64,000 nt of DNA from an uncultured Candidatus Saccharibacteria bacterium (GTDB lineage Bacteria > Patescibacteriota > Saccharimonadia > Saccharimonadales > CAZDQS01), in NCBI GenBank assembly GCA_964507855.1, contig CAZDQS010000004.1:14888-78887 (forward strand), written 5' to 3'. Made by a program: the position numbers and the translations under genes. Shown here one piece after another: positions 1 to 64,000 of this stretch. The notes under the pieces were generated by a model, which saw only the letters and a program-made list of their open reading frames with translations, was not told the origin of the DNA and did not search any database. Positions within the stretch are counted from its first letter, which is position 1, and the number at the start of each line of letters is the position of its first letter.

Positions 1-12
1 ATAACGTTCAGT

Positions 13-252
13 ATGGGGCTCTTGCAGCTCGTGGACGCACTACACCAGCTCACCAGCGAGCACCCCGCACACCTCATTATCAAACATCACGACACCATAT
101 ATGTTGCATCCGGCGGGGATGTCAGCACCACCAAGCTAGCAGAAGATAAAGAAATCTGGCGGGTCGAAACCGCCGCCAAGACGGCCGTCTGGTGGCTGCA
201 AAACCCAAGCAAACCGTTCGAAGCACTCACAACAGCGATAACCTCATCCTAG
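13..252 (+). CDS. hypothetical protein (79 aa)
   Basis: ORF only; no recognisable motif. Confidence 0.3.
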   Translation: MGLLQLVDALHQLTSEHPAHLIIKHHDTIYVASGGDVSTTKLAEDKEIWRVETAAKTAVWWLQNPSKPFEALTTAITSS

Positions 253-293
253 CGGTATTTAAAATAGACCAAATTTAGTTCATAATATAAAAA

Positions 294-1409
294 ATGGATT
301 CTGAGGCTTATCTTCATCGCGCTGGCCTGCTACGTACCGTAAACGCTTCGCTAGATAGGGAACTGGCGCGTGATAGCGACCCCGAAAGGCTCGACAGGCT
401 CATGCAGCTTGGCGCTGAGGCGGTAATTGCGGCTACTTTAGCGCGTGATAGCGAGCTGGTAACTACGCTTGCTGACTCGTTCAGGATAGTTGCCCGATCT
501 GAAATCTCGATTTTTAATCGGCTTACACCAAAGCAGAGAAACTCACTGCAAGCGATGACTTTTGCCAAAGAAAGCTCTGTTGATAGGATTGTCCAGTCCT
601 TGAGGGCTCAGGCGCCCATACGAGAAGAAGCCATGAAGTTCATGGACGACAGCCGCCGAGATATACGCCGCACGCAAGGAGAACTGTTTGCTTCTTTTAT
701 GAGTAATCGGTTGCAGAATCCTGGCCAAGGGGAAGATACACGCAGCTTCAACAAACGCCTGCTCAAAACCGCGACGCTCAGCGAGCTGGGGCTTAGACTA
801 CTACCGATCACCCGATGTGGAAATTCTGAACCATACAGCTTTCAGGTAGCAGGTGAAACCTTCTCGGATTTAGGCAACTCGGACCACGGCTGTCTCGTCA
901 ACGTACATGCCCTGCAGACAGAATATGACGCGCTCGTGGCGCTCCAGTTTATTGCCGCCAAATATGATTTTGGATTTATACCCCTTCTCGCAACTCCTAA
1001 TATCGACAGGATACGTAACTCGCATCAAAAATCACCACGGCTAAACGCGGATATTCTGCTCGTTAAGGACGATGGCACCGAAACCTTGCCCGTGCAGATA
1101 AAGGTTGATTGGCACGAACCGAAAAACGGCGCACGACAAAAAGAACCGCCATATGATGAGGAAGTGTTGATTATCGACTCCAAGACGCTCGGCACATGGT
1201 CATACGAAAATACAACCACAAAAACAAAATCCGGCAAGACCAGAACAAAGCCGCATGTACAATTCCTGGCCGGCGGCATCACGGCTGCCTTTGCCCGCAG
1301 ACAGGCAAAACGGGCGCCACTCCCTAAGTCCTTACAAACAATTACCAAGAACAGCCAGACAGAGCAAAGTATCGTAGAGGCACTACGATCAAAAGGCTTC
1401 GCAGCATAA
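294..1409 (+). CDS. hypothetical protein (371 aa)
   Basis: Long ORF with AT-rich upstream region. C-terminal half has E...D(ILLV)...QIK spacing loosely reminiscent of PD-(D/E)xK nucleases; not diagnostic. Confidence 0.55.
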   Translation: MDSEAYLHRAGLLRTVNASLDRELARDSDPERLDRLMQLGAEAVIAATLARDSELVTTLADSFRIVARSEISIFNRLTPKQRNSLQAMTFAKESSVDRIVQSLRAQAPIREEAMKFMDDSRRDIRRTQGELFASFMSNRLQNPGQGEDTRSFNKRLLKTATLSELGLRLLPITRCGNSEPYSFQVAGETFSDLGNSDHGCLVNVHALQTEYDALVALQFIAAKYDFGFIPLLATPNIDRIRNSHQKSPRLNADILLVKDDGTETLPVQIKVDWHEPKNGARQKEPPYDEEVLIIDSKTLGTWSYENTTTKTKSGKTRTKPHVQFLAGGITAAFARRQAKRAPLPKSLQTITKNSQTEQSIVEALRSKGFAA

Positions 1410-1410
1410 A

Positions 1411-1460
1411 GTTTGAGCGAGGCTACGAAGTAGAATCCTTTCGGAACACGATTTTGTTCG
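1411..1460 (-). pseudogene. decayed tRNA-Leu 3'-half fragment
   Basis: Contains an exact 23-nt copy (1434-1456) of the anticodon-stem/variable-arm segment of the adjacent tRNA-Leu (1534-1556). It is followed by a degenerate T-arm/acceptor-like CCTCGC tail; no 5' half. Confidence 0.5.
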
Positions 1461-1505
1461 TCTCCAACGGCGCACCTTAAGATGCGCGCCCGTGCGACTG
1501 GGATT

Positions 1506-1590
1506 TGGTGGGCGAGGAGGGAATCGAACCCTCAATCCTTTCGGAACACGATTTTGAGTCGTGCGCGTATACCAATTCCGCCACTCGCCC
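1506..1590 (-). tRNA. tRNA-Leu (anticodon CAA)
   Basis: Manual cloverleaf: acceptor GGGCGAG/CTCGCCC, D arm GCG-GAATTGGTATA-CGC, anticodon arm CACGA-CTCAAAA-TCGTG, long variable arm TTCCGAAAGGATT, T arm GAGGG-TTCGATT-CCCTC, encoded ACCA. Confidence 0.92.
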
Positions 1591-1783
1591 AACAAATTCC
1601 AGGGAAAAGCTTCGCTTTTCCGTATACCAGTTCCGCCTTGAGCGGCATAGGCTAAATTTAAAAAGTGCGCATGTACCGCTTTACGGACTGTTCCACTCTT
1701 TAGATTTATCTTGACAATCTTACCGTTTTTAACGCCGCAAGACAATATCTGCCAACTTATATTATACTTGATGACAAGAGGTA

Positions 1784-3019
1784 ATGCCTCTTATTATCGC
1801 TATGGCTACACACGACACCGACCACCAATCTCACTCTCCATCACCTTCTGGAAGCAAGAAGGTGATTAGCCCACTGCCCGGTGCCGACAGCATAAACGCC
1901 GCGGCAGAACTTGTGCGCAAACGGATTAACGAGATCTTCGGCCCGGAACCGGACGCCAAAGAAGAAATTGCCGAGGCCAAAGCTGCCGGCACTCATCGCT
2001 CTAAGCACCAGGAATTTATGTACCGTTTAAGCACATCCGGAAAATCCCTGGCCCAAATCCAGACTGAGTGGCATGAATATTACGTCAACTTGCCCGACCA
2101 TGAGAAGCACGAGGTCTGGCAAGAATTTTACGCGGCACACGACCAAACCAAGCGCCCCTCCGAAACTACTCCCGAAACACCTAGGCCCCTGCCAAAGTCT
2201 AAGCGTACGTCCCTCAAGCGCCCCGCCCCCCAAGCACCTGCCCAAGTCGTAAACGTTGCCGACCTCAAACAAGAATTGCTGCAGAAAGTCAGCAGCCGCT
2301 CACGCAAAGCCACGCACCACATACAGTCACTCCTCTTTGGCCTCGGCATGGGCTCGCTCGTCATGCTCATCCTGATGTTCGGCTTCTTCAATCAGCGCTT
2401 TATTGCGCCGTTCATGACTCCGAGCCGCGTCATCAGCAATACACCGATCATCCTTAATCCGAACGACACCACCGCCGGTCCCGAGCCGCGAATCATCATC
2501 CCAAAAATAAATGTCGACGTACCGGCTGTCTATGACGAATCGTCCATTGAAGAGGCGGCGGTCCAGCGCGCGCTAGAACGCGGTGTGCTCCATTACGCCA
2601 CCACGCCGAATCCGGGCGAGAAGGGCAATGCAGTCTTCTTCGGCCACTCCAGCAATAATATTTTCAATAGGGGACAGTACAAGTTTGCCTTCCTACTGCT
2701 CAAATCGCTTGAGCCGGGCGATACGTTCATCATCCACTACGACAGTGTCCGATACGTCTATAAAGTCTTCGAGAAGCGCATCGTGGCCCCGACAGAAGTT
2801 TCGGTTCTTAACCCCATAGCTGGCAAGGCCGCGACCGCAACACTCATTACGTGCGACCCACCAGGGCGCGACACTAACCGCCTCGTTGTCGTCGGCGAGC
2901 AAATATCACCCGATCCGTCAGGCAATGCAGAGAGTTCTGCGCTCAAGCCCGAACGCATGCCGGAAGTCGTCCCCAGCAACGCGCCAAGCCTGTGGTCACG
3001 TTTGACCGACTGGTTCTAA
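1784..3019 (+). CDS. sortase family transpeptidase with Pro-rich N-terminal region and TM anchor
   Basis: C-terminal domain carries the TLITC catalytic signature (ATLITCDPPG) and HSSN His motif; hydrophobic segment LLFGLGMGSLVMLILMFGFF. Confidence 0.85.
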   Translation: MPLIIAMATHDTDHQSHSPSPSGSKKVISPLPGADSINAAAELVRKRINEIFGPEPDAKEEIAEAKAAGTHRSKHQEFMYRLSTSGKSLAQIQTEWHEYYVNLPDHEKHEVWQEFYAAHDQTKRPSETTPETPRPLPKSKRTSLKRPAPQAPAQVVNVADLKQELLQKVSSRSRKATHHIQSLLFGLGMGSLVMLILMFGFFNQRFIAPFMTPSRVISNTPIILNPNDTTAGPEPRIIIPKINVDVPAVYDESSIEEAAVQRALERGVLHYATTPNPGEKGNAVFFGHSSNNIFNRGQYKFAFLLLKSLEPGDTFIIHYDSVRYVYKVFEKRIVAPTEVSVLNPIAGKAATATLITCDPPGRDTNRLVVVGEQISPDPSGNAESSALKPERMPEVVPSNAPSLWSRLTDWF

Positions 3020-3096
3020 CATACGCTTCGTACCAACCAGCCCATGAATAGAGCTCATAGCCCGTTGGCTTCTTGGCCATGTTTCAGCCTCTAACT

Positions 3097-4578
3097 TTAT
3101 TCCTCGACTATCAAAGATGTGCGGGTCACAGCGCTTCGCGCGCTATCCGTAACCGACGGTGCGATATTGAACACAGCATTGTAATCCCGGTTGAAGAAGA
3201 TGCCTTCGGCCAGGCTGGTTGGTGCCAATGTCCTGAGATTAATACCGTCATAATCAAACACAATCGTCTTGCCTTCGCTGACCGCAACCAGCCTGTGTCC
3301 GTCCATCCACATCGCGCGCTGTGCTCCGTCCAGCGGCTTCTCGAGTTCATAGCGGTAGCTGCGCTCCGTCTCCATATCAAACACGGCGAAGCGATTACCT
3401 CCCTGGGCAACAGCAAAGCGGGCATTGTGCGAGAAGCTAACAAAGCTTGCCTCGTCGACACGTAAAATCGCAGTCGCATACGGTACCTTAGGCTCAGACT
3501 GCTTTATGAGTGGGAACGGATCCCGATAGAGGTAAGCTCTGTTGTCAGCCTTTGAGCCCGCAATGATATACCACTTGTTCTCAAAGCGCGCCATATCAAG
3601 CAAGTACGTGTCGCTCGGCGACAATGTCCTGAGCTGGAACGAGCCGTCGTTGTCACGCACCTTTACGCTCACTTTGCCCTCGGGCGCGTCCTTCTCCGTC
3701 ACATACACGACATACTGCTCATCATGCGACTTAAAGTCCAAAACACCTGTCAAAAACGGCTCGATTGACCGATCGCGCAGCTCGGCAGCTTCGAGAACGC
3801 CGGTCTCTTGATTATAGAAGTAATAGCGGTCATAGCGCTTGTCACGCAAAACCAGCTCCGTCGGTGTGCGGCCAAACGCTTGCGAAAGATTTATGCTCTC
3901 CTCTGGCTTGTCGCGGTCGATCAAGATATACTCGCGGCCACCCTCAAAAGCGTGCTCCAACACAAGATGTCTGTTATCCGTAGACCACTCAACCACCTTC
4001 AGCGAACGGCCAGCCTTATCTGTCGTCATGAGGTCGGCGGGGAGGGTTATCCGCTGCGGCTCCACATCTTCCTCGTTCATATCATAGACATCAAAATCTA
4101 CGAAGTTACCCGGCACCTGCACCAGCAACCACTGCCGGTTGGGGCTAGCGGTAGCAAGTGAAGGCGTAGTTGAATATTGGCCCACGTCTGCTGTCTTTAG
4201 ATCAACAGGAAAGAGGAAGGGATACACAAACCGCTCAATACTGCCGCCGATAAGCGTAAAATCGCGCGTCCACCAATGGTAACCTTCGCGCTGCAGCTCC
4301 AAACTATACCGCCCCTCGGGCAGGTTAATGCGTGTATCGGTCCGCGACGAATGCCGCTCGCCATTCAAGAAAATATCCGCGGCCTGCGGCTGGGCGGCAA
4401 TATATACCAACCCGTTCCGGGTAATCTGGCCATCCTTGCCAAGACTGTAGCCAAACGTCAGCGCAGCGAGCACCATTGACCCCAACCCAATCGCAACCCC
4501 GATAAGCACATAGCCCACCATCAATCGGTTGCGGTGCGCACGCTTTTTCTTCGGGTCAAGAAAATCCATTAGCATCAT
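3097..4578 (-). CDS. PEGA domain-containing membrane-anchored protein
   Basis: N-terminal TM helix followed by a PEGA-type motif (FLNGERHSSRTDTRINLPEGRYSLELQREGY) and a long beta-rich C-terminal region. Confidence 0.7.
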   Translation of the reverse strand: MMLMDFLDPKKKRAHRNRLMVGYVLIGVAIGLGSMVLAALTFGYSLGKDGQITRNGLVYIAAQPQAADIFLNGERHSSRTDTRINLPEGRYSLELQREGYHWWTRDFTLIGGSIERFVYPFLFPVDLKTADVGQYSTTPSLATASPNRQWLLVQVPGNFVDFDVYDMNEEDVEPQRITLPADLMTTDKAGRSLKVVEWSTDNRHLVLEHAFEGGREYILIDRDKPEESINLSQAFGRTPTELVLRDKRYDRYYFYNQETGVLEAAELRDRSIEPFLTGVLDFKSHDEQYVVYVTEKDAPEGKVSVKVRDNDGSFQLRTLSPSDTYLLDMARFENKWYIIAGSKADNRAYLYRDPFPLIKQSEPKVPYATAILRVDEASFVSFSHNARFAVAQGGNRFAVFDMETERSYRYELEKPLDGAQRAMWMDGHRLVAVSEGKTIVFDYDGINLRTLAPTSLAEGIFFNRDYNAVFNIAPSVTDSARSAVTRTSLIVEE

Positions 4579-4706
4579 TATAAATCATCGCGCGCGGAAA
4601 CAAATGGGCTACTGGAGACAAATTCACCATAAGCGGGTATTGCGAGCTTTAGACACTAGCGGTACTATACATAGTAGAACCGAACAAAAGAGGGTAACAA
4701 AAAACA

Positions 4707-5996
4707 GTGGGACAGGGAAAAACATTTGTGGAGCTGAATGGCAAACGGTACGACACCCGGACCGGACGTGTGCTTGATATTGTCGCGCCAAAAAGCGCAG
4801 CAGTAGCCAAAAAGCCGCTTCACATCCGTAAGGCCAAACCCTCAACCGGCAAGCATGTTGACGGGTTCGTGCGCGCACATGCCAGCAAAGTCGCCGTAGC
4901 CGCACCAAAGCCGGCACCCAAGCCAGCCGCACCCGCTCCTGTCGCAGTTAAGACGGAGGAACCGAAGCCCAAGAAGCAAGTCGACCGCAACGTCAAGCAC
5001 CTTCGCCGTCGTTCACCGCAAAAGGCAAAAACGCTCATGCGTACCGCTGTCAAAAAGCCGAACAAGACACCTGTCCAGGCGATTGCCTCTCCGGTACAGT
5101 CATCACCGTATCTCTCATTCTTGAGCGAGCCGGCAAACATCATCACCGCACGTGTGGCTTCAGAGCGAGCAACCCGCGCTATCAAGACCCAGAAAAGCGC
5201 GCTCATCAGCCGCTTTGGCGAGCTTGAACAAGCCATTATCAAAAAATCAGAGCAGATAAATGTCCGTGTTGCGCCGTCAAGCCAATCATTCAAGCCCATA
5301 CCGCAGAACGTTCCCGTAACCCAGCCGGCCAAAAAGCCAGCCGTAGCGCAATCAGCCGCGCCGGCGCGCCCACAAAAACCAAGCACCCACAATGCTGCCA
5401 AGCCTCAGCACGCCAAACCCGCCCCGTCGAAGAAAGCCGACGAACTTTTCGCCAAGGCGCTTGAGTCCGCCACCAGCCACCAGCACAAACCCGCCCCCAA
5501 GCCGAAAGCCCGCCAACGGCTCGCCCACAGCTTAGGGATGAGCACGCGAAGCGTCAGCCTCAGCGCAGCGGCCTTGAGCGTCTTGCTGTTAGCTGGCTTT
5601 TTCGCGTACCAGAACGTACCAAATTTCGCTATGCGCCTGGCAGCCTCGAAGGCCGGTTTCGCTGCCTCAATGCCTGGCTACCACCCTGCCGGCTTTACCA
5701 TGGACGGGCCGATTGCTTACGGCCCAGGGCACATCACCCTCAACTTCAAGTCCACGACCGACGAACGCTACTACAAGATCACCCAGCGGCCCTCCAACTG
5801 GAACAGCGAAACATTACTTGACCAGTATGTCGCAGCCGAGCGCCGGTCTTACCAGACCTACCAAAACCAAGGCAAAACCGTCTACATATACGATGGCGCG
5901 AACGCGACCTGGGTAGACGGCGGCGTCTGGTTCCACATCGAAGCTAGCGACAGCCTCAATAGCGACCAGCTACTCAAAGTCGCCAGCAGCTTGTAA
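4707..5996 (+). CDS. Lys/Ala/Pro-rich membrane protein with DUF4367-like C-terminal domain (anti-sigma-factor-like architecture)
   Basis: GTG start; low-complexity N-terminal half, one TM (LSAAALSVLLLAGFFAY). C-terminus ends ...SDSLNSDQLLKVASSL, typical of DUF4367. Confidence 0.6.
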   Translation: MGQGKTFVELNGKRYDTRTGRVLDIVAPKSAAVAKKPLHIRKAKPSTGKHVDGFVRAHASKVAVAAPKPAPKPAAPAPVAVKTEEPKPKKQVDRNVKHLRRRSPQKAKTLMRTAVKKPNKTPVQAIASPVQSSPYLSFLSEPANIITARVASERATRAIKTQKSALISRFGELEQAIIKKSEQINVRVAPSSQSFKPIPQNVPVTQPAKKPAVAQSAAPARPQKPSTHNAAKPQHAKPAPSKKADELFAKALESATSHQHKPAPKPKARQRLAHSLGMSTRSVSLSAAALSVLLLAGFFAYQNVPNFAMRLAASKAGFAASMPGYHPAGFTMDGPIAYGPGHITLNFKSTTDERYYKITQRPSNWNSETLLDQYVAAERRSYQTYQNQGKTVYIYDGANATWVDGGVWFHIEASDSLNSDQLLKVASSL

Positions 5997-6024
5997 TATA
6001 TTTGCTACGTTGTAAAATATATTT

Positions 6025-6267
6025 ATGACAAACCGTGGACTACGTAATACTGTAGCAGCCGCCGCTCTTGTGGCTGGCACGTATGCTGGCGTTTCGGCAG
6101 CTTCGCACGAAGTAGCGCCCGGCACAGAATTTGCAACCATACATTTTGGCGAAACTAGCATACCCCTTAATGAACAACGGCTCGCACAAGCCGTGCTGGC
6201 AGTCGGTAACTTCGCCCTGGCCGGCGTTGCCGTAGCGGTGACAGATAAGCAAGCCCGGACTGAATAA
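6025..6267 (+). CDS. small hypothetical protein, signal-peptide-like N-terminus
   Basis: 80-aa ORF with AAAALVAGTYAGVSAAS hydrophobic N-terminus. Confidence 0.35.
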   Translation: MTNRGLRNTVAAAALVAGTYAGVSAASHEVAPGTEFATIHFGETSIPLNEQRLAQAVLAVGNFALAGVAVAVTDKQARTE

Positions 6268-6307
6268 ATTTCTACCTGAGCCACCCCTTAAGGTACAATA
6301 AGCCCTG

Positions 6308-7735
6308 ATGAATACTGTTCGCACCCGATTTGCACCGAGCCCGACGGGATATTTGCACGTTGGCGGTATCCGTACCGCGTTGTTTGCCTGGCTGGTCGCA
6401 CGCCAGGCAGGCGGCCAGTTTATCTTGCGCTTTGAGGATACTGACAAGAAGCGGGAAGTCGAAGGCGCCCGTGAACACCTTATAAAAAGCCTCCGTACCC
6501 TCGGTATGGAATATGACGAAGGTCCCGACAAGGGCGGCCCGTTTGCACCCTATGTCCAAAGCGAACGCCTGGACAGTTACAAGGTCTGGGCACAGAAGCT
6601 GATTGATGCCGGCCGCGCCTATGCCGACCCGTACACGCCTGAGGAAGTGCAGAAGTTCCGCGAACAGGCGCAAGCAGCAAAACGACCGTTCCTGTACCGC
6701 AACCACCGCCCCGAAAACCCGCCTGCGTGGGATGGCACACGACCCTTGCGTTTTAAGTCCGACCCGAAGCCTTACCGTTGGCACGACGAAGTCATGGGCG
6801 ATCTTTCAACCGGCCCAGAAGTCATTGACGACTTTATCCTTATCAAATCCGACGGTTACCCGACGTACAACTTCGCGCATATTATCGATGACGCAGAGAT
6901 GGAGATAACTCATGTCATCCGGGGCCAGGAGTTCCTGGCAAGCGTACCGAATTACCTCAACCTCTATGAAGCACTTGGCCTAACACCGCCTATCATGGCG
7001 ACCATGCCACACGTACTCGGCCCCGACGGCAAGAAAAAGCTCTCCAAGCGTGACGGCGCCAAGGATGTACTGGATTATGTCCGGGAAGGCTACTTGCCGG
7101 AAGCGCTTGTAAGCTTTATTGCAACCTTAGGCTGGAACGACGGCACCGAGCAAGAAGTCTTTACCGTCGAGGAACTGATTAAAAAATTCAGCCTCGACCG
7201 TGTCCAGAAGAGCGGCGCGCGCTTTGATGAGCGCCGCCTGCTGTGGGTAAACGGCCACTTTATCCGCGAGCTGCCGCTCGACGAATTGTACATCCGGGTT
7301 AAGGAGTACTGGCCGGAAGAATCTGCCAGCTTTGATGATGCATATAAAAAGAGTGTGCTGGCTCTCGTACAGGAACGCCTCAAATTCTTTGCCGAACTGC
7401 CTGAACTGACCCGGTTTTTCTTTACCGACTTGCCGCTAAACCCCGAGCTTATAGGCACTCACAAGCAGCTGAAAAAGCTGTCCGGCGAGGAGCTGAAATC
7501 ACTGCTTGAGCAAGCACGCGGGATTATTGCTGATAGCGACTTCAGCGCTGAAGAACTACAAAAAGACCTGAACGAACTACTGGAATCCACCGGCCAGAAG
7601 CCAGCCGTATTGTTCAGCCTTATCCGCATAGCCACCACTCAAAGCCCAGCTAGCCCCGGCCTCGCCGAAACGCTTGCAATCTTGGGTAAAGAAACCACGC
7701 TCCGCCGCATCGACGAGCAACTAGCTCAGCTCTAG
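6308..7735 (+). CDS. gltX: glutamate--tRNA ligase
   Basis: RFAPSPTGYLHVGG (HIGH-type) and KLSKRDG (KMSKS-type) class I signatures; full-length 475 aa. Confidence 0.95.
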   Translation: MNTVRTRFAPSPTGYLHVGGIRTALFAWLVARQAGGQFILRFEDTDKKREVEGAREHLIKSLRTLGMEYDEGPDKGGPFAPYVQSERLDSYKVWAQKLIDAGRAYADPYTPEEVQKFREQAQAAKRPFLYRNHRPENPPAWDGTRPLRFKSDPKPYRWHDEVMGDLSTGPEVIDDFILIKSDGYPTYNFAHIIDDAEMEITHVIRGQEFLASVPNYLNLYEALGLTPPIMATMPHVLGPDGKKKLSKRDGAKDVLDYVREGYLPEALVSFIATLGWNDGTEQEVFTVEELIKKFSLDRVQKSGARFDERRLLWVNGHFIRELPLDELYIRVKEYWPEESASFDDAYKKSVLALVQERLKFFAELPELTRFFFTDLPLNPELIGTHKQLKKLSGEELKSLLEQARGIIADSDFSAEELQKDLNELLESTGQKPAVLFSLIRIATTQSPASPGLAETLAILGKETTLRRIDEQLAQL

Positions 7736-7888
7736 CGCCTCGGTGGCAGCCTTAACGTCTGCTTGCAGCTCAGCAACCTGGATAGCAACAACCTCCAGTG
7801 CATCTTCAATGCCTGCAACTTTACCGAGCGCAAGGCAGGTGAGTTCATTAAGTTCCGGCAGCCGCCGGTATTTCAAATTCTCTTTCAT
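7721..7888 (-). CDS. possible small coiled-coil protein (55 aa from internal ATG MKENLKYRR...)
   Basis: ORF only; convergent 15-nt overlap with gltX stop; the longer 87-aa version runs into a GC-rich segment and is unlikely. Confidence 0.2.
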   Translation of the reverse strand: MKENLKYRRLPELNELTCLALGKVAGIEDALEVVAIQVAELQADVKAATEALELS

Positions 7889-8050
7889 AATAATCAGTTT
7901 GTTAGGTTGAGCATGAGGGTGGGGGACGAGTCGGGAAGGGGTAGCCAGATGGCGACCATCATCTTCCGCGAGCCGTCCGCCCACACCTCATGTGCCGGGA
8001 TTTCCGGCGCAGTAGCAGACTTGGCCGAAGCCGAGCCTTGATCGTGCAGG

Positions 8051-8995
8051 TCAGAGGTCGAGAGACAGAAGCGCAACAGCGCCGATCGCTCCCGCCTTCT
8101 CTCCGAACTGCGACAACTTGACGCTGGGCTTCTGTGCCATGGTCAGTTCGTCGCGAAGCCGAGCCTCCAGCTCCTCGAGGAGCCACGGCTGCTTGGCAGC
8201 GATGCCGCCGCTAAAGGTTACCAGCGGGACATCGAGGAGCATCAAGGCGTTCCGGATCCCCATAGTCATGAGGCCCAGAATCTCCTTCCACTCACGACCG
8301 CCAGGCTTCAGCGCCTCAGCCGGCTGTCCGTAAGTTGCCCTGATGCCGTTGCCGCCAACGGAGGCCTCGAGACACCCGTACTGGCCGCACTTACACTGAC
8401 GCTTGCCACCGAAGAAGACTCGCTGGTGTCCGATCTCCGTCGGCCAGACCTTCGGCCGCCCTTCGATGTGCCGAACGATCGCGCCGCCGACGCCGGTTCC
8501 CCAGATCATGCCGAGGAAGTCGTCTTCCTGACCAAAGCCGTAGACGGCGTCTGCGAGTGCGGCCGCTTCGGCATCGTTGCCGAACACCACGGGACACTGG
8601 TTGGCGTCGCGGAAATATTCCACGATTTGCACGCCGACCCAATGGGGCAGGTTGGCCGACCCAGCAAGGTGGGTTCGCTCCGGGCTAACCTTGCCGGCGA
8701 CGGCCAGGCCGATGCCCTCGACGGGTCCATAAAGGTCCGCGAGGTCATAGATGGCCCGCTGAATAGCCCAGAGGTCATTCATGCAGCCAATCTCGCCCTT
8801 GTCGAGCGTCCGCTCTCGGACTTCTCTGCGGTCCACCTCCACGCCTTTGTCACGCGAAGGGAAGACACCGATCTTGGCGCTCGTGCCGCCAACGTCAATT
8901 CCAAGGTACAAGGTATTCTCCTTGCTCGGGGGGTCAATGACCCATGAACCTGCACGTGAACGATCGACCTTGAGCTCCTCGGTAACGAGGGTCAA
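8051..8995 (-). CDS. ROK family sugar kinase (glucokinase-like)
   Basis: LGIDVGGTSAKIG ATP-binding motif and CKCGQYGCLEA zinc/ROK signature. GC3-rich codon usage unlike its neighbours. Confidence 0.85.
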   Translation of the reverse strand: MTLVTEELKVDRSRAGSWVIDPPSKENTLYLGIDVGGTSAKIGVFPSRDKGVEVDRREVRERTLDKGEIGCMNDLWAIQRAIYDLADLYGPVEGIGLAVAGKVSPERTHLAGSANLPHWVGVQIVEYFRDANQCPVVFGNDAEAAALADAVYGFGQEDDFLGMIWGTGVGGAIVRHIEGRPKVWPTEIGHQRVFFGGKRQCKCGQYGCLEASVGGNGIRATYGQPAEALKPGGREWKEILGLMTMGIRNALMLLDVPLVTFSGGIAAKQPWLLEELEARLRDELTMAQKPSVKLSQFGEKAGAIGAVALLSLDL

Positions 8996-9182
8996 AGTAT
9001 GATTATTTTATAATAATGTAAGCTTTTTATCAAGATTGGTGCAGTCCGCTACCAGCTTTGTACAACATAATAAAATGAGGTATTGCATGAAGAGAGCGGG
9101 GCCGGGAGGCGGAGAGGTGAAGGCTGGCGCGTGATGGCCAATCTTCAGCGCTCTCCGCCGCCGGCTCATCTCCCTGAAGCAG

Positions 9183-9920
9183 CTAGCGCTGCTTCTTGTT
9201 CTTGCCCTTGCCCTTCTTCGGCGCCTCGGCTGCCTCCTCGGAGGAAACCTCCTTCGGCACCCGGCGCCTCCGCGACTTCTTGGACCGCGGCTTGCGGGCC
9301 GGCGTGACGTCGATGCCGAGACGGCGGACCGCCGCGGTGTCGCGTACCCAGTCCCAGAAGTCGTCGATGAGCTCGACCATCTTCAGGGCGTTGTCGCCGG
9401 TGTCCAGGGGCTGGCCGAGGACGTAGTGACAGTCGGGCTGGGTGGTGCCGCGGAACTGGCCGTAGAGCTTGTGCCCCACGACCTGGAGTCGCTGCCTCTC
9501 CAGCCACTGGGACCGGAGTTGCAGGTCCTGCTTGGTCCGCCGCAGGAGACTGAACCACAGGTAGTTCAGGTCATCCTGCGTCTTCGGCTCCACGTCGGCG
9601 TACGACATGAGGTCGTCGCGGCGCTCCTGCGAGAGCAGGGGATAGTGCGGGTCGGCCACCACGTCCGCGAAGGCCTCCAGGGTCTCCATGAGGCGGGCGT
9701 GGATACGGGTGAGCAGCGACTCGATGAAGTCGAGCCGCCGGGAGAGAGAACCCGGGGTGTACCCTCGGGCCCTGAGCTTGCCGATGCCACCGGAGCGGTA
9801 GTCGGCGAGGATCTTGGCCGGCTTGCCGTAGAGCCACGTACTGAGCGGGTGCTCGCACAGGCTGTTGAGGCGGGCCGTGAGCGGGCTGCTGACGGGACGG
9901 TCGACGAGCTGGGTACCCAT
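9183..9920 (-). CDS. hypothetical protein (245 aa) with Lys/Arg-rich C-terminal tail, high-GC
   Basis: Long ORF preceded by GGAGG 9 nt upstream of the ATG. The very high G+C generates spurious ORFs in all other frames. Confidence 0.6.
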   Translation of the reverse strand: MGTQLVDRPVSSPLTARLNSLCEHPLSTWLYGKPAKILADYRSGGIGKLRARGYTPGSLSRRLDFIESLLTRIHARLMETLEAFADVVADPHYPLLSQERRDDLMSYADVEPKTQDDLNYLWFSLLRRTKQDLQLRSQWLERQRLQVVGHKLYGQFRGTTQPDCHYVLGQPLDTGDNALKMVELIDDFWDWVRDTAAVRRLGIDVTPARKPRSKKSRRRRVPKEVSSEEAAEAPKKGKGKNKKQR

Positions 9921-10199
9921 GATCGGGCCCTCCTCTTCCTGATATCGGTTAGGATCAATGACCCAGGTTACACCCGAAACAGGATAGCTACGCTCGCTAT
10001 ATCGTTACAAGCATAGGTAACCTGTTTCGGTGGCAGCTACAGCCGACCGTCACACTCTCTTCATGCATTAATGTGCTAGCCTTACCGCGATAGCAGCAAA
10101 GCCTTGGCTCAAGATTGAGCTTGCGCAGCATTATACAATTTTTATGTTTTTTTGTCAATAATGCGTGTTGTACCCTGTGTCCTTGCTGAAGAAACGAGG

Positions 10200-12782
10200 T
10201 TAGCGAAGCCGGAGGATGCCGTCTTCTTCAGGGCTTATAAACTCTTGGGGCTTTGGAGAAGGTGCTTCCGGGCTTGGCTGCTGGGGCTGATCGGGTGAAG
10301 CTTGGTCTGTCTTTTTCTTGCGTTTGCGGGTGCGCTTGCGCTTTTTCTTTGGCTGCGCCTCTTCATCGAGTGGGCCGATCTCGCCACCAGCCGCACTGCC
10401 TACGGAAGGCTGGGGGAGCGGTTCGTGGGATGTCTCAGTCGGCATAACCGGCTGGGCTTCACGCTTCACTCGCGGTTTCTCACTCATCTGCCGAAAGGCT
10501 TGTTCTGGCGTCATGTAGCGGCCACGGACGTAATCTTCGATATCTTCGCGACGGTACGCATACCGCTGGCGACTACGCTGGACAATCTCACCCACAAAGT
10601 CTTCGCCAAACGGCGGCAAATCAAGCGATGTTGCCGAAAACGCCTGGGCCTTTTCGCCGTATATTGTCATGCTGATAACAAAGTGCCGGTTATGCATGTG
10701 CACCAGGTCGTACTCCAGGAATTTTGGTTCAAAATACCGCTGCATGACCCGCGCATCATCCGCGCCCATGCGAAAAGCGATAATTGAACCGACGTTGCCG
10801 AAGACCGCGTCTTTGACCTCCATAGACATCTGAGCAATGTACTGGTTAGCGACAGTGAGGTTCAGGCCGTACTTGCGGGCTTCAGACAAGATAGTCGCGA
10901 ACGATTCTGTGGCAAAGTTCTGGAACTCGTCAACATAGAGATAAAACGGCGACCGCTGGTCCTGAGGAATATCCGCCCGACTCATGGCGCCAAGCTGAAT
11001 TTTGGTCACCAAAAGCGCACCAAGCAGCGCAGCATTGTCCTCGCCGATAAGGCCACGCGAGAGGTTCACGACGAGAATTTTCCGCTCGTCCATAATCTGA
11101 CGAATATTGAAGCTGCTCTTGGGCTGGCCGATGATATTGCGCACAATCGGGTTGGCCGTAAAGGCGCCGACTTTGTTCAGCACCGGCGCAACCGCCTCGG
11201 CCTGGAATTTGTCATTCCAGCTGGCGAACTCCACCGTCCAGAAATTGCGCACCACCGGATCCTCGACGTATTTCAACACATCTTGGCGGAACTTTTTATC
11301 CGTCAGCATACGGGTGATATCGAGCATAGTCGAATCAGGGTAGTCAAGCAGCGCGAGCAAGCAATACCGCAGGATATATTCCAAACGCGGGCCCCACGAC
11401 TCGAACATGCGCTTCAAGACACCAATAAGCTCTGAAGCGGTGTGGGTCTTGAGCTTCGGGTCGTTCACCTCCATTGGGTTAAAGGCAATCGGGAAATCCG
11501 TATCCGCCGGGTTGAAGTAAATAACATCACTGACGCGTTCTTCCGGAATGCGACGCAGGATGTTCAGCGCGTAGTCGCCGTGTGGATCAATAACAGCAAA
11601 GCCGTACGGGCTGTAGATGTCAGATATCGTCAACAGCTCCAACATACCGGACTTACCAACACCGGTCTGTCCAATAATATAGAGGTGTCGTCCGCGGTCG
11701 GACCGCGGCAAGCCAAAAGCAGTGTTGTGGCCGCGGAAGTTGGTGATTGCGGCCGGGCTTATATCCGGCTGCTCCTGTCCGCTGAGGATGGGCAGATTAG
11801 CCGGCGGCTCGGCTGTGTTCGAGCTCGCCCAAAGAATAAATGGTGTTTCCACGTTGGTATGCGGCAAATGGTAGAGCGTAGCGATTTCTTCGATATTGCA
11901 GATAAAGCCCTTATTGAGAATTCGCTGACGGTAGACCTCAAGCGCGGCCGGGTTGTCCGTCAGCCGCCGTCCCGCGAAACCGTTCAAGTACGTGGTGTTG
12001 AACTGTTTGTAGCTGGCAATAATAGCCTGCATCCGCAACTTGGCCTGCGACGGGGGAAGGTTGCCGCGATAGACAATCCGAATTGCCGTCTCATATGCCA
12101 GCTTCTGGCTCTTTGTCTCAGCGCCCGTAATCCGAGCCTGCTGGTATTCCGTCAGCTTCACCGGTGCGGCGTCCTTGCCGTCAGGCGGTGTCCAGAGTGC
12201 AGTCATAGCCTTGGTAAAACCAAGACCGCCGCCGCTCCGCATGTTGGCGATGTAGCTTTCGCTCTTGCGATGCCAGTTGTCGGCTGCCGGCCGGACGACG
12301 TGCTGCAGCCACGCCTCCTCATTGTCCTCGAACTTCGCAAGCGCCGCTGTAATGGCCGCCAGCGGGTCAACCTCGAAGCTCTGGAAAGTCTTGATTGGCA
12401 AAGCTTCGTGACCAGTCAGCTTCAGTTCGGACATAAGGTTCGTCTCGTAGTGACCGCCTTCTTCTGTCGTGTAGTCTTGCACTTCAGAAATCTGCACGGT
12501 CGGATACTGGGCGTAGATTTGCTCCTCAACGAAGTCCTTCAGCTCCTCAGGCACCCAGACATAAAACGCAATGCGCTTCTTTCGTACTGCAATCTCGAGA
12601 CTGATCCGCTCCCGGACACTGGAAGAGAAGTAACCCGCCCGAGGACTCATCAACAGCCCATGCAGACTGGCAAACAGCTGCTCGGCGGCAAGCTCTTTCT
12701 TGTCATTCGTCCGCGGCACTTGCAGGAGCAGCACAACGCCGTTTTGAGACAGGGGAGAGGACTTATGGCGTTTCAGTATCAT
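10200..12782 (-). CDS. VirD4/TraG/TraD-like P-loop ATPase (type IV coupling-protein-like, FtsK/HerA superfamily) with Pro/Lys-rich tail
   Basis: Walker A GQTGVGKSG, Walker B LYVDEFQNF, TraG/TraD-type C-terminal region; no N-terminal TM helices evident. Confidence 0.8.
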   Translation of the reverse strand: MILKRHKSSPLSQNGVVLLLQVPRTNDKKELAAEQLFASLHGLLMSPRAGYFSSSVRERISLEIAVRKKRIAFYVWVPEELKDFVEEQIYAQYPTVQISEVQDYTTEEGGHYETNLMSELKLTGHEALPIKTFQSFEVDPLAAITAALAKFEDNEEAWLQHVVRPAADNWHRKSESYIANMRSGGGLGFTKAMTALWTPPDGKDAAPVKLTEYQQARITGAETKSQKLAYETAIRIVYRGNLPPSQAKLRMQAIIASYKQFNTTYLNGFAGRRLTDNPAALEVYRQRILNKGFICNIEEIATLYHLPHTNVETPFILWASSNTAEPPANLPILSGQEQPDISPAAITNFRGHNTAFGLPRSDRGRHLYIIGQTGVGKSGMLELLTISDIYSPYGFAVIDPHGDYALNILRRIPEERVSDVIYFNPADTDFPIAFNPMEVNDPKLKTHTASELIGVLKRMFESWGPRLEYILRYCLLALLDYPDSTMLDITRMLTDKKFRQDVLKYVEDPVVRNFWTVEFASWNDKFQAEAVAPVLNKVGAFTANPIVRNIIGQPKSSFNIRQIMDERKILVVNLSRGLIGEDNAALLGALLVTKIQLGAMSRADIPQDQRSPFYLYVDEFQNFATESFATILSEARKYGLNLTVANQYIAQMSMEVKDAVFGNVGSIIAFRMGADDARVMQRYFEPKFLEYDLVHMHNRHFVISMTIYGEKAQAFSATSLDLPPFGEDFVGEIVQRSRQRYAYRREDIEDYVRGRYMTPEQAFRQMSEKPRVKREAQPVMPTETSHEPLPQPSVGSAAGGEIGPLDEEAQPKKKRKRTRKRKKKTDQASPDQPQQPSPEAPSPKPQEFISPEEDGILRLR

Positions 12783-12935
12783 ATCTTATTATTATACAAC
12801 TTTTAGCAAGTTTATTCAAGAATAAGCACCTTTACTGCTTCTCACTATACACCGAATATACGCTTGCTAGAAGCCTGGAATAAAGAGACTGTTTTTGTTT
12901 TTCCAAAGCACAAGCTTTGTTACAATACCTAGGAT

Positions 12936-14195
12936 ATGTTAGATGATTTCCGCCCGCGCCGGAAACCGGCGCCAGTTGAACCTCGGCCAATGCCTGAGCC
13001 CGTCACGCCTGACGAGCCCACGGAGCTCGACACCGTCGACCCGCCAGACCCTCCACTTGCAGCACCCGCAGCTGAACCTGTCGTAGACGACACCACGAAA
13101 AAGAAAAACAATTTCATCCAGAAGCTCCGCAGCCGCATTCGTAGGCCCCGCAATAAAAAAGAATGGGCCATTCTTGTTGCGACTGTACTCATCGTTATCG
13201 GTGGCTTGAGCGGCGGCGCCTACGCACTATACAAAAGCCTGCAGCCAGAGCCGGTCCAGCAAGTCGTGGAACCCCCACCGCCAGCACCGGAGCCGCCACC
13301 TGAGCCAACCACCGTTGCCGCCAAATTAACAGGCTTGCAGGTAGAGCCGGAACTCAATAAGCGGCCAATTACCGGCATTATGATAGAGAACAGCCCGTCG
13401 GCACGTCCGCAGTCCGGCCTCAAGGACGCCGAAGTCGTCTTCGAAGCAGTTGCCGAAGGCGGCATTACCCGCTTCCTCGCGCTCTTCCACATTAACCGCC
13501 CGCAAGAGATTGGACCGGTCCGCAGTGCTCGACCATACTACGTGGACTGGGTAGCAGGCTTCGACGCCGGCTACGGCCACGTCGGTGGCAGCCCGGAAGG
13601 CTTGGCACACTTGCGTAACATTGGGGTCAAAGACCTCGACCAGTTTGGCAACCCAGGCGCCTACTGGCGTTCGAGCGCCCGCTACGCGCCACACAACATG
13701 TACACCAGCATGGATCGGCTCGATGAACTCAACAAGAGCAAAGGCTACACTTCAAGCAACTTCGCCGGTTTTGCCCGCTACGAAGACGAAGCGCCTGCCG
13801 AAACACCAACCGCCAAGACTATCGACATCGCTCTCTCGAGCTATCTCTACAACGTCCACTACGATTATGACCCCGCCAGCAACAGCTATAAGCGAGTCCT
13901 CGGCGGCCAACCTCATGTTGACGCACCAACAGGCCAGCAGATCGCCCCGAAAGTAATCGTCGCCATGGTCATGGCCAAGGGACGCAACGGTATCTACAGC
14001 ACCTACAACACCATCGGCAGCGGCGAGGCCATCATCTTCCACAATGGCGAATACGCGAGCGCCCGGTGGGAAAAAACCAGCAGCAAAGAACCCCTCAAGT
14101 TTACGAACGCCGAAGGCAAACCGTTCAAGCTCGCCCCGGGGCAAACCTGGATTACCGCCGTCGGCAGCCCAGCGGAAGTTACCCACGCCCCATAA
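12936..14195 (+). CDS. DUF3048 (YerB-like) domain protein, membrane anchored
   Basis: Pro-rich N-terminus, TM (ILVATVLIVIGGLSGGAYALY), then RPITGIMIENSPSARPQSGLKDAEVVFEAVAEGGITRFLALF, typical of DUF3048. Confidence 0.8.
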   Translation: MLDDFRPRRKPAPVEPRPMPEPVTPDEPTELDTVDPPDPPLAAPAAEPVVDDTTKKKNNFIQKLRSRIRRPRNKKEWAILVATVLIVIGGLSGGAYALYKSLQPEPVQQVVEPPPPAPEPPPEPTTVAAKLTGLQVEPELNKRPITGIMIENSPSARPQSGLKDAEVVFEAVAEGGITRFLALFHINRPQEIGPVRSARPYYVDWVAGFDAGYGHVGGSPEGLAHLRNIGVKDLDQFGNPGAYWRSSARYAPHNMYTSMDRLDELNKSKGYTSSNFAGFARYEDEAPAETPTAKTIDIALSSYLYNVHYDYDPASNSYKRVLGGQPHVDAPTGQQIAPKVIVAMVMAKGRNGIYSTYNTIGSGEAIIFHNGEYASARWEKTSSKEPLKFTNAEGKPFKLAPGQTWITAVGSPAEVTHAP

Positions 14196-14513
14196 AGTCC
14201 CGACTCTCGGCGTAATACATACAACAACCCTTGCTTTCGATTAGTTCAGCGGGTGTAGAATAGATAGGCTATGTGAGCACTGGGAGGCCCCTTTAGCACA
14301 CAAGCTTTATAACGATTCAGGATGGTATGCTTCGGCCCCTGCCAATCCTCTCATACGAACAAGCTCCGGCTTCCTGTCACGATAGAGCATTGAACGGTCT
14401 GCTTTATCTACCAGGCAGCTCCACTGAGCCTCTTTGGCTCTCAAATCCGTTCGCCGCTAGATGGTAATCTTGACGGCTTTTTTGCGTTTAACCCCATAAA
14501 AGGAGCTTGGATT

Positions 14514-14768
14514 ATGAAAACAGCACAGTTGATCAACAAGGCAGTAGAAGTTAACTCTTTTTACTTCACCCAAGGAAAACAATTTAAGTCATTTCCGGCA
14601 CGCATTACTGTCGACAACCGTCAGTACGCGTTCCAGTCGGGCCTGCAAATGCTCATAGAGAAAGGCCAGCAGGCCATCCGGCTGTTCCAGATGACCGACG
14701 GCAGCGCGACTTACCGGATCAAGCAAGAGGGCGGCCAATGGGTGCTGCTCAGCATAGCAAGGGGGTAA
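14514..14768 (+). CDS. hypothetical protein (84 aa)
   Basis: ORF with strong SD (AAAGGAG) 8 nt upstream of the ATG. Confidence 0.5.
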   Translation: MKTAQLINKAVEVNSFYFTQGKQFKSFPARITVDNRQYAFQSGLQMLIEKGQQAIRLFQMTDGSATYRIKQEGGQWVLLSIARG

Positions 14769-14773
14769 TTCAT

Positions 14774-15172
14774 ATGGAAACGACTATGGATCCAAGACCG
14801 GTCAAACCGACCAAAAACAGTTGGGCTTTCGCGGTTGATTTAGGCCGCACAGTCGGGAGAAACAGCTCTCGATTCGGGCGTGCCGGACGCTCTCGCTTGA
14901 GCCGAGTTTCGGTGCGGCGGCGAGAAACGCAAGGGAGCCGTACAGGGAAGTACGGTGACCGCGTATCGAAGCCGACAAGCCGGAAATCGGCCAAGAGGAC
15001 AGCGGGGTCTCCGGCTTTGCCAGAGAGCAGACCGTCCGGCGAGAGTGTCCGGCGATGTGTCATTACGGCCTGTTCCAAGGAAGCCAAGGCTTTTGGCATC
15101 AAAGCCGGGATGCGCTACGAAGAAGCAAAAAGGCTCATCCCAGAACTGCGAATATTAATCTATAACCGCTAG
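14774..15172 (+). pseudogene. Y-family DNA polymerase N-terminal fragment carrying a palindromic insertion
   Basis: C-terminal 38 aa (RCVITACSKEAKAFGIKAGMRYEEAKRLIPELRILIYN) resemble the conserved N-terminal finger region of DinB/UmuC. The ORF stops after it, lacks the DxxxFF catalytic motif and contains family-1 element copy A. Confidence 0.35.
14883..15052 (+). repeat. family-1 GC-rich palindromic insertion element, copy A (170 nt)
   Basis: Terminal helix 14883-14896/15039-15052 (14 bp, one G.U); inner helix 14901-14912/14980-14991; core alignable to 17045-17185. Confidence 0.7.
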
Positions 15173-15188
15173 ATGTTGAGGTACGAAA

Positions 15189-15536
15189 ATGGACTACGAA
15201 TTAGAACCAGTCGACGAGAGCGTCGGCACTTCAGTACACATGGGCTTCCCCAATGCTGCTGTAGACACACGCCTGACCGGCCTGGACATCAGCCAGCTGC
15301 TCATCAAGCGGCCGCACAGCACGTTCTTTATGCGCATATCGGGTAACCAGTGGAGCCGCGACGGCATATTTGACGGCGACATCGCTATCATCGACCGGGC
15401 GCTGAACCCGCAGGTGACCGACCTGGTCGTCTGGTGGCAGGAAGACAACGAGTTTGCTATCTCGCTCTTCAGCCGCGTGCGCAAAGGATGCCCGGTATGG
15501 GGGGTTGTCACGAACATAATCCACCAGTTCCGATGA
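15189..15536 (+). CDS. UmuD-like S24 peptidase-fold protein, catalytic residues substituted
   Basis: Aligns by eye to UmuD (GFPNAA..., DGDIAIIDR). The GDSM serine motif reads GNQW and the TVKK lysine position reads AISL. ATGA overlap with umuC. Confidence 0.75.
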   Translation: MDYELEPVDESVGTSVHMGFPNAAVDTRLTGLDISQLLIKRPHSTFFMRISGNQWSRDGIFDGDIAIIDRALNPQVTDLVVWWQEDNEFAISLFSRVRKGCPVWGVVTNIIHQFR

Positions 15537-16810
15537 AAACCCGCGTATTTGCACTCATAGATTGCAACAATTTTTTCGTCTCATGCGAAAGGATCTTCCG
15601 GCCAGACCTCGAAGGCAGGCCCGTTGTCGTACTGTCCAGCAACGACGGCTGTGCTGTCGCCAGGTCGAACGAAGCCAAGCGCCTCGGCATCCCCATGGGC
15701 GCACCCGCTTTCAAGTACCGGCAGCTGTTCGAGCGGGAAAGGGTCGTACGGTTCAGCGCCAACTTTGAGCTCTACAGCGATATCTCCCGGCGGATAACCC
15801 ATATACTTACTGAAGTTACGCCGCGTATTGAGATCTATTCTATTGATGAATCATTCCTAGACCTTTCGACGCTCGACATCCGTGATTATGAGGCATGGGG
15901 CAGGGCAGTGCGGACACGCATCCAGAAGGAGGTTGGCGTACCGGTTTCTGTCGGCATCGCACCCACCAAGACGCTCGCCAAGCTCGCCACCGAGTACGCC
16001 AAGCAGCATCCGGACTCCGGCGGCGCTACGTCATTCATAGACAAAGACCTGAAGCCCTACCGGCAGCATATTGCCCTGGAAGACATCTGGGGTATTGGCT
16101 GGCGCCTCGCGCCTCGCCTGCGGGCGCTTGGCCTCGCCACGGCCGATGACGTAGCCGGATTACGTCCACAGCTTGCCCAAAAGCTCATGGGTATCCACGG
16201 CCGCCAGCTGGTGTACGAGCTGAACGGCACGGCATGTTTTCCCATGGAACTCCTGCATCAAAAACCCAAGAGCATCGCCCGCACCCGTACCTTTGGCGAA
16301 GACACCCGGGAGTTTTATGTACTGGAGGCAGCTGTCGCTAACTTCGTCACCCAGGCCGCCTTCCGGCTGCGCCAGTCCGCCCAGCTGGCCCGCCGCTTAG
16401 GCCTATTCCTCTGCAGCAATAAACACAAACCCAATTACCAGATATGGAACCAAGAGGCGGTGTTCCAGGTACCGACAGCCGACACAGGACAGCTCATTTC
16501 CGCCGGCATCGCCTTGCTAACCGACATGTACGAGCCTACCACCGAATATCATCGGGCAGGGGTGTGGCTGCATGACTTTGTCCCTGCTGATCAACTTCAA
16601 ACCGACCTACTCGGCACCGTCGACGTGCGTGAACACGCCCGCGCCATGAGCCGCATGCAGGCCATCGACGGCATCAATAACCGCTACGGCCGCCGCACCA
16701 TCCGCTTCGCCGCCGAAGACCTCGCTCAGGCCTGGCAACCCAAACACGGCTTGCGCAGCCCCCGCTACGTTTCCACTTGGGAAGAGCTGCCACTCGCGCG
16801 TATAGTATAA
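15533..16810 (+). CDS. umuC: Y-family DNA polymerase (UmuC-type, Pol V catalytic subunit)
   Basis: FALIDCNNFFVSCERIF..., VLSSNDGCAVARSNEAKRLGI, SIDESFLD motifs. Start moved to the MKTRVF ATG overlapping the upstream stop. Confidence 0.9.
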   Translation: MKTRVFALIDCNNFFVSCERIFRPDLEGRPVVVLSSNDGCAVARSNEAKRLGIPMGAPAFKYRQLFERERVVRFSANFELYSDISRRITHILTEVTPRIEIYSIDESFLDLSTLDIRDYEAWGRAVRTRIQKEVGVPVSVGIAPTKTLAKLATEYAKQHPDSGGATSFIDKDLKPYRQHIALEDIWGIGWRLAPRLRALGLATADDVAGLRPQLAQKLMGIHGRQLVYELNGTACFPMELLHQKPKSIARTRTFGEDTREFYVLEAAVANFVTQAAFRLRQSAQLARRLGLFLCSNKHKPNYQIWNQEAVFQVPTADTGQLISAGIALLTDMYEPTTEYHRAGVWLHDFVPADQLQTDLLGTVDVREHARAMSRMQAIDGINNRYGRRTIRFAAEDLAQAWQPKHGLRSPRYVSTWEELPLARIV

Positions 16811-16821
16811 TCACCTCTGTT

Positions 16822-17622
16822 ATGAAAGCCACCGACCAGCTACTGGCAAAATATCCGCTTATTTCCGACCAAATTAGCCGGGAAGAGTTGGGCGTGGTTT
16901 TGCGGGAGTTGGAAACAACACTGCAGCAAAGTGTTCCTGGAACAGTGGTAGAGTTCGGCTGCTACAAGGGCACAACCAGTCTGTTTATCCGCCGACTGCT
17001 AGATTACTACAAGGATTCACACCGTACGGTCGGAGTACCTGCACTTGAGCCAAGTTTCGGTGCGGCGGCGAGGAACGCAAGCGAGGCGTACATGTCGTAC
17101 GGTGAGCGCGTACCGGAGCCGCCCAGCCGAAAATTGGCCAAGAGACCGGCAGAGTCTCTGGCTTTGCCAGAGAGCAGGCCGGACGGTGCAGGTACTCCGA
17201 GGGAGTTCCATGCGTATGATTCTTTCGAAGGCTTGCCACCCAAGAGCAGGGAAGACCAGAGTGCCGCCGGCGTGGATTTCACAGCTGGCGAACTCGCGAT
17301 CAGTAAAAAGCAATTTCTGAAAGAATTCCACAAAGCAGGATTGCAACCACCTATCACGCATAAGGGCTGGTTCAATGAGCTTTCCGATAAGGATATCCCA
17401 GAAGAAATTGCCTTTGCGTTCCTCGATGGGGATTTTTATGGTTCCATCAGGGATTCGTTGCAGCTCGTTTGGCCGCGGCTGCACGAGCAGGGGGTGATAT
17501 TGATTCATGACTACAAGCGTGAGACGCTGCCCGGGGTAGAGAAGGCGGTGCACGAGTTTCTGCAGGACAAACCGCACCGCCTGAGGTACGAACACAATAT
17601 TGCGATTGTGGCGCAATCTTAA
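16822..17622 (+). CDS. TylF/MycF-type class I SAM-dependent methyltransferase with a 59-codon in-frame insertion
   Basis: VEFGCYKGTTS (SAM-binding loop), DSFEGLP, LDGDFYGS, ILIHDY motifs; insertion between ...KDSHR and EFHAYDSFEG. Confidence 0.8.
   Translation: MKATDQLLAKYPLISDQISREELGVVLRELETTLQQSVPGTVVEFGCYKGTTSLFIRRLLDYYKDSHRTVGVPALEPSFGAAARNASEAYMSYGERVPEPPSRKLAKRPAESLALPESRPDGAGTPREFHAYDSFEGLPPKSREDQSAAGVDFTAGELAISKKQFLKEFHKAGLQPPITHKGWFNELSDKDIPEEIAFAFLDGDFYGSIRDSLQLVWPRLHEQGVILIHDYKRETLPGVEKAVHEFLQDKPHRLRYEHNIAIVAQS
17030..17200 (+). repeat. family-1 GC-rich palindromic insertion element, copy B (171 nt)
   Basis: Perfect 15-bp terminal helix 17030-17044/17186-17200; inner helix 17049-17060/17127-17138; central CGTAC hairpin. 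Confidence 0.75.
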
Positions 17623-17641
17623 GCGTTGCTATAATAGGCGC

Positions 17642-18097
17642 ATGGCGCTGCGGCAGCTGATTGACAAGATAAAACACCGCGAGCGAAAGCCACTGAGTCC
17701 TCGCGCACTCAACTTCATTGCGCTCCTGCTCGGCCTGGCCGTCATTGTGACATTGGCGATTGCCAGCCCGTACGTGCTCAGGATTTTTGATAAGCCAGAA
17801 GTAGCCACCGCAGAGGAAGTGACAATTCCGCATCTTGACCTCGCACCCATAGAAGAAGCTCAGCCTGTTCCGGTACCAGAAACTCCTCAGCCCCCGCAGC
17901 ATGAGACCCCTCAAGTCAGCGGCCTCCAGACAAAAGATGACTCACAGGAATTTCGTAAGCGAGATAAAAAGCGCCGCCGGACACACCAAGCCAAACCAGA
18001 ATCAACGCAACACAAGCACCAGCGTCTTGATCAAACCGTCAAAAGCACACTCGAAGCACTGCGCCGCCAGTTTTATTTCCAGAGGAAAAACGACTGA
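17642..18097 (+). CDS. hypothetical membrane protein (151 aa)
   Basis: ORF from MALRQL...; one TM (FIALLLGLAVIVTLAIASPYVL); basic C-terminus. Confidence 0.45.
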   Translation: MALRQLIDKIKHRERKPLSPRALNFIALLLGLAVIVTLAIASPYVLRIFDKPEVATAEEVTIPHLDLAPIEEAQPVPVPETPQPPQHETPQVSGLQTKDDSQEFRKRDKKRRRTHQAKPESTQHKHQRLDQTVKSTLEALRRQFYFQRKND

Positions 18098-18144
18098 TTG
18101 AAAGTACCAAAGTAAAAACCGGAGGCTAGCTCCGGTCATTACTT

Positions 18145-18299
18145 TGGTGACCTCACGGGGAATACAGGTATAATCCGCCCGTTTGCCAGCACGCTGGCGG
18201 GGGATTATCGAACCACCTGGGATTCGATTCCGTTTCTCGGCGAGAAACTACCAATGAAAAACACCCACCAAAAGAGTGGGTGCCTTTCATTGGTGACCC
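18145..18299 (-). repeat. 155-bp direct repeat, distal copy (starts with the 3'-terminal 19 nt of tRNA-Glu)
   Basis: 150 of 155 positions identical to 19168-19322. On the minus strand it reads terminator hairpin, three further hairpins, then ATTCCCCGTGAGGTCACCA. Confidence 0.85.
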
Positions 18300-18514
18300 T
18301 AACCAAAGAGACTGATGCCAGCAATTGTTAGTGTTTGTATCAAATATAAATAGCGTGAAACGCTGCTATACTTGCTCTTGCGGAAGTGCCTACTCTCCCA
18401 GGAAGACTGAGTAGCTCTACAGCTTATATAGCCCCTATCCCATATTCTTAGTGGTGACAGTTATTAGCCTGCTTATCTATGCAGTCAAGGCAGCAGCTAT
18501 CAAATCAGTCGTTT

Positions 18515-19090
18515 CTAATTGGTCGGTGATAGAGTTTTAATAGAGTCGTCCACTGATTTTCGGTAGGTGCCACTGAAGAAACCATCGCCCGCATGCGTGG
18601 GGTCATAGTAATAGAAGTAATCACCGACAGTCTTGTGAGACCAATTGTTTTGTGTTGCACAATCTTCGTTAGTATCACACCTAGCTAAACCTGATTTTGT
18701 ACCTGTCTTCGCTCGATACAGCAGACCCATCTTTTCCTGTGTCTCAGGACCACCACTTAGCTTACCCTCAGCTTCGAGCGAAGGACTGGTTAGACGAACC
18801 GATTCTATCCCCCTATAGTTTTGGTAGTTCTCGTAGGTGAGATCTTGAATCTCATTCGGTACACTAATTTGCACACCCCATTCTTTAATATCGAGGTATT
18901 TACTATTGCTTGCTTCTTTATTTGCTTGATTTGTTGCTGATGACTGTTCGAATTGAGCAGTGCTGGTAGTCTCTTTATTCTTGTTGCTCTGGCGGTCGTA
19001 TACGAGCCAACCCACAGCTCCAAGTAGTCCAACTACAACTACTACGATAAGTATTTCAACGACACTAAAACCTTTTTGATTAGCTTTCAT
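18515..19090 (-). CDS. type IV pilin-like protein (prepilin-type N-terminal cleavage/methylation domain)
   Basis: MKANQKG/FSVVEILIVVVVVGLLGAVGWLVY: G-F cleavage site, Glu at +5, hydrophobic helix. AAGGAG SD upstream of this ATG. Confidence 0.8.
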   Translation of the reverse strand: MKANQKGFSVVEILIVVVVVGLLGAVGWLVYDRQSNKNKETTSTAQFEQSSATNQANKEASNSKYLDIKEWGVQISVPNEIQDLTYENYQNYRGIESVRLTSPSLEAEGKLSGGPETQEKMGLLYRAKTGTKSGLARCDTNEDCATQNNWSHKTVGDYFYYYDPTHAGDGFFSGTYRKSVDDSIKTLSPTN

Positions 19091-19167
19091 ATATTCTCCT
19101 TTATTCTCCTTATGCTCGTTTATAACATGAATGAAATAAAAAAGCACTTGTTAAAGTACTCAATCAT

Positions 19168-19322
19168 TGGTGACCTCACGGGGAATACAGGTATAATCCG
19201 CCCGTTTGCCAGCACGCTGGCGGGGGATTATCGAACCGCCTGGGGTTCGATTCCGTTTCTCGGTGAGAAACTACCAATGAAAAACACCCACCTGAAGAGT
19301 GGGTGCCTTTCATTGGTGACCT
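19168..19322 (-). repeat. 155-bp direct repeat, tRNA-proximal copy
   Basis: See 18145-18299. Its last 9 nt (19314-19322) are the real 3' end of tRNA-Glu. Confidence 0.85.
19276..19313 (-). terminator. Rho-independent terminator directly after tRNA-Glu
   Basis: Minus strand: GGCACCCAC-TCTTCAG-GTGGGTG followed by TTTTTC. Confidence 0.7.
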
Positions 19323-19388
19323 CACGGGGAATCGAACCCCGATTGCCAGGATGAGAACCTGGTGTCCTAACCGTTAGACGATGAGGCC
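19314..19388 (-). tRNA. tRNA-Glu (anticodon CTC)
   Basis: Manual cloverleaf: GGCCTCA/TGAGGTC acceptor (one G.U), D arm GTCT-AACGGTTA-GGAC, anticodon arm CCAGG-TTCTCAT-CCTGG, T arm CGGGG-TTCGATT-CCCCG, encoded ACCA. Confidence 0.92.
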
Positions 19389-19645
19389 ACAGCTTGCGGC
19401 AGATATTATCTCCTGCATGACAATCTATTGCAAAAAGTACGGACGGTCTTGGTGTCCTAGTCACGTTCCGCGCCCCCGAAACTTTCATACTACAAACAAG
19501 TTTGTAATCTGAAAGGTTTCCTTGCATACCGCCACTGGCGGTATTCACACCAGACGATGGGGCCGGATCGGCATAAGCCCGAGGCAATGTATCGTCGCAA
19601 AAGACCAACAAATCGTACCACAACAGGGGCGAATTGTCTACCTAG

Positions 19646-19681
19646 CCAAATAAAACCGGTCGGTACAAGCGTACCGGCCGG
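19646..19681 (-). terminator. Rho-independent terminator-like hairpin (minus strand)
   Basis: Minus strand: CCGGCCGGTAC-GCTT-GTACCGACCGG followed by TTTTATTT; no annotated gene upstream of it. Confidence 0.5.
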
Positions 19682-19879
19682 ATGCGCGCATACTTAGATG
19701 TTTCGCCAAAACAACTAAGGGAGGGGGTTTGTTGTTTTTGGTTTATGCCCACCTAAATAGCAACTTCATGGTAGCAATGTAATTCCAAGCTTGTCAATAT
19801 GCTAATGCTTTATACAATACTAGTTTAGGCCGCAACAAAAACGTATACTTCTAGGTAAGCATAATGCTTATGTAAAACC

Positions 19880-21646
19880 ATGCAAACCGTAAAACCATAT
19901 TGGTACCGCCTCTATTACGGCTGGATGCTCCTCTATAGCATCGGGCTGCTTGCTGGCTTTTTTGCGGTTAAATACTTCCCGTCGCTTGAGTCACTCGGCC
20001 AACATTTTGAGCTTACAACCACAACGGCACTCTTGTCCGGGCTATACCTCTTTTACGCACTAACTGTTTTCTGGTTTATACGCAAACGCAATGAGCAGTT
20101 AGCATTATTTGCGGGACTGTGGATCTTCGCCATGATTCTCCTTAATGGACTGGGGCAGACCAACCCGCACTTCAGCAACCTCCTCTATGCGCTCCCCTGG
20201 ATTGCCATGGCGGCATTCAACGGCATGTTCGGCGCGCCTATCGCACTTGGCTCGGTGTGTCTCACGGGCGTGTATATCGTACTCGAACACGAGTTTGACT
20301 TCATGAGCTTGAGCGGTGTTTCCGTGTTCCTGTTTGTTGCCGATGCCATTGCTGCCTACGGCTGCTACCGCTTATGGCGACGCGTCTATATCAACGTCAA
20401 CGAGGCACGCATTCAGCAACTGACCGGAATGATTGTCAACAAAGACGTGCAGTCCCAGATACTCATTGAGTCCATTAACGAAGGTGTCATCGGCTTTGAC
20501 CACGAAGGTGTTGTGCGCATCATCAACCCGGCTGCCGCCAAGCTTACCGGCTGGGACACCAAAGACGCCCAGAACCTCGATGTCAACGCCGTCATGATGC
20601 TCGCACAAGAAGACAGCACCCCGCTCGAGAGGGAAGAAAACCCAATTTCCTTGGCAATTACCAGCAAGCAACACGTCAATAAAACTTTGCAGTTAACAAG
20701 CAAGACCGGCAACAAAACAATTATTTCACTCTCTGTATCGCCAGTCATCGTGCCTGATATCGACCAGCCAGTCGGAGGCGTAGCGGTGTTCCGCGATATC
20801 AGCGCCGACAGGGAAGAGGAACAGCGTCGGGCAGAGTTCATCAGCACTGCCAGCCACGAAATGCGCACACCGGTAGCAGCAATCGAAGGCTACCTAGCGC
20901 TCGCCATGAACGACCGCGTTAGCCGGATTGACAGCAAGGCCCGGTCATACCTCGAAAAAGCCCACTCCTCCACGCAACACCTCGGCAAACTTTTCCAAGA
21001 CCTGCTCACCAGTGCGCGGGCAGAGGATGGACGCCTGGCAAGCCATCCGGTCGTGGTCGAGATGGGCGAGTTCCTTGAGAGGCTAGCAGAAGATTTGCGC
21101 TTCGCGGCACAAAAGAAGGGCCTGCAAATGGAGTTTGTCATGAGCAGCGGCGCTGCCGATCAAGTCTCAATCGACGCAACCGCCAGCAACAACAAAATCG
21201 TCCGCCCCCTCTACTACGTTCACGTCGACCCTGACCGCATCCGAGAGGTAGTTACGAACCTCTTTGATAACGCCGTCAAGTACACCGAGAGCGGCAAGGT
21301 CAGCCTCGGCCTCACGGGCGACCAAGCAGTTGTCCAGGTATACGTCCGCGACACCGGCGCTGGCATTCCTGCCGAAGACATCCCGCACCTTTTCCAGAAA
21401 TTCTACCGGGTCGACAGCTCCGCCACCCGCACAGTAGGCGGCACGGGCCTCGGCCTCTTTATTTGCCGCAAGATTGTTGAGTTGTATCAAGGTCGTATCT
21501 GGGTTGAGAGCGAACCAGGCAAGGGCAGCACCTTCTACATTAACTTGCCGCGCCTCGGTACTGCCCGGGCAGAAGAATTACGCGCAAAAGAAGCCTCCCA
21601 CCACTTATCTTCTGTTCCTGGGCATGGTACAATACGGACAACATAA
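19880..21646 (+). CDS. membrane sensor histidine kinase (multi-TM, PAS, HisKA, HATPase_c)
   Basis: H-box STASHEMRTP; N/G boxes NLFDNAVKYT, DTGAGIP, GGTGLGLFICRKIV; N-terminal hydrophobic helices. A TTGTCA-16-TACAAT promoter-like site lies about 80 nt upstream. Confidence 0.9.
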   Translation: MQTVKPYWYRLYYGWMLLYSIGLLAGFFAVKYFPSLESLGQHFELTTTTALLSGLYLFYALTVFWFIRKRNEQLALFAGLWIFAMILLNGLGQTNPHFSNLLYALPWIAMAAFNGMFGAPIALGSVCLTGVYIVLEHEFDFMSLSGVSVFLFVADAIAAYGCYRLWRRVYINVNEARIQQLTGMIVNKDVQSQILIESINEGVIGFDHEGVVRIINPAAAKLTGWDTKDAQNLDVNAVMMLAQEDSTPLEREENPISLAITSKQHVNKTLQLTSKTGNKTIISLSVSPVIVPDIDQPVGGVAVFRDISADREEEQRRAEFISTASHEMRTPVAAIEGYLALAMNDRVSRIDSKARSYLEKAHSSTQHLGKLFQDLLTSARAEDGRLASHPVVVEMGEFLERLAEDLRFAAQKKGLQMEFVMSSGAADQVSIDATASNNKIVRPLYYVHVDPDRIREVVTNLFDNAVKYTESGKVSLGLTGDQAVVQVYVRDTGAGIPAEDIPHLFQKFYRVDSSATRTVGGTGLGLFICRKIVELYQGRIWVESEPGKGSTFYINLPRLGTARAEELRAKEASHHLSSVPGHGTIRTT

Positions 21647-21678
21647 GCGATATAAAAGCCTAAGCAAGGGTATCAAAG

Positions 21679-23238
21679 ATGGCAAAAATAATGCTGGTCG
21701 AAGACGACAACAACCTGCGCGAGATCTACGAAGCTCGACTAGCCGCAGAGGGATATGAAATTATTTCCGCCGCGGACGGCGAAGAAGCCTTGGCGTTGGC
21801 GGTTAAAGAACGTCCGGACCTCATCATCTCCGATATTATGATGCCGAAAATCAGCGGCTTTGACATGCTTGACCTGCTCCGCAGCACCCCTGCAACCCGC
21901 GATTCAAAAGTCATCATGATGACTGCCCTAAGCCAGGCCGAGGACAAGACTCGCGCCACCAACCTTGGCGCCGACAGATACCTGGTTAAGTCACAGGTTA
22001 CCTTAGAGGACGTGGCCCGCGTCGCACGCGAAATGCTCGAGGAAGACGCCTCCAGTCAACCGCCGCCAATCAATAGCACGTCGGACTCCCCACAGACTGA
22101 AGGCACGACGCCACAGCCCGCACCGACTGCCGCTCCTACGCCTGATCCAGCAGCCACAGGAACTGCGCAACCAGCCCCGCAGCCAAGCGATGACTCTAAT
22201 AATGATCCGACACAAACTCCGCCGCCCCAACCGCCTGCGGACCCTCCAGTCGCGCCGCAGGATACGCCACCACCGGCAGCACCGCCTCCCACTGAAAACA
22301 ACGCTGCCGCAACCGTCTCAAACGAGCCTGCAGCCAACCAGGCCGTTTTTAATACGAGCCCCGATCAAGCGACTGCACAGACCACAGAAACCGAAGCAGC
22401 TGCCGTCGAATCTCAAATACAAGATTTTATCAACAACCTCAAGGTGAGCAACGACACCCCCGTAGCTCCCGAGGGTGTACCAGGTACAGCACCCGCCCCA
22501 GCAGAGACAACGATTCCAGCCGAGCAGCCGTCACCAGTGCCCGACCAACCAGCAGAAACACCAGCCCCGGCACCTGACGACCCAACCAAGGGCGTAATCC
22601 CAGATACGATACCACCTGCTGAGACGCAAGAAGTTGTCCCAGAGACACCAGTGCCAGCTCCGGCAGCACCCGCCGCTACTCCCGCACAAGAGCCAGCCCA
22701 GCAAGCTCCAGCGCAGACCATATCCGTCAGCCAACCCCCTGAGCCGGCTACTCCAGCACCGACACCGGCTCCTACACCGCAAGAGCCCGCTGCACCAGTC
22801 CCGCCACCGGCCGCACCAACCCCAGAGCCCGTACCTGCGCCCCAGACGCCCACGAGTCCGGCTCCTGCCGCCGATACAACCATCATTCCAGTCATCACCC
22901 CCGAGGCAAAACCACCGCAACCCGCTCCGGCAGAAACGCAAGAATCAACAGTACAAGTTGCCCATCCCGCTCACCAAAAAGTCATCCAACCCATCAACGA
23001 CATTACGAAAGGTTCGGTAGACCTTAACGCACTGCTCGCCGAAGAACAGGCAAGAGAACAGGCCACCGCTGGCGCCACGGCGCCCCAGGTAACAGCCGTC
23101 GTTAGCCCAGACCCCGTGGCTACGCCAGCCGATAATCCAGCTCAACCCACGGCGCCCGCCCCCGTCCCGGACTTGCCTGCCAACCAAAATATTGCCCCGC
23201 CCGGCACCACCTTTGACCCCAATAGTGTTTCGCTGTAA
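21679..23238 (+). CDS. response regulator receiver domain fused to a ~390-aa Pro/Ala/Thr/Gln-rich low-complexity tail
   Basis: REC motifs: MLVEDD, DLIISDIMMPKISGF, MMTAL, K in YLVKS. No DNA-binding or enzymatic output domain recognisable. Confidence 0.85.
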   Translation: MAKIMLVEDDNNLREIYEARLAAEGYEIISAADGEEALALAVKERPDLIISDIMMPKISGFDMLDLLRSTPATRDSKVIMMTALSQAEDKTRATNLGADRYLVKSQVTLEDVARVAREMLEEDASSQPPPINSTSDSPQTEGTTPQPAPTAAPTPDPAATGTAQPAPQPSDDSNNDPTQTPPPQPPADPPVAPQDTPPPAAPPPTENNAAATVSNEPAANQAVFNTSPDQATAQTTETEAAAVESQIQDFINNLKVSNDTPVAPEGVPGTAPAPAETTIPAEQPSPVPDQPAETPAPAPDDPTKGVIPDTIPPAETQEVVPETPVPAPAAPAATPAQEPAQQAPAQTISVSQPPEPATPAPTPAPTPQEPAAPVPPPAAPTPEPVPAPQTPTSPAPAADTTIIPVITPEAKPPQPAPAETQESTVQVAHPAHQKVIQPINDITKGSVDLNALLAEEQAREQATAGATAPQVTAVVSPDPVATPADNPAQPTAPAPVPDLPANQNIAPPGTTFDPNSVSL

Positions 23239-23262
23239 GGCCCTACACTGTAAGCTACCTGT

Positions 23263-23925
23263 ATGAGGTTAAACCGATACATTGCGCTCGCCACCGGCAT
23301 GAGCCGCCGGGCTGCTGATAAGGCAATTACAGCCGGCCAAGTGCTTGTAAATGGCCGACGGCCCGATCTTGGTCAGGACGTAACAGATACGGACCAGATA
23401 ACGCTCGGCGGCCAAAAACTAACAAACCATGTCAATATATTGACATACTTGCTCCATAAACCCATCGGTTACGTCAGCTCACGAGACGGACAGGGAAATA
23501 AGACTATCTACGATTTGCTTCCACCAGAGCTTCACCACCTCAAGCCGGTCGGGCGTCTGGACAAGAACTCTTCTGGCCTGCTTCTTCTCACCAATGACGG
23601 CACGCTCGCCTACGAGTTGACCCATCCAAGCTTCCAAAAAACCAAAGTATACAAGATTGCCCTCAATCGGCCGCTAGAGAGCGCAGACAAGTCAGCAATC
23701 TTAAGCGGCAAGGTCATGCTGGACGGTCTGCCGAGCAAGCTCCGTCTTGAACCTATCAACGACCGGGACACGACTAACTGGAAAGTTATCATGCAAGAAG
23801 GCCGCAACCGTCAAATCCGCCGAACCTTCGAAGCTGTTGGCTATAACGTCGTCAAACTCCACCGCACACACTTCGGTCAGTACTCATTGGGTGGTTTAAA
23901 CGAAGGTCAATTTACTGTTGTATAA
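23263..23925 (+). CDS. pseudouridine synthase, RsuA/RluB family (S4 domain + catalytic domain)
   Basis: MRLNRYIALATGMSRRAADKAI (S4) and GRLDKNSSGLLLLTNDG catalytic Asp motif. Confidence 0.85.
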   Translation: MRLNRYIALATGMSRRAADKAITAGQVLVNGRRPDLGQDVTDTDQITLGGQKLTNHVNILTYLLHKPIGYVSSRDGQGNKTIYDLLPPELHHLKPVGRLDKNSSGLLLLTNDGTLAYELTHPSFQKTKVYKIALNRPLESADKSAILSGKVMLDGLPSKLRLEPINDRDTTNWKVIMQEGRNRQIRRTFEAVGYNVVKLHRTHFGQYSLGGLNEGQFTVV

Positions 23926-24794
23926 GAAGCTATCCCTAAAGTTCCCAGCCCGGCCTGGCCGATAGCTTCAACAATTCTGGGATTAGGATAAAAAGAATCG
24001 TGCAATGAGGCATACTCTTGCCGTATTTGTTCTACAATACAGTCTGGCACGCCAGCAAATACATCTCCATCACTGGTGCGCAATGCTTGATAATTGGCGC
24101 CGACATGGTAAGCCTCTAACTCTTTACGCCATTGAACTTGGAGATATTCATCTGTATTAAATGGCATAATAGGATTGCTAAGAGCTTGCACAACATGTTG
24201 TAGCTCATGGGCGAGCACAGCCTCCCCCTTAAGCCGGCTGCATGGCGTGTCGTCGCTCATAGAGAGCATAGCAATAGGTTTCCCGGTAAAAATGCGGGTG
24301 TTGTCTCCCCCTAGATTTGGGTACAAGAATGTACTAAGTGTTGAACTGGCGGCCGGATACGTAACTCGTCCGTTATATCCATCAATCGACCATGCGTACT
24401 CCCATCTCTTAAATGCCTTTTCGATACATTCGACTACATCCCATCCCGCGAACCCTTTGGCTTCATCAATAGCCCATGCTTCTGCAGTTTCAGCTACGCG
24501 CAACCGTTGTTCGGGGCTCATGGTTTTCAATGAAGCATCCAGCCGCAGCGTCTCCCCTGGCTTCATAGCTATCACAGGAGTAGTATTCGCATCTCTGTGC
24601 TTCTTAGGAGCACTCACCGTTCCGTCTTTGATATTTGGCACATACAGAGCCTCGGCAGCACACAAGAGGTCCACTGCAAACTTCCCTAAGACCGCCTGCG
24701 TTTCTTCCCAGCTTAGTACCTCGATAACTTCTTTTTGGACGCGCTCCACAAACCTTGAGCGACGACGGGCTTCAAAAGAGACAAACTGCATCAT
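23907..24794 (-). CDS. hypothetical protein with HExxH metallopeptidase-like motif
   Basis: VLAHELQHVVQAL motif; otherwise no recognisable family; 19-nt convergent overlap with the preceding gene. Confidence 0.55.
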   Translation of the reverse strand: MMQFVSFEARRRSRFVERVQKEVIEVLSWEETQAVLGKFAVDLLCAAEALYVPNIKDGTVSAPKKHRDANTTPVIAMKPGETLRLDASLKTMSPEQRLRVAETAEAWAIDEAKGFAGWDVVECIEKAFKRWEYAWSIDGYNGRVTYPAASSTLSTFLYPNLGGDNTRIFTGKPIAMLSMSDDTPCSRLKGEAVLAHELQHVVQALSNPIMPFNTDEYLQVQWRKELEAYHVGANYQALRTSDGDVFAGVPDCIVEQIRQEYASLHDSFYPNPRIVEAIGQAGLGTLGIASYTTVN

Positions 24795-24856
24795 ACTTTA
24801 ATACCATTATTTTATACTGTCGTCAACGTCGCTTATCTGTTATAATGTATCCTTGA

Positions 24857-26377
24857 ATGAAAAAATTACCCATCGTAGCCATCGTCGGACGAGCGAATGT
24901 TGGCAAGTCCAGCTTGTTTAACGCCATCCTGGAGCGGCGTGAGGCAATTGTTGCCGACGAGCCAGGCACGACCCGCGATGCCATCACCGCCAAAGCAACT
25001 ATCTGGAGTCGAGAAAGCGAGACGAAATCCTCGCCGCATTTGGATGGAGCGCAAGGCGAAGGCGAGCAGCGGACCGAGGCGTATACGAAATACGACGAGG
25101 GAGCAGCACAGCCTTCCACGCAGCGATCCGCCAAAAATGCCAGCAGGGTTGACGGCTCTGCAGGCAAGCAGGCTGGTATGGTGCGGCAGGATTTCTGGCT
25201 CGTGGATACGGCCGGTATGAAAACGGCCGAAGATGACTTCGAGCTCACTATCCAAGAGCAGATTATGGAAGCGGCCGCAGCAGCCGATATCATCTTGGTC
25301 GTTATCGAAGCACACGTGACAATCACTGAAGAGGACCGCCGGGTCGCCAAGCTAGCCTTAAAGAGCAAAAAGCCGGTAATTCTCGTCGTCAATAAGGCCG
25401 ACAAGTCTCGCGGTGCTGCTCCAGAAGACTACCTTCGCCTCGGCATCAAAGAAATCTATCTCACCAGCACGACACAACGCGATGGTATCGATGACCTGCT
25501 TGAGGGTTTAAGTGATCAATTGCCCCAAGCTACCCTCCAGGAGGCCAGCGACCGCCTGCACATTGCAATCCTGGGCCGTCCGAACGTCGGCAAATCCCGG
25601 CTCTTCAACACGCTTGCCAAGAAACAGCAGGCAATCGTCGCCGACCGTGCCGGCACAACCCGCGACATTAACCGCACGACGGTGCGCTATCACGGCAGGG
25701 AAATCGAAATTATGGATACCGCCGGTATTCGCCGCAGCGGCAAAATCGAGCAGGGCGTGGAGCGGTTCAGTGTCATCCGGTCCTTAAGCGCCATCGAACA
25801 AGCCGACATCTGCCTCTTGCTCCTCGACGTTAATGAGCTAAGCACAGCGCTTGATCAAAAAATCGCCGGCATGATCAAAGAAGCCGGCAGAGGTCTGGTC
25901 CTCGTCGTCAGCAAGTGGGACTCGCTTGAAGAAAAGACACCCTTTAGTCGCGACCAAATCGCCCCCGAAATACAAGCCAGCTTTGAGTTCGTACCGTGGG
26001 CACCGCTCGTATTTACAAGCTCTGTCACCGGCCAAAACGTCACCAAGCTCTTCGAACTTGCGCTCGAAATAGACGAACGTCGCAAGCAACAGATAAAGAC
26101 CACCGAATTAAACCGCTGGCTTCGCCAGGTAGTAGACAAGCATCCGCCGGCCGGCCTCAAGAACCGCCAGCCCAAACTCAACTACATGGTACAAGAGGAC
26201 AATCCCATCCCGTCATTCCGCGTCTACGGCGCGCACACGAAGTTCCTCCACTGGTCATACAAGCGTTTTATGGAGCGAGACTTCCGCGAGCACTATGACT
26301 ACATTGGCTCACCGGTCAAATTCTGGTTCATCGAAAAACACGAAACGCACAAGCACGGCCAAGCGCCTCGCAAATAG
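24857..26377 (+). CDS. der: ribosome-associated GTPase Der (EngA) with a ~58-codon in-frame insertion in GTPase domain 1
   Basis: Two G domains (GRANVGKSSLFN ... DTAG ... NKAD; GRPNVGKSRLFN ... DTAGIR ... SKWD) plus KH-like C-terminus. Extra segment between ATIW and FWLVDTAG. Confidence 0.92.
   Translation: MKKLPIVAIVGRANVGKSSLFNAILERREAIVADEPGTTRDAITAKATIWSRESETKSSPHLDGAQGEGEQRTEAYTKYDEGAAQPSTQRSAKNASRVDGSAGKQAGMVRQDFWLVDTAGMKTAEDDFELTIQEQIMEAAAAADIILVVIEAHVTITEEDRRVAKLALKSKKPVILVVNKADKSRGAAPEDYLRLGIKEIYLTSTTQRDGIDDLLEGLSDQLPQATLQEASDRLHIAILGRPNVGKSRLFNTLAKKQQAIVADRAGTTRDINRTTVRYHGREIEIMDTAGIRRSGKIEQGVERFSVIRSLSAIEQADICLLLLDVNELSTALDQKIAGMIKEAGRGLVLVVSKWDSLEEKTPFSRDQIAPEIQASFEFVPWAPLVFTSSVTGQNVTKLFELALEIDERRKQQIKTTELNRWLRQVVDKHPPAGLKNRQPKLNYMVQEDNPIPSFRVYGAHTKFLHWSYKRFMERDFREHYDYIGSPVKFWFIEKHETHKHGQAPRK
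25024..25195 (+). repeat. family-1 palindromic insertion element, diverged copy C (172 nt)
   Basis: Terminal helix 25024-25038/25182-25195 (14 bp, one bulge). Core shares CGCAAG, GAGGCGTA-hairpin-TACG, GCCAA and GCCAG..AGCAGG..GACGG blocks with copies A and B. Confidence 0.6.
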
Positions 26378-26422
26378 CCGTTTTCCTTGCTCTCGCTTGC
26401 TCGATACGGGATACTATCTGCC

Positions 26423-27076
26423 ATGGGACTATTCCTCCGACACAGAGATGAAAACACCGGCCAACACCTAGCGCCAGCCTATACCATCGGCTCAGAGAAG
26501 TCGCTGGTTATCGTGGGACTCGGCAATCACGAAAAAGAATACGACAGTACCCGACACAACATCGGTTTTGCCGCACTCGATACTTTCGCCGAACTCAATG
26601 ACATGCCGGCCTGGGCGACCAAGAAAGACCTGAAGTGCCTCTTGAGCCAGCATACTCTTGGCGACACGCGGGTTATCCTTATTAAGCCGACTACCTTTAT
26701 GAACCGCAGTGGCGAAGCTGTGCAGGCGGTACTGAAGTTTTATAAAATCCCTGTCCAAAACACCATCATCGTCCACGACGAGCTCGATCTGCCGTTTGGG
26801 CTTATCCGCACCCAGAAGGGCGGGGGAGCCGCCGGCCACAACGGCGTGAAATCAGTTATCGAACACTGTGGCGATGAGTTCGGCCGCGTACGGATCGGCA
26901 TCAAGAACGAGCTTCGCAGCCGGATGGATGGCGCGGATTTTGTCCTTGGCAAATTTACAGCCGAAGAACAAGCCCACATGAAAGCCCTCACTCAAGAGGT
27001 AAGTGCCATTCTATCAGAGGCAATATTCGGCAACGGCCTCGTCCCCGAAACCCGCCAGTTCCTCGTCGAGACATAA
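26423..27076 (+). CDS. pth: peptidyl-tRNA hydrolase
   Basis: VIVGLGNHEKEYDSTRHNIGF, MNRSGEAV, HDELDLPFG, GHNGVKS motifs. Start set at the first ATG (the ORF-track start is TTG). Confidence 0.9.
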   Translation: MGLFLRHRDENTGQHLAPAYTIGSEKSLVIVGLGNHEKEYDSTRHNIGFAALDTFAELNDMPAWATKKDLKCLLSQHTLGDTRVILIKPTTFMNRSGEAVQAVLKFYKIPVQNTIIVHDELDLPFGLIRTQKGGGAAGHNGVKSVIEHCGDEFGRVRIGIKNELRSRMDGADFVLGKFTAEEQAHMKALTQEVSAILSEAIFGNGLVPETRQFLVET

Positions 27077-27215
27077 GACAAAAAAGAGCCTGCAGAAGGC
27101 AAAAATGCCCAGTGGACATTTTTGTAGGCACGAGCGAAGCGTCATAGTGTTAAAAGCATTAAGCTCTCAGTTAAAAACAGGATGGGGCACCGCTCTCGCG
27201 CGAATCAACAAAAAA

Positions 27216-27257
27216 GAGCCTGCAGAGGGGGTGGGCACCGCTGCAGGCTCATTTTTA
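27216..27257 (+). terminator. Rho-independent terminator-like hairpin
   Basis: GAGCCTGCAG-15 nt-CTGCAGGCTC followed by ATTTTT; lies 140 nt after the pth stop. Confidence 0.6.
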
Positions 27258-27650
27258 GGCTCGAAAAACTCAAGCCCAGACTACTCCCTTCAACCCACCC
27301 CAGTGAAGCGTCATATACCATAATCAATAATAAGGTTATGCGCCTCCGCGAATGCGGAATCCGTCAAGACTCACTGGCCCACATTGAAGCCCAAGGGGGC
27401 CCTGAAAATTGCGAGAACTTCCAGAGTACTAGTTAAAGGGATTAGTCTGTTTTAGAGCGTTGGTCTAGAAGACCACGCCTGATAAGTGGAGGGTAACAAC
27501 TTACTGGCACGCTCTAAAACAATCTAACAATTTGTTAGAATTGGGGGTATAAGGTACGTTAAGCTCGCATATACGAACTTACGAATTGCAATTCTAGCAA
27601 AAAGATGTCTTTGTGTCAATACCTTTCAATAAATTTGTACATATTACAAA

Positions 27651-28511
27651 ATGAGTATAACAACGCTTAAGCTTGTAAATAAAGACATCCCTGAACCGCT
27701 CAGGCATATCCCTACGCCCCCGAAACAACTCTGGGTTCTCGGCAATCTCACCCCACTGCTGGATAAACCAAAAGTGGCCGTTATTGGTAGCCGCAAAGCA
27801 TCGCCTTACGGGACCCATACCACCGAGAAGCTGGCTGGCGAGCTAGCGGGGAAGGGTATTGTCATCATCAGCGGGCTGGCGCTCGGGATAGACGGTATCG
27901 CCCACCGGGCAGCGCTCGGCAGTGGTGGGCACACTATTGCAGTGCTGCCATGCGGTCTGGAGCGCGTCTATCCCTCTTCACACCGGGAACTGGCGAAACG
28001 CATTCTGGATGGCGGCGGCGCACTTATCAGCGAGTACCCCGAGGGTACTGAGCCGCGCCGCGAGAACTTCATTGCCCGCAACCGCCTCATATCAGGCTTG
28101 GCCGACGGCGTGCTAATACCCGAAGCAGCCGAGAAGAGCGGCAGCCTGCATACCGCCAACTTTGCCCTGGAGCAGGGAAGGACGGTCATGGCCGTACCCG
28201 GCAATATCACCAGCCCGACGAGTAAGGGGACAAACAACCTTATTAAAAGCGGTGCTACACCGGTCACCGAGGCTGCCGACGTGCTGCACGCGCTTGGCCT
28301 GGAAGGGATCACACCAGAGCAGACTGAATTACTCGGCCAGAACAGGGAGGAGCAAATTGTGCTAGACCTACTAGGCGACGGTGTTACCGATGCCGCCGAG
28401 CTGCTGGCGCGCAGCGAACTGACCGCGCCCGCATTCAACCAAACTCTCACTATGCTGGAGATTACCGGCCGCATTAAACCAGTGGGCGCCGGGCATTGGA
28501 CACTTCGGTAG
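27651..28511 (+). CDS. dprA: DNA processing protein DprA
   Basis: GSRKASPYG, ISGLALGIDGIAHRAAL, NRLISGL motifs of the DprA Rossmann fold. Confidence 0.9.
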   Translation: MSITTLKLVNKDIPEPLRHIPTPPKQLWVLGNLTPLLDKPKVAVIGSRKASPYGTHTTEKLAGELAGKGIVIISGLALGIDGIAHRAALGSGGHTIAVLPCGLERVYPSSHRELAKRILDGGGALISEYPEGTEPRRENFIARNRLISGLADGVLIPEAAEKSGSLHTANFALEQGRTVMAVPGNITSPTSKGTNNLIKSGATPVTEAADVLHALGLEGITPEQTELLGQNREEQIVLDLLGDGVTDAAELLARSELTAPAFNQTLTMLEITGRIKPVGAGHWTLR

Positions 28512-28515
28512 AGTA

Positions 28516-28544
28516 TTGACATTTTTTAATTTTTATGGTAAATT
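28516..28544 (+). promoter_or_regulatory. sigma-70-like promoter candidate
   Basis: TTGACA - 17 nt - TAAATT, about 85 nt upstream of the 28628 ATG. Confidence 0.4.
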
Positions 28545-28627
28545 CATTCAATCCTGGCAATTGCCTGGATACCACCGTTCTCACCTGAAAAGGTTTTGAG
28601 AACCCGCACCTGAGGAGAATAGACAGA

Positions 28628-28939
28628 ATGACCAACGAGGCAGTCCTGGACCTCGACCACACCGACGACAACGCTCCGGTGTACATCGCCGACATCCCCG
28701 TAGAAATCACTCTTCATGCCTTAGGGCATGTGGATCGGCTGAACGATTCGGCCATCATCGACTGCTTCACCTGCACTGGTGAGAAGACGTTCCTCGTGCA
28801 GCAGCACCAGTTCCTGGATGGGACGCACCACGTCAGTGGTGTCTTCGACCCGTTCGGGGACTCCATCGACGCCCGTTTCACCTGCACGCTCGACTTCCAG
28901 TCGGACATGGAGACGTGCATCATCAAGCGTGTCCGCTGA
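28628..28939 (+). CDS. hypothetical acidic protein (103 aa), GC3-rich
   Basis: ORF with GAGGAG SD and an upstream promoter candidate. Codon third positions are strongly G/C, unlike the flanking genes. Confidence 0.6.
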   Translation: MTNEAVLDLDHTDDNAPVYIADIPVEITLHALGHVDRLNDSAIIDCFTCTGEKTFLVQQHQFLDGTHHVSGVFDPFGDSIDARFTCTLDFQSDMETCIIKRVR

Positions 28940-29260
28940 GGCGGATACCAAGAGAGGCGCCGGGGAAGGCAGAAGAGCGACCACAAGTCGCGTCCTTCCT
29001 CGGCAGGGGTTTTGGTTATTTCTATTTCTCCTCAGGTTTTTCTCTTATTGTTTATGATCATGCTGATATTCGAGCGTTCAGCGAGAATATATGCCGAACC
29101 CAAGAAAACAATTCCTTTATGAAAAATAAGTTTTCTTAGCGTGAAGCTATATGAGTCCAAAAGGACGAAAACGAAAAAACTTGCCAAAACCCCTGCTAAT
29201 GCGGTAGGGTGAAGTGCTGTTGCATTGTGCCAATGCCTTTCGCAACGTAAGATACTACTT

Positions 29261-31555
29261 ATGGCAAAAAACTTAGTTATCGTAGAGAGCCCGGCAAAAG
29301 CCAAGACGATTGAGAAGTACCTGGGCAAAGATTTTGTGGTCAAAAGCAGTTTTGGCCATATCCGGGATTTGCCCAAAAAAGGCCTCGCGATTGATAAAGA
29401 AAAAGGCTTCGAACCGTCTTATGAGATTTCCGCCGACAAGAAGAAGGTCGTCGCCGAACTCCGCAAAGCCGCCAAGAGCGCCGAGACCGTCTGGCTGGCA
29501 AGTGATGAAGACCGCGAAGGAGAGGCGATTGCCTGGCACCTCTGCCACGCCCTGAAGCTTGACCCCAAGAAGACCAAGCGGATTGTCTTTCACGAAATCA
29601 CCAAGCCCGCCATCCTGCACGCTATTGAAAACCCACGCACCGTTGACCAGCACCTCGTTGATGCCCAGCAGGCCCGCCGCGTCCTCGACCGGCTTGTCGG
29701 GTATGAACTCTCACCAGTACTCTGGAAAAAAGTCCGCACCGGCTTAAGCGCCGGCCGCGTACAATCCGTCGCCGTCCGGCTCATCGTTGAGCGCGAGCGT
29801 GAGATTAAAGAATTCGAGGCCGAAAGCAGCTTCAAGGTCACGGCTATCTTTACAATAGGCAAAGAAGAGCTCAAAGCTGAACTCAGCACTAAGTTCCCGG
29901 ACATTGCCGCTGCCCGGAAGTTCCTCGAAGCCTGCATTAATGACACTTTTACTGTCCAAGACGTTGCCACCAAGCCTGGCTCGCGCAACCCGGGGCCGCC
30001 ATTTACGACCAGCTCACTCCAGCAGGAAGCCGCCCGCCGGCTCGGTTACAGCGTCCGCCAGACCATGACGCTCGCCCAGCGCCTGTACGAGAGCGGTCAC
30101 ATTACCTATATGCGTACCGACAGCACCAACTTGGCTGGCCAGGCAATCAAAGCAGCCGAGGATTACATCAAGAAGTCCTATGGTGACAAGTATCACCAGG
30201 TACGCCAGTACAAGACCAAATCCGCCGGCGCCCAGGAAGCCCACGAAGCCATCAGGCCGACCGATTTCACTAAGACAAGCGCCGGCAGTGATGCTCAACA
30301 AAAGAAGTTATACGAGCTTATCTGGCGCCGCGCCCTCGCCAGCCAGATGGCACCTGCCGCCATTGACCGCACCGAGATCACTATTGCGCCGTCGAAATCA
30401 AAGGAGACGTTTATCGCCAAGGGCGAAGTACTTATATTTGACGGTTTCCTCAAGGTGTACGGCGGCGGCAAAGATGATGTGATTTTGCCTAAAGTTGAAA
30501 AAGGCCAACGTCTTGACCTGTCCACGATGACCGCTGCGGAGGTATTCAGCCGTCCGCCGGCCCGCTACTCTGAAGCCAGCCTCGTCAAGAAGCTCGAGGA
30601 GCTTGGCATCGGCCGGCCAAGTACCTACGCGCCGACCATCAGCACTATCCAATCTCGCGGCTACGTTGAGAAACGCGACCTTGAGGGCGTAGAACGTGAA
30701 GTACAGACACTCACGCTAGAGAAGGGAAGCGTAACCGAAGCCACCACCACCGAAGTGACAGGAGCTGACCGCGGCAAACTCCTGCCGACCGACATCGCCA
30801 TGATGACGACCGACTTCTTGACCAAACACTTTAGTGACATCGTAGACTTTGACTTCACCGCCCGGGCAGAGGAGGAGTTTGATGAAATCGCCGACGGCAA
30901 GCAGACCTGGAACAAGATGATCAAAGAGTTCTATACCGGTTTCCAGCCGCTCATCGGCAAGGCGGAAGACATCAGCCGCGAGGAAACCAGCCAAGCCCGC
31001 GTGCTTGGGCAAGACCCCAAGAGCGGCAAGCCTGTGATAGCCCGTTATGGCCGCTACGGTGCTATGTTACAGATTGGCGAGGTAGAAGACGACGAAAAGC
31101 CTCGGTTTGCGCCGCTGCCGCAAGGAACGACACTCGAGACCGTCACATTCGAGCAGGCTATGGAGATGTTCAAGCTGCCGCGCGACGTCGGCACCACCAA
31201 AGACGGCGAAGTTATCAAAGCCAACATCGGCCGCTTTGGCCCATACATCCAGATCAACAAGACGTACGTCTCGATCAAGCCCCTCGACCCGCTGACTATC
31301 ACCGAAGCGGAAGCCCGCAAACTTTACGAAGAAAAGCTGGAAAAAGAAGCCAACAAGTACATCAACCGCTTCCCAGGCGGCATAGATGTTGTCAACGGCC
31401 CATACGGCCCATACATTACCAACGGCAAGAAGAATGCCAAAATCCCGAAAGACGCCGATCCCAAGAGCATCACCGAAGCCCAAGCTAAAGAGCTGCTTGA
31501 GAAGGCCCCTGCAAAAGGTCGCCGCTTCCCCCGCCGCAAATCCCGCGCCAAATAG
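29261..31555 (+). CDS. topA: DNA topoisomerase I
   Basis: MAKNLVIVESPAKAKTIEKYLG (Toprim), ITYMRTDS active-site Tyr motif; C-terminal Lys-rich repeats. Start moved to the MAKN ATG. Confidence 0.95.
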   Translation: MAKNLVIVESPAKAKTIEKYLGKDFVVKSSFGHIRDLPKKGLAIDKEKGFEPSYEISADKKKVVAELRKAAKSAETVWLASDEDREGEAIAWHLCHALKLDPKKTKRIVFHEITKPAILHAIENPRTVDQHLVDAQQARRVLDRLVGYELSPVLWKKVRTGLSAGRVQSVAVRLIVEREREIKEFEAESSFKVTAIFTIGKEELKAELSTKFPDIAAARKFLEACINDTFTVQDVATKPGSRNPGPPFTTSSLQQEAARRLGYSVRQTMTLAQRLYESGHITYMRTDSTNLAGQAIKAAEDYIKKSYGDKYHQVRQYKTKSAGAQEAHEAIRPTDFTKTSAGSDAQQKKLYELIWRRALASQMAPAAIDRTEITIAPSKSKETFIAKGEVLIFDGFLKVYGGGKDDVILPKVEKGQRLDLSTMTAAEVFSRPPARYSEASLVKKLEELGIGRPSTYAPTISTIQSRGYVEKRDLEGVEREVQTLTLEKGSVTEATTTEVTGADRGKLLPTDIAMMTTDFLTKHFSDIVDFDFTARAEEEFDEIADGKQTWNKMIKEFYTGFQPLIGKAEDISREETSQARVLGQDPKSGKPVIARYGRYGAMLQIGEVEDDEKPRFAPLPQGTTLETVTFEQAMEMFKLPRDVGTTKDGEVIKANIGRFGPYIQINKTYVSIKPLDPLTITEAEARKLYEEKLEKEANKYINRFPGGIDVVNGPYGPYITNGKKNAKIPKDADPKSITEAQAKELLEKAPAKGRRFPRRKSRAK

Positions 31556-31574
31556 CCTAAGTGTCCGATTGGTA

Positions 31575-31603
31575 TTGAAAAAGTTTGTATATTGTGTTAT
31601 TAT
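31575..31603 (+). promoter_or_regulatory. sigma-70-like promoter candidate
   Basis: TTGAAA - 17 nt - TATTAT immediately after the topA stop. Confidence 0.45.
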
Positions 31604-31662
31604 ATAGATATCTCCGTTGAGCAATAAGCTCCAGAGATGCTCTTCAAGCAGACAGACAGCTC

Positions 31663-31911
31663 ATGATTGCTGGGCAGCACAGCTACCGCCTGTGCCCCAC
31701 AATCTTCCCGCACAACGAAAGGACCACTGTGTCAGCAGCCATCCCCGGCATCGCATCTATTGTGACGGCAATCTTCTGTGGTTTATGCACAGCTACTGCC
31801 GTAGACAACAAGAAGGCCTCCTTCTACGGAATGGCAGCCTTCACTGGTCTCATGGCCATCCTAACTGGGATGCTTGCCGCAAGCCAGCTCATCATCGAGA
31901 ACATGGGATAA
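31663..31911 (+). CDS. small two-TM membrane protein (82 aa; possibly 60 aa from the GTG at 31729)
   Basis: Two hydrophobic helices (AAIPGIASIVTAIFCGLC; MAAFTGLMAILTGMLAA). AAAGGA lies 7 nt before the internal GTG. Confidence 0.4.
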   Translation: MIAGQHSYRLCPTIFPHNERTTVSAAIPGIASIVTAIFCGLCTATAVDNKKASFYGMAAFTGLMAILTGMLAASQLIIENMG

Positions 31912-32035
31912 CTCCTTTTGACATCAGCCGTTCCGGCCACCAGAAGCAAGCAGAGAGAAGGGTGTGGAGACACACAAAGGATCTGCTCGCCAACTGGCTT
32001 GCACCTCTTTTGTCTCTACATTGTTCTGTCTGCTT

Positions 32036-32092
32036 GGTTCGCTTCACGAATGTGTGTTTGTGCTGATGAGCCGAAAACGGCGAAAGCGAGCC
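32036..32092 (+). ncRNA. type III hammerhead ribozyme
   Basis: Read 5' to 3': GGUUCGCU-U (cleavage after 32044), stem I hairpin CACGAA-UGUGUG-UUUGUG, core CUGAUGA, stem II GCCG-AAAA-CGGC, then GAAA-GCGAGCC. All conserved core nucleotides are present and all three stems pair. Confidence 0.85.
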
Positions 32093-32276
32093 TAAAGTTA
32101 GTAAATAAGCATAAGAATGTACCTTTGGCACATATTTTTCCACAGCTCACATCTATTACTTAGTAATATTGCTATGCAAAATATGGGCGAGAACGTCCAC
32201 TACGTGCTACAATAATTACGCACAACACATTCGCCGCAACACCGCGAACGAAAAGAGAAAAAAGCGGCCGTAAGTG

Positions 32277-32305
32277 TTGACTTTAACAAACTAACGTTAT
32301 ATAAT
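32277..32305 (+). promoter_or_regulatory. sigma-70-like promoter
   Basis: TTGACT - 17 nt - TATAAT, about 120 nt upstream of the 32424 ATG. Confidence 0.55.
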
Positions 32306-32423
32306 TAGTTAATTCATGCTGGTGGATTGACGGCGACCGTAGGCATGCAGGGTAGGGAACTACAGCCGATCCCCCTCACATCTAAAAGTACGACTAAAAC
32401 AGCAAATAACAGATAGGAAGTAT

Positions 32424-33464
32424 ATGCCTGACACTGAAGTACAAGCCAAGACGTTGAACATCGAAGTCATTGTTAATGACGTCCTGGAGACTATTGAACG
32501 AGAGCGTGAGCGTGAAATTGTTGCTCGACGCTTTGGCTTGTTTGATCGCAAGGAAACACTGGAGCAAATCGGTGAACTCCTTGGTATTACCCGTGAGCGT
32601 GTCCGCCAGCTTGAGAAGGCTGTCGTCGCCCGCCTCAAGGCCGCTGCCGGCAATGACCTGCCGCACATCGGTGAAATCGAAGAGACATTCGTCACCCACC
32701 TGCGCGAACTCGGCGGCGTCAGTCGTATCAGCAACCTCAGTGAGCGTTTGACGGCTGAGAACAGCCGGGTAGACCAGGCACGTGTATCCTTCCTCGCCCA
32801 GCTCTGCCCGCAACTCGTCGTTATTGATGAAAACGACCACTTTTACCACTCTGCCGGTTTGGCCGAACTCCATGACGAGAAGGCCCTTAAGGCTCAGGTA
32901 GCCAAGATTATTGACGCCATCAAGAAGATCGGTGAACCGACCCAGATAGACAAGATTGCAGAAGCCGTCGGCGATGCCGATCCGGCACATACCGAAGCAC
33001 TCGCCAGCACCTCGAAGCACCTCGCGACTCTCAACGGCCGCTGGGGCCTCGTCAAGTGGCCGATGGTCAACCCCAAGAACATCCGCGACAAGATCTACGT
33101 CATCCTGCACGACAACAAAAAGCCGCTGCACTTCAATGAAATTGCCGACGCTATTAAGAAATCCAGCTTCAAGCGCAAGGATGTTACCACCCAGGCTATC
33201 CATAACGAGCTCATCAAAGATAAGCGCTTTGTCCTCATTGGTCGTGGTATCTACGCCCTCAAGGAATGGGGTTATGAGCGCGGCACCGTTGCCGATATCA
33301 TCGCCGATGTCCTCAAGAAGGCCGGTGAACCGCTACACCGCGACGAGATCGTCAAGCGCGTGCTGAAGAGCCGCCAGGTTAAGGAGACGACTATTCTCCT
33401 GAACCTCCAGGGTAAGCCGCAGTTCAAGCGTGTCGCCAAGGCCACCTACGCGCTCGCTGAATAG
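32424..33464 (+). CDS. sigma-70 region 4-like HTH plus HARE-HTH (RpoE-delta-like) domain protein
   Basis: REREIVARRFGLFDRKETLEQIGELLGITRERVRQLEKAVVARLK (region 4). C-terminal LHFNEIADAIKK...RFVLIGRGIYALKEWGYERG repeated HARE-HTH-like modules. Confidence 0.75.
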   Translation: MPDTEVQAKTLNIEVIVNDVLETIEREREREIVARRFGLFDRKETLEQIGELLGITRERVRQLEKAVVARLKAAAGNDLPHIGEIEETFVTHLRELGGVSRISNLSERLTAENSRVDQARVSFLAQLCPQLVVIDENDHFYHSAGLAELHDEKALKAQVAKIIDAIKKIGEPTQIDKIAEAVGDADPAHTEALASTSKHLATLNGRWGLVKWPMVNPKNIRDKIYVILHDNKKPLHFNEIADAIKKSSFKRKDVTTQAIHNELIKDKRFVLIGRGIYALKEWGYERGTVADIIADVLKKAGEPLHRDEIVKRVLKSRQVKETTILLNLQGKPQFKRVAKATYALAE

Positions 33465-33489
33465 CGAATTTTCTTAATGCATAAAACCT

Positions 33490-33526
33490 GCCCTCCTGTT
33501 ATTGATTAAAAACAGGAGGGCTTTTA
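33490..33526 (+). terminator. Rho-independent terminator
   Basis: GCCCTCCTGTT-10 nt-AACAGGAGGGC followed by TTTTAT. The 3' arm doubles as the SD of the next ORF. Confidence 0.7.
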
Positions 33527-33527
33527 T

Positions 33528-33773
33528 ATGGGCAAGAAGGACGAAATAGGGCAGGCAGACGTACCACTTGTGTCAATGCAGCCGCTATGGGAGCTGGGCA
33601 TCACAGAAGTCACAGGGCATAATCTGGAAACCCAGGGAAGGAAAGAAGTAAACCGGCTACTCAAAGAAGGATGGCTGCTTTTGCACGTCTATACGTTAAA
33701 ATATCAAGAGGACAACATCTGGCGTGAGCGTCCTATGGCAATCCTTGGCCTCCCCGGCAAACACTCGGACTAG
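33528..33773 (+). CDS. hypothetical protein (81 aa)
   Basis: ORF with AGGAGG SD. Confidence 0.45.
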   Translation: MGKKDEIGQADVPLVSMQPLWELGITEVTGHNLETQGRKEVNRLLKEGWLLLHVYTLKYQEDNIWRERPMAILGLPGKHSD

Positions 33774-33819
33774 CACGACGTTTCGCTCCCTTACGCAAAC
33801 ATAACCAAAAGGAGGAACA

Positions 33820-34095
33820 ATGACGAGCGAGGTACAGAAAGATACCTTCGCTAATGATGCATGGCTTAATGATGCCATGAAGAAAGCGGCCGCGATTGCG
33901 GAACAACAAGGAAGAACAACCGAAGATGTGCTGCATAGCGCTCTCAGGCTGGGCCTGGAGGGTATACAGCTTGGCGAAGATGTCGTCGCGGTCATAGGAT
34001 TAGGCAGACAAGTGGCCGCCCGTACAGAAAGCTGGGCTGACGCGCTCGGTCTTTCCCCAGAAGCCTACGTCGAGAGACGACTTATGAACTCATGA
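33820..34095 (+). CDS. hypothetical protein (91 aa)
   Basis: ORF with AAAGGAGG SD 5 nt upstream of the ATG. Confidence 0.5.
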   Translation: MTSEVQKDTFANDAWLNDAMKKAAAIAEQQGRTTEDVLHSALRLGLEGIQLGEDVVAVIGLGRQVAARTESWADALGLSPEAYVERRLMNS

Positions 34096-34157
34096 CAACT
34101 GTACAAAATACGAACAGTCATTGTGCCTAAACTCATGGCTCGAAAATTACATAAAGG

Positions 34158-34182
34158 CACGGCACCACAGCCGTGTTTTTAT
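34158..34182 (+). terminator. Rho-independent terminator
   Basis: CACGGC-ACCACA-GCCGTG followed by TTTTTAT. Confidence 0.65.
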
Positions 34183-34851
34183 ATGGATGACAGTGAGTAG
34201 GCAAGCATGGAAAAAATTACGCAGAGCATGTAGGAAAAACTATAAAAATAGCAGCCCAGACCGGCAGCAGAGCACATGAAAGCAAATATAGACTATATGT
34301 CGCACAATGTATATTTTGCGACTCTATATTGTAGATTAAAGATGATAACTCATACGTCCCCTGCAGGGGAGTAATCCGCCGTTTGCGCGTATTATCGCGC
34401 ATAACTCGCTCCTCGCAGTGTACGCGTCATGTTTGCATTACCACTCCATGATGCCGCCATCAAGTACTTGTGCATTGGCGTCCAGTACGCACTGTGAGAA
34501 TTGCAACATTGCCAGAGTTTTCCACATGTGAAAACTTGCATTATTTGACTTTTCACGTTTTTGTAACTTTATTATATATTTCCCCTGCCTCTCACTCTTT
34601 TCCCCGTTTTTGACTTTTGCCCTATTGCATATTGTTATATAGTTTTTTGCCACCCGACCCTGTACTTCCGTATATGAACAATTTACGAACATCTAGGGGA
34701 GAAGCGGGGACGAAAGAGCTTAGCGTGGCTTTGTTGGTACAGACGTTGATACAGCCTTATCGCAGCAAACTATATGGTTACCAAAGGCACGAGCACTATT
34801 GCCGCAAACAGAAAGCAGAGCTGGCTTGCCCTTCCCTCGCCGAGAGATAGG

Positions 34852-35763
34852 CTACTTATAGTAAGCGCGTTCATGGACGCGCACGTCGATATATTCAGCT
34901 GGCAGTTTGCCTTCAGCTTGCAGCCGCTGCTGGACCGCAAAGAGAGTGCCTGCCTGCTGGCGAGCATCGCCAAGCATGTCGAACTTTATGTAGTACTGCA
35001 GCCCTTCAAGTTTGACATGCAGCTCGCTAGCAACAGCGGGTAAGGAAAGTGAGCTGATTGTTAAACCCTTATTACTAAACTGTCTGCTAATCTCACGGAT
35101 AAATTTTACGTCGCTAGCTGGCAACACAGCCCGGCCGGCCTCAAGCTCAACACCGGTGACGTCCTCTACGATCGGCAGGTTACTTTTATCAAGCCGCACG
35201 ATTTTGGAGACATCCGCAATAGCCACGCCTTGTTCATCCACCACAAAGCCGCCTTGCTGGCTGGTCAGGATTAATGCGGGCGCTTTTGGTGCAATATGTA
35301 TCACTGGCCGACGGCCCATGAGAGGCAAAGACACTTCCGCGGTCGCAAGTTCCGGAAACTGCCCCTTGAGCTCACGCGCTACCTTCTGCCGATCAATCGT
35401 TAGCTTATTGTAGTTGAGAAGCGACCCAGAAATTATCGTGCGGGCCGCCTCTTGGTAAACTCCGGCCTCACGATACAGTGGCACTACTGACGTACTGCTG
35501 ACTTGGATAACTTTAGGGCTGGGATCAACGCCAAGCACATACAGGAAACAGATAGCGATAGCCGCTGCAGCGAGAATCGACGGCGTGTGGCGCACCCACC
35601 AGCCGCGTGGGCGACGCTTCTGCGCGAATGCTTCAGTATTGCGCGCTCCCCTTCCTTCACCATCCAGACCGCTTGAGTAGTACGAGAATACATTACTCGG
35701 CCGCTGTGGAATAACCGGCCGACTGCGGGCGGACTGCTTGTTACCCTTCCCCCATCTCATCAC
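34852..35763 (-). CDS. ftsQ: cell division protein FtsQ/DivIB (POTRA domain)
   Basis: Basic N-terminus, single TM (ILAAAAIAICFLYVLGV), POTRA-like region; position directly after murG in the dcw cluster. Confidence 0.8.
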   Translation of the reverse strand: MMRWGKGNKQSARSRPVIPQRPSNVFSYYSSGLDGEGRGARNTEAFAQKRRPRGWWVRHTPSILAAAAIAICFLYVLGVDPSPKVIQVSSTSVVPLYREAGVYQEAARTIISGSLLNYNKLTIDRQKVARELKGQFPELATAEVSLPLMGRRPVIHIAPKAPALILTSQQGGFVVDEQGVAIADVSKIVRLDKSNLPIVEDVTGVELEAGRAVLPASDVKFIREISRQFSNKGLTISSLSLPAVASELHVKLEGLQYYIKFDMLGDARQQAGTLFAVQQRLQAEGKLPAEYIDVRVHERAYYK

Positions 35764-36971
35764 TTCCCTGCTTCCCTACCCCTGGCGACCTCGACAAGCA
35801 AGGTGGCGAGACGAGCTGTAGCGTCTGGCACTGTGAGCACTCTGAGCTTTTGCCCCAGAGCCTGTCGAGCTGCGGTATCCTGTAGAAGATTGCGGATGGC
35901 ACGGTCGAGCGCCTCTCCACCCTGCCGAAATGTTGCTTCATCAACCATAACCACCGCTCCTTGGGCCGCCCAGCCTTCAGCATTCTTTGTCTGATGACCA
36001 CCCGTTAGTTGCGGGTTCGGCACGACGATACAAGCTTTGCCCTGTACGCCAAACTCAGCGATGGTATTAGCACCAGCACGCGTGACAATAACGTCCGCCG
36101 CCCCACTGTAACGATACATCCCCTGGACAAAGTCCAGCACTTGCAAGCGTTCATGCGCGTAATCACCATACGTGCCTTCGTTGCCTTTGCCGACTTGGTG
36201 AATGATGTGTAGATCTGAAAATTCACTAAGCAGCGCCGGTACAATCCCACGCATGGCTTCATTGAGCCGGCGCGCACCGAGACTACCACCAGTCACAAAC
36301 AACAACCTTGCCTCGTCGGGCAGTCCTAGCTCTTGCTTGAACTTGTCTTGGTTTTCCTGTGTTACTGGCTGGTATTCACGAGCGACCAGCACCCCAACAT
36401 ACTTCGTTTTATCAGGCGGATATGCGTAGAGTTCTGCTGGCATGCCCGTCGCATGATAGGCGGCCCACTTGCTTACGAGGCGGTTGGCCAGGCCGGGCAA
36501 CACATCCGAGTCGTGCGTCACAAAAGGCCGCCCTTTAAGCGCCGCCGCCAAGCCTACCGGAACTCCCACGAACCCGCCTTTGAGCAGAATGACATCGGGC
36601 TGAATGTGCTTGAGCAGACGCAAACTCTGCAAAAATCCGAGAGCAATAAACACCACATCCCGAATATTCTGGAAATTTGTCTTAACGTCCAGGAGCCGTT
36701 TCAGCCAGGATTCACCGTGGTAGCGGCGGAACTTGCCGGCGAAAATCGTATATTTTTTATCAAAAACTTGCTCGTCCTCAATCATATGGGCAAATTTGCC
36801 GCGACGCTCACCGATGTAAACGATTTCGCACTGCGGATAACGCGCCTTTAATTCTCGCGCAACCACAATCAATGGCGTAATATGGCCACCTGTTCCGCCA
36901 CCAGTCAAAACAACAGTAAAACGACTATCATCGCCGGGAGGCGCGTCTGATTGAGTAGGCTGATCCTGCAT
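35760..36971 (-). CDS. murG: undecaprenyldiphospho-muramoylpentapeptide beta-N-acetylglucosaminyltransferase
   Basis: LTGGGTGGHITP glycine-rich loop, GGSLGA and TRAGANTIAE motifs. Confidence 0.93.
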   Translation of the reverse strand: MQDQPTQSDAPPGDDSRFTVVLTGGGTGGHITPLIVVARELKARYPQCEIVYIGERRGKFAHMIEDEQVFDKKYTIFAGKFRRYHGESWLKRLLDVKTNFQNIRDVVFIALGFLQSLRLLKHIQPDVILLKGGFVGVPVGLAAALKGRPFVTHDSDVLPGLANRLVSKWAAYHATGMPAELYAYPPDKTKYVGVLVAREYQPVTQENQDKFKQELGLPDEARLLFVTGGSLGARRLNEAMRGIVPALLSEFSDLHIIHQVGKGNEGTYGDYAHERLQVLDFVQGMYRYSGAADVIVTRAGANTIAEFGVQGKACIVVPNPQLTGGHQTKNAEGWAAQGAVVMVDEATFRQGGEALDRAIRNLLQDTAARQALGQKLRVLTVPDATARLATLLVEVARGREAGK

Positions 36972-38160
36972 ACGAAGTAATTCTCGTTTGTGTTAGTGGT
37001 TCGCTTGCGCTATACGTAGTATACCGTGAAATTTGGAATACAAGACCGACTGCCCCTGTCACAAACAGCACGCTCGTACCGCCATAGCTAATAAACGGCA
37101 ACGTAATGCCTTTCAGCGGCAACAGCCCCAGCATTGCACCAATATTAATAATTGCCTGCGTGCTCAGCCAGGCCAAGATACCGACCACCACCAGCCGGCT
37201 GAAGTTATCCGGCGCCCGCTCGGCAATTGCCTTCATCCTGCTGAAAAACATTGCGAATATACCGAGTAGGACCGACACGCCGAAAAAGCCGAATTTTTCG
37301 GCGAAGATTGCAAATATCGAGTCGTTTGCAGCCTCTGGCAAGTAGCCATATGCCTGCACGCTTCGCGCAAGACCAAGCCCAAACACCCCGCCGGAGCCGA
37401 CCGCAATCAGGGCTTGGCATGCCTGGTAGCCCTCATTCTGACAATCACTCGTTGGGTTCAAAAAGGTCGATAAACGGTCCCGCCGGTAGCCTACGGACGC
37501 CACGGCCAACACCAGCCCGATGACAATTATCCCGCCAAACATCGCGATACGCTTCAGCGGCAGACCGGCCACAAACGACATGATGCCAATCATCGCCACC
37601 ATAACGCCAGTCGATCCCAAATCGCTCTGGATACCGGCCACCACGACGCCAATGATGCCTGTCGCAATAAGAATTGGCCGTAGGGTTAATTTCTCATTGC
37701 CTAGACTGCCGCGCGCCATAGCATCCGCCAGGAAGCCAGCCAGCCAGATAAGAAGTGCGAACTTAATCAGCTCCACCGCCTGGAATGACAGCCCGCCGAC
37801 TTGTATCCACCGCTTAGCGCCATACACTTCCTCGCCAAACAACAACACACCCAAGGCCGCCAAGCCTGCGGCAATAATCAGCGGCTTCTGTACCCGCCGC
37901 CAGAACGTCAACGGTATGTTCGCCATAGCCACAAACGCCGCAACGCCAAGACCAATCGCAATCAGCTGCTTTGTGACGTAGTAGTTCTCCCCTACCCCCT
38001 TCTGGGCAGCCAGGCCGGGACTAATCGCATAAATAACTATCAGCCCAACAGTAAGGAGTATCGCGCTTACAATAACCAGCCAATAATCGGGCCGATGTCG
38101 TCGCTGGCCTGTCTGGCCATGCATACTTGCTCGCCGCGTACCACCATAGCGTCGGTCCAT
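36928..38160 (-). CDS. ftsW: SEDS family peptidoglycan polymerase FtsW
   Basis: About 10 TM helices, GLLPLKGITLPFISYGGTS signature; dcw context. Confidence 0.9.
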   Translation of the reverse strand: MDRRYGGTRRASMHGQTGQRRHRPDYWLVIVSAILLTVGLIVIYAISPGLAAQKGVGENYYVTKQLIAIGLGVAAFVAMANIPLTFWRRVQKPLIIAAGLAALGVLLFGEEVYGAKRWIQVGGLSFQAVELIKFALLIWLAGFLADAMARGSLGNEKLTLRPILIATGIIGVVVAGIQSDLGSTGVMVAMIGIMSFVAGLPLKRIAMFGGIIVIGLVLAVASVGYRRDRLSTFLNPTSDCQNEGYQACQALIAVGSGGVFGLGLARSVQAYGYLPEAANDSIFAIFAEKFGFFGVSVLLGIFAMFFSRMKAIAERAPDNFSRLVVVGILAWLSTQAIINIGAMLGLLPLKGITLPFISYGGTSVLFVTGAVGLVFQISRYTTYSASEPLTQTRITSYAGSAYSIRRASRR

Positions 38161-39201
38161 CTAGAGCCACCTTAGAAGATACAGAATCAGCCCCAGCACG
38201 CCGAACACCTGGCCCATAACCCAGAACCGCATCGTTATCTTGGTCTCGGGCCAGCCAAGCGCCTCGAAATGATGATGGATAGGCGATGAGAGAAAGATTT
38301 TCTTGCCGTTACGGAGCTTGCGTGAGAGGCGGTTAATAATAACCGAGCCGGTTTCGGCTACGTACACGGCACCGATGACCGGCAATACGAATATCGTTCC
38401 AGTCTGAAGCGCAATAATACCGAGTGCCGTACCAAGCGCAAACGAACCCACGTCACCCATGAAGAACCGAGCCGGATAAATGTTAAACCACGTGTAGCTG
38501 AGCAGCGCTCCGACCACCGTCAAACAAAAGCCCGCCAGCGCGTACTGGCCTTGGATAGCACAGATAACTGAATAAGCTGCAAATGACGATACGAGCAGAC
38601 CGCCCGCCAATCCATCTAGGCCGTCGGTAATATTGACGGCATTTGCCGTTGCCACGACGACAAACCAAAAGATAAAAATGATAAGGAACCCAACCTGCAG
38701 TTCGCCCACTCCGGGCACATGGATGCTTGAGACATCCAGGCGATCGAAGAACCACCAGCCACCAGCTAGTGCCACCAAGCTGTGAAGCGCGAACTTAATC
38801 TTGGCGCGCATGCCAGCGATACCACCCTTGCCGCCGCGGATATTAATCCAGTCATCAACCAGACCAATAACGCCCGAACCAACCATACCGGCCAGCGGCA
38901 GCCACGTCTGCCCACGTTCGAGGTTAAAGAACAGTGTTACGAGTGCCGTCGAAACAACGAATATGATACCTGCCATGGTCGGGATGTTGCGCTTGTGCTT
39001 CTCGGCATGCAGCTTCTTGTACACGGTCGCCTTGCCACCAGCCCAGGCATCTGCGCGCTGCTGCTTCCACCACTTGCCCCGGTAGGCCAGGGTCGTATAG
39101 ATGGGTGTAATCAGCATACTGAGCGCGAAACTCACGAACGCCAGCAAAAATACTCGTATGATGGTCCCGGTCTGAACTGCAATGGTTATTGTTTCTGTCA
39201 T
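38161..39201 (-). CDS. mraY: phospho-N-acetylmuramoyl-pentapeptide transferase
   Basis: NAVNITDGLDGLA, MGDVGS, HHHFE motifs. Confidence 0.95.
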   Translation of the reverse strand: MTETITIAVQTGTIIRVFLLAFVSFALSMLITPIYTTLAYRGKWWKQQRADAWAGGKATVYKKLHAEKHKRNIPTMAGIIFVVSTALVTLFFNLERGQTWLPLAGMVGSGVIGLVDDWINIRGGKGGIAGMRAKIKFALHSLVALAGGWWFFDRLDVSSIHVPGVGELQVGFLIIFIFWFVVVATANAVNITDGLDGLAGGLLVSSFAAYSVICAIQGQYALAGFCLTVVGALLSYTWFNIYPARFFMGDVGSFALGTALGIIALQTGTIFVLPVIGAVYVAETGSVIINRLSRKLRNGKKIFLSSPIHHHFEALGWPETKITMRFWVMGQVFGVLGLILYLLRWL

Positions 39202-39222
39202 AGTACGTTGCTCCTCATTATA

Positions 39223-40998
39223 CTACTGGCGCTTCGGTGTGACCCCGAAATTATCAATTAACGTTTTTGCTATGGTGCCGAACAGCGGTGCAGCTGCCTG
39301 CGAACCGGCATAACCGCCTAGTTTCGGCTCGTTTACCTGGACAACAATCACATACTCTGGTGTATCGCCACCAACAAACCCGATAAATGTACCATTAAAT
39401 CTATCCTCATAATACCCTCCCTCGGGCCTGGCTATCTCAGCCGTACCCGTCTTGCCGCCGATACTAAACTCTGGCCCTGGCATCGGAATCGAGTAAATGG
39501 CGTGGTTTTGCTGCACGACATATTCCATCAGCTCCGTAACCGCGCGCCCTGTTTCAGGCTTCACCACGTCTTTCCGGATAACGGCAGGCTCCCTATTCTC
39601 TTCTCCGAGACGAGAAATCAAGTGCGGCTGGTAGTACGTGCCGCCATTCAGCACGCTCGACATAGCCGCCGCCATCTGGAGTGTCGTTGCCGTCATACCT
39701 TGCCCAAACGCGGTGTTTGCGTAACGGATATTAAGCCCGAAGCCTTCATGCGGGTCAGGCACCATACCAGGCGCCTCATACCCCTGCTCGATACCGACAG
39801 GTTTACCAAACCGAAAGCGCTCCGCCATGTAGTCGTGCCAAATTGTACGGGCCTTTTCATTGACTTCGCCGCCACCCATTTGCATCAAAAGCCATGTCGC
39901 GCCTGTGTTCAGTGACAATTGCAAAATGTCAGCGACACTTCTTGTACCGGCACCGCTGCTTTCCTCGATGTTCTTCACAGTACTGTTATCAATCTCGTAC
40001 TGGCCTGGGTCCGCATACGTTGTGTTCTTGCCGACTGCGCCGACATCTATCGCCGCGGCGACTGTGAGCGGTTTCATAATCGAGCCTACTTCAAAAGGCG
40101 CACTCACCGTCGGATTCTGGAACACTTCAATATCCTCTTGTGCGACCTTAAAGAACTCTGCCGGATTATACGTAGGATAGTTCGCCATTGCCTTAACAGC
40201 CCCGCTATTCACATCCAAGACAAGCGCGCTGCCAGAATCCGACTTAGCCCGCTCCAGGCCTGCTTTCAGCAAATCCTCGACCTGCCGTTGCAACGAAATA
40301 TCTATGGTCAGCACCGCCCGCTTGCCGGGCTCCGGCTCCTCTACGATGTTGTCTTTGTTGGCCGCCAGGGGCACGCCGCTGGCGTCGGTGATAGCCTTGA
40401 GCTGGCCAGGTTTGCCAGTCAGCTCTTCGTTGAGGTACTGTTCAACACCATACGTGCCCTTCCCCTCGTCATTTACAAAACCAAGCAGTTGTGCGGCTAA
40501 CGTCCCTTGCGGATAGGTCCGGATGGATTCCTCCCGCGTTCCAACACCCTTGATACCGAGTTCACGGATGGCCTTCTGCTGGTCCTCGGTTAGTTTTTTG
40601 GCCAATATTGCGTAGCGCCCTTCCCCGCGCATCTGATCCTCGTATTTGGCCGCGTCACCGCCGGTTATCGCAGCTAATTCTTTCGCGGCTTTGGTTGCGT
40701 CTTCAACATAGCGCGGATCATTTGTATACAGCGGATCGGCATACAGCGTATAGCGCTTCTCGTTGAGCACAATCGGAACGATATTCTCACCGTCATGCGC
40801 CTCAATAACACCGCGCTCCGCTTCTATTTCATACTGTTTGAGCTGGCTGCTGCTTGCTGCCTTGGCATAAAAATCATGTCGAATTACCTGGAGATAAAAT
40901 GCCCTGACAGCAAACACGCTCAAAACAGCTAAAAGCACCCCGTACCACACACGGATACGAAGGAGCGGGTTGCTATGCGAAGCAGGTTCTGGAAACAT
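39223..40998 (-). CDS. ftsI: class B penicillin-binding protein (FtsI-type transpeptidase)
   Basis: SIMK (SxxK), SLN (SxN) and KTGTA motifs; N-terminal TM anchor; dcw context. Confidence 0.9.
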   Translation of the reverse strand: MFPEPASHSNPLLRIRVWYGVLLAVLSVFAVRAFYLQVIRHDFYAKAASSSQLKQYEIEAERGVIEAHDGENIVPIVLNEKRYTLYADPLYTNDPRYVEDATKAAKELAAITGGDAAKYEDQMRGEGRYAILAKKLTEDQQKAIRELGIKGVGTREESIRTYPQGTLAAQLLGFVNDEGKGTYGVEQYLNEELTGKPGQLKAITDASGVPLAANKDNIVEEPEPGKRAVLTIDISLQRQVEDLLKAGLERAKSDSGSALVLDVNSGAVKAMANYPTYNPAEFFKVAQEDIEVFQNPTVSAPFEVGSIMKPLTVAAAIDVGAVGKNTTYADPGQYEIDNSTVKNIEESSGAGTRSVADILQLSLNTGATWLLMQMGGGEVNEKARTIWHDYMAERFRFGKPVGIEQGYEAPGMVPDPHEGFGLNIRYANTAFGQGMTATTLQMAAAMSSVLNGGTYYQPHLISRLGEENREPAVIRKDVVKPETGRAVTELMEYVVQQNHAIYSIPMPGPEFSIGGKTGTAEIARPEGGYYEDRFNGTFIGFVGGDTPEYVIVVQVNEPKLGGYAGSQAAAPLFGTIAKTLIDNFGVTPKRQ

Positions 40999-41077
40999 AA
41001 GCCGTTACACTATACCATTCTTAGCGAAAATCTGAGGTAATATGCGTGAGTTCAGAGGAAGCTCTGCCATCTGTCGA

Positions 41078-41425
41078 TCAGTTCTGTACTGTGCCGCTTG
41101 GTGCGACGGACACAAGGTTCTTGGCGGCCTCGCTCTCCTTAACCCTATCCAGCGCCTGCAAGCGCGCCGCGGTCACTTCCAATTCATCATGCTCTTCTTT
41201 GAGCGTCGCTTGCTGGTTCTGCAGCTCGCTGATGCGGTAACCATACGCATTGGTCTTCGTCACTTGCGTGAGATACAAAAGACCAAGCAGACATGCCAAA
41301 ATAATAAGGAGTACCGTGTTGCTGATAGGGCCAAGTGTCCGTTCGTGCGTCCGGAAGCTTGTCGTGTTCTGGTTACGCGCTGCGTAGCGCTGGCGGTTCA
41401 ATGCCATTGAACTAGAGTATGTCAT
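41078..41425 (-). CDS. FtsL/septum-formation-initiator-like small bitopic protein
   Basis: TM (ISNTVLLIILACLLGLLYL) followed by a coiled coil (ELQNQQATLKEEHDELE); lies between rsmH and ftsI. Start set at MTYSS because the longer ORF merely translates a CAAAAA repeat. Confidence 0.6.
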   Translation of the reverse strand: MTYSSSMALNRQRYAARNQNTTSFRTHERTLGPISNTVLLIILACLLGLLYLTQVTKTNAYGYRISELQNQQATLKEEHDELEVTAARLQALDRVKESEAAKNLVSVAPSGTVQN

Positions 41426-41745
41426 AGATGCCTTTTGTTTTTGTTTTTGTTTTGGTCCAGTGGTGAGCTTTTGATGGCTCACCACTGGGCTGGTCGCATA
41501 CTACAGTACTTTTACTCGTACCTTGTATGCCCGGGAGCTGCTTTTTACCTGGATAGGCATGGAGCTCTCCTTTGTTTTTTAGTTCTTAGCAATGCAGCTG
41601 GATGCGATACAAGGAAGAAGCGAAGCCCGCACCGAGCTGTACATGAGGTACAGCGAGGGAGGACTAGAGCTTCTGACGCAGTAGCGCGCCAGCAGTCCTG
41701 GCAAGCTTTCGGGCTTTGCCCGAAAATTGACAGGACGGTGCATTG

Positions 41746-42648
41746 TTAAGGTTTTTGTTTTGCTGCGGCCCGAAGCTTAGCGCTCCGTGCTCGCGGATTA
41801 AAAACTATTTCCTTACTATCGCCGCTGACAGGACTCTTAGTGAGTATCCGAAGCTCGGCATCATAGCGGTCCCCGCCGTGCTCGGCAAAGAACTGTTTGA
41901 CAATACGATCTTCCAAGCTATGGAAGCTGATTATTGCCAACCTGCCCCCTGGCGCAAGCAATTCAAGCCACAGTGGCAATGCCTGCTCCAACTGGCCCAG
42001 CTCGTCGTTGACGGCAATCCGAAGCGCCTGGAAGACACGGGTCGCTGGATGAATCTTGTGCTTCCCTGTCCTTGGCGGCCGGACGGCTGCAGCGATAATA
42101 TGCGCAAGTTCCGTGGTCGTAGATATTGGTCGGTGCTCAATAATTGCAGCGGCAATACGTTTCGCGTGAGGATCTTCGCCGTAGCGGCGGAATATGTCCA
42201 CCAGTTCGGCTTCACCATACGTGTTGACGATGTGCTCGGCAGTCAATTGCTGCCGGTTATCCATCCGCATATCGAGCGGCCCTTCCTGGGAAAAGGAAAA
42301 ACCACGGTCTGCATTGTCAAGGTGCGGTGACGACACGCCCAAATCGGCCAGGATAAGATCGAAGCGGTTCCCTTCTCCGACAAGTTGCTTGGCAGCATCC
42401 AGATAATGCATATGCACTATCCGCACGCCAGTGCCCGCGAACTTATCGGCCAACACTTTGACCGCTTGCTCGTCCCGATCAACCAGGACAGCGCCTTCGC
42501 TGTTTTTTGTACGCGCCAACACTTCAGAAGCGTGCCCACCGTAACCGGCCGTCGCATCGAGGTACGTTTCACCTCTTTGCGGGTCCAGGTACTGTAACAC
42601 TTCTTCTAGTAGTACCGGCACATGATATGGTTGTGACTGGTTTACCAT
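41746..42648 (-). CDS. rsmH: 16S rRNA (cytosine1402-N4)-methyltransferase
   Basis: HVPVLLEEV, DATAGYGGHA, DLGVSSPHLD, SFHSLEDRIVK motifs. Confidence 0.93.
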   Translation of the reverse strand: MVNQSQPYHVPVLLEEVLQYLDPQRGETYLDATAGYGGHASEVLARTKNSEGAVLVDRDEQAVKVLADKFAGTGVRIVHMHYLDAAKQLVGEGNRFDLILADLGVSSPHLDNADRGFSFSQEGPLDMRMDNRQQLTAEHIVNTYGEAELVDIFRRYGEDPHAKRIAAAIIEHRPISTTTELAHIIAAAVRPPRTGKHKIHPATRVFQALRIAVNDELGQLEQALPLWLELLAPGGRLAIISFHSLEDRIVKQFFAEHGGDRYDAELRILTKSPVSGDSKEIVFNPRARSAKLRAAAKQKP

Positions 42649-43168
42649 CCTACTAAGGATAGCAAACCCTTTCTTTTTGTTTTGGTGAATCTTGCTTTTT
42701 GTTTTTGTTTTTGTTTTGGCAAGGTCACCTAACCAGCAGTCAACTTTTTGTTTTTTGGAATGTTTTTGTTTTTGTTTATATCCGGTGAGGCGCCGGATAT
42801 GGATATCCTAGGGGCGAATGGTGAAGATCTTACGAGAGGCTTAATGATAAGCCTAATCTTCGCCGGCCCGCAGGATAAAAGTTTGAGAGACTTTGTGTGA
42901 GGTGGAGTTTTGGGAGGTGTTTTGTAGTGGAAGGTACAAAGGTGTTTTTATGTGGTGACTTCGATCCACATGTTGACTGCCGATTAGCTAACCTCGCATG
43001 GCTTACGAGACACCCATTCTGGGTTTCTCGTCGCGCCGGGCAGTCGACTGAATCGTCTGCTCGGGCTGCTCTTCCCGGCCTGTGGACGGGGAAAGCTTCA
43101 CCCGTTCCGGGCACAAATCGTGCCTTGTGGTGCTAATCGGTTTTGCTTGATTGTTAAAGAACTGCCCG

Positions 43169-43531
43169 TTATGCCAGTTCGGCTGCCATAATACGCCAGT
43201 ACTTGCCGGCACGAACTGCCACGATATCGCGGTCAATGCCAGCATGGTCCAGCAGATGCTGTTCCAGCGTAATGCGGCCCTGCTTCTGGTCTAACTCACT
43301 GTCACACTTCCCCATGCGGAACTGAACGTTGAGGTCGGCCACGCGCTCGTCTAGGATACTTCCCTTCAGCTGCGGCTCTACCTCGCCATCCCAAATATCT
43401 TTCGGGTACATGTGCAGGTAGTTTTGGAAGCCTCGAGTAATCACGACACCTGATGCAAACTCAGCGCGAAGCTCGGCCGGTATGGTTAACCGCCGCTTGT
43501 CGTCAAGCTTGCGTTCGAAGTAATCGGTCAC
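43169..43531 (-). CDS. mraZ: transcriptional regulator MraZ
   Basis: Two SpoVT/AbrB-like repeats with LDDKRRLTIPAELR and LDQKQGRITL; GTG start; first gene of the dcw cluster. Confidence 0.85.
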   Translation of the reverse strand: MTDYFERKLDDKRRLTIPAELRAEFASGVVITRGFQNYLHMYPKDIWDGEVEPQLKGSILDERVADLNVQFRMGKCDSELDQKQGRITLEQHLLDHAGIDRDIVAVRAGKYWRIMAAELA

Positions 43532-43611
43532 CCTGGCTCCAGTTTTGTTAATTTTGTAGTGGTGTTTTTGTTTTGCGGCTAACCTTTGAAGCTGGTCTAC
43601 TTCTTTTAGGG

Positions 43612-43660
43612 TTACCCACGATTACCCACTGACATGAGTTTACTACCCACCCTTACCCAC
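43612..43660 (-). promoter_or_regulatory. MraZ operator-like array overlapping a promoter candidate
   Basis: On the mraZ sense strand there are four GTGGGTA(A/G) boxes arranged as two pairs with 10-bp spacing (43612, 43622, 43643, 43653). TTGCAA...TAAACT overlaps them. Confidence 0.6.
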
Positions 43661-43718
43661 TTGCAAGCCTTTTATGCTGTTTTATTCACTTTCTTTCACC
43701 ACTTATCCACAATCTGGC

Positions 43719-43753
43719 CGAAATAAAAAACCCACCACAACATGTGGTGGGTT
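43719..43753 (-). terminator. Rho-independent terminator after the LysM gene
   Basis: Minus strand: AACCCACCAC-ATGTT-GTGGTGGGTT followed by TTTTTTATTT. Confidence 0.7.
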
Positions 43754-43777
43754 AGCTGTGGAAGACCACACTAGATA

Positions 43778-44161
43778 CTATTCACCGTCCGGCCCGCGAA
43801 CAACGAGACGATCACCCGGCTGCAGGCCATCCTGTGCATCCGGCTGTGCTTGCAGAGTATCAACAACAGCACGGATATCCTCACCCTGAAGCTTGGTGTC
43901 ATTTGCAATCCCCCAAAGGGTATCGCCATGCTGAACCACATGCACGCGGGTTCCTGGATCTCCCTCTTCTAACACCGGAGGCCGCTGACCCCAAATTCGT
44001 TCAAGGCCATCACCGACGGCTTCTATGGCTCTTGGCACTGCTACTGCCGCACCGGCAACGGCTGCGCCAGCAAGCATAACAGCTCCAATCCGCCGCGCTA
44101 AGTATTTTGGCCGAGGAGTTGGAAGTGTATTTCTGTTTTCTATTGAGCTTATTGCTGTCAT
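43778..44161 (-). CDS. LysM peptidoglycan-binding domain protein, membrane anchored
   Basis: TM (IGAVMLAGAAVAGAAVAV) and LysM motif VHVVQHGDTLWGIAN...LQPGDRLVV. Confidence 0.75.
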   Translation of the reverse strand: MTAISSIENRNTLPTPRPKYLARRIGAVMLAGAAVAGAAVAVPRAIEAVGDGLERIWGQRPPVLEEGDPGTRVHVVQHGDTLWGIANDTKLQGEDIRAVVDTLQAQPDAQDGLQPGDRLVVRGPDGE

Positions 44162-44225
44162 AGTATTTTTAATTATATCAAATAGTTACATTTTTGTCAA
44201 TGTTATATCTTAAGCTACCCTGTTT

Positions 44226-44744
44226 TCATCTGGCTTGGCTAAGGGCTGTCATGAGGCTCTCACACTCCGTAGGCTCAAGTTGATACGTATACCCCCCGTC
44301 TTGCAATTGCCTGATCATCTCATATTGCTCAGCCTGCAACTTCCCTTCTCTTTCCGCCACGGCAAACAGCACTTCATTGCTTAAGAGAACTGGCGGCATT
44401 TCAGTGGAGGCATACACATAGAAAGCGTTTGATAAAGGTATGTGCAGCCCGTCCATGATATCCGCCTGCGACTCTGGCACATACGGCGAGTTGTCCCTAT
44501 AGAGCTCAGTGAGCAGGCGAATAAACGGCGACCCCTCCACGGGTGGATCGATCGCCGAAAACGCTACTTCATCACTGCCCGCGATTGAACAGGCATAGCG
44601 CCGACGCCGCTCCATATCAATAGAAGCTCGAGGGTCATTGATGCCATCCGCCTCCCTGAGTCCTGGGATCATATTATCGAGCAGCCTGTAGAGACGTTGG
44701 CCAGCAGGCCATCGGCCCTCCATTCCATCCGGGATGTTGTCCAT
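44226..44744 (-). CDS. hypothetical protein (172 aa)
   Basis: ORF only. Confidence 0.5.
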   Translation of the reverse strand: MDNIPDGMEGRWPAGQRLYRLLDNMIPGLREADGINDPRASIDMERRRRYACSIAGSDEVAFSAIDPPVEGSPFIRLLTELYRDNSPYVPESQADIMDGLHIPLSNAFYVYASTEMPPVLLSNEVLFAVAEREGKLQAEQYEMIRQLQDGGYTYQLEPTECESLMTALSQAR

Positions 44745-44780
44745 ACCGGTATTAAATACTTTAGCAGCTAAAGCGTCAAA

Positions 44781-46064
44781 CTAGTCTTTATCCTGACGTC
44801 GCGCAGCTATCTCTTTCGCGAACCATTTGGCGCTATCGCGCACCCGCCGCTTCATAGTCTTGCGGTCCACTTCAACTAAGCCAAATTTCGGCCACCAGCC
44901 TTCGGCCCATTCAAAGTTGTCTAGCAAGCTCCAGTAGAGGTAGCCTTTCACATTGGCGCCTTCTTTTATAGCGTCTTCAAGAGAAGCAATTGTTTTTTCG
45001 ATCCACCATTTGCGGTGCTTGTCACGACCGTCAGCGACGCCGTTCTCGGTCACCATAATTGGCACGCCGGGGTATTTCTTGTGAATCATCATAATCACTT
45101 CGCCGACGGCCTCCGGCTCCATGTACCACCCCAGGTCGTTCACTGGTGTCTTCGGATTAGCAAAGTTACTTGTGCCTATTCCCTTCACGTAATTCTTGAA
45201 ATAGTTATTGAAGCCGATGAAATCAACATGCTTGCGTGTGAGCATCAGCCACAGGCCGTTGTTGCCGAAATTGGCCGTCCACGCACCAATACGGTGCAAC
45301 AAATTGCTTTCGTCCCGCGGTACATTAATGACCAGCTGCGGCGCGGACGAAACCTGCAATTCAGGCTTGATACTCTTGATAATCTTATACGCCCGGCGGT
45401 GTGCCAGCAGCAGGTGTGTATATGACCGCACAAACTCAAGCGGTGAGCTATACGGCGCTGGCCACTTGCCCTCAAAGAAGCTGAACCAGGTGTAGATATT
45501 CGGCTCATTGAGAATTATCACGTACTTAACTTCGTCGCCCAGCTCCTCGATGACCTTGGCACAAAAGCGCAAGAAGTAGCCGATATTGCCATAGCGCATA
45601 AAGCCGCCGCGCTCCTCGAACCACACCGGATTCGTCCAGTGCCAGAGGTTGAGCATCGGCTCCAGGCCGCGCTTTTTCATGGCACGGATGTATTCACGAT
45701 AGTGCCGGAATTCACGCGCATCCCACTTACCCTCTTCCGGCTCCAGGCGTGACCACTCAATACTAAAGCGAAACGCGTTGAAATTAAGCGCTTTTGCAAG
45801 GTCAAAATCATGCTCGTAGCGCTCATAGTGCTCCATGCCGGTGCCGGATACGTAATTATTCGGGTCTTCGGCCTCGGCACGAATCTCTTTCCAGCGCGGC
45901 AGCCAACTGTACCGCTGCTCGGCCGTCTTCGCCAGCCGGGCGGCGTTCTCCAGTTCCCATACTGTCCATTGGTTATAATTACCACCCTCTACCTGGTGGC
46001 TGCTCGTACTGGCGCCCCACAGGAAATCTTCGGGAAAAATGCTTCTATCCTTTTTGTCCACCAT
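44781..46064 (-). CDS. glycoside hydrolase family 1 beta-glucosidase
   Basis: FLWGASTSSHQVEGG N-terminal signature, acid/base ILNEPN, nucleophile VTENG. Confidence 0.92.
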   Translation of the reverse strand: MVDKKDRSIFPEDFLWGASTSSHQVEGGNYNQWTVWELENAARLAKTAEQRYSWLPRWKEIRAEAEDPNNYVSGTGMEHYERYEHDFDLAKALNFNAFRFSIEWSRLEPEEGKWDAREFRHYREYIRAMKKRGLEPMLNLWHWTNPVWFEERGGFMRYGNIGYFLRFCAKVIEELGDEVKYVIILNEPNIYTWFSFFEGKWPAPYSSPLEFVRSYTHLLLAHRRAYKIIKSIKPELQVSSAPQLVINVPRDESNLLHRIGAWTANFGNNGLWLMLTRKHVDFIGFNNYFKNYVKGIGTSNFANPKTPVNDLGWYMEPEAVGEVIMMIHKKYPGVPIMVTENGVADGRDKHRKWWIEKTIASLEDAIKEGANVKGYLYWSLLDNFEWAEGWWPKFGLVEVDRKTMKRRVRDSAKWFAKEIAARRQDKD

Positions 46065-46108
46065 CGCTTGTTTATTATACAGGCAATTTCGCGCTTATGG
46101 TCCACAAC

Positions 46109-46909
46109 TTACGGCGCCTGGCTTAAATCATTTATGCCCTGCATTTCTTCTCCGGTCAGCTCAAAGGTGAATATGTCTATGTTCTCCTTCATGCGCTCTG
46201 GATTGGACGACTTCGGGATCGGCACGGTACCGTGCTGGACACACCAGCGCAGCATAACCTGGGCCGGGGTTTTGCCATATGCGGCGGCAATTTCCTGAAT
46301 GGCCGGGTTCTTCATGTCCGTAGCTTGGGCGAGCGGGCTGTATGCCTGCACGACAATGCCCTGCTCATGACAATACGCGAGCACTTCCCGCTGTTCGTGG
46401 TAGTTAAAAGCATGAAGCTCTATCTGGTTGACCGCCGGTACAATATCGGACTGCGCCCGCACTTCCTCGAGGTGACGTATTTCATAATTTGAGACGCCTA
46501 TCGCCTTGGCCCGACCATCCCGGTAGATTTCCTCCAGCGCCCGCCAGGCGTCAGCCCGTGCATCGATACCTGGCCAGTGGATAAGATAGAGATCTACATA
46601 CTCCAGCCCCAGGCGCTCAAGCGACTCCTTGAATGCCCGATGCGCGCTTTCATAACCAAGGTCACCGCTCCACAACTTGGTCGTCACAAATATTTCTTCG
46701 CGCGGGATGTCGCTTGCCCGGATCGCCTCACCCACGCTGCGCTCATTGCCGTATAGCTTCGCCGTGTCAATGAGCCGATACCCTGCTTGCAAAGCTGCAA
46801 CAATAGCCTCTGTGGCCTCTGTTCCGTCGCGCAATTGCCACGTACCGTAACCAATGGCCGGCATGCTCGCGCCAGTGTTTAGTGTTCGTGTTTGCATCTT
46901 CTCCTGCAC
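46109..46909 (-). CDS. aldo/keto reductase (2,5-diketo-D-gluconate reductase-like)
   Basis: GYGTWQL, GYRLIDTAKLYGNE, LIHWP, IPKSSNPERMKEN signatures. Confidence 0.92.
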   Translation of the reverse strand: MQEKMQTRTLNTGASMPAIGYGTWQLRDGTEATEAIVAALQAGYRLIDTAKLYGNERSVGEAIRASDIPREEIFVTTKLWSGDLGYESAHRAFKESLERLGLEYVDLYLIHWPGIDARADAWRALEEIYRDGRAKAIGVSNYEIRHLEEVRAQSDIVPAVNQIELHAFNYHEQREVLAYCHEQGIVVQAYSPLAQATDMKNPAIQEIAAAYGKTPAQVMLRWCVQHGTVPIPKSSNPERMKENIDIFTFELTGEEMQGINDLSQAP

Positions 46910-46995
46910 GGCTTCTATTCTACGGATTTATGGGGAAGATTTTATAGAATATCTAACAGCAGATATAATTTATATGTTGTCAATTTTAGGAGATT

Positions 46996-48237
46996 ATGAG
47001 GCATAGCGAGACGCAAGTTGAATTTGAGCCATACTATTATGATTTGTCTTCCGGCTCATTATTGACCACGGAAAATAATATCCAAAGAATTGAACTCGGA
47101 AACTCTCCCCGTAACCTCGAGCAACTACTATCTCTTGGGCGTATAGCATTGTTGAGCGAAACCTTCTCGCCGTCCATCACTGACGAAGATCCGCAGATAC
47201 ACAAGCTTGCTTCTTTGTTAACTTACCCCTTGCCAGATATCAAAATAGATGCTTACCAACATCTCAACACTCGCCAGTGGTCGGTCGAAGATTTCAAAGA
47301 TTACGGAAGGTGGTTAGCAATGTTGTGTCATCAGAAAGATAAAAAATTAAACAAACAAGTAGTGACTAGAGCCTTTCGACTGGGGATTGGCCCCAGCATA
47401 AGAAGCATCACCTACGGGCGGTTTTCGTCTATGAGTGAGTTTTATAGTGCATCGGGTGCGGAAACAGCACATAGAGTCTATACCATCGCAGATTGGTCAC
47501 TTGAAGATTGTGTCGATTATATCCGAGAAGCTCTAGCACCAATCGAAAAGGTCGGCAAAATATATGCTCAGGATTATTTGAACGAATTCGCTCAAAAGAC
47601 GAAAGGACCTACTGCCACAGTATTGTGTAGGCATACCTCACTTACGGTTAGAGAACTTATGGATCTTGCGGGATACCCTAATGTCAGAAAATGGAAAGAA
47701 GCTGATTTCGTTTCGTGGGGCGTTAAGTTCATGTTTGCAAATAATGGCACTCTACCGACTACCCCGGCTCTAAGAAACCTGGCCCTTCAGGGACGGGGAC
47801 CATCCGTAAAAGCAGTACAAGTTCAATTTTCAACTATTCCCGACTTTCAAAAGAAAACAGCAAGACGGTTTGAAGAAGCGAGCTCTGAATTCACAGAACG
47901 CTTATTACAACTCGGCTCGCATCTGTCATCTCGCTGTGATGCTGAACCGCTACTTCGCACAGCTACCCCCCTACCGGCACGCGTACGCAGACTAGCGCAA
48001 TATTACTTACTGGAAACAACACATGTAAATATGCAGCCCTGGCTGAAAGTAATAGTCGCCAGAATTGATTCCGCGGAAAAGTTTATATCCGCCATCCAAC
48101 AACACTCTCCCTCAACAACCAAGGGACACATGCAAATAGCAGCTCGGCGTATTGGGGTTTTCGGAGATATCTGGGAAACCGATCTGTCTTACCTCGACTA
48201 CCTACGTGTCCTGCCAAAAGATGAAGACGATTACTAA
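46996..48237 (+). CDS. hypothetical protein (413 aa), visibly lower G+C than neighbours
   Basis: Long ORF with AGGAG SD; no recognisable domain. Confidence 0.6.
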   Translation: MRHSETQVEFEPYYYDLSSGSLLTTENNIQRIELGNSPRNLEQLLSLGRIALLSETFSPSITDEDPQIHKLASLLTYPLPDIKIDAYQHLNTRQWSVEDFKDYGRWLAMLCHQKDKKLNKQVVTRAFRLGIGPSIRSITYGRFSSMSEFYSASGAETAHRVYTIADWSLEDCVDYIREALAPIEKVGKIYAQDYLNEFAQKTKGPTATVLCRHTSLTVRELMDLAGYPNVRKWKEADFVSWGVKFMFANNGTLPTTPALRNLALQGRGPSVKAVQVQFSTIPDFQKKTARRFEEASSEFTERLLQLGSHLSSRCDAEPLLRTATPLPARVRRLAQYYLLETTHVNMQPWLKVIVARIDSAEKFISAIQQHSPSTTKGHMQIAARRIGVFGDIWETDLSYLDYLRVLPKDEDDY

Positions 48238-48848
48238 CGCTCTTTCTTAGGCGGCATGTAGGTGCCTTCTTGAAGTTCTTCGAGCATTTTGTCCTTACGT
48301 TTTTGGCGTGTTTCTTCTTGTTTGGCCTGCTCTATCCATTGCACCCAACCTTTCTGCTGGTAGTACGGCCGGGCCTTGTAGGCTTCCAATTGGCCATTTT
48401 CCCTGAGGAATGACTCATATTCGTGCGGGACGTCGAATGTCCGCGAACCGGGCTTTGGCGCCCCAAAGTCCACCTTCTTGCCGGTCTTATTGTTAGCAAC
48501 CGCCTGCTTAACCAGCCTGATAATTAGCTCCTCGGGAATCTCCTGCCCTTCGCGGAACTTCATCGTACGCTTGGCTTTGCTCTCTGTATCTGGCCCCTCC
48601 TCCCACGTCCCCTTTGGGACGTCAAGCAGCACCCCTTGCGGGAAGCTGAAGTGCACCCATTCTGTGGCGCAAAATAACCATGTCACGCCACCGTTGTGTT
48701 CAAAATACGGCGTGCCCCACTTTATTTCCTCGGTGATGTCCGGATCGGCCTTGTGCACAAGCTCGCGCAATTTCCGCACCACGGCCGCCTGCCACGGCTT
48801 ATCCAAACCTTTGATATAATCGTCTACTTTCGGGTTCATGAACCTCAT
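48234..48848 (-). CDS. DUF1801 (YdhG-like) plus YdeI/OmpD-associated domain protein
   Basis: VDDYIKGLDKPWQAAVVRKLRELV...IKWGTPYF (DUF1801). C-terminal FLRENGQLEAYKARPYYQQKGWVQWI (YdeI-like). Start trimmed so it does not run into repeat R1. Confidence 0.75.
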   Translation of the reverse strand: MRFMNPKVDDYIKGLDKPWQAAVVRKLRELVHKADPDITEEIKWGTPYFEHNGGVTWLFCATEWVHFSFPQGVLLDVPKGTWEEGPDTESKAKRTMKFREGQEIPEELIIRLVKQAVANNKTGKKVDFGAPKPGSRTFDVPHEYESFLRENGQLEAYKARPYYQQKGWVQWIEQAKQEETRQKRKDKMLEELQEGTYMPPKKER

Positions 48849-48877
48849 AATACACCGCTTGGCTAGGCGATATCCAT

Positions 48878-49116
48878 CCATGGCTAGCTTGCCCAGGCTC
48901 TGCCGGCTCCTGATACGGCGAGTGTCAAAACCACAATTTCTGCGAAGGACGTGTTTGACGGCTTTTCCTTCCTTGAAGAATTAAGAAAGAAAAGCCGGAG
49001 TTGTCCGAAGCATTGTGGCTTTTGACGACGAGCGTATCAAGAGCTGGTAGCTGCCTGCCATTTCTTTGCCTCCTTTCTTGTTGGCACAAGAAAGGAGGTC
49101 GCTCCAGCCGGAACGG
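48878..49116 (+). repeat. family-2 structured intergenic repeat, copy R1 (239 nt)
   Basis: Aligns end to end with 56129-56367. Nested helices include CTGCCGGCTC/GAGCTGGTAG, GTCAAAACCACAAT/ATTGTGGCTTTTGAC and CCTCCTTTCTTG/CAAGAAAGGAGG. Confidence 0.8.
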
Positions 49117-49136
49117 CTGAGTGAACAGTGACTTCT

Positions 49137-50666
49137 TTATTTTTTTCTCGTAACCAATGCGTCTTCACCGAAATGCTTCTTAATCCGGGCGCGGATCGAG
49201 CCTGGGTGCCGGCCAAACTTTTCGGTGAGCTCCTTAACCGTGACACTCTTACCGTCACTAAATAGCCGCACCAGCCGGGCGTCCTCTTCTTCTTTCCATG
49301 GCCGGTAGGCGTTTGGGTACTTTTCGCGCATCTTTTCCAGTTTTTCGTTCCATGTACCTGCTGACTTCTTGGATGGCTTTTCTTTGGCTCGTTTCTCAGC
49401 AAGCTCACGCAAATGCGCAAATTTCTTGCTGGCTGCTCCTGAACGTGCCCTCAACTGTTCATCAATCAGAAGCGCATCCGGGCTGACGCGCAACGCCATT
49501 TGGTTGATGCCTGCCAAGCTGAGCGTATCAAGGCTACGCACTCGGCTCAGCGCCACGTAGCCCATGCCCTCGACGAACGCCCGGCGCAGGTCTATCCGCG
49601 CAGCATCCAACGTCATTCCCTGGCTTTTGTGCACGGTAATAGCCCATGCCAACCGGAGCGGAATTTGCGTAAGACCTGCGCGCTTTTTGTCACCGTCACG
49701 CAGCTCCCAGGTCTCAGGTGTTATGACAATTTTGCGGCCGTTTTTAAGCTCAACTATCGGATAGTCGGTCGCCTTCTCGAACCCAACCACAACACCCAAA
49801 GAGCCGTTCACATACTTTTTCTCGGGATTATTGCGGATACACATCACCAGTGCGCCTTCTTTCAGCACCAACACATCTTGCGCCAAGCAAGACCGACTCA
49901 AACTCTCGACATAATTCGCCTGGCCGGTGGTTGCCATCTCGTACACGTGCTCTTTGCCTTTCAGTTGCGTCAGGCGCTGATTGTTGATGGCGTCAACATC
50001 CACGTTTGTTGTGTGGAGCTCTGTTACATCCTCGAACGGATCATGCGCCTGCTGGCGCGACAATAGCAACTCGGCATGACGGCGGCGCACATCCCCTGCC
50101 CGCAATGCATTCAAGATATCAAGATACGCATCGTCATTCTGCCGGTGCTGCTCGCTCAAGTAGCACACGACCGGATCCAGCTCCTGCCACACCGATGAGC
50201 CAACCACAAAGCCACCCTGTTTGCCTTCGCTTCTATTAATGGGAGGTAATTGAAAAAAATCGCCGCACAAGATAACTTGCATACCCCCGAATGGCGCGCC
50301 CCCACCACGCACCCTGCGCGCAACTTCGTCCACCATATCCAAGCGGTAATCGTGCAGCATAGAGATCTCATCGATGATAAGTACGTCTGTTTTTTCGATA
50401 GTTTCCCGCCGGCCTTTCTGCATATCATCATGGAAATACTTCGGCAGCGAATCATGGATGCCGATACCGCTCCAGGAATGGATAGTATTGCCGCCCAGGT
50501 GTGTCGCGGCCAGACCGGTCGTGGCCGTCACAGAGACGTGCTTGCCCGACCGCTTGGCGCGGCGGATAAACTCGTTGAGAACGTACGTCTTGCCCGAACC
50601 GGCCGGCCCGGTCAACAGCACGCTTTCCCCTGCCCCCATGATTTCTAACGCCAGCGCTTGGTCCAT
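49137..50666 (-). CDS. PIF1/RecD-like AAA ATPase DNA helicase with C-terminal HTH-like tail
   Basis: LTGPAGSGKTYVL (Walker A), IIDEISML (Walker B), AITVHKSQG helicase motif. Confidence 0.85.
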   Translation of the reverse strand: MDQALALEIMGAGESVLLTGPAGSGKTYVLNEFIRRAKRSGKHVSVTATTGLAATHLGGNTIHSWSGIGIHDSLPKYFHDDMQKGRRETIEKTDVLIIDEISMLHDYRLDMVDEVARRVRGGGAPFGGMQVILCGDFFQLPPINRSEGKQGGFVVGSSVWQELDPVVCYLSEQHRQNDDAYLDILNALRAGDVRRRHAELLLSRQQAHDPFEDVTELHTTNVDVDAINNQRLTQLKGKEHVYEMATTGQANYVESLSRSCLAQDVLVLKEGALVMCIRNNPEKKYVNGSLGVVVGFEKATDYPIVELKNGRKIVITPETWELRDGDKKRAGLTQIPLRLAWAITVHKSQGMTLDAARIDLRRAFVEGMGYVALSRVRSLDTLSLAGINQMALRVSPDALLIDEQLRARSGAASKKFAHLRELAEKRAKEKPSKKSAGTWNEKLEKMREKYPNAYRPWKEEEDARLVRLFSDGKSVTVKELTEKFGRHPGSIRARIKKHFGEDALVTRKK

Positions 50667-50733
50667 AAGTAGTATTAGTATAGCGAATTACGCCTAATAA
50701 TGATTTTTAGAGTTAGCAAAAAATTCAGACTTT

Positions 50734-51315
50734 CTAGCCGGCCTTCGGCCGGACCTGCTTGCCCGTGGCGGGGTTGGTCAGGGCCAGCTCTTTCTTCTTG
50801 AGGTCCAGGCGTACAATGTATTCCTCGAACTGCTTCAATAGGCCAGAATATTGCCAGTTTGGCGTCATGATGTGCAGCAGCTTCCCCTCCTGCTCCAGGT
50901 ATTCGGCCAAGCTGTAAAAGTCCCCGTCACCTGAGATAATAATCGCTTTGTCATAATTTGGCATCTCTTTGACAGCCCAAAGGACCAGTTCAGCGTCCAC
51001 ATTGCCTTTGATCAACTTCTTTTCTTCTGGCTTTTCAGGCTGCTCATCAGCCTCACTCTCTGGTTGCGGCACCTTGACGCTATCTGCCGTCGGCTTGAGC
51101 ACAATCAGATAGCCCGCGTCATGCAGCTTGATATACATGTCCTCGTATTCCGGCACATGGCCGATAAACATATAGGCATGCGTTACGTTGTAGTGGTCTT
51201 TTAAAAATTTGCGAAACTTGCGCCAGTCCATCTTCCAGCCCATCTTTTGGATGCCGAGGTTCAGGTTCTGGTTGTCAATGAAGGCATAGTTGCCCTTCTT
51301 TTTGCGATATCTCAT
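50734..51315 (-). CDS. NYN (LabA-like) domain protein
   Basis: YAFIDNQNLNLG N-terminus and IISGDGDF motif typical of the NYN/LabA fold. Confidence 0.8.
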   Translation of the reverse strand: MRYRKKKGNYAFIDNQNLNLGIQKMGWKMDWRKFRKFLKDHYNVTHAYMFIGHVPEYEDMYIKLHDAGYLIVLKPTADSVKVPQPESEADEQPEKPEEKKLIKGNVDAELVLWAVKEMPNYDKAIIISGDGDFYSLAEYLEQEGKLLHIMTPNWQYSGLLKQFEEYIVRLDLKKKELALTNPATGKQVRPKAG

Positions 51316-51613
51316 TGGTTAATCATATCACCTACGCGCTGCTCCTGAGGATGTAAAAAATTGGGGGCGCTACATGTGGCGGCTACACCGTAGGACTTGA
51401 CACCATTTTACATAAGCGATAAGCTAGTCTTTGTGTGTTTTTTCCGAGGTGGAGAATCCGCACATTTTACCCCTGTAACCAATTAACAGAATTAATCGAG
51501 GGCTTCGCCCGGATCACGAGGCGCATTTCCGAAAAATCGGAAATGCCGGTCATTCGCGAAGCCCTTATATAATTAATTACCCGGCAGGGGGGTATAAGGA
51601 GGTGTAACCCAGT

Positions 51614-52255
51614 ATGCGATTAGTCGCTGCAGTGGCGGCAGTATTTGCTGTTGCCGCAATTTCGGTAGGCGGTACGCAAACCGCTCATGCCGAATCTCAA
51701 CAAACATCAGATAAAGAACCGGTCATGGTCACCGTTGAGCGGGGGGATTCGCTCAGCAAAATTGGCAAGCGATATGACACTACATACCAAAGAATTTTCT
51801 ACGCAAATACCGAGATCGAGAACCCGGACTTGATTTTTCCGGGACAAGAATTACGAATACCTGACGCAGAAGAAGAGCTAGAAGAACGCCCGATACCTTC
51901 AAGCGCTCAAGCTCCAACCCGCGTAACCAAGGCGACCGCGCCACGTCGCGCCACAGCACCAAGAGCTACCACACGAGTACGCACACCAGCTCCCGCCCCG
52001 GCAGCGACCGTGCCGAGCGGTGGTGTCTGGGACAGCCTGGCACAGTGTGAATCTGGCGGAAACTGGTCAATCAGCACCGGCAACGGCTACTACGGCGGCC
52101 TGCAATTCAGCTTGTCTAGCTGGCGTGCCGTTGGCGGCCAAGGCTACCCACACCAGGCAAGCAAGGCCGAGCAGATTGCCCGCGCCCAAGCACTCCAAGC
52201 CATCCAGGGCTGGGGCGCATGGCCTGCCTGTACAGCCAAACTTGGCATTCGGTAA
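51614..52255 (+). CDS. secreted LysM + resuscitation-promoting-factor (Rpf) transglycosylase-like protein
   Basis: Signal peptide; LysM (VTVERGDSLSKIGKRY...FPGQELRIP); Rpf core WDSLAQCESGGNWSISTGNGYYGGLQFSLSSW...GWGAWPAC. Confidence 0.88.
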   Translation: MRLVAAVAAVFAVAAISVGGTQTAHAESQQTSDKEPVMVTVERGDSLSKIGKRYDTTYQRIFYANTEIENPDLIFPGQELRIPDAEEELEERPIPSSAQAPTRVTKATAPRRATAPRATTRVRTPAPAPAATVPSGGVWDSLAQCESGGNWSISTGNGYYGGLQFSLSSWRAVGGQGYPHQASKAEQIARAQALQAIQGWGAWPACTAKLGIR

Positions 52256-52305
52256 GTTTACCGGAGCGTAAAACAAAGACCCCGGAGCGTCCCCCGCCCC
52301 GGGGT

Positions 52306-52917
52306 TTATTTAATGCCCTCGATCCTCCGGAGCAGACGTGCATTTCGTTCTAAGAATGCTTGGATATCTGCTGCCAAGGGCGTGGTATCTCCGTCATGAT
52401 AGGCATCAGCAGCTCGTGAAATATAAATAGTGTCCCTGTGCAGCTCAAAATCATACGCTTGGCAAAAGTCCACAAAATATGCCATGTCCGCCGGGTCAAA
52501 AATCTGCAGCAATTCCTGTTCCTGCTTCGGCCCGCAGTACATCTGGAAGTAATTTGGAAAATCCCCTTCCAGATCAAGCTTTCTCAACCCCTGCATGGAA
52601 ATAAGCGGACCGAGCTTGCTCTTACTGCCGATTGCCACAAGATGCAGCCGCGTGTCATGGTGCAATTGCACGTAAATTATTACCCGCCCGTCACCAGCCG
52701 CAATGAGGTTATACGGGAAGCCAGCGCTCTCACCTTTGTGCAAGCTTGTCAGCTTGCCGGAAGTTAATAACCCCCTAGAAGATATGATGGGCCCGGGCCT
52801 TTCGTGCTTTGCTCCCCTCGGCAAGATGCCTTTGTGCCTCGCCACACCATAAAGCACTGCCCCAATCAGAAAAACAAAATATAACTTGCTAAACATAGGT
52901 AAATCATAACACTGCAT
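52306..52917 (-). CDS. hypothetical membrane-anchored protein (203 aa)
   Basis: ORF; N-terminal hydrophobic helix; abuts the upstream ORF with no gap. Confidence 0.5.
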   Translation of the reverse strand: MQCYDLPMFSKLYFVFLIGAVLYGVARHKGILPRGAKHERPGPIISSRGLLTSGKLTSLHKGESAGFPYNLIAAGDGRVIIYVQLHHDTRLHLVAIGSKSKLGPLISMQGLRKLDLEGDFPNYFQMYCGPKQEQELLQIFDPADMAYFVDFCQAYDFELHRDTIYISRAADAYHDGDTTPLAADIQAFLERNARLLRRIEGIK

Positions 52918-53367
52918 CTACTGGAGAAGAAAAGCCACCCGGTCGAATAGCAAGCCACAGTCGCCGGCACTAGCCTCCAACTGATTGCCTGTCTCGCGCT
53001 TCAAAAGGCGCGTTCCCCGCTCAACCTGATCCATGAACTCATCAGAGACTGCCACCTCTTGTCGTGGCTCTGGAATGGATGGGCATGCTCGTATACTTTG
53101 CCCAAACTCGACCAGCTGCTCGTCACTTGTTCTGAATATGTAATCATGGTTGACTGATGAATTCACCGTCGAATCATTATGCGCAAGCTCACGATACCGA
53201 AGCACCATCTTATTTCCGCCCGGGAAATACCTAAGCATACCCGATAAGCAGATTGTCAGCGGGGGCCATTCCAAGAAATCAAGATCCACGTATATCCGCT
53301 CAATCTTCGCGTATAGACGCGAACCGTTATCCAGCACACGGACACGCGCGTCAGGCTCTTCGGCCAA
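52918..53367 (-). CDS. hypothetical protein (149 aa)
   Basis: ORF contiguous with 52306-52917 (operon-like). Confidence 0.5.
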   Translation of the reverse strand: MAEEPDARVRVLDNGSRLYAKIERIYVDLDFLEWPPLTICLSGMLRYFPGGNKMVLRYRELAHNDSTVNSSVNHDYIFRTSDEQLVEFGQSIRACPSIPEPRQEVAVSDEFMDQVERGTRLLKRETGNQLEASAGDCGLLFDRVAFLLQ

Positions 53368-53473
53368 ACCCAGAAACCCAGAAATGCTTCTTTCAAGACA
53401 TCAAAATCATCATATGTCGGCAGGCCCATGTCAGGACGCTCGATTTGTCTCATATTAATTTCAATAGTAACAG

Positions 53474-53704
53474 TTATTTTACAAACTGAATAACTTTTGT
53501 TCTCGTAGTGTGGCCGCGGATGATTGTTATGCACGATTTTGGCACGTCGAAATACTCTGCCAAAAGCTTAATGACAGCCGCGTTCGCCACACCGTCAATT
53601 GCTCGTTCGCGTACGTAAATAACCACCTCCCCATCCGGCTGCAGCTCAACAAGCGGGCCCTTCTTGCTCCCCGGTTTTACCCGTACCGACACACGCTGTT
53701 TCAT
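53474..53704 (-). CDS. DUF167 (YggU) family protein
   Basis: VRVKPGSKKGPL...YVRERAIDGVANAAVIKLLAEYFDVPKSCITIIRGHTTRTK matches the YggU pattern. Confidence 0.8.
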   Translation of the reverse strand: MKQRVSVRVKPGSKKGPLVELQPDGEVVIYVRERAIDGVANAAVIKLLAEYFDVPKSCITIIRGHTTRTKVIQFVK

Positions 53705-53744
53705 GCCATTATCATAGCAGTCCGATTACGGTAGAATTAAGCAT

Positions 53745-54035
53745 ATGAGTAAGGACAACAAATACTGGTTCAAGCGTCGCCGCTACGGCTGGGGCTACAT
53801 CCCCGTCACCTGGCAAGGCTGGGCGCTCATCATCTTCTTTATCATCTCAACTATCGCGGCCACGCGCCTACTGCCACCGGAATCCGAAGATCCAACAAGG
53901 AGCGAAATCATCCGCTTTAGCCTAGCCATGGCAGGGCTTGCTGTGGTACTGGTATTCGCGAGTATCGCCAAAGGCCCCAAACCCCGCTGGCGCTGGGGCA
54001 AAAAACCAACCGACAACCCAGAAGAAGATTTCTAG
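53745..54035 (+). CDS. small membrane protein (96 aa)
   Basis: Two hydrophobic helices; ORF only. Confidence 0.45.
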   Translation: MSKDNKYWFKRRRYGWGYIPVTWQGWALIIFFIISTIAATRLLPPESEDPTRSEIIRFSLAMAGLAVVLVFASIAKGPKPRWRWGKKPTDNPEEDF

Positions 54036-54081
54036 CCACCCCTATCTCGAGGCTACGAAAGGCCTATGTGTTCTCGGTAAT

Positions 54082-54645
54082 TTAACGCTTGCCGACCAAG
54101 CGGCCCATCAGGCCTTTGACGAGATTTTCACTATCTAATTGCGGGTCGTAAATACTAACCGGTTGCCCTGCAGCTATCAATTTGTCCTGAAAAGGCCGTA
54201 CGAAAGACCAGCCAGGATCGGGATAAACCTCTTCGTCAACCGTCACCACGCCACTTTTTCTGATAGTCTCGAAACTATGCCCTTTACCGTATTCCGCAAA
54301 TATACCATCAATTACCCACCCTTCGGTATGTTTGATGATCTCCAGCGACCTTCTTTTGCTGCGAGCTGCCCTCAGTTCTCCTTGCTGTGTGTAAGTGTAT
54401 TTTGTAGGACGTACCACTGAATCTGGCTCAACGCCACACAGAATGTCTAAACGCCTCATTATACGGACGACATCAACCGCTCTCCTGCCCGTGTGTTCTG
54501 CCTCTGTCAAACGAGGCCACAGTAAAGCCAACAAGTCTCTTGCCTCGCCCTGTCTTAGCGCAGCTTGTTCTTGCAGTAGGGCGGTTCTTTCTTCCTCCTG
54601 TCCACCTGCACCAAGTCGCCTCTCACCGGGTGTCGCGTACATCAT
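54082..54645 (-). CDS. hypothetical protein (187 aa)
   Basis: ORF only. Confidence 0.5.
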   Translation of the reverse strand: MMYATPGERRLGAGGQEEERTALLQEQAALRQGEARDLLALLWPRLTEAEHTGRRAVDVVRIMRRLDILCGVEPDSVVRPTKYTYTQQGELRAARSKRRSLEIIKHTEGWVIDGIFAEYGKGHSFETIRKSGVVTVDEEVYPDPGWSFVRPFQDKLIAAGQPVSIYDPQLDSENLVKGLMGRLVGKR

Positions 54646-54718
54646 AGGAGTCTCCTTCGTTTTATATTGAAGACTATATACCTATTTTGACATAAATACC
54701 AAATCGCCTTATAACAAT

Positions 54719-55624
54719 TTACTCGTTATTGTAGGCGGCTTCGAGTTCGGCGATGTTCATCTTTTTCATTGGTAAGAATGCCTTGACCAGGCGGGCTATT
54801 TGCTCAGGCGTTCCGTTACTCATCATGTCGTTGAACGAAGTCGGCGAAACCTGCCACGACACGCCGTACTTGTCCTTGAGCCAACCACACTGTTCGGCCT
54901 CGGGCACGGCTGAAAGCTTCTCCCAATAGTAATCAATTTCTTCTTGCGTATCGCAATTAATGAGCAACGATATCGCCTCGTTAAAGGTAAACGGCTGCTC
55001 CACGCCGGAATCCATGGCCGCAAGCCACTGCCCCTCGAGCATAAAGTCAGCAAACATCAGCGACCCCTTCTTGGCCGGGCCGGTGTCTTCCGGATACTTC
55101 GCAACAGTGCCGAGCTTTGCATCCTTGAATACAGAAAGATAGAAGTTTATCGCTTCTTCGGCTTGATTGGTATGCTCACCGGCAAACATGAGGGATGGAA
55201 TGATAAACGGCCGCTCTTCACCCTCCGGGTCAGTCAGCATCAGCTGCCATGTCACACCATACTTGTCCTTGACCCAGCCATAGCGTTTGCTGAAAGGATA
55301 CTCCTGCAGTGGCATCAGCGTCTCGCCGCCCTCGCTCAATGTGCCCCACAGCTCGTCCAGATGCTCCCTTGCTTGATCGTCACGTGACGGGTCAAAGTTC
55401 AGGATGAAGGATATTGAAGGATTGAGTTTAAACACCGGCCCGGCACTGATTGCCATAAAGTCATGGCCGCTGAGATTAAATGTCACCACGTCGCTGTCAC
55501 CGCCCGGTGTATCAGACAGCGTCACTACGCTATCAATCTTAGAATCTGGAAACGCCGAGACATAAAACTCCGCCGCTTCCTTAGCTTCCTTATCAAACCA
55601 CAAATGCGGAACAATCTTTTGCAT
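54719..55624 (-). CDS. tandem VOC/PhnB-like (3-demethylubiquinone-9 3-methyltransferase domain) protein
   Basis: MQKIVPHLWFDKEAKEAAEFYVSAFP plus repeated DKYGVxWQ motifs, indicating two PhnB-like halves. Confidence 0.85.
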   Translation of the reverse strand: MQKIVPHLWFDKEAKEAAEFYVSAFPDSKIDSVVTLSDTPGGDSDVVTFNLSGHDFMAISAGPVFKLNPSISFILNFDPSRDDQAREHLDELWGTLSEGGETLMPLQEYPFSKRYGWVKDKYGVTWQLMLTDPEGEERPFIIPSLMFAGEHTNQAEEAINFYLSVFKDAKLGTVAKYPEDTGPAKKGSLMFADFMLEGQWLAAMDSGVEQPFTFNEAISLLINCDTQEEIDYYWEKLSAVPEAEQCGWLKDKYGVSWQVSPTSFNDMMSNGTPEQIARLVKAFLPMKKMNIAELEAAYNNE

Positions 55625-55638
55625 GACACCCCCTAAAG

Positions 55639-56094
55639 TTACGTTTCTACTCGCCCCTCAATAATAGCACTGAGTTGGGTTGCTAATTTTTCTGGATTTT
55701 CGTAGCTCAAATGCCGAGCAAGATTATTACCCACTACACCTTGATTAAAATAAGAAAGTCTTCCGTCACCTTCCGTTGCAATAAACACGTGCTTTCCCTT
55801 CCCGAGCGCATACCCGATTTCAAACTGAACTCCGGCCGAGGGCTGGTCATGGACGAGCGCGAGCAAAATATCGGAGTTGTCTATTTCTTCCAAATCTTTC
55901 TTCACGCCAATATCCGGCGGTGAGTTAGTAATAATCCAACCTTCGTGCTCCACCGCACAAAAGACTTCTAGATGCCCTGACTTTCTTAGAGCTTCCAGTA
56001 TTTCTTCGATAACTTTGCGAAATACCGGCTTAACTTCGCCCGTATCGTAATCCACTTGATTCGAAAAAGATGTCGCTAAGAATACTTTACTCAT
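55639..56094 (-). CDS. nucleoside 2-deoxyribosyltransferase-like protein
   Basis: SDILLALVHDQPSAGVQFEIGYALGKGKHV matches the family core. Start set at MSKVF because the longer ORF reads through repeat R2. Confidence 0.65.
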   Translation of the reverse strand: MSKVFLATSFSNQVDYDTGEVKPVFRKVIEEILEALRKSGHLEVFCAVEHEGWIITNSPPDIGVKKDLEEIDNSDILLALVHDQPSAGVQFEIGYALGKGKHVFIATEGDGRLSYFNQGVVGNNLARHLSYENPEKLATQLSAIIEGRVET

Positions 56095-56128
56095 ATCCCT
56101 CAATAATAGCATTAACAGCTGCGGAGTT

Positions 56129-56367
56129 CCTTGGCTGATTTGGCCAGGCTCTTCCAGCTCCTGATGGACGAGTGTCAAAGCGACAATTTCTGCGCAGGAC
56201 GTGTTTGACGGCTTTTCCTTCATTAGAAAATTAGAAAAGAAAAGCCGGAGTTGTCCGGAGCATTGTCGCCTTTGACGACGAGGCCATAACGAGCTGGAAG
56301 CTGCCTGTTGCTTCTTTGCATACTTTCTTGTCAACACAAGAAAGTATGTTGGGACAAGCCGGAACGG
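56129..56367 (+). repeat. family-2 structured intergenic repeat, copy R2 (239 nt)
   Basis: Helices CTTCCAGCTC/GAGCTGGAAG, GTCAAAGCGACAAT/ATTGTCGCCTTTGAC, GGCTTTTC/GAAAAGCC and CATACTTTCTTG/CAAGAAAGTATG. Confidence 0.8.
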
Positions 56368-56378
56368 ATTGGCCGAAA

Positions 56379-57686
56379 CTATAAAGCTATCTTGCTTTTG
56401 AGTTCTTCAACCTTCACACGCTCTTGCTCAGTAGTATCGCGATTACGAACCGTAACCGTTCCGTCTTCCAAAGTATCAAAATCAATCGTCACGCAATACG
56501 GCGTGCCGATTTCGTCCTGTCGGCGATATCTTTTACCTATGTTGCCATTGTCATCCCACATGACCGCGCCAAACTCGTCCTTCAGCATCTTGTAGACTTC
56601 TCTGGCCTTTTCCACCAGCTCGGGCTTGTTCTTCAGCAGCGGCGAAACCGCAACTTTAACTGGGGCTAGGTGCGCGGGCAACTTGAGATACACGCGCTTT
56701 TCGCCATTAACTTCATCTTCCGTGTAGGCGCTGACCAGTACGGCCATGAGAGCGCGCTCCACGCCGAATGACGGCTCGATGACATGCGGCACAAACGGCT
56801 CGCCGCCGTCCTTAGGCCTATACTCCATGTTTTTGCCGGATGACTTCTGGATGTTCATAAGATCAAAGTCCGTGCGGTACGCCAGGCCCAAGAGTTCCTT
56901 GCGGCCGATTGGATAATCAAACTCAAAGTCAATTGTGCGCTTGCTGTAATGCGCGCGCTCCTCGTCCGGCACTTCCAGCTCGTGAACCTTGTCCTTTGGA
57001 AGCCCGATGGCTTCCAGGTAGGCGTAAATATCCTTTACCCAACTCTCAAAAGATTCTTTCCACTTGTCCGGATGGACAAAGTACTCGATCTCCATCTGCT
57101 CGAACTCGCGTGAGCGGAAGACAAAATCCCGCGGAGAGATTTCGTTACGGAAGGCCTTACCAATCTGGGCGATACCAAACGGCATGTCAGGATAAAAGCT
57201 ATCTACGACGTTCTTGAAGTTCGTAAAAATACCCTGTGCAGTCTCCGGCCGTAGATAACTAACCGAAGCTTCGTCATCAACCGGCCCGACATTTGTCTTG
57301 AACATCATATTGAACTGGCGGGCTTCGCTAAACGTATCGGTCTTGCCGCACGTTGGACATTTGCTGGTGTCAATTTGGTCTTCGCGGAAGCGGGATTTGC
57401 AGTTGGAGCACTCCACCAGCGGATCGGTGAACGTATCCACGTGGCCGCTGGCCTGCCAGACTTTCTGATTCATCAAAATTGCCGCGTCCACGCCATACAT
57501 GTCTTCCCTGTCGTCAACAAACATCTTCCACCACAGGTCCATGATGTTGCGCTTCAAGGCAACGCCAAGCGGGCCGTAGTCCCACGTACCACTTAAGCCG
57601 CCGTAAATCTCGGAGCCTTGGTAAATAAACCCGCGCCGCTTACACAAGCTAACAATATCTTCTAGAGAAACTTCATCTTTTGCCAT
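56379..57686 (-). CDS. glyQS: glycine--tRNA ligase (homodimeric class II type)
   Basis: RGFIYQGSEIYGGLSGTWDYGPLG, FRNEISPR (motif 2), EPSFGVERA (motif 3); C-terminal anticodon-binding domain. Confidence 0.95.
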   Translation of the reverse strand: MAKDEVSLEDIVSLCKRRGFIYQGSEIYGGLSGTWDYGPLGVALKRNIMDLWWKMFVDDREDMYGVDAAILMNQKVWQASGHVDTFTDPLVECSNCKSRFREDQIDTSKCPTCGKTDTFSEARQFNMMFKTNVGPVDDEASVSYLRPETAQGIFTNFKNVVDSFYPDMPFGIAQIGKAFRNEISPRDFVFRSREFEQMEIEYFVHPDKWKESFESWVKDIYAYLEAIGLPKDKVHELEVPDEERAHYSKRTIDFEFDYPIGRKELLGLAYRTDFDLMNIQKSSGKNMEYRPKDGGEPFVPHVIEPSFGVERALMAVLVSAYTEDEVNGEKRVYLKLPAHLAPVKVAVSPLLKNKPELVEKAREVYKMLKDEFGAVMWDDNGNIGKRYRRQDEIGTPYCVTIDFDTLEDGTVTVRNRDTTEQERVKVEELKSKIAL

Positions 57687-57886
57687 ATATGACCTTACTT
57701 ACTGTATCTGTTTCAGCTTACACTAGCCACCTTCGGCCTGCAAATGCCATACCGCTCATTCATCGTACCTTTCAGGTACGCCTCACTCACCTGATAGCAT
57801 TTTCGGCTCGAACTTTGGCTAGTTCACTAATAAAACCGATACAGGAAGCAAGGACTGCAAATTATATCTGGAATTGATACAAAAAC

Positions 57887-58579
57887 CTAGGCTCGCAAAA
57901 ACTGCTGGGCCATGGACCGCACCAGCTGGCTTCCCCGCTGGAGCACGCTGTCGATATCCTTCACCTGGCCCAAAACTTCCGGCGAATCAATCCCGAACAC
58001 CAGGCGCAGGAACTTTATGTGATTGGCGGTGTACATCCCCTGCTCATGCGGAATGAACGCCATGTTCTCCAGATCAAACGTGTATAACGTACCGACATCG
58101 AGCTTCTGACCCGTAGCGTCGGTGCGGAGGTTCGGCTGGTGTCCAGCAAGTTTGAGCAGCTGCGCGTCAAACCAAGCAGTCAAAAGTTCCGGCGGTAAAT
58201 TGCTATCATCAAGCCCCTCAAACGTAGCGCTGAGCAGATCAAAATATTCCCGGCCGGCAGCATCTTCCGTTGATTTGTTGAGGCGCTTGATAAGCTCATA
58301 GCCGAGCATCGTCCGGCTAATATCTTTCACAATGTTGCCGAAGTGACGGTGCAGTCTCGTAGATACGAGCGTACCAATCTCGCCCTTGCCCGGGATAAAG
58401 CTTAGTTCCGAAATGCTGAATAATTCAATCCCGCCCGCCAGCTTGCTTGTGCTCTTTCGCACACCCTTGGCCATAAGCCGCAGCTTGCCGTGGTCGGGCG
58501 TTAAGACGGTCAAAATACGGTCCGCCTCGCCGAAGTCCGTGCGGAACAGGATGATACCGTGGGTAAGGATTTGTTTCAT
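57887..58579 (-). CDS. recO: DNA repair protein RecO
   Basis: GIILFRTDFGEADRILTVLTPDHGKLRLMAKGVRKSTSKL (OB-fold N-terminus). Start at MKQIL, with a 4-nt overlap on the upstream regulator stop. Confidence 0.88.
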   Translation of the reverse strand: MKQILTHGIILFRTDFGEADRILTVLTPDHGKLRLMAKGVRKSTSKLAGGIELFSISELSFIPGKGEIGTLVSTRLHRHFGNIVKDISRTMLGYELIKRLNKSTEDAAGREYFDLLSATFEGLDDSNLPPELLTAWFDAQLLKLAGHQPNLRTDATGQKLDVGTLYTFDLENMAFIPHEQGMYTANHIKFLRLVFGIDSPEVLGQVKDIDSVLQRGSQLVRSMAQQFLRA

Positions 58580-58962
58580 TGTGACGCTGGAGCCAACACA
58601 CTTTCGACGCACTGCACCAGCCGCCGCAACTTCGTGGTGGGCTTGTATAAATACTGCTTTACCCCGAGTTCATGCCACAACGTCGTATCAAGCCCGGGGT
58701 TGCTGGCGGGCAAACCGGTCAGTAGGATGACTGGAACCTCTTGCCAGTCAGCATAGGAGCGAAACTCATAGAGGAACTCGATGCCATTATGCCCAGGAAG
58801 CTGCATTTCCAGCACCACCACGTCCGGTGTGGCACTATCAGCAACATGAATAGCAGCTTGCGCTGACGCAGCGTGCATCACCTCGTGGCCCCCACCCTCT
58901 AAAGCGGCTGTATACGTATGCGCTAGTACAGGATCCGGTTCAACTAACAACACCCTCGTCAT
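58576..58962 (-). CDS. single-domain response regulator (CheY-like receiver)
   Basis: VLLVEPD, DVVVLEMQLPGHNGIEF, LLTG and K in LYKP receiver motifs. Confidence 0.85.
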   Translation of the reverse strand: MTRVLLVEPDPVLAHTYTAALEGGGHEVMHAASAQAAIHVADSATPDVVVLEMQLPGHNGIEFLYEFRSYADWQEVPVILLTGLPASNPGLDTTLWHELGVKQYLYKPTTKLRRLVQCVESVLAPASQ

Positions 58963-59004
58963 ATACCTCTAACTTTACCATGCGCTTCATTATTTCACCG
59001 CCGC

Positions 59005-59242
59005 GCTTCGCTTGGCCGGTGACCTACTTTCTTGTGTCAACAAGAAAGCTAGGCAAAGAAATGACGGGCAGCTGCAGCCACGTAATGCATCTGTTGGTAA
59101 AAAAGTAGCTTGCCTCGGCAACTCACCACCTATTGTGCCACCGGCACAATAGGTGCCTCAGACACTCCGAGGAAGCCAAGCGCGCTACTTTATTACAACA
59201 TCTGCTCAGGTGGCTCGCAGAGCCCGAACAAACCAGCCATGG
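59005..59242 (-). repeat. family-2 structured repeat, copy R3 (238 nt, inverted orientation, diverged interior)
   Basis: Reverse complement starts CCATGGCTGGTTTGTTCGGGCTCTGCGAGCC and ends with the hairpin CCTAGCTTTCTTG/CAAGAAAGTAGG. It keeps the family helices with different sequences (CTGCGAGCC/GGCTGCAG). Confidence 0.7.
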
Positions 59243-59289
59243 AGTGCCTAGCAACACAGCTTCTATAGGATTAGCCGTCTTGGCGGCAT

Positions 59290-59526
59290 CCTTGGCTGGT
59301 TCCCCAGGCTCTGAAAAATCGATGCTAAAAGCCGCTGTTTGGGCGAATCAAGCCGGCACGCGGTCCTGCCCACTCATATAGAAAATTTGGGCGGGGCCGA
59401 CAGGATGGAGTTGTGCCAGCGCGCCTCAAACAGCGAGATTTTGGCAATCGTGCTTTTTCAGTTGCCTGTCGTTTTTTGTCCAACTTTTTGTCGACACAAA
59501 AAGTTGTGCGGGGCTGGCCCGAAGGG
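59290..59526 (+). repeat. family-2 structured repeat, copy R4 (237 nt, diverged)
   Basis: Starts CCTTGGCTGGTTCCCCAGGCTCTG. Helices CTGAAAAA/TTTTTCAG, GCTGTTTGGGCG/CGCCTCAAACAGC and CAACTTTTTGTC/GACACAAAAAGTTG; same length and architecture as R1 and R2. Confidence 0.7.
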
Positions 59527-59543
59527 ACAGACCGAAAAATGCT

Positions 59544-60260
59544 CTAGACTAAAGCCAACTGCTGGCTCGGCACAAACGTCGCTGCAAGACCACTGCGTCG
59601 GTGATGTTTGGCCACCCTCAATTGCGCCGACATGCTGGACAGAATTGACTCGGCGATGAACAGCCCGGCGCCGCTGCTTGCTACCACGTCGCTTAATGGA
59701 TGACGTGCCTTGCCATGCAATGCCCGTGCCCGGTTGAGTGCGTTAGCATTCAAGCCCTCAACATCAGCATAGACTCCCGCTACGATTCCGCCCCGCCGGC
59801 GGTGCGCACCCATGACTAGTCGCTGGGATTTTGCAGCCTGGTGACTCTGCGCCTCAATCAGCACCTGGCCAATATTGGCAAGTGCGTACTCCAGGCCTTC
59901 CCGATTAGCCATCACCGGCTCGTAGCGCCCGCCAATCTCCAGCTCCAGCTGGCTGCCATACTGTTTTGCCAAGCCATCAAGTCGGTGGGCAGTGTCATAC
60001 AAAACCGAGGCAAGCGACACAGGCTCAAGCTGCAAAGAGACCTGCCGTTGTATCAAATTATTACTCAGCAAATAACTATCAATAAAATGCAAGGCCCTGT
60101 CAGCGGCCACTTCAATGTGGGGCAATAGGTCAGTAACGTCCCGCCCGGACCTGGCCAACTCACTGAAAGTTGATATATGCAGCAGCGGTACTTTGAGCTG
60201 CTCAGCCAATGCCTCAAGCAGCTTCTCGCTATCGTTCGTTGGTGCGAAATCGCGCGCCAA
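59544..60260 (-). CDS. cytoplasmic histidine-kinase-like protein (DHp-like helix + HATPase_c-like domain)
   Basis: Possible H-box PLLHISTFSELAR, N-box-like LEYALANIGQVLIEA, G-box-like SSGAGLFIAESIL; no TM segments. Confidence 0.6.
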   Translation of the reverse strand: MARDFAPTNDSEKLLEALAEQLKVPLLHISTFSELARSGRDVTDLLPHIEVAADRALHFIDSYLLSNNLIQRQVSLQLEPVSLASVLYDTAHRLDGLAKQYGSQLELEIGGRYEPVMANREGLEYALANIGQVLIEAQSHQAAKSQRLVMGAHRRRGGIVAGVYADVEGLNANALNRARALHGKARHPLSDVVASSGAGLFIAESILSSMSAQLRVAKHHRRSGLAATFVPSQQLALV

Positions 60261-60313
60261 GCTGTTACCCCCGCTTAGTTTGTTCGCATTATACTCTAAT
60301 GAATCGGGCGAAT

Positions 60314-61045
60314 CTACGGGACAAAGCTAAGATTGGCAAGAATGATATCGTTGAAGTCCTTCACCTTATCTTCTGACTCGGTCCAGACCTTCAGCGTCTT
60401 GTCACGCAACGGAATCAACACCATGCTGCCGCGTTTCTTGGGCACAACTTCACCATCTATCCGAGAGCCCAGAACATCCGGAACTTGTGCCGCCCGGTAA
60501 GGGCTGACCTGCACACTACCCTGCTTGATATACGCGTCAAACTGCTGCAGTTCCGCTTCGTATGCTTTATTAATAACCTGGAATCGCAATGCAATCGAAT
60601 ACGACGGATCGACACCCGGCACAAAATCAGGGTGCAAATAGCCATCAAGGTTGGTCGCACCTGAAGGCTTCTCATTAATATAAGCGCCCCAAGTCTTTGG
60701 GTATTTCACGGCCAGGCTGCCAAACTGTGATGGCCCACGGTATGACTTAAGCGGCTCTTTCTCGCGCTCGACAAATTCGGCGTCTTTGGCGGAAGCTGTC
60801 TCTTGCTTGGCTACCTCCACAGCGGCGGCAATCTTTTGGTCCACGTCATATTTGTAGCTCTGCCGCTCACCCCACGCCCATACGAACAAACCGATAAATA
60901 CGACGGCTAGGAGCGATGCGAGTATGGTCGCGACAAGCCAGACATTGATCCGAAACTTGTGCGGTTTCGGCTGTCCAGCTGCTTGATATGGTGCCTGTGG
61001 CCCGGGCGGATACGCGCCCTGCTGATAAGGATTGTTTGGTGGCAT
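60314..61045 (-). CDS. hypothetical bitopic membrane protein with Pro/Gln-rich N-terminus
   Basis: ORF; TM (VWLVATILASLLAVVFIGLFVWAW). Confidence 0.5.
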   Translation of the reverse strand: MPPNNPYQQGAYPPGPQAPYQAAGQPKPHKFRINVWLVATILASLLAVVFIGLFVWAWGERQSYKYDVDQKIAAAVEVAKQETASAKDAEFVEREKEPLKSYRGPSQFGSLAVKYPKTWGAYINEKPSGATNLDGYLHPDFVPGVDPSYSIALRFQVINKAYEAELQQFDAYIKQGSVQVSPYRAAQVPDVLGSRIDGEVVPKKRGSMVLIPLRDKTLKVWTESEDKVKDFNDIILANLSFVP

Positions 61046-61069
61046 ATTGGTTTTATCATACCATAAGCA

Positions 61070-61567
61070 CTAACGAGCTTTGGCATGATATTTGTAGAGG
61101 TAGACTCCCTCTCTTTCGTTATCGATATGACGGCTTGGTATTTGAAATGCGTAGCTCACAAGCTTGACAGATTTGCTAAATCTTTGGATAATTTTTTTAT
61201 CCAATTGCTCCATATATTTTGGCAAGAGAAACACAAAGATACCGTCGGCATCGGGCCACGACTTTGTCCAGTAATTGCCCCACACGACCTTGACTTGGCC
61301 GCGGTAGCGAAGCGTATTCAGCCAGGCTATGAGCGCCAGCATCGGATTCAGCTCATAGCCCACCGCTTTCCAGCCACGACGGGCGGCTGCCTTCAAGACA
61401 CGACCGTCGCCACAACCCAGTTCGAGCATTGTCTGCCCTGGCTTAAGATCCAATAGATCAAGCGCTGCCTCCTGCTGCGATTTCAGCGTCGGCACCCATG
61501 GCGCACCCACAAAAACCACAAGCCCAAACATCAGGAGAATAACCAAGAGGACCCATAAAAGAACCAC
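61070..61567 (-). CDS. class I SAM-dependent methyltransferase, membrane anchored
   Basis: MLELGCGDGRVL motif I; N-terminal hydrophobic helix. Confidence 0.8.
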   Translation of the reverse strand: MVLLWVLLVILLMFGLVVFVGAPWVPTLKSQQEAALDLLDLKPGQTMLELGCGDGRVLKAAARRGWKAVGYELNPMLALIAWLNTLRYRGQVKVVWGNYWTKSWPDADGIFVFLLPKYMEQLDKKIIQRFSKSVKLVSYAFQIPSRHIDNEREGVYLYKYHAKAR

Positions 61568-61574
61568 GCTTTCG

Positions 61575-61790
61575 CTACTCCTCCAGCCGCTTGTCCCAAG
61601 CAGCCTTGACCTTGGACACCTTGTTCTCGGCCGTCTTTAGGTACGCCTCCAGCTGCTCCACCACCTCCATGCCGCGTTGGTATAATTTGAGCGCCTCGTC
61701 GATGTCCAGGTCGGATGACTCTAGCCGTGCCAGTATCTCATCCAACTCTCCGCTAAGCTTCCGGTAGTCAATCTCTTTGCTGTTTGCCAT
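61575..61790 (-). CDS. xseB: exodeoxyribonuclease VII small subunit
   Basis: 71 aa; LDEILARLESSDLDIDEALKLYQRGMEVV pattern; adjacent to xseA. Confidence 0.88.
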   Translation of the reverse strand: MANSKEIDYRKLSGELDEILARLESSDLDIDEALKLYQRGMEVVEQLEAYLKTAENKVSKVKAAWDKRLEE

Positions 61791-61794
61791 ATCG

Positions 61795-62910
61795 TTATTG
61801 TACCTCCTTGATTGTTGCCTCGGCAGTCGTGTCCTTAAACTGCAGACTCACGTCCTCGCCTTGTCGTAGTTCCTTGCCACTTCGGATAATTCTCTCGCCC
61901 GAGCGAACAATGACAAAGCCGCGCGCCAGTGCCGCTTCTGGGTTAAGCGCACGCAGCAAGTGGCTCCGCGATGCCAGCTGCTGGCGATCAAACCGAATCT
62001 GTGCCCGTATCCGCTCGTACAACGCGGCTGACTTAGTTGCAAGCGCTTGCCTGCCGGACTGGATGAAAGCGCTTAATGAGTACCCGAGCGCGCCGCGCGC
62101 TGCTGCCAACCGTTCAGCCACCTGCTGGCGGTCGGGCACCAGGAACTGGGCGGCGTTGCTCGGTGTACTCGCCCGCCGGTCCGCTGCCATCTCAGCAAGC
62201 GAAATGTCGACCTCATGCCCGATGGCAACAAGCGTAGGGATACGACTGGCCGCGACCGCCCGCGTTACCTGCTCGGTGCTAAAAGCCGCCAGATCTTCCG
62301 GGCTCCCACCGCCGCGGGTAATCACCAGCACCTCCGGCGGCGCTGCCTGTTGGTTGAAATATTCAATAGCCGCTACAATCTGCCCAACAGCCGCCTCTCC
62401 CTGCACCTGCACGTCAGCTAACCGGACATCAAGCCCGCCCCAGCGCTCGTTTAATATCTTCATAAAGTCGTGGTACGCCGCGGATTCGCTCGACGTAATC
62501 AAACCTACCGTTGCCGGTGGATATGGCAGTGCCCGCTTGCGGGATTCGTCAAACAGCCCTTCAGCTTCCAGCTTGGCCTGCAGCAGCGCCGCGGCACGCT
62601 TGATGCTTCCCTCGCCCACTGGCATCATCGCCTGCACCGTCACGCTGAACCCGTACTGTGGATGCAGGCGCGGATTGCCCCTCACTTGCAGCAACATCCC
62701 ATCCTCAAGCGGCCCTGGCAATTGGTACACGGTCCCGAAAAACCGCACACTCGCCAACTCGTCCTTGAGATCAAAGTACACCCATCGGTTCTTGCTCACC
62801 CGGAAATTAGCCAATTCACCAGTAATTGTCACGCTTGGATAGGCGTACTCTAACGTCTGGTTTAAGGCCGCGACAAATTCACTGACCGTGAGTGTTACTT
62901 CACCGTTCAT
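61795..62910 (-). CDS. xseA: exodeoxyribonuclease VII large subunit
   Basis: LTVSEFVAALNQTLEYAYPSVTITGELANFRVSKNRWVYFDLKD (OB fold), ITRGGGSPEDL, VAIGHEVD motifs. Start set at MNGEV. Confidence 0.9.
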   Translation of the reverse strand: MNGEVTLTVSEFVAALNQTLEYAYPSVTITGELANFRVSKNRWVYFDLKDELASVRFFGTVYQLPGPLEDGMLLQVRGNPRLHPQYGFSVTVQAMMPVGEGSIKRAAALLQAKLEAEGLFDESRKRALPYPPATVGLITSSESAAYHDFMKILNERWGGLDVRLADVQVQGEAAVGQIVAAIEYFNQQAAPPEVLVITRGGGSPEDLAAFSTEQVTRAVAASRIPTLVAIGHEVDISLAEMAADRRASTPSNAAQFLVPDRQQVAERLAAARGALGYSLSAFIQSGRQALATKSAALYERIRAQIRFDRQQLASRSHLLRALNPEAALARGFVIVRSGERIIRSGKELRQGEDVSLQFKDTTAEATIKEVQ

Positions 62911-63973
62911 GTGACAGCTCTTGTGGGGCGTCTTTGGCGTGAATAGTTTTTTCATACAGCACGTAGCCAAGCGGCAACTGTATGAGCATACTCAAGATCC
63001 GATACATGACAGTCACCGGGATACTAACGCCCGGCGGTATGCCTGCCGCTGCCAATACACCGGTCATGAGTGCCTCATATATGCCCACCCCGCCGGGTAG
63101 TACCGAGAAGAATCCAGCAAAGTTCGCGATAGCATACGCGATGATGACCGCGCCCGGGTTGACTAGCTCGCCAAACGCCACATAGATGACGTAGATCGCC
63201 AAGATCTCACTCAAGTTCACCAGCATGGCGTACACCATCGGCCACTTCAGCCGCCACAAATCATCCTTGATGAGCATATAGTTCTCGTGCAGCTCGTTAA
63301 ACATATTCTGCACTCGCTCAACGCTAATTGTCTCCGGCACGTTCCGCCGCACGATACCAATAAGCCGGTTGAGCGTGTGCGTAATGTACGTAAAAAATGC
63401 ATTAATGCGCTTCTTACTCCCAATAATAAAAGCAAACGCCAACGTAGAGATAATCAGCAGCGTGGACAGTGAACCCGCCACGAGCATGATGAAGTTGCTG
63501 GCCTTGCCGCCAATAGCCAGGATAATGAGCCCAATGACAAGAAAAGCCTGGAACGAAACAAAGATGAGAATAAACCGCATAAACTGCACGAGTGTCGCCT
63601 TGCCCGCGCTCACTCCCTCTTTGCGCATCCGGACACCAAAGAAAGAAAAGCCTGACACGCCGCCACTCGGAAACACGTTATTCACAAATGTCAACTCGGC
63701 ATGCACCCGCATCATCCGCTTGTAATTAACCTTCTCGCCTAAGATTTTGAAAAACTCCTGGTACAAGCGCGTGTAGACGTGATAGTTGTAGGCGCGCACT
63801 GGCAGCAGCAGAAGTATCGCCATGGTGTTTACCCGGCCCAAGTTGCGGAAACTATCTATGATTTGGTGACGCACCGCATAAATCAACACAGCAAAAGCAA
63901 CGAACGTAACAACCGTCAACACAAGCTTCCATCGCTGTTGGTGCTTTTCTTTTTCAGACATTCTGAATTGCAT
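62900..63973 (-). CDS. UPF0104/lysylphosphatidylglycerol-synthase-TM-region (flippase-like) membrane protein
   Basis: About 8 TM helices; GAVIIAYAIANFAGFFSVLPGGVGIYEALMTGVLAAAG signature region. Confidence 0.8.
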   Translation of the reverse strand: MQFRMSEKEKHQQRWKLVLTVVTFVAFAVLIYAVRHQIIDSFRNLGRVNTMAILLLLPVRAYNYHVYTRLYQEFFKILGEKVNYKRMMRVHAELTFVNNVFPSGGVSGFSFFGVRMRKEGVSAGKATLVQFMRFILIFVSFQAFLVIGLIILAIGGKASNFIMLVAGSLSTLLIISTLAFAFIIGSKKRINAFFTYITHTLNRLIGIVRRNVPETISVERVQNMFNELHENYMLIKDDLWRLKWPMVYAMLVNLSEILAIYVIYVAFGELVNPGAVIIAYAIANFAGFFSVLPGGVGIYEALMTGVLAAAGIPPGVSIPVTVMYRILSMLIQLPLGYVLYEKTIHAKDAPQELSHER

Positions 63974-64000
63974 TATAACAACGTAGTACGTATACCGTAT

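Follow-up and report, generated by a model that had tools for sequence, protein, structure and literature searches.

RESULTS

The gap between the kinase-like and response-regulator genes

Within the window, the whole 64-kb stretch of DNA that was analyzed, a kinase-like gene and a response-regulator receiver gene lie on the - strand and are separated by a spacer of 581 nt (58963 to 59543). The coordinates of the genes and of the features found in and around the spacer are given in Table 1. An ORF-poor gap of this length between two co-directional genes had been described in a sequence-only reading of this DNA, and this was borne out, as the ORFs listed in the gap were mechanical only, each of 106 aa or less. 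The gap is not an assembly artifact, because the Logan contigs L119 and L120, which come from other sequencing runs, are 100% identical to it. Downstream, the response-regulator ORF still overlaps the RecO ORF. An exact-match look-up with the regulator protein gave no record.

On its sequence, the upstream protein may tentatively be called kinase-like, a description that stops short of a demonstrated kinase. Its C terminus agrees with the family consensus up to the last residue (alignment A2). Sensor histidine kinases are recognized by a HisKA/DHp domain with a phospho-accepting His and by a HATPase_c domain. The Pfam scan of the upstream protein gave no HisKA, no HATPase_c, and no other match, and the only resemblance was a profile match to the DHp region of CpxA (E 6e-5), in which an invariant Glu stands at the position of the phospho-accepting His. 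Assignment of the gene as a two-component sensor histidine kinase was rejected on these grounds. Thus, of the earlier label "histidine-kinase-like," the DHp-like match stands, whereas Pfam and the Glu-for-His replacement speak against it.

Table 1. Genes, repeat copies, and border sequences. The nhmmer E values are those of the four-copy profile and hold by construction, because that profile was built from the same copies.
Feature	Position	Strand	Evidence or remark
Copy A	48860..49127	+	nhmmer E 1e-72; between two - strand genes; 3′ end and PIF1-like helicase stop codon ~10 nt apart
Copy B	56113..56379	+	nhmmer E 2e-73; between two - strand genes; 3′ end abuts the GlyRS stop codon
Response-regulator receiver gene	58576..58962	-	Pfam Response_reg E 2e-15; ORF coordinates
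Direct repeat TAGAG, right copy	58967..58971	-	Overlaps the regulator Shine-Dalgarno sequence GAGG; sequence read
Inserted block, R3+R4, 570 nt	58972..59541	.	Missing from the relatives' junction; direct repeat at both borders
R3, oriented as the flanking genes	58996..59268	-	nhmmer E 5e-62; alignment A1; own fold -124 kcal/mol
R3 hairpin P3, core CTTTCTTGT-TGAC-ACAAGAAAG plus base extension, with TTTCTTTG before P3	59023..59053	-	Cross-phylum 3′ module
R3 long-hairpin apex, a perfect 13-bp palindrome, then the GAGTT motif in the RNA sense	59127..59155	-	Predicted fold
R3 5′ box CCATGGCTGGTTTGTTCGGGCTCT	59219..59242	-	Sequence comparison
Imperfect third copy TAGAA	59264..59268	-	R4/R3 5′-end junction; sequence read
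R4, opposite to the flanking genes in orientation, diverged further than the other three copies	59272..59538	+	nhmmer E 2e-56; alignment A1; own fold -114 kcal/mol
R4 5′ box TCCTTGGCTGGTTCCCCAGGCTCT	59289..59312	+	Alignment A1; predicted pairing with the R3 5′ box in read-through RNA
R4 hairpin P3 variant AACTTTTTGT-CGAC-ACAAAAAGTT, compensatory changes	59472..59495	+	Alignment A1
Direct repeat TAGAG, left copy (CTCTA on the + strand)	59542..59546	-	Includes the kinase-like stop codon TAG; sequence read
Kinase-like gene, C terminus intact	59544..60260	-	Conserved PSQQLxLV ending (alignment A2); DHp-like match to CpxA; without Pfam match

Two copies of a structured repeat, R3 and R4

When a profile was built from the four repeat copies, exactly four matches were found in the window, and the next-best match was no better than E 0.03 (nhmmer). 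With an independent profile, built from CPR copies in metagenomes, the E values were 1e-29 for copy B, 8e-21 for copy A, 7e-15 for R3, and 8e-08 for R4. R3 and R4 both belong to this repeat family. The coordinates of the conserved 5′ boxes on both strands confirmed that R3 is inverted, that R4 is direct, and that their 5′ boxes are 47 nt apart, as had been noted before. The ends of the four window copies are conserved, and their cores are unrelated in sequence yet self-complementary. Two candidate rules were dropped. According to the first, a convergent stop codon always adjoins the 3′ end; B, R4, and a few metagenome copies conform to it, but it fails generally. The second, a conserved small ORF running through the 3′ module, was rejected because the frames differ among copies, stops occur in many, and the sequence changes follow a hairpin pattern.

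A unit is ~260 nt long with three or four helices and comprises a long hairpin and two short 3′ hairpins. Minimum free energies of the window copies ranged from -107 to -124 kcal/mol, and the RNA of the entire gap is predicted to fold at -267 kcal/mol (z = -8.7). The hairpin pattern had no match in 100 shuffles. In the predicted read-through RNA, each copy formed its own long hairpin and cross-copy pairing was confined to the two 5′ boxes; according to these folds, each copy folds autonomously. The idea that R3 and R4 fold against each other into a long imperfect duplex can therefore be kept for the 5′ boxes but not for the central ~150 nt, which have no sequence relation between the two copies. 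RNAalifold, applied to a sequence-based alignment of full-length copies, recovered P3 alone, since sequence alignment fails for the long hairpins.

Occurrence of the 3′ module across phyla

The 3′ module consists of YTTCTTTG followed by the hairpin CTTTCTTGT-N4-ACAAGAAAG with a covarying base. Together with an upstream GAGTT, it was found in CPR bacteria, Betaproteobacteria, Melainabacteria, Clostridia, and Campylobacterota. Near-identical modules, differing at a few bases, occur in Saccharimonadales, Parcubacteria, Burkholderiales (including Ralstonia GMI1000 and cultured Pelomonas and Roseateles), Rhodocyclales, Gastranaerophilales, Oscillospiraceae, and Campylobacterota. GAGTT was present 60 to 80 nt upstream in 48 of 64 copies compared to 5 of 64 controls. 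The strict pattern had matches in 45 metagenome stretches, and one Saccharibacteria assembly (Ga0155608) accounted for at least 16; many module matches in metagenomes were at contig ends. The 5′ region of the copies was variable and the 3′ end was sharply bounded. Tandem arrays of the module without ORFs were seen in Zoogloeaceae, and BLAST against plasmids gave unannotated intergenic copies only, in replicons of Ralstonia, Variovorax, and Comamonas.

The repeat could not be matched to any family catalogued in Rfam or IMG/VR. A module scan of IMG/VR gave 0 matches, and BLAST of a phage collection gave none. At the gathering threshold, Rfam 15 reported tRNAs and one SAM riboswitch only in the window and 19 loci of other phyla, and permissive Rfam scans of the gap and of one Pelomonas copy gave chance-level matches only. 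When the literature was searched with the sequence, only Gateway attB2 primers came up, and no description of the element was found in work on MITEs in Ralstonia, Saccharibacteria, or Patescibacteria or on REP-type repeats.

It is possible, although we hold it to be doubtful, that the window repeats are the Saccharimonadia branch of an uncatalogued, cross-phylum superfamily of structured dispersed elements. The members of such a superfamily are proposed to carry a long hairpin of free sequence with UGUYUGAG...GAGUU, then YUUCUUUG, then CUUUCUUGU-N4-ACAAGAAAG with a covarying base and a second short hairpin. They are further proposed to act as a folded single strand, RNA or DNA, and to be propagated by widely transferable or host-encoded machinery. 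An RNA-templated or guide-RNA-like mechanism would be in keeping with the sharp 3′ end, the variability at the 5′ end, and the strand bias described below.

Structural conservation and the possibility of a functional RNA

The covariation in P3 and the modest bias toward the sense strand could mean that the repeat is a functional RNA and not passive DNA. At the base of P3, 85 doubly changed cells were counted compared to 23 in shuffles, and 0 of 500 shuffles reached the observed value. The closing pair of P3 was G-U in 34 of 56 copies, and compensatory variation affected the long hairpins as well as P3 and was also seen when the two halves of the Ralstonia pair were compared. The sense strand folded better in 48 of 66 copies (P = 2e-5), a modest preference that is no proof of RNA because single-stranded DNA, too, tolerates a G-T pair better than any other mismatch. 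These features, the retention of YTTCTTTG, P3, and GAGTT across phyla within a variable scaffold, and the sharp 3′ end behind a variable 5′ region would all suit a structured RNA made from the sense strand, be it small, guide-like or retro-mobile, or similar to an antitermination signal of the BoxA-plus-hairpin kind, and the head-to-head pair would then be two co-opted divergent RNA genes. However, a simple consensus scan found no promoter-like site in the 45 nt between the two 5′ ends or elsewhere in the gap and no terminator-like site in the gap, and the module is not followed by a terminator. Three of the four window copies (A, B, and R4) are antisense to the surrounding co-directional genes, so that read-through would yield the wrong strand. 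Furthermore, dozens of copies per small genome without conserved synteny and the lack of an Rfam family match are not what such an RNA would lead one to expect, and we regard this explanation as unlikely.

Evidence for insertion at the gene junction

In relatives, the gene order XseA-XseB-methyltransferase-hypothetical-kinase-like-regulator-RecO-GlyRS is conserved. In three syntenic Saccharimonadales relatives, which share only 52 to 58% protein identity and include no near-isogenic empty allele, the kinase-like and regulator genes overlap by 4 nt (L122), are 3 nt apart (L123 to L125), or are 1 nt apart (L126). As the sequence-only reading had pointed out, the same long spacer in relatives would have argued against it; because their junctions are -4, +3, or +1 nt, the relatives have no such spacer, and the genes are normally adjacent. 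This comparison of sequences strongly supports an origin of the gap by insertion. The contrary explanation, that the regulator gene ancestrally had a regulatory spacer or leader here and that no insertion took place at all, is highly improbable: it can draw on the regulator having its own Shine-Dalgarno sequence and on nothing else, whereas every relative examined is without the spacer, and the repeat whose two copies make up the gap has further copies at unrelated loci.

The direct repeat TAGAG at the two borders of the block is the sole 5-mer common to both flanking sequences compared. About two shared 5-mers are expected by chance in sequences of this size, and therefore TAGAG is notable through its exact position alone. 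When the block and one repeat are removed, the reconstructed empty site GTC-TAG-AGGTAT-ATG (GTCTAGAGGTATATG) is similar to the relatives' junctions. Both ORFs and the Shine-Dalgarno sequence of the regulator (GAGG at 58966 to 58969, 3 nt 5′ of the ATG) are intact, because the duplicated TAGAG retains the upstream TAG stop codon as well as the downstream GAGG ribosome-binding site.

Hallmarks of mobility

MITEs are defined by terminal inverted repeats, a target-site duplication, small dispersed non-coding copies, and a parent IS with matching ends. The window copies are small (~260 nt), have no conserved ORF, number four in 64 kb, and have unrelated neighbors. Terminal inverted repeats were absent from them, as local alignment of the 5′ end of a copy with the reverse complement of its 3′ end gave only an internal stem, CAGGC...GCCTG. 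With respect to target duplication, TAGAG flanks R3+R4 at a meaningful position, although sequences of this size are expected to share a 5-mer by chance; no consistent duplication was found around A, B, or the metagenome copies, and no consistent duplication of 6 to 9 nt was found around 30-odd other copies. There was no transposase among the 20 window ORFs scanned, which represent part of the window, or near the copies in other loci, and clustering of flanking ORFs from about 80 loci gave no conserved neighbor or partner gene. A search for an autonomous parent between inverted modules or downstream of them (L071, L005, L018, and L052) yielded ordinary housekeeping genes only.

Head-to-head pairs and the number of insertion events

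Outward-facing module pairs, 284 to 460 nt apart, recurred elsewhere, with 8 pairs among 119 testable modules. Head-to-head pairs were found in Pelomonas (L030), Ralstonia GMI1000 (L127), Comamonas (L128), and a Saccharibacteria genome (L131). Hence, of the earlier suggestion of a nested or targeted insertion, the insertion itself is strongly supported by the relatives' junctions, and its nested or targeted nature is plausible, given similar pairs in the L131 genome and in Betaproteobacteria. This recurrence may also be read as a sign that the pair is one mobile unit of ~570 nt, with the outward 3′ modules serving as long inverted ends, that inserted in one step and duplicated TAGAG. Consistent with this, the perfect TAGAG is at the outer borders only, and in the betaproteobacterial pairs the inverted symmetry reaches past the module. 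In contrast, the outer termini of the R3+R4 block are not mutual inverted repeats beyond the module, the R3 side having ~16 extra nt, and the unrelated cores of R3 and R4 argue against an inverted duplication. Most copies are also solo, namely A and B in the window and about 87% of the testable modules elsewhere. A one-step insertion thus appears improbable. The unrelated cores and the solo copies point instead to two events, as does the imperfect TAGAA between R3 and R4, which fits serial insertion into one target, although this is a weak indication on its own.

DISCUSSION

Proposed history and consequences

We consider it probable that the block is foreign, non-coding DNA, consisting of two inserted members of a non-autonomous, BOX/MITE-like structured repeat, and that it uncouples translation within an operon. 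Its most likely history would be the successive insertion of R3 and R4 into one TAGAG target. Small repeats are known to cluster and to insert into one another, for instance the pneumococcal BOX, RUP, and SPRITE repeats (PMC10969869). The insertion site appears to be a stop/start junction in an operon of the kinase-like, response-regulator, and RecO genes that is normally translationally coupled, and this coupling would be lost at the junction. The operon would probably still be transcribed as one read-through RNA, since the gap showed no match to a promoter or terminator consensus, and the regulator would then be translated from its own ribosome-binding site, 3′ of 570 nt of untranslated RNA. 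Rho, or RNases specific for double strands, could act on the very stable gap RNA. As a result of the uncoupling and of the folded untranslated RNA, the ratio of the kinase-like protein to the regulator could change. Gating by RNase III or decoupling of the two partners, as envisaged in the sequence-only reading, may occur.

At the local scale, the locus would be a clean natural case in which a small repeat has interrupted stop/start coupling within a signaling operon, in the setting of a reduced CPR genome almost without intergenic space. It offers a testable case of selfish repeats re-tuning the stoichiometry of partner proteins. Should the repeat prove to be a genuinely new class of structured element, mobile or functional, the known bacterial repeats and non-coding RNAs would gain a widespread family, and the question would be which machinery recognizes an invariant hairpin in such different cells.

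Comparison with known systems

Several known systems resemble the window repeat in part. Integron attC sites are imperfect hairpins bounded by R″ and R′ cores (RYYYAAC ... GTTRRRY) and form same-orientation arrays beside cassettes. This identity was rejected, as the aligned copies lack the GTTRRRY/RYYYAAC cores, are found in either orientation, and lie away from cassette boundaries. REPs are 20 to 40 nt long with a GTAG-type head, are arranged in inverted doublets, and are specific to the RAYT transposase of each genome. Repeats of the REP/BIME/REPIN group are extragenic and palindromic, occur in high copy number and often in alternating orientation, and form structured single strands (PMC2817692). 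The window repeat differs in its ~260-nt unit, its several hairpins, and its motifs common to distant phyla; a REP/REPIN identity was rejected because of this unit of three or four helices and because GTAG occurs only within the variable base of P3.

The ends of IS200/IS605 elements and PATEs have subterminal hairpins, use a target motif in the 5′ flank without target duplication, and depend on TnpA/TnpB. The window repeat is like them, and like TnpB guides, in its asymmetric ends, its hairpins in place of terminal inverted repeats, its one-strand structure, and its sharp 3′ end abutting variable DNA. However, no TnpA or TnpB lies beside any copy examined, and the short direct repeat flanking the R3+R4 block is unexpected for IS200/IS605. 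A conserved 5′ flank was not definable, the 5′ region of the repeat being variable, so that no conserved target tetra- or pentanucleotide emerged there, and the Rfam IS605-orfB and HEARO models had no match in the window and the 19 other loci. A precedent for miniature repeats as sources of structured small RNAs is found in Coxiella, where QMITE1/2 give rise to Cbsr3, Cbsr13, and Cbsr16, MITE-derived small RNAs (PMC10969869). The sequences and organisms are unrelated, and the window repeat, unlike these, is known from DNA sequence alone.

Correia elements (CREE) of Neisseria lie within operons, are co-transcribed, and form hairpins that are cut by RNase III, altering mRNA stability. They are bounded by 26-bp terminal inverted repeats, duplicate a TA target, and contain an IHF site. 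As small hairpin repeats between operon genes, they provide the best precedent for the RNase III idea; the window repeat differs from them in having no terminal inverted repeats and in its candidate duplication, TAGAG.

Pneumococcal BOX elements are modular (boxA-boxB(n)-boxC), dispersed, intergenic, and non-coding, form long stem-loops, and have no transposase. To our knowledge, they are confined to streptococci. BOX elements cluster with other repeats and insert beside them (PMC10969869). The window repeat has no sequence similarity to BOX, its module is nearly invariant across phyla, and its fold has three parts, a long hairpin and two short 3′ hairpins, with GAGTT. In common with BOX, it folds into long stable stem-loops and has no transposase near the copies examined here, and it is likewise a dispersed, intergenic unit of a few hundred nucleotides whose middle varies while the 5′ and 3′ modules are conserved.

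A facing pair of repeats between a kinase-like gene and its regulator

The 581-nt gap that the sequence-only reading had described between the response regulator and the upstream kinase-like gene, which lie on the same strand, contains only short mechanical ORFs. It is filled by two copies of a structured repeat, R3 (inverted) and R4 (direct), and the 47 nt that this reading had placed between their 5′ boxes was reproduced. The observation of paired repeats in this gap is confirmed. The entire gap is identical base for base in L119, a Logan contig from another sequencing run, and L120, likewise a Logan contig from another run, reproduces it as far as the center of the R3 palindrome, where the contig stops.

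Features of the window
Feature	Positions	Strand	Basis or remark
Response regulator	58576-58962	-	Pfam Response_reg, E 2e-15
Kinase-like ORF, 238 aa, upstream of regulator	59544-60260	-	no Pfam hit
Copy A	48860-49127	+	four-copy profile
Copy B	56113-56379	+	four-copy profile
R3	59268-58996	-	four-copy profile
R4	59272-59538	+	four-copy profile
A and stop codon of PIF1-like helicase	49100-49139		
B and stop codon of GlyRS	56360-56381		
R4 and stop codon of kinase-like gene	59530-59546		
TAGAG direct repeat	59542-59546, 58967-58971		CTCTA on plus strand
Imperfect TAGAA	59264-59268		between R3 and R4
Canonical sensor histidine kinase	19880-21646		PAS + HisKA + HATPase_c
155-nt direct repeats	18144-18298, 19167-19321		97% identical, 1023 nt apart
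ORF, 210 aa	18515-19147		type IV pilin-like N-terminal methylation motif
tRNA-Glu	19314-19388		3′ end overlapped by second 155-nt repeat
Second repeat pair	14896-15039, 17044-17186		82-92% identity, 2.1 kb apart
Y-family DNA polymerase gene	15434-16810		
ORF with IMS-domain fragment	14738-15172		

The repeats were first detected by whole-window repeat finding and BLAST, in which the left half of the gap, reversed, matched a repeat pair (48919-49099 and 56169-56349) whose members are 84% identical to each other. The true family emerged from an alignment of four ~275-nt stretches (alignment A1), in which the 5′ box (CCWTGGCTGGTT..CCAGGCTCTG) and the 3′ region (AGCTGCCTG..TTTCTTTGC..CTTTCTTGT-N4-ACAAGAAAG..GCCGGAACGG) are conserved and the middle ~150 nt are unrelated in sequence among A/B, R3, and R4. 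A four-copy profile found exactly four matches in the 64 kb (E 1e-56 to 1e-73), values that are circular because the profile was made from the same four copies; an independent profile made from metagenome copies recovers all four (E 1e-29 to 8e-08). Convergent minus-strand genes end close to the 3′ ends of three copies: the distance to the stop codon is about 10 nt for A, 0 for B, and 4 for R4. Many CPR copies terminate in ...CGMAA-N5 and then YTA. Across the metagenome copies, insertion at stop codons did not hold up as a general rule.

Judged by its sequence, the upstream protein is only kinase-like. The "histidine-kinase-like" label holds insofar as there is a weak DHp-like match to CpxA (E 6e-5), but a Pfam scan of the protein found no domain, and an invariant Glu (LAEQLKxPL) takes the position of the phospho-accepting His (SHELRTPL) throughout the family. 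In the PDB, the best match, a CpxA chain, also has E there (ISEELRTPL). The family, of proteins of about 235 to 245 aa, is conserved in Saccharimonadales, and the window protein has more than 300 homologues of about 230 to 245 aa (including P0002-P0120); its genes are always upstream of a receiver-only regulator and RecO. The protein is possibly a pseudo-kinase, or else a phosphatase-like partner. A canonical sensor histidine kinase is encoded in the window as well, so the genome possesses a bona fide kinase with which the orphan-like receiver could in principle work.

Insertion into a normally contiguous gene pair

Three homologue loci (protein identity, 52 to 58%) were fetched for comparison. 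All three have the order XseA, XseB, methyltransferase, hypothetical, kinase-like, regulator, RecO, followed by GlyRS where the contig reaches that far (L122 and L123). The long spacer is absent from all three: the kinase-like gene directly adjoins the regulator gene, with a 4-nt overlap (L122), a 3-nt gap (L123-125), or a 1-nt gap (L126). The genes are normally adjacent, and the 570-nt block in the window is an insertion, as the sequence-only reading had correctly proposed. Insertion as such is an ordinary kind of event. The window protein is not truncated, as it ends in the family's conserved C terminus PSQQLALV.

On the gene strand, the junction reads ...GTC TAG AG/CATTTTT...(570 nt)...GGTAAAGT/TAGAG GTAT ATG. 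The block is flanked by a TAGAG direct repeat, the sole 5-mer common to both flanks; the left TAGAG provides the stop codon and the right one the GAGG ribosome-binding site of the regulator. Deletion in silico of the block and one TAGAG gives GTC-TAG-AGGTAT-ATG, which resembles the junctions of the relatives. TAGAG is nevertheless only a candidate target duplication, because a chance 5-mer match is expected in flanks of this size, and it is notable by position alone. The imperfect TAGAA between R3 and R4 is what serial insertion into the same target would leave.

Folding and predicted effect on the operon

All four window copies fold singly at -107 to -124 kcal/mol into a common architecture: a weak terminal helix of the 5′ box with the 3′ tail, a long hairpin of ~80 bp with the closing helix CAGGC/GCCUG, a single-stranded YUUCUUUG tract, a hairpin CUUUCUUGU-N4-ACAAGAAAG (P3) with a 4- to 5-bp extension, and another short hairpin followed by CGAAA. 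In each, the strand taken as sense is 6 to 15 kcal/mol stabler than its complement. The 611-nt read-through RNA has a predicted energy of -267 kcal/mol (z = -8.7). In this predicted fold, the long imperfect R3-R4 duplex that had been proposed is reduced to pairing between the two 5′ boxes; otherwise, each copy retains its own structure as an independent long hairpin.

The stop/start junction is now split by 570 nt of noncoding, strongly folding sequence. Both ORFs are intact, the regulator retains its GAGG 3 nt from the ATG, the regulator/RecO overlap is preserved as in the relatives, and consensus scans inside the gap found no sigma-70-like promoter and no intrinsic terminator. Transcription would probably still read through the gap, and translation of the regulator would no longer be coupled to that of the kinase-like gene. 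The untranslated stretch could permit Rho-dependent polarity. Correia elements of Neisseria are RNase III substrates, and by analogy the long hairpins here are plausible ones.

Other repeats in the window

The 155-nt direct repeats flank the 210-aa ORF, an arrangement that may reflect either integration of a small segment or local duplication at the tRNA gene. The second repeat pair lies around the Y-family DNA polymerase gene; the neighboring ORF, with only an IMS-domain fragment, looks like a pseudogene or the product of partial gene duplication. Plus-strand GC skew is negative in 15 of 16 4-kb bins regardless of local gene orientation, so the whole window belongs to one replichore, on which the minus strand is the leading strand; the sense strand is plus for A, B, and R4 and minus for R3.

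A 3′ module shared across phyla

The pattern CTTTYTTGT-N3-CACAARAAAG, scanned over one genome per species, matched at least 118 stretches, some of them unrelated A/T hairpins. Among the matches listed, the full module (a G-rich run, YTTCTTTG, 4 to 5 nt, the hairpin, and the complementary 4 to 5 nt) was present at 76 distinct sites. Its hosts there were Saccharimonadales and Parcubacteria within the CPR, many Burkholderiales including cultured Pelomonas and Roseateles, Rhodocyclales, gammaproteobacterial MAGs, Gastranaerophilales, Oscillospiraceae (Faecousia), and one Campylobacterota genome. BLAST extended it to the Ralstonia GMI1000 megaplasmid, Variovorax, and Comamonas.

Invariance of the hairpin core is no evidence, because the core is fixed by the search pattern. 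The four base-extension pairs, which are free in the pattern, covary strongly; one of them is UA in 19, CG in 13, GC in 13, and AU in 5. Among the matches listed, doubly changed cells numbered 85 compared to 23 after shuffling, and none of 500 shuffles reached the observed value. Pairing held in 96.8% of cells for the real structure compared to 42 to 56% in slid controls. Pattern-independent variants from Ralstonia (CTTTCTTTG/CAAAGAAAG) and Pelomonas (CTTTCTGG/CCAGAAAG) and the R4 variant (ACTTTTTGT/ACAAAAAGT) also preserve the hairpin by compensatory changes. The P3 closing pair is G-U in 34 of 56 copies.

A second motif, GAGTT, occurs 60 to 80 nt 5′ of the module in 48 of 64 distinct copies compared to 5 of 64 control windows, usually as YUGUYUGAG-(apical hairpin)-GAGUU. 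Between phyla, the helix that closes the long hairpin changes in a compensatory manner (CAGGC/GCCUG in CPR versus CGACC/GGUCG in Gastranaerophilales), and the sense strand is better folded in 48 of 66 copies (mean difference, 4 kcal/mol; P = 2e-5).

Paired and tandem copies

Of the 119 modules with sufficient upstream sequence, 16 are matched by an inverted partner 284 to 460 nt away, making 8 pairs, and 5 have a same-strand upstream copy. The latter include head-to-tail arrays without ORFs and with a 368-nt period in a Zoogloeaceae MAG (L061, 118-1656; L115, 5700-6479), a layout very unlike the solo and head-to-head copies of other genomes. In Betaproteobacteria, the halves of a pair are near-palindromic. 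One such head-to-head pair, of ~520 bp, lies in the well-studied complete genome of Ralstonia pseudosolanacearum GMI1000, on its megaplasmid (NC_003296.1, near position 302.6 kb; L127, ~2063-2585), where the PLSDB gene table, which omits RNA and repeat features, has no entry. Its long hairpins differ by compensatory changes within each half (gttgcaagg/ccttgcaac versus gttacgggg/ccccgtaac), which argues for a separate structural constraint on each half. A Saccharibacteria genome (L131, 13443-13930) carries a facing pair made of two different copies, with a long-hairpin base spacing of ~71 nt compared to ~80 nt in the window pair. For that window pair, a single composite event bringing in R3 and R4 together is the less favored explanation; because the R3 and R4 cores are unrelated and solo copies predominate, we favor two successive insertions.

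A dispersed repeat and its relation to known kinds

In its behavior, the element resembles a dispersed repeat and neither a gene nor a leader. A stricter CPR-branch pattern matched 45 stretches in metagenomes, and a single Saccharibacteria assembly (Ga0155608) accounts for at least 16 of these. The repeat seems to break assemblies, as many matches lie at contig ends; the module is within ~100 nt of a contig end in L003, L007, L018, L043, L056, L078, L082, L087, L091, L096, and L109. Since assemblies often break in or beside the element, copy numbers in draft genomes are probably underestimated. The 3′ boundary is sharp (...CGMAA plus ~5 nt) and the 5′ region is variable and mosaic. Flanking ORFs compared across loci share no common family. 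No terminal inverted repeats were found at the element's ends, no consistent target duplication around the other copies, and no transposase, integrase, or reverse transcriptase beside the copies examined. Rfam models gave no match, nor did a module search of IMG/VR and a phage collection.

The unusual part is the element itself, which is structured and multi-motif, has a 3′ module conserved across phyla, and matches no catalogued family found. A MITE was rejected on its defining test, terminal inverted repeats, and a REP/REPIN on size and shape. As for an IS200/IS605-type derivative, the hairpin-rich 3′ end has a sharp boundary, and neither TnpA nor TnpB was found beside the copies examined. 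We rate the element as a dispersed structured repeat, a kind already known, and consider it rather unlikely that it is a genuinely undescribed class with its own mechanism. The closest analogues are the pneumococcal BOX elements (PMC10969869), which are modular, transposase-less structured repeats, and the Correia elements, which are embedded in operons.
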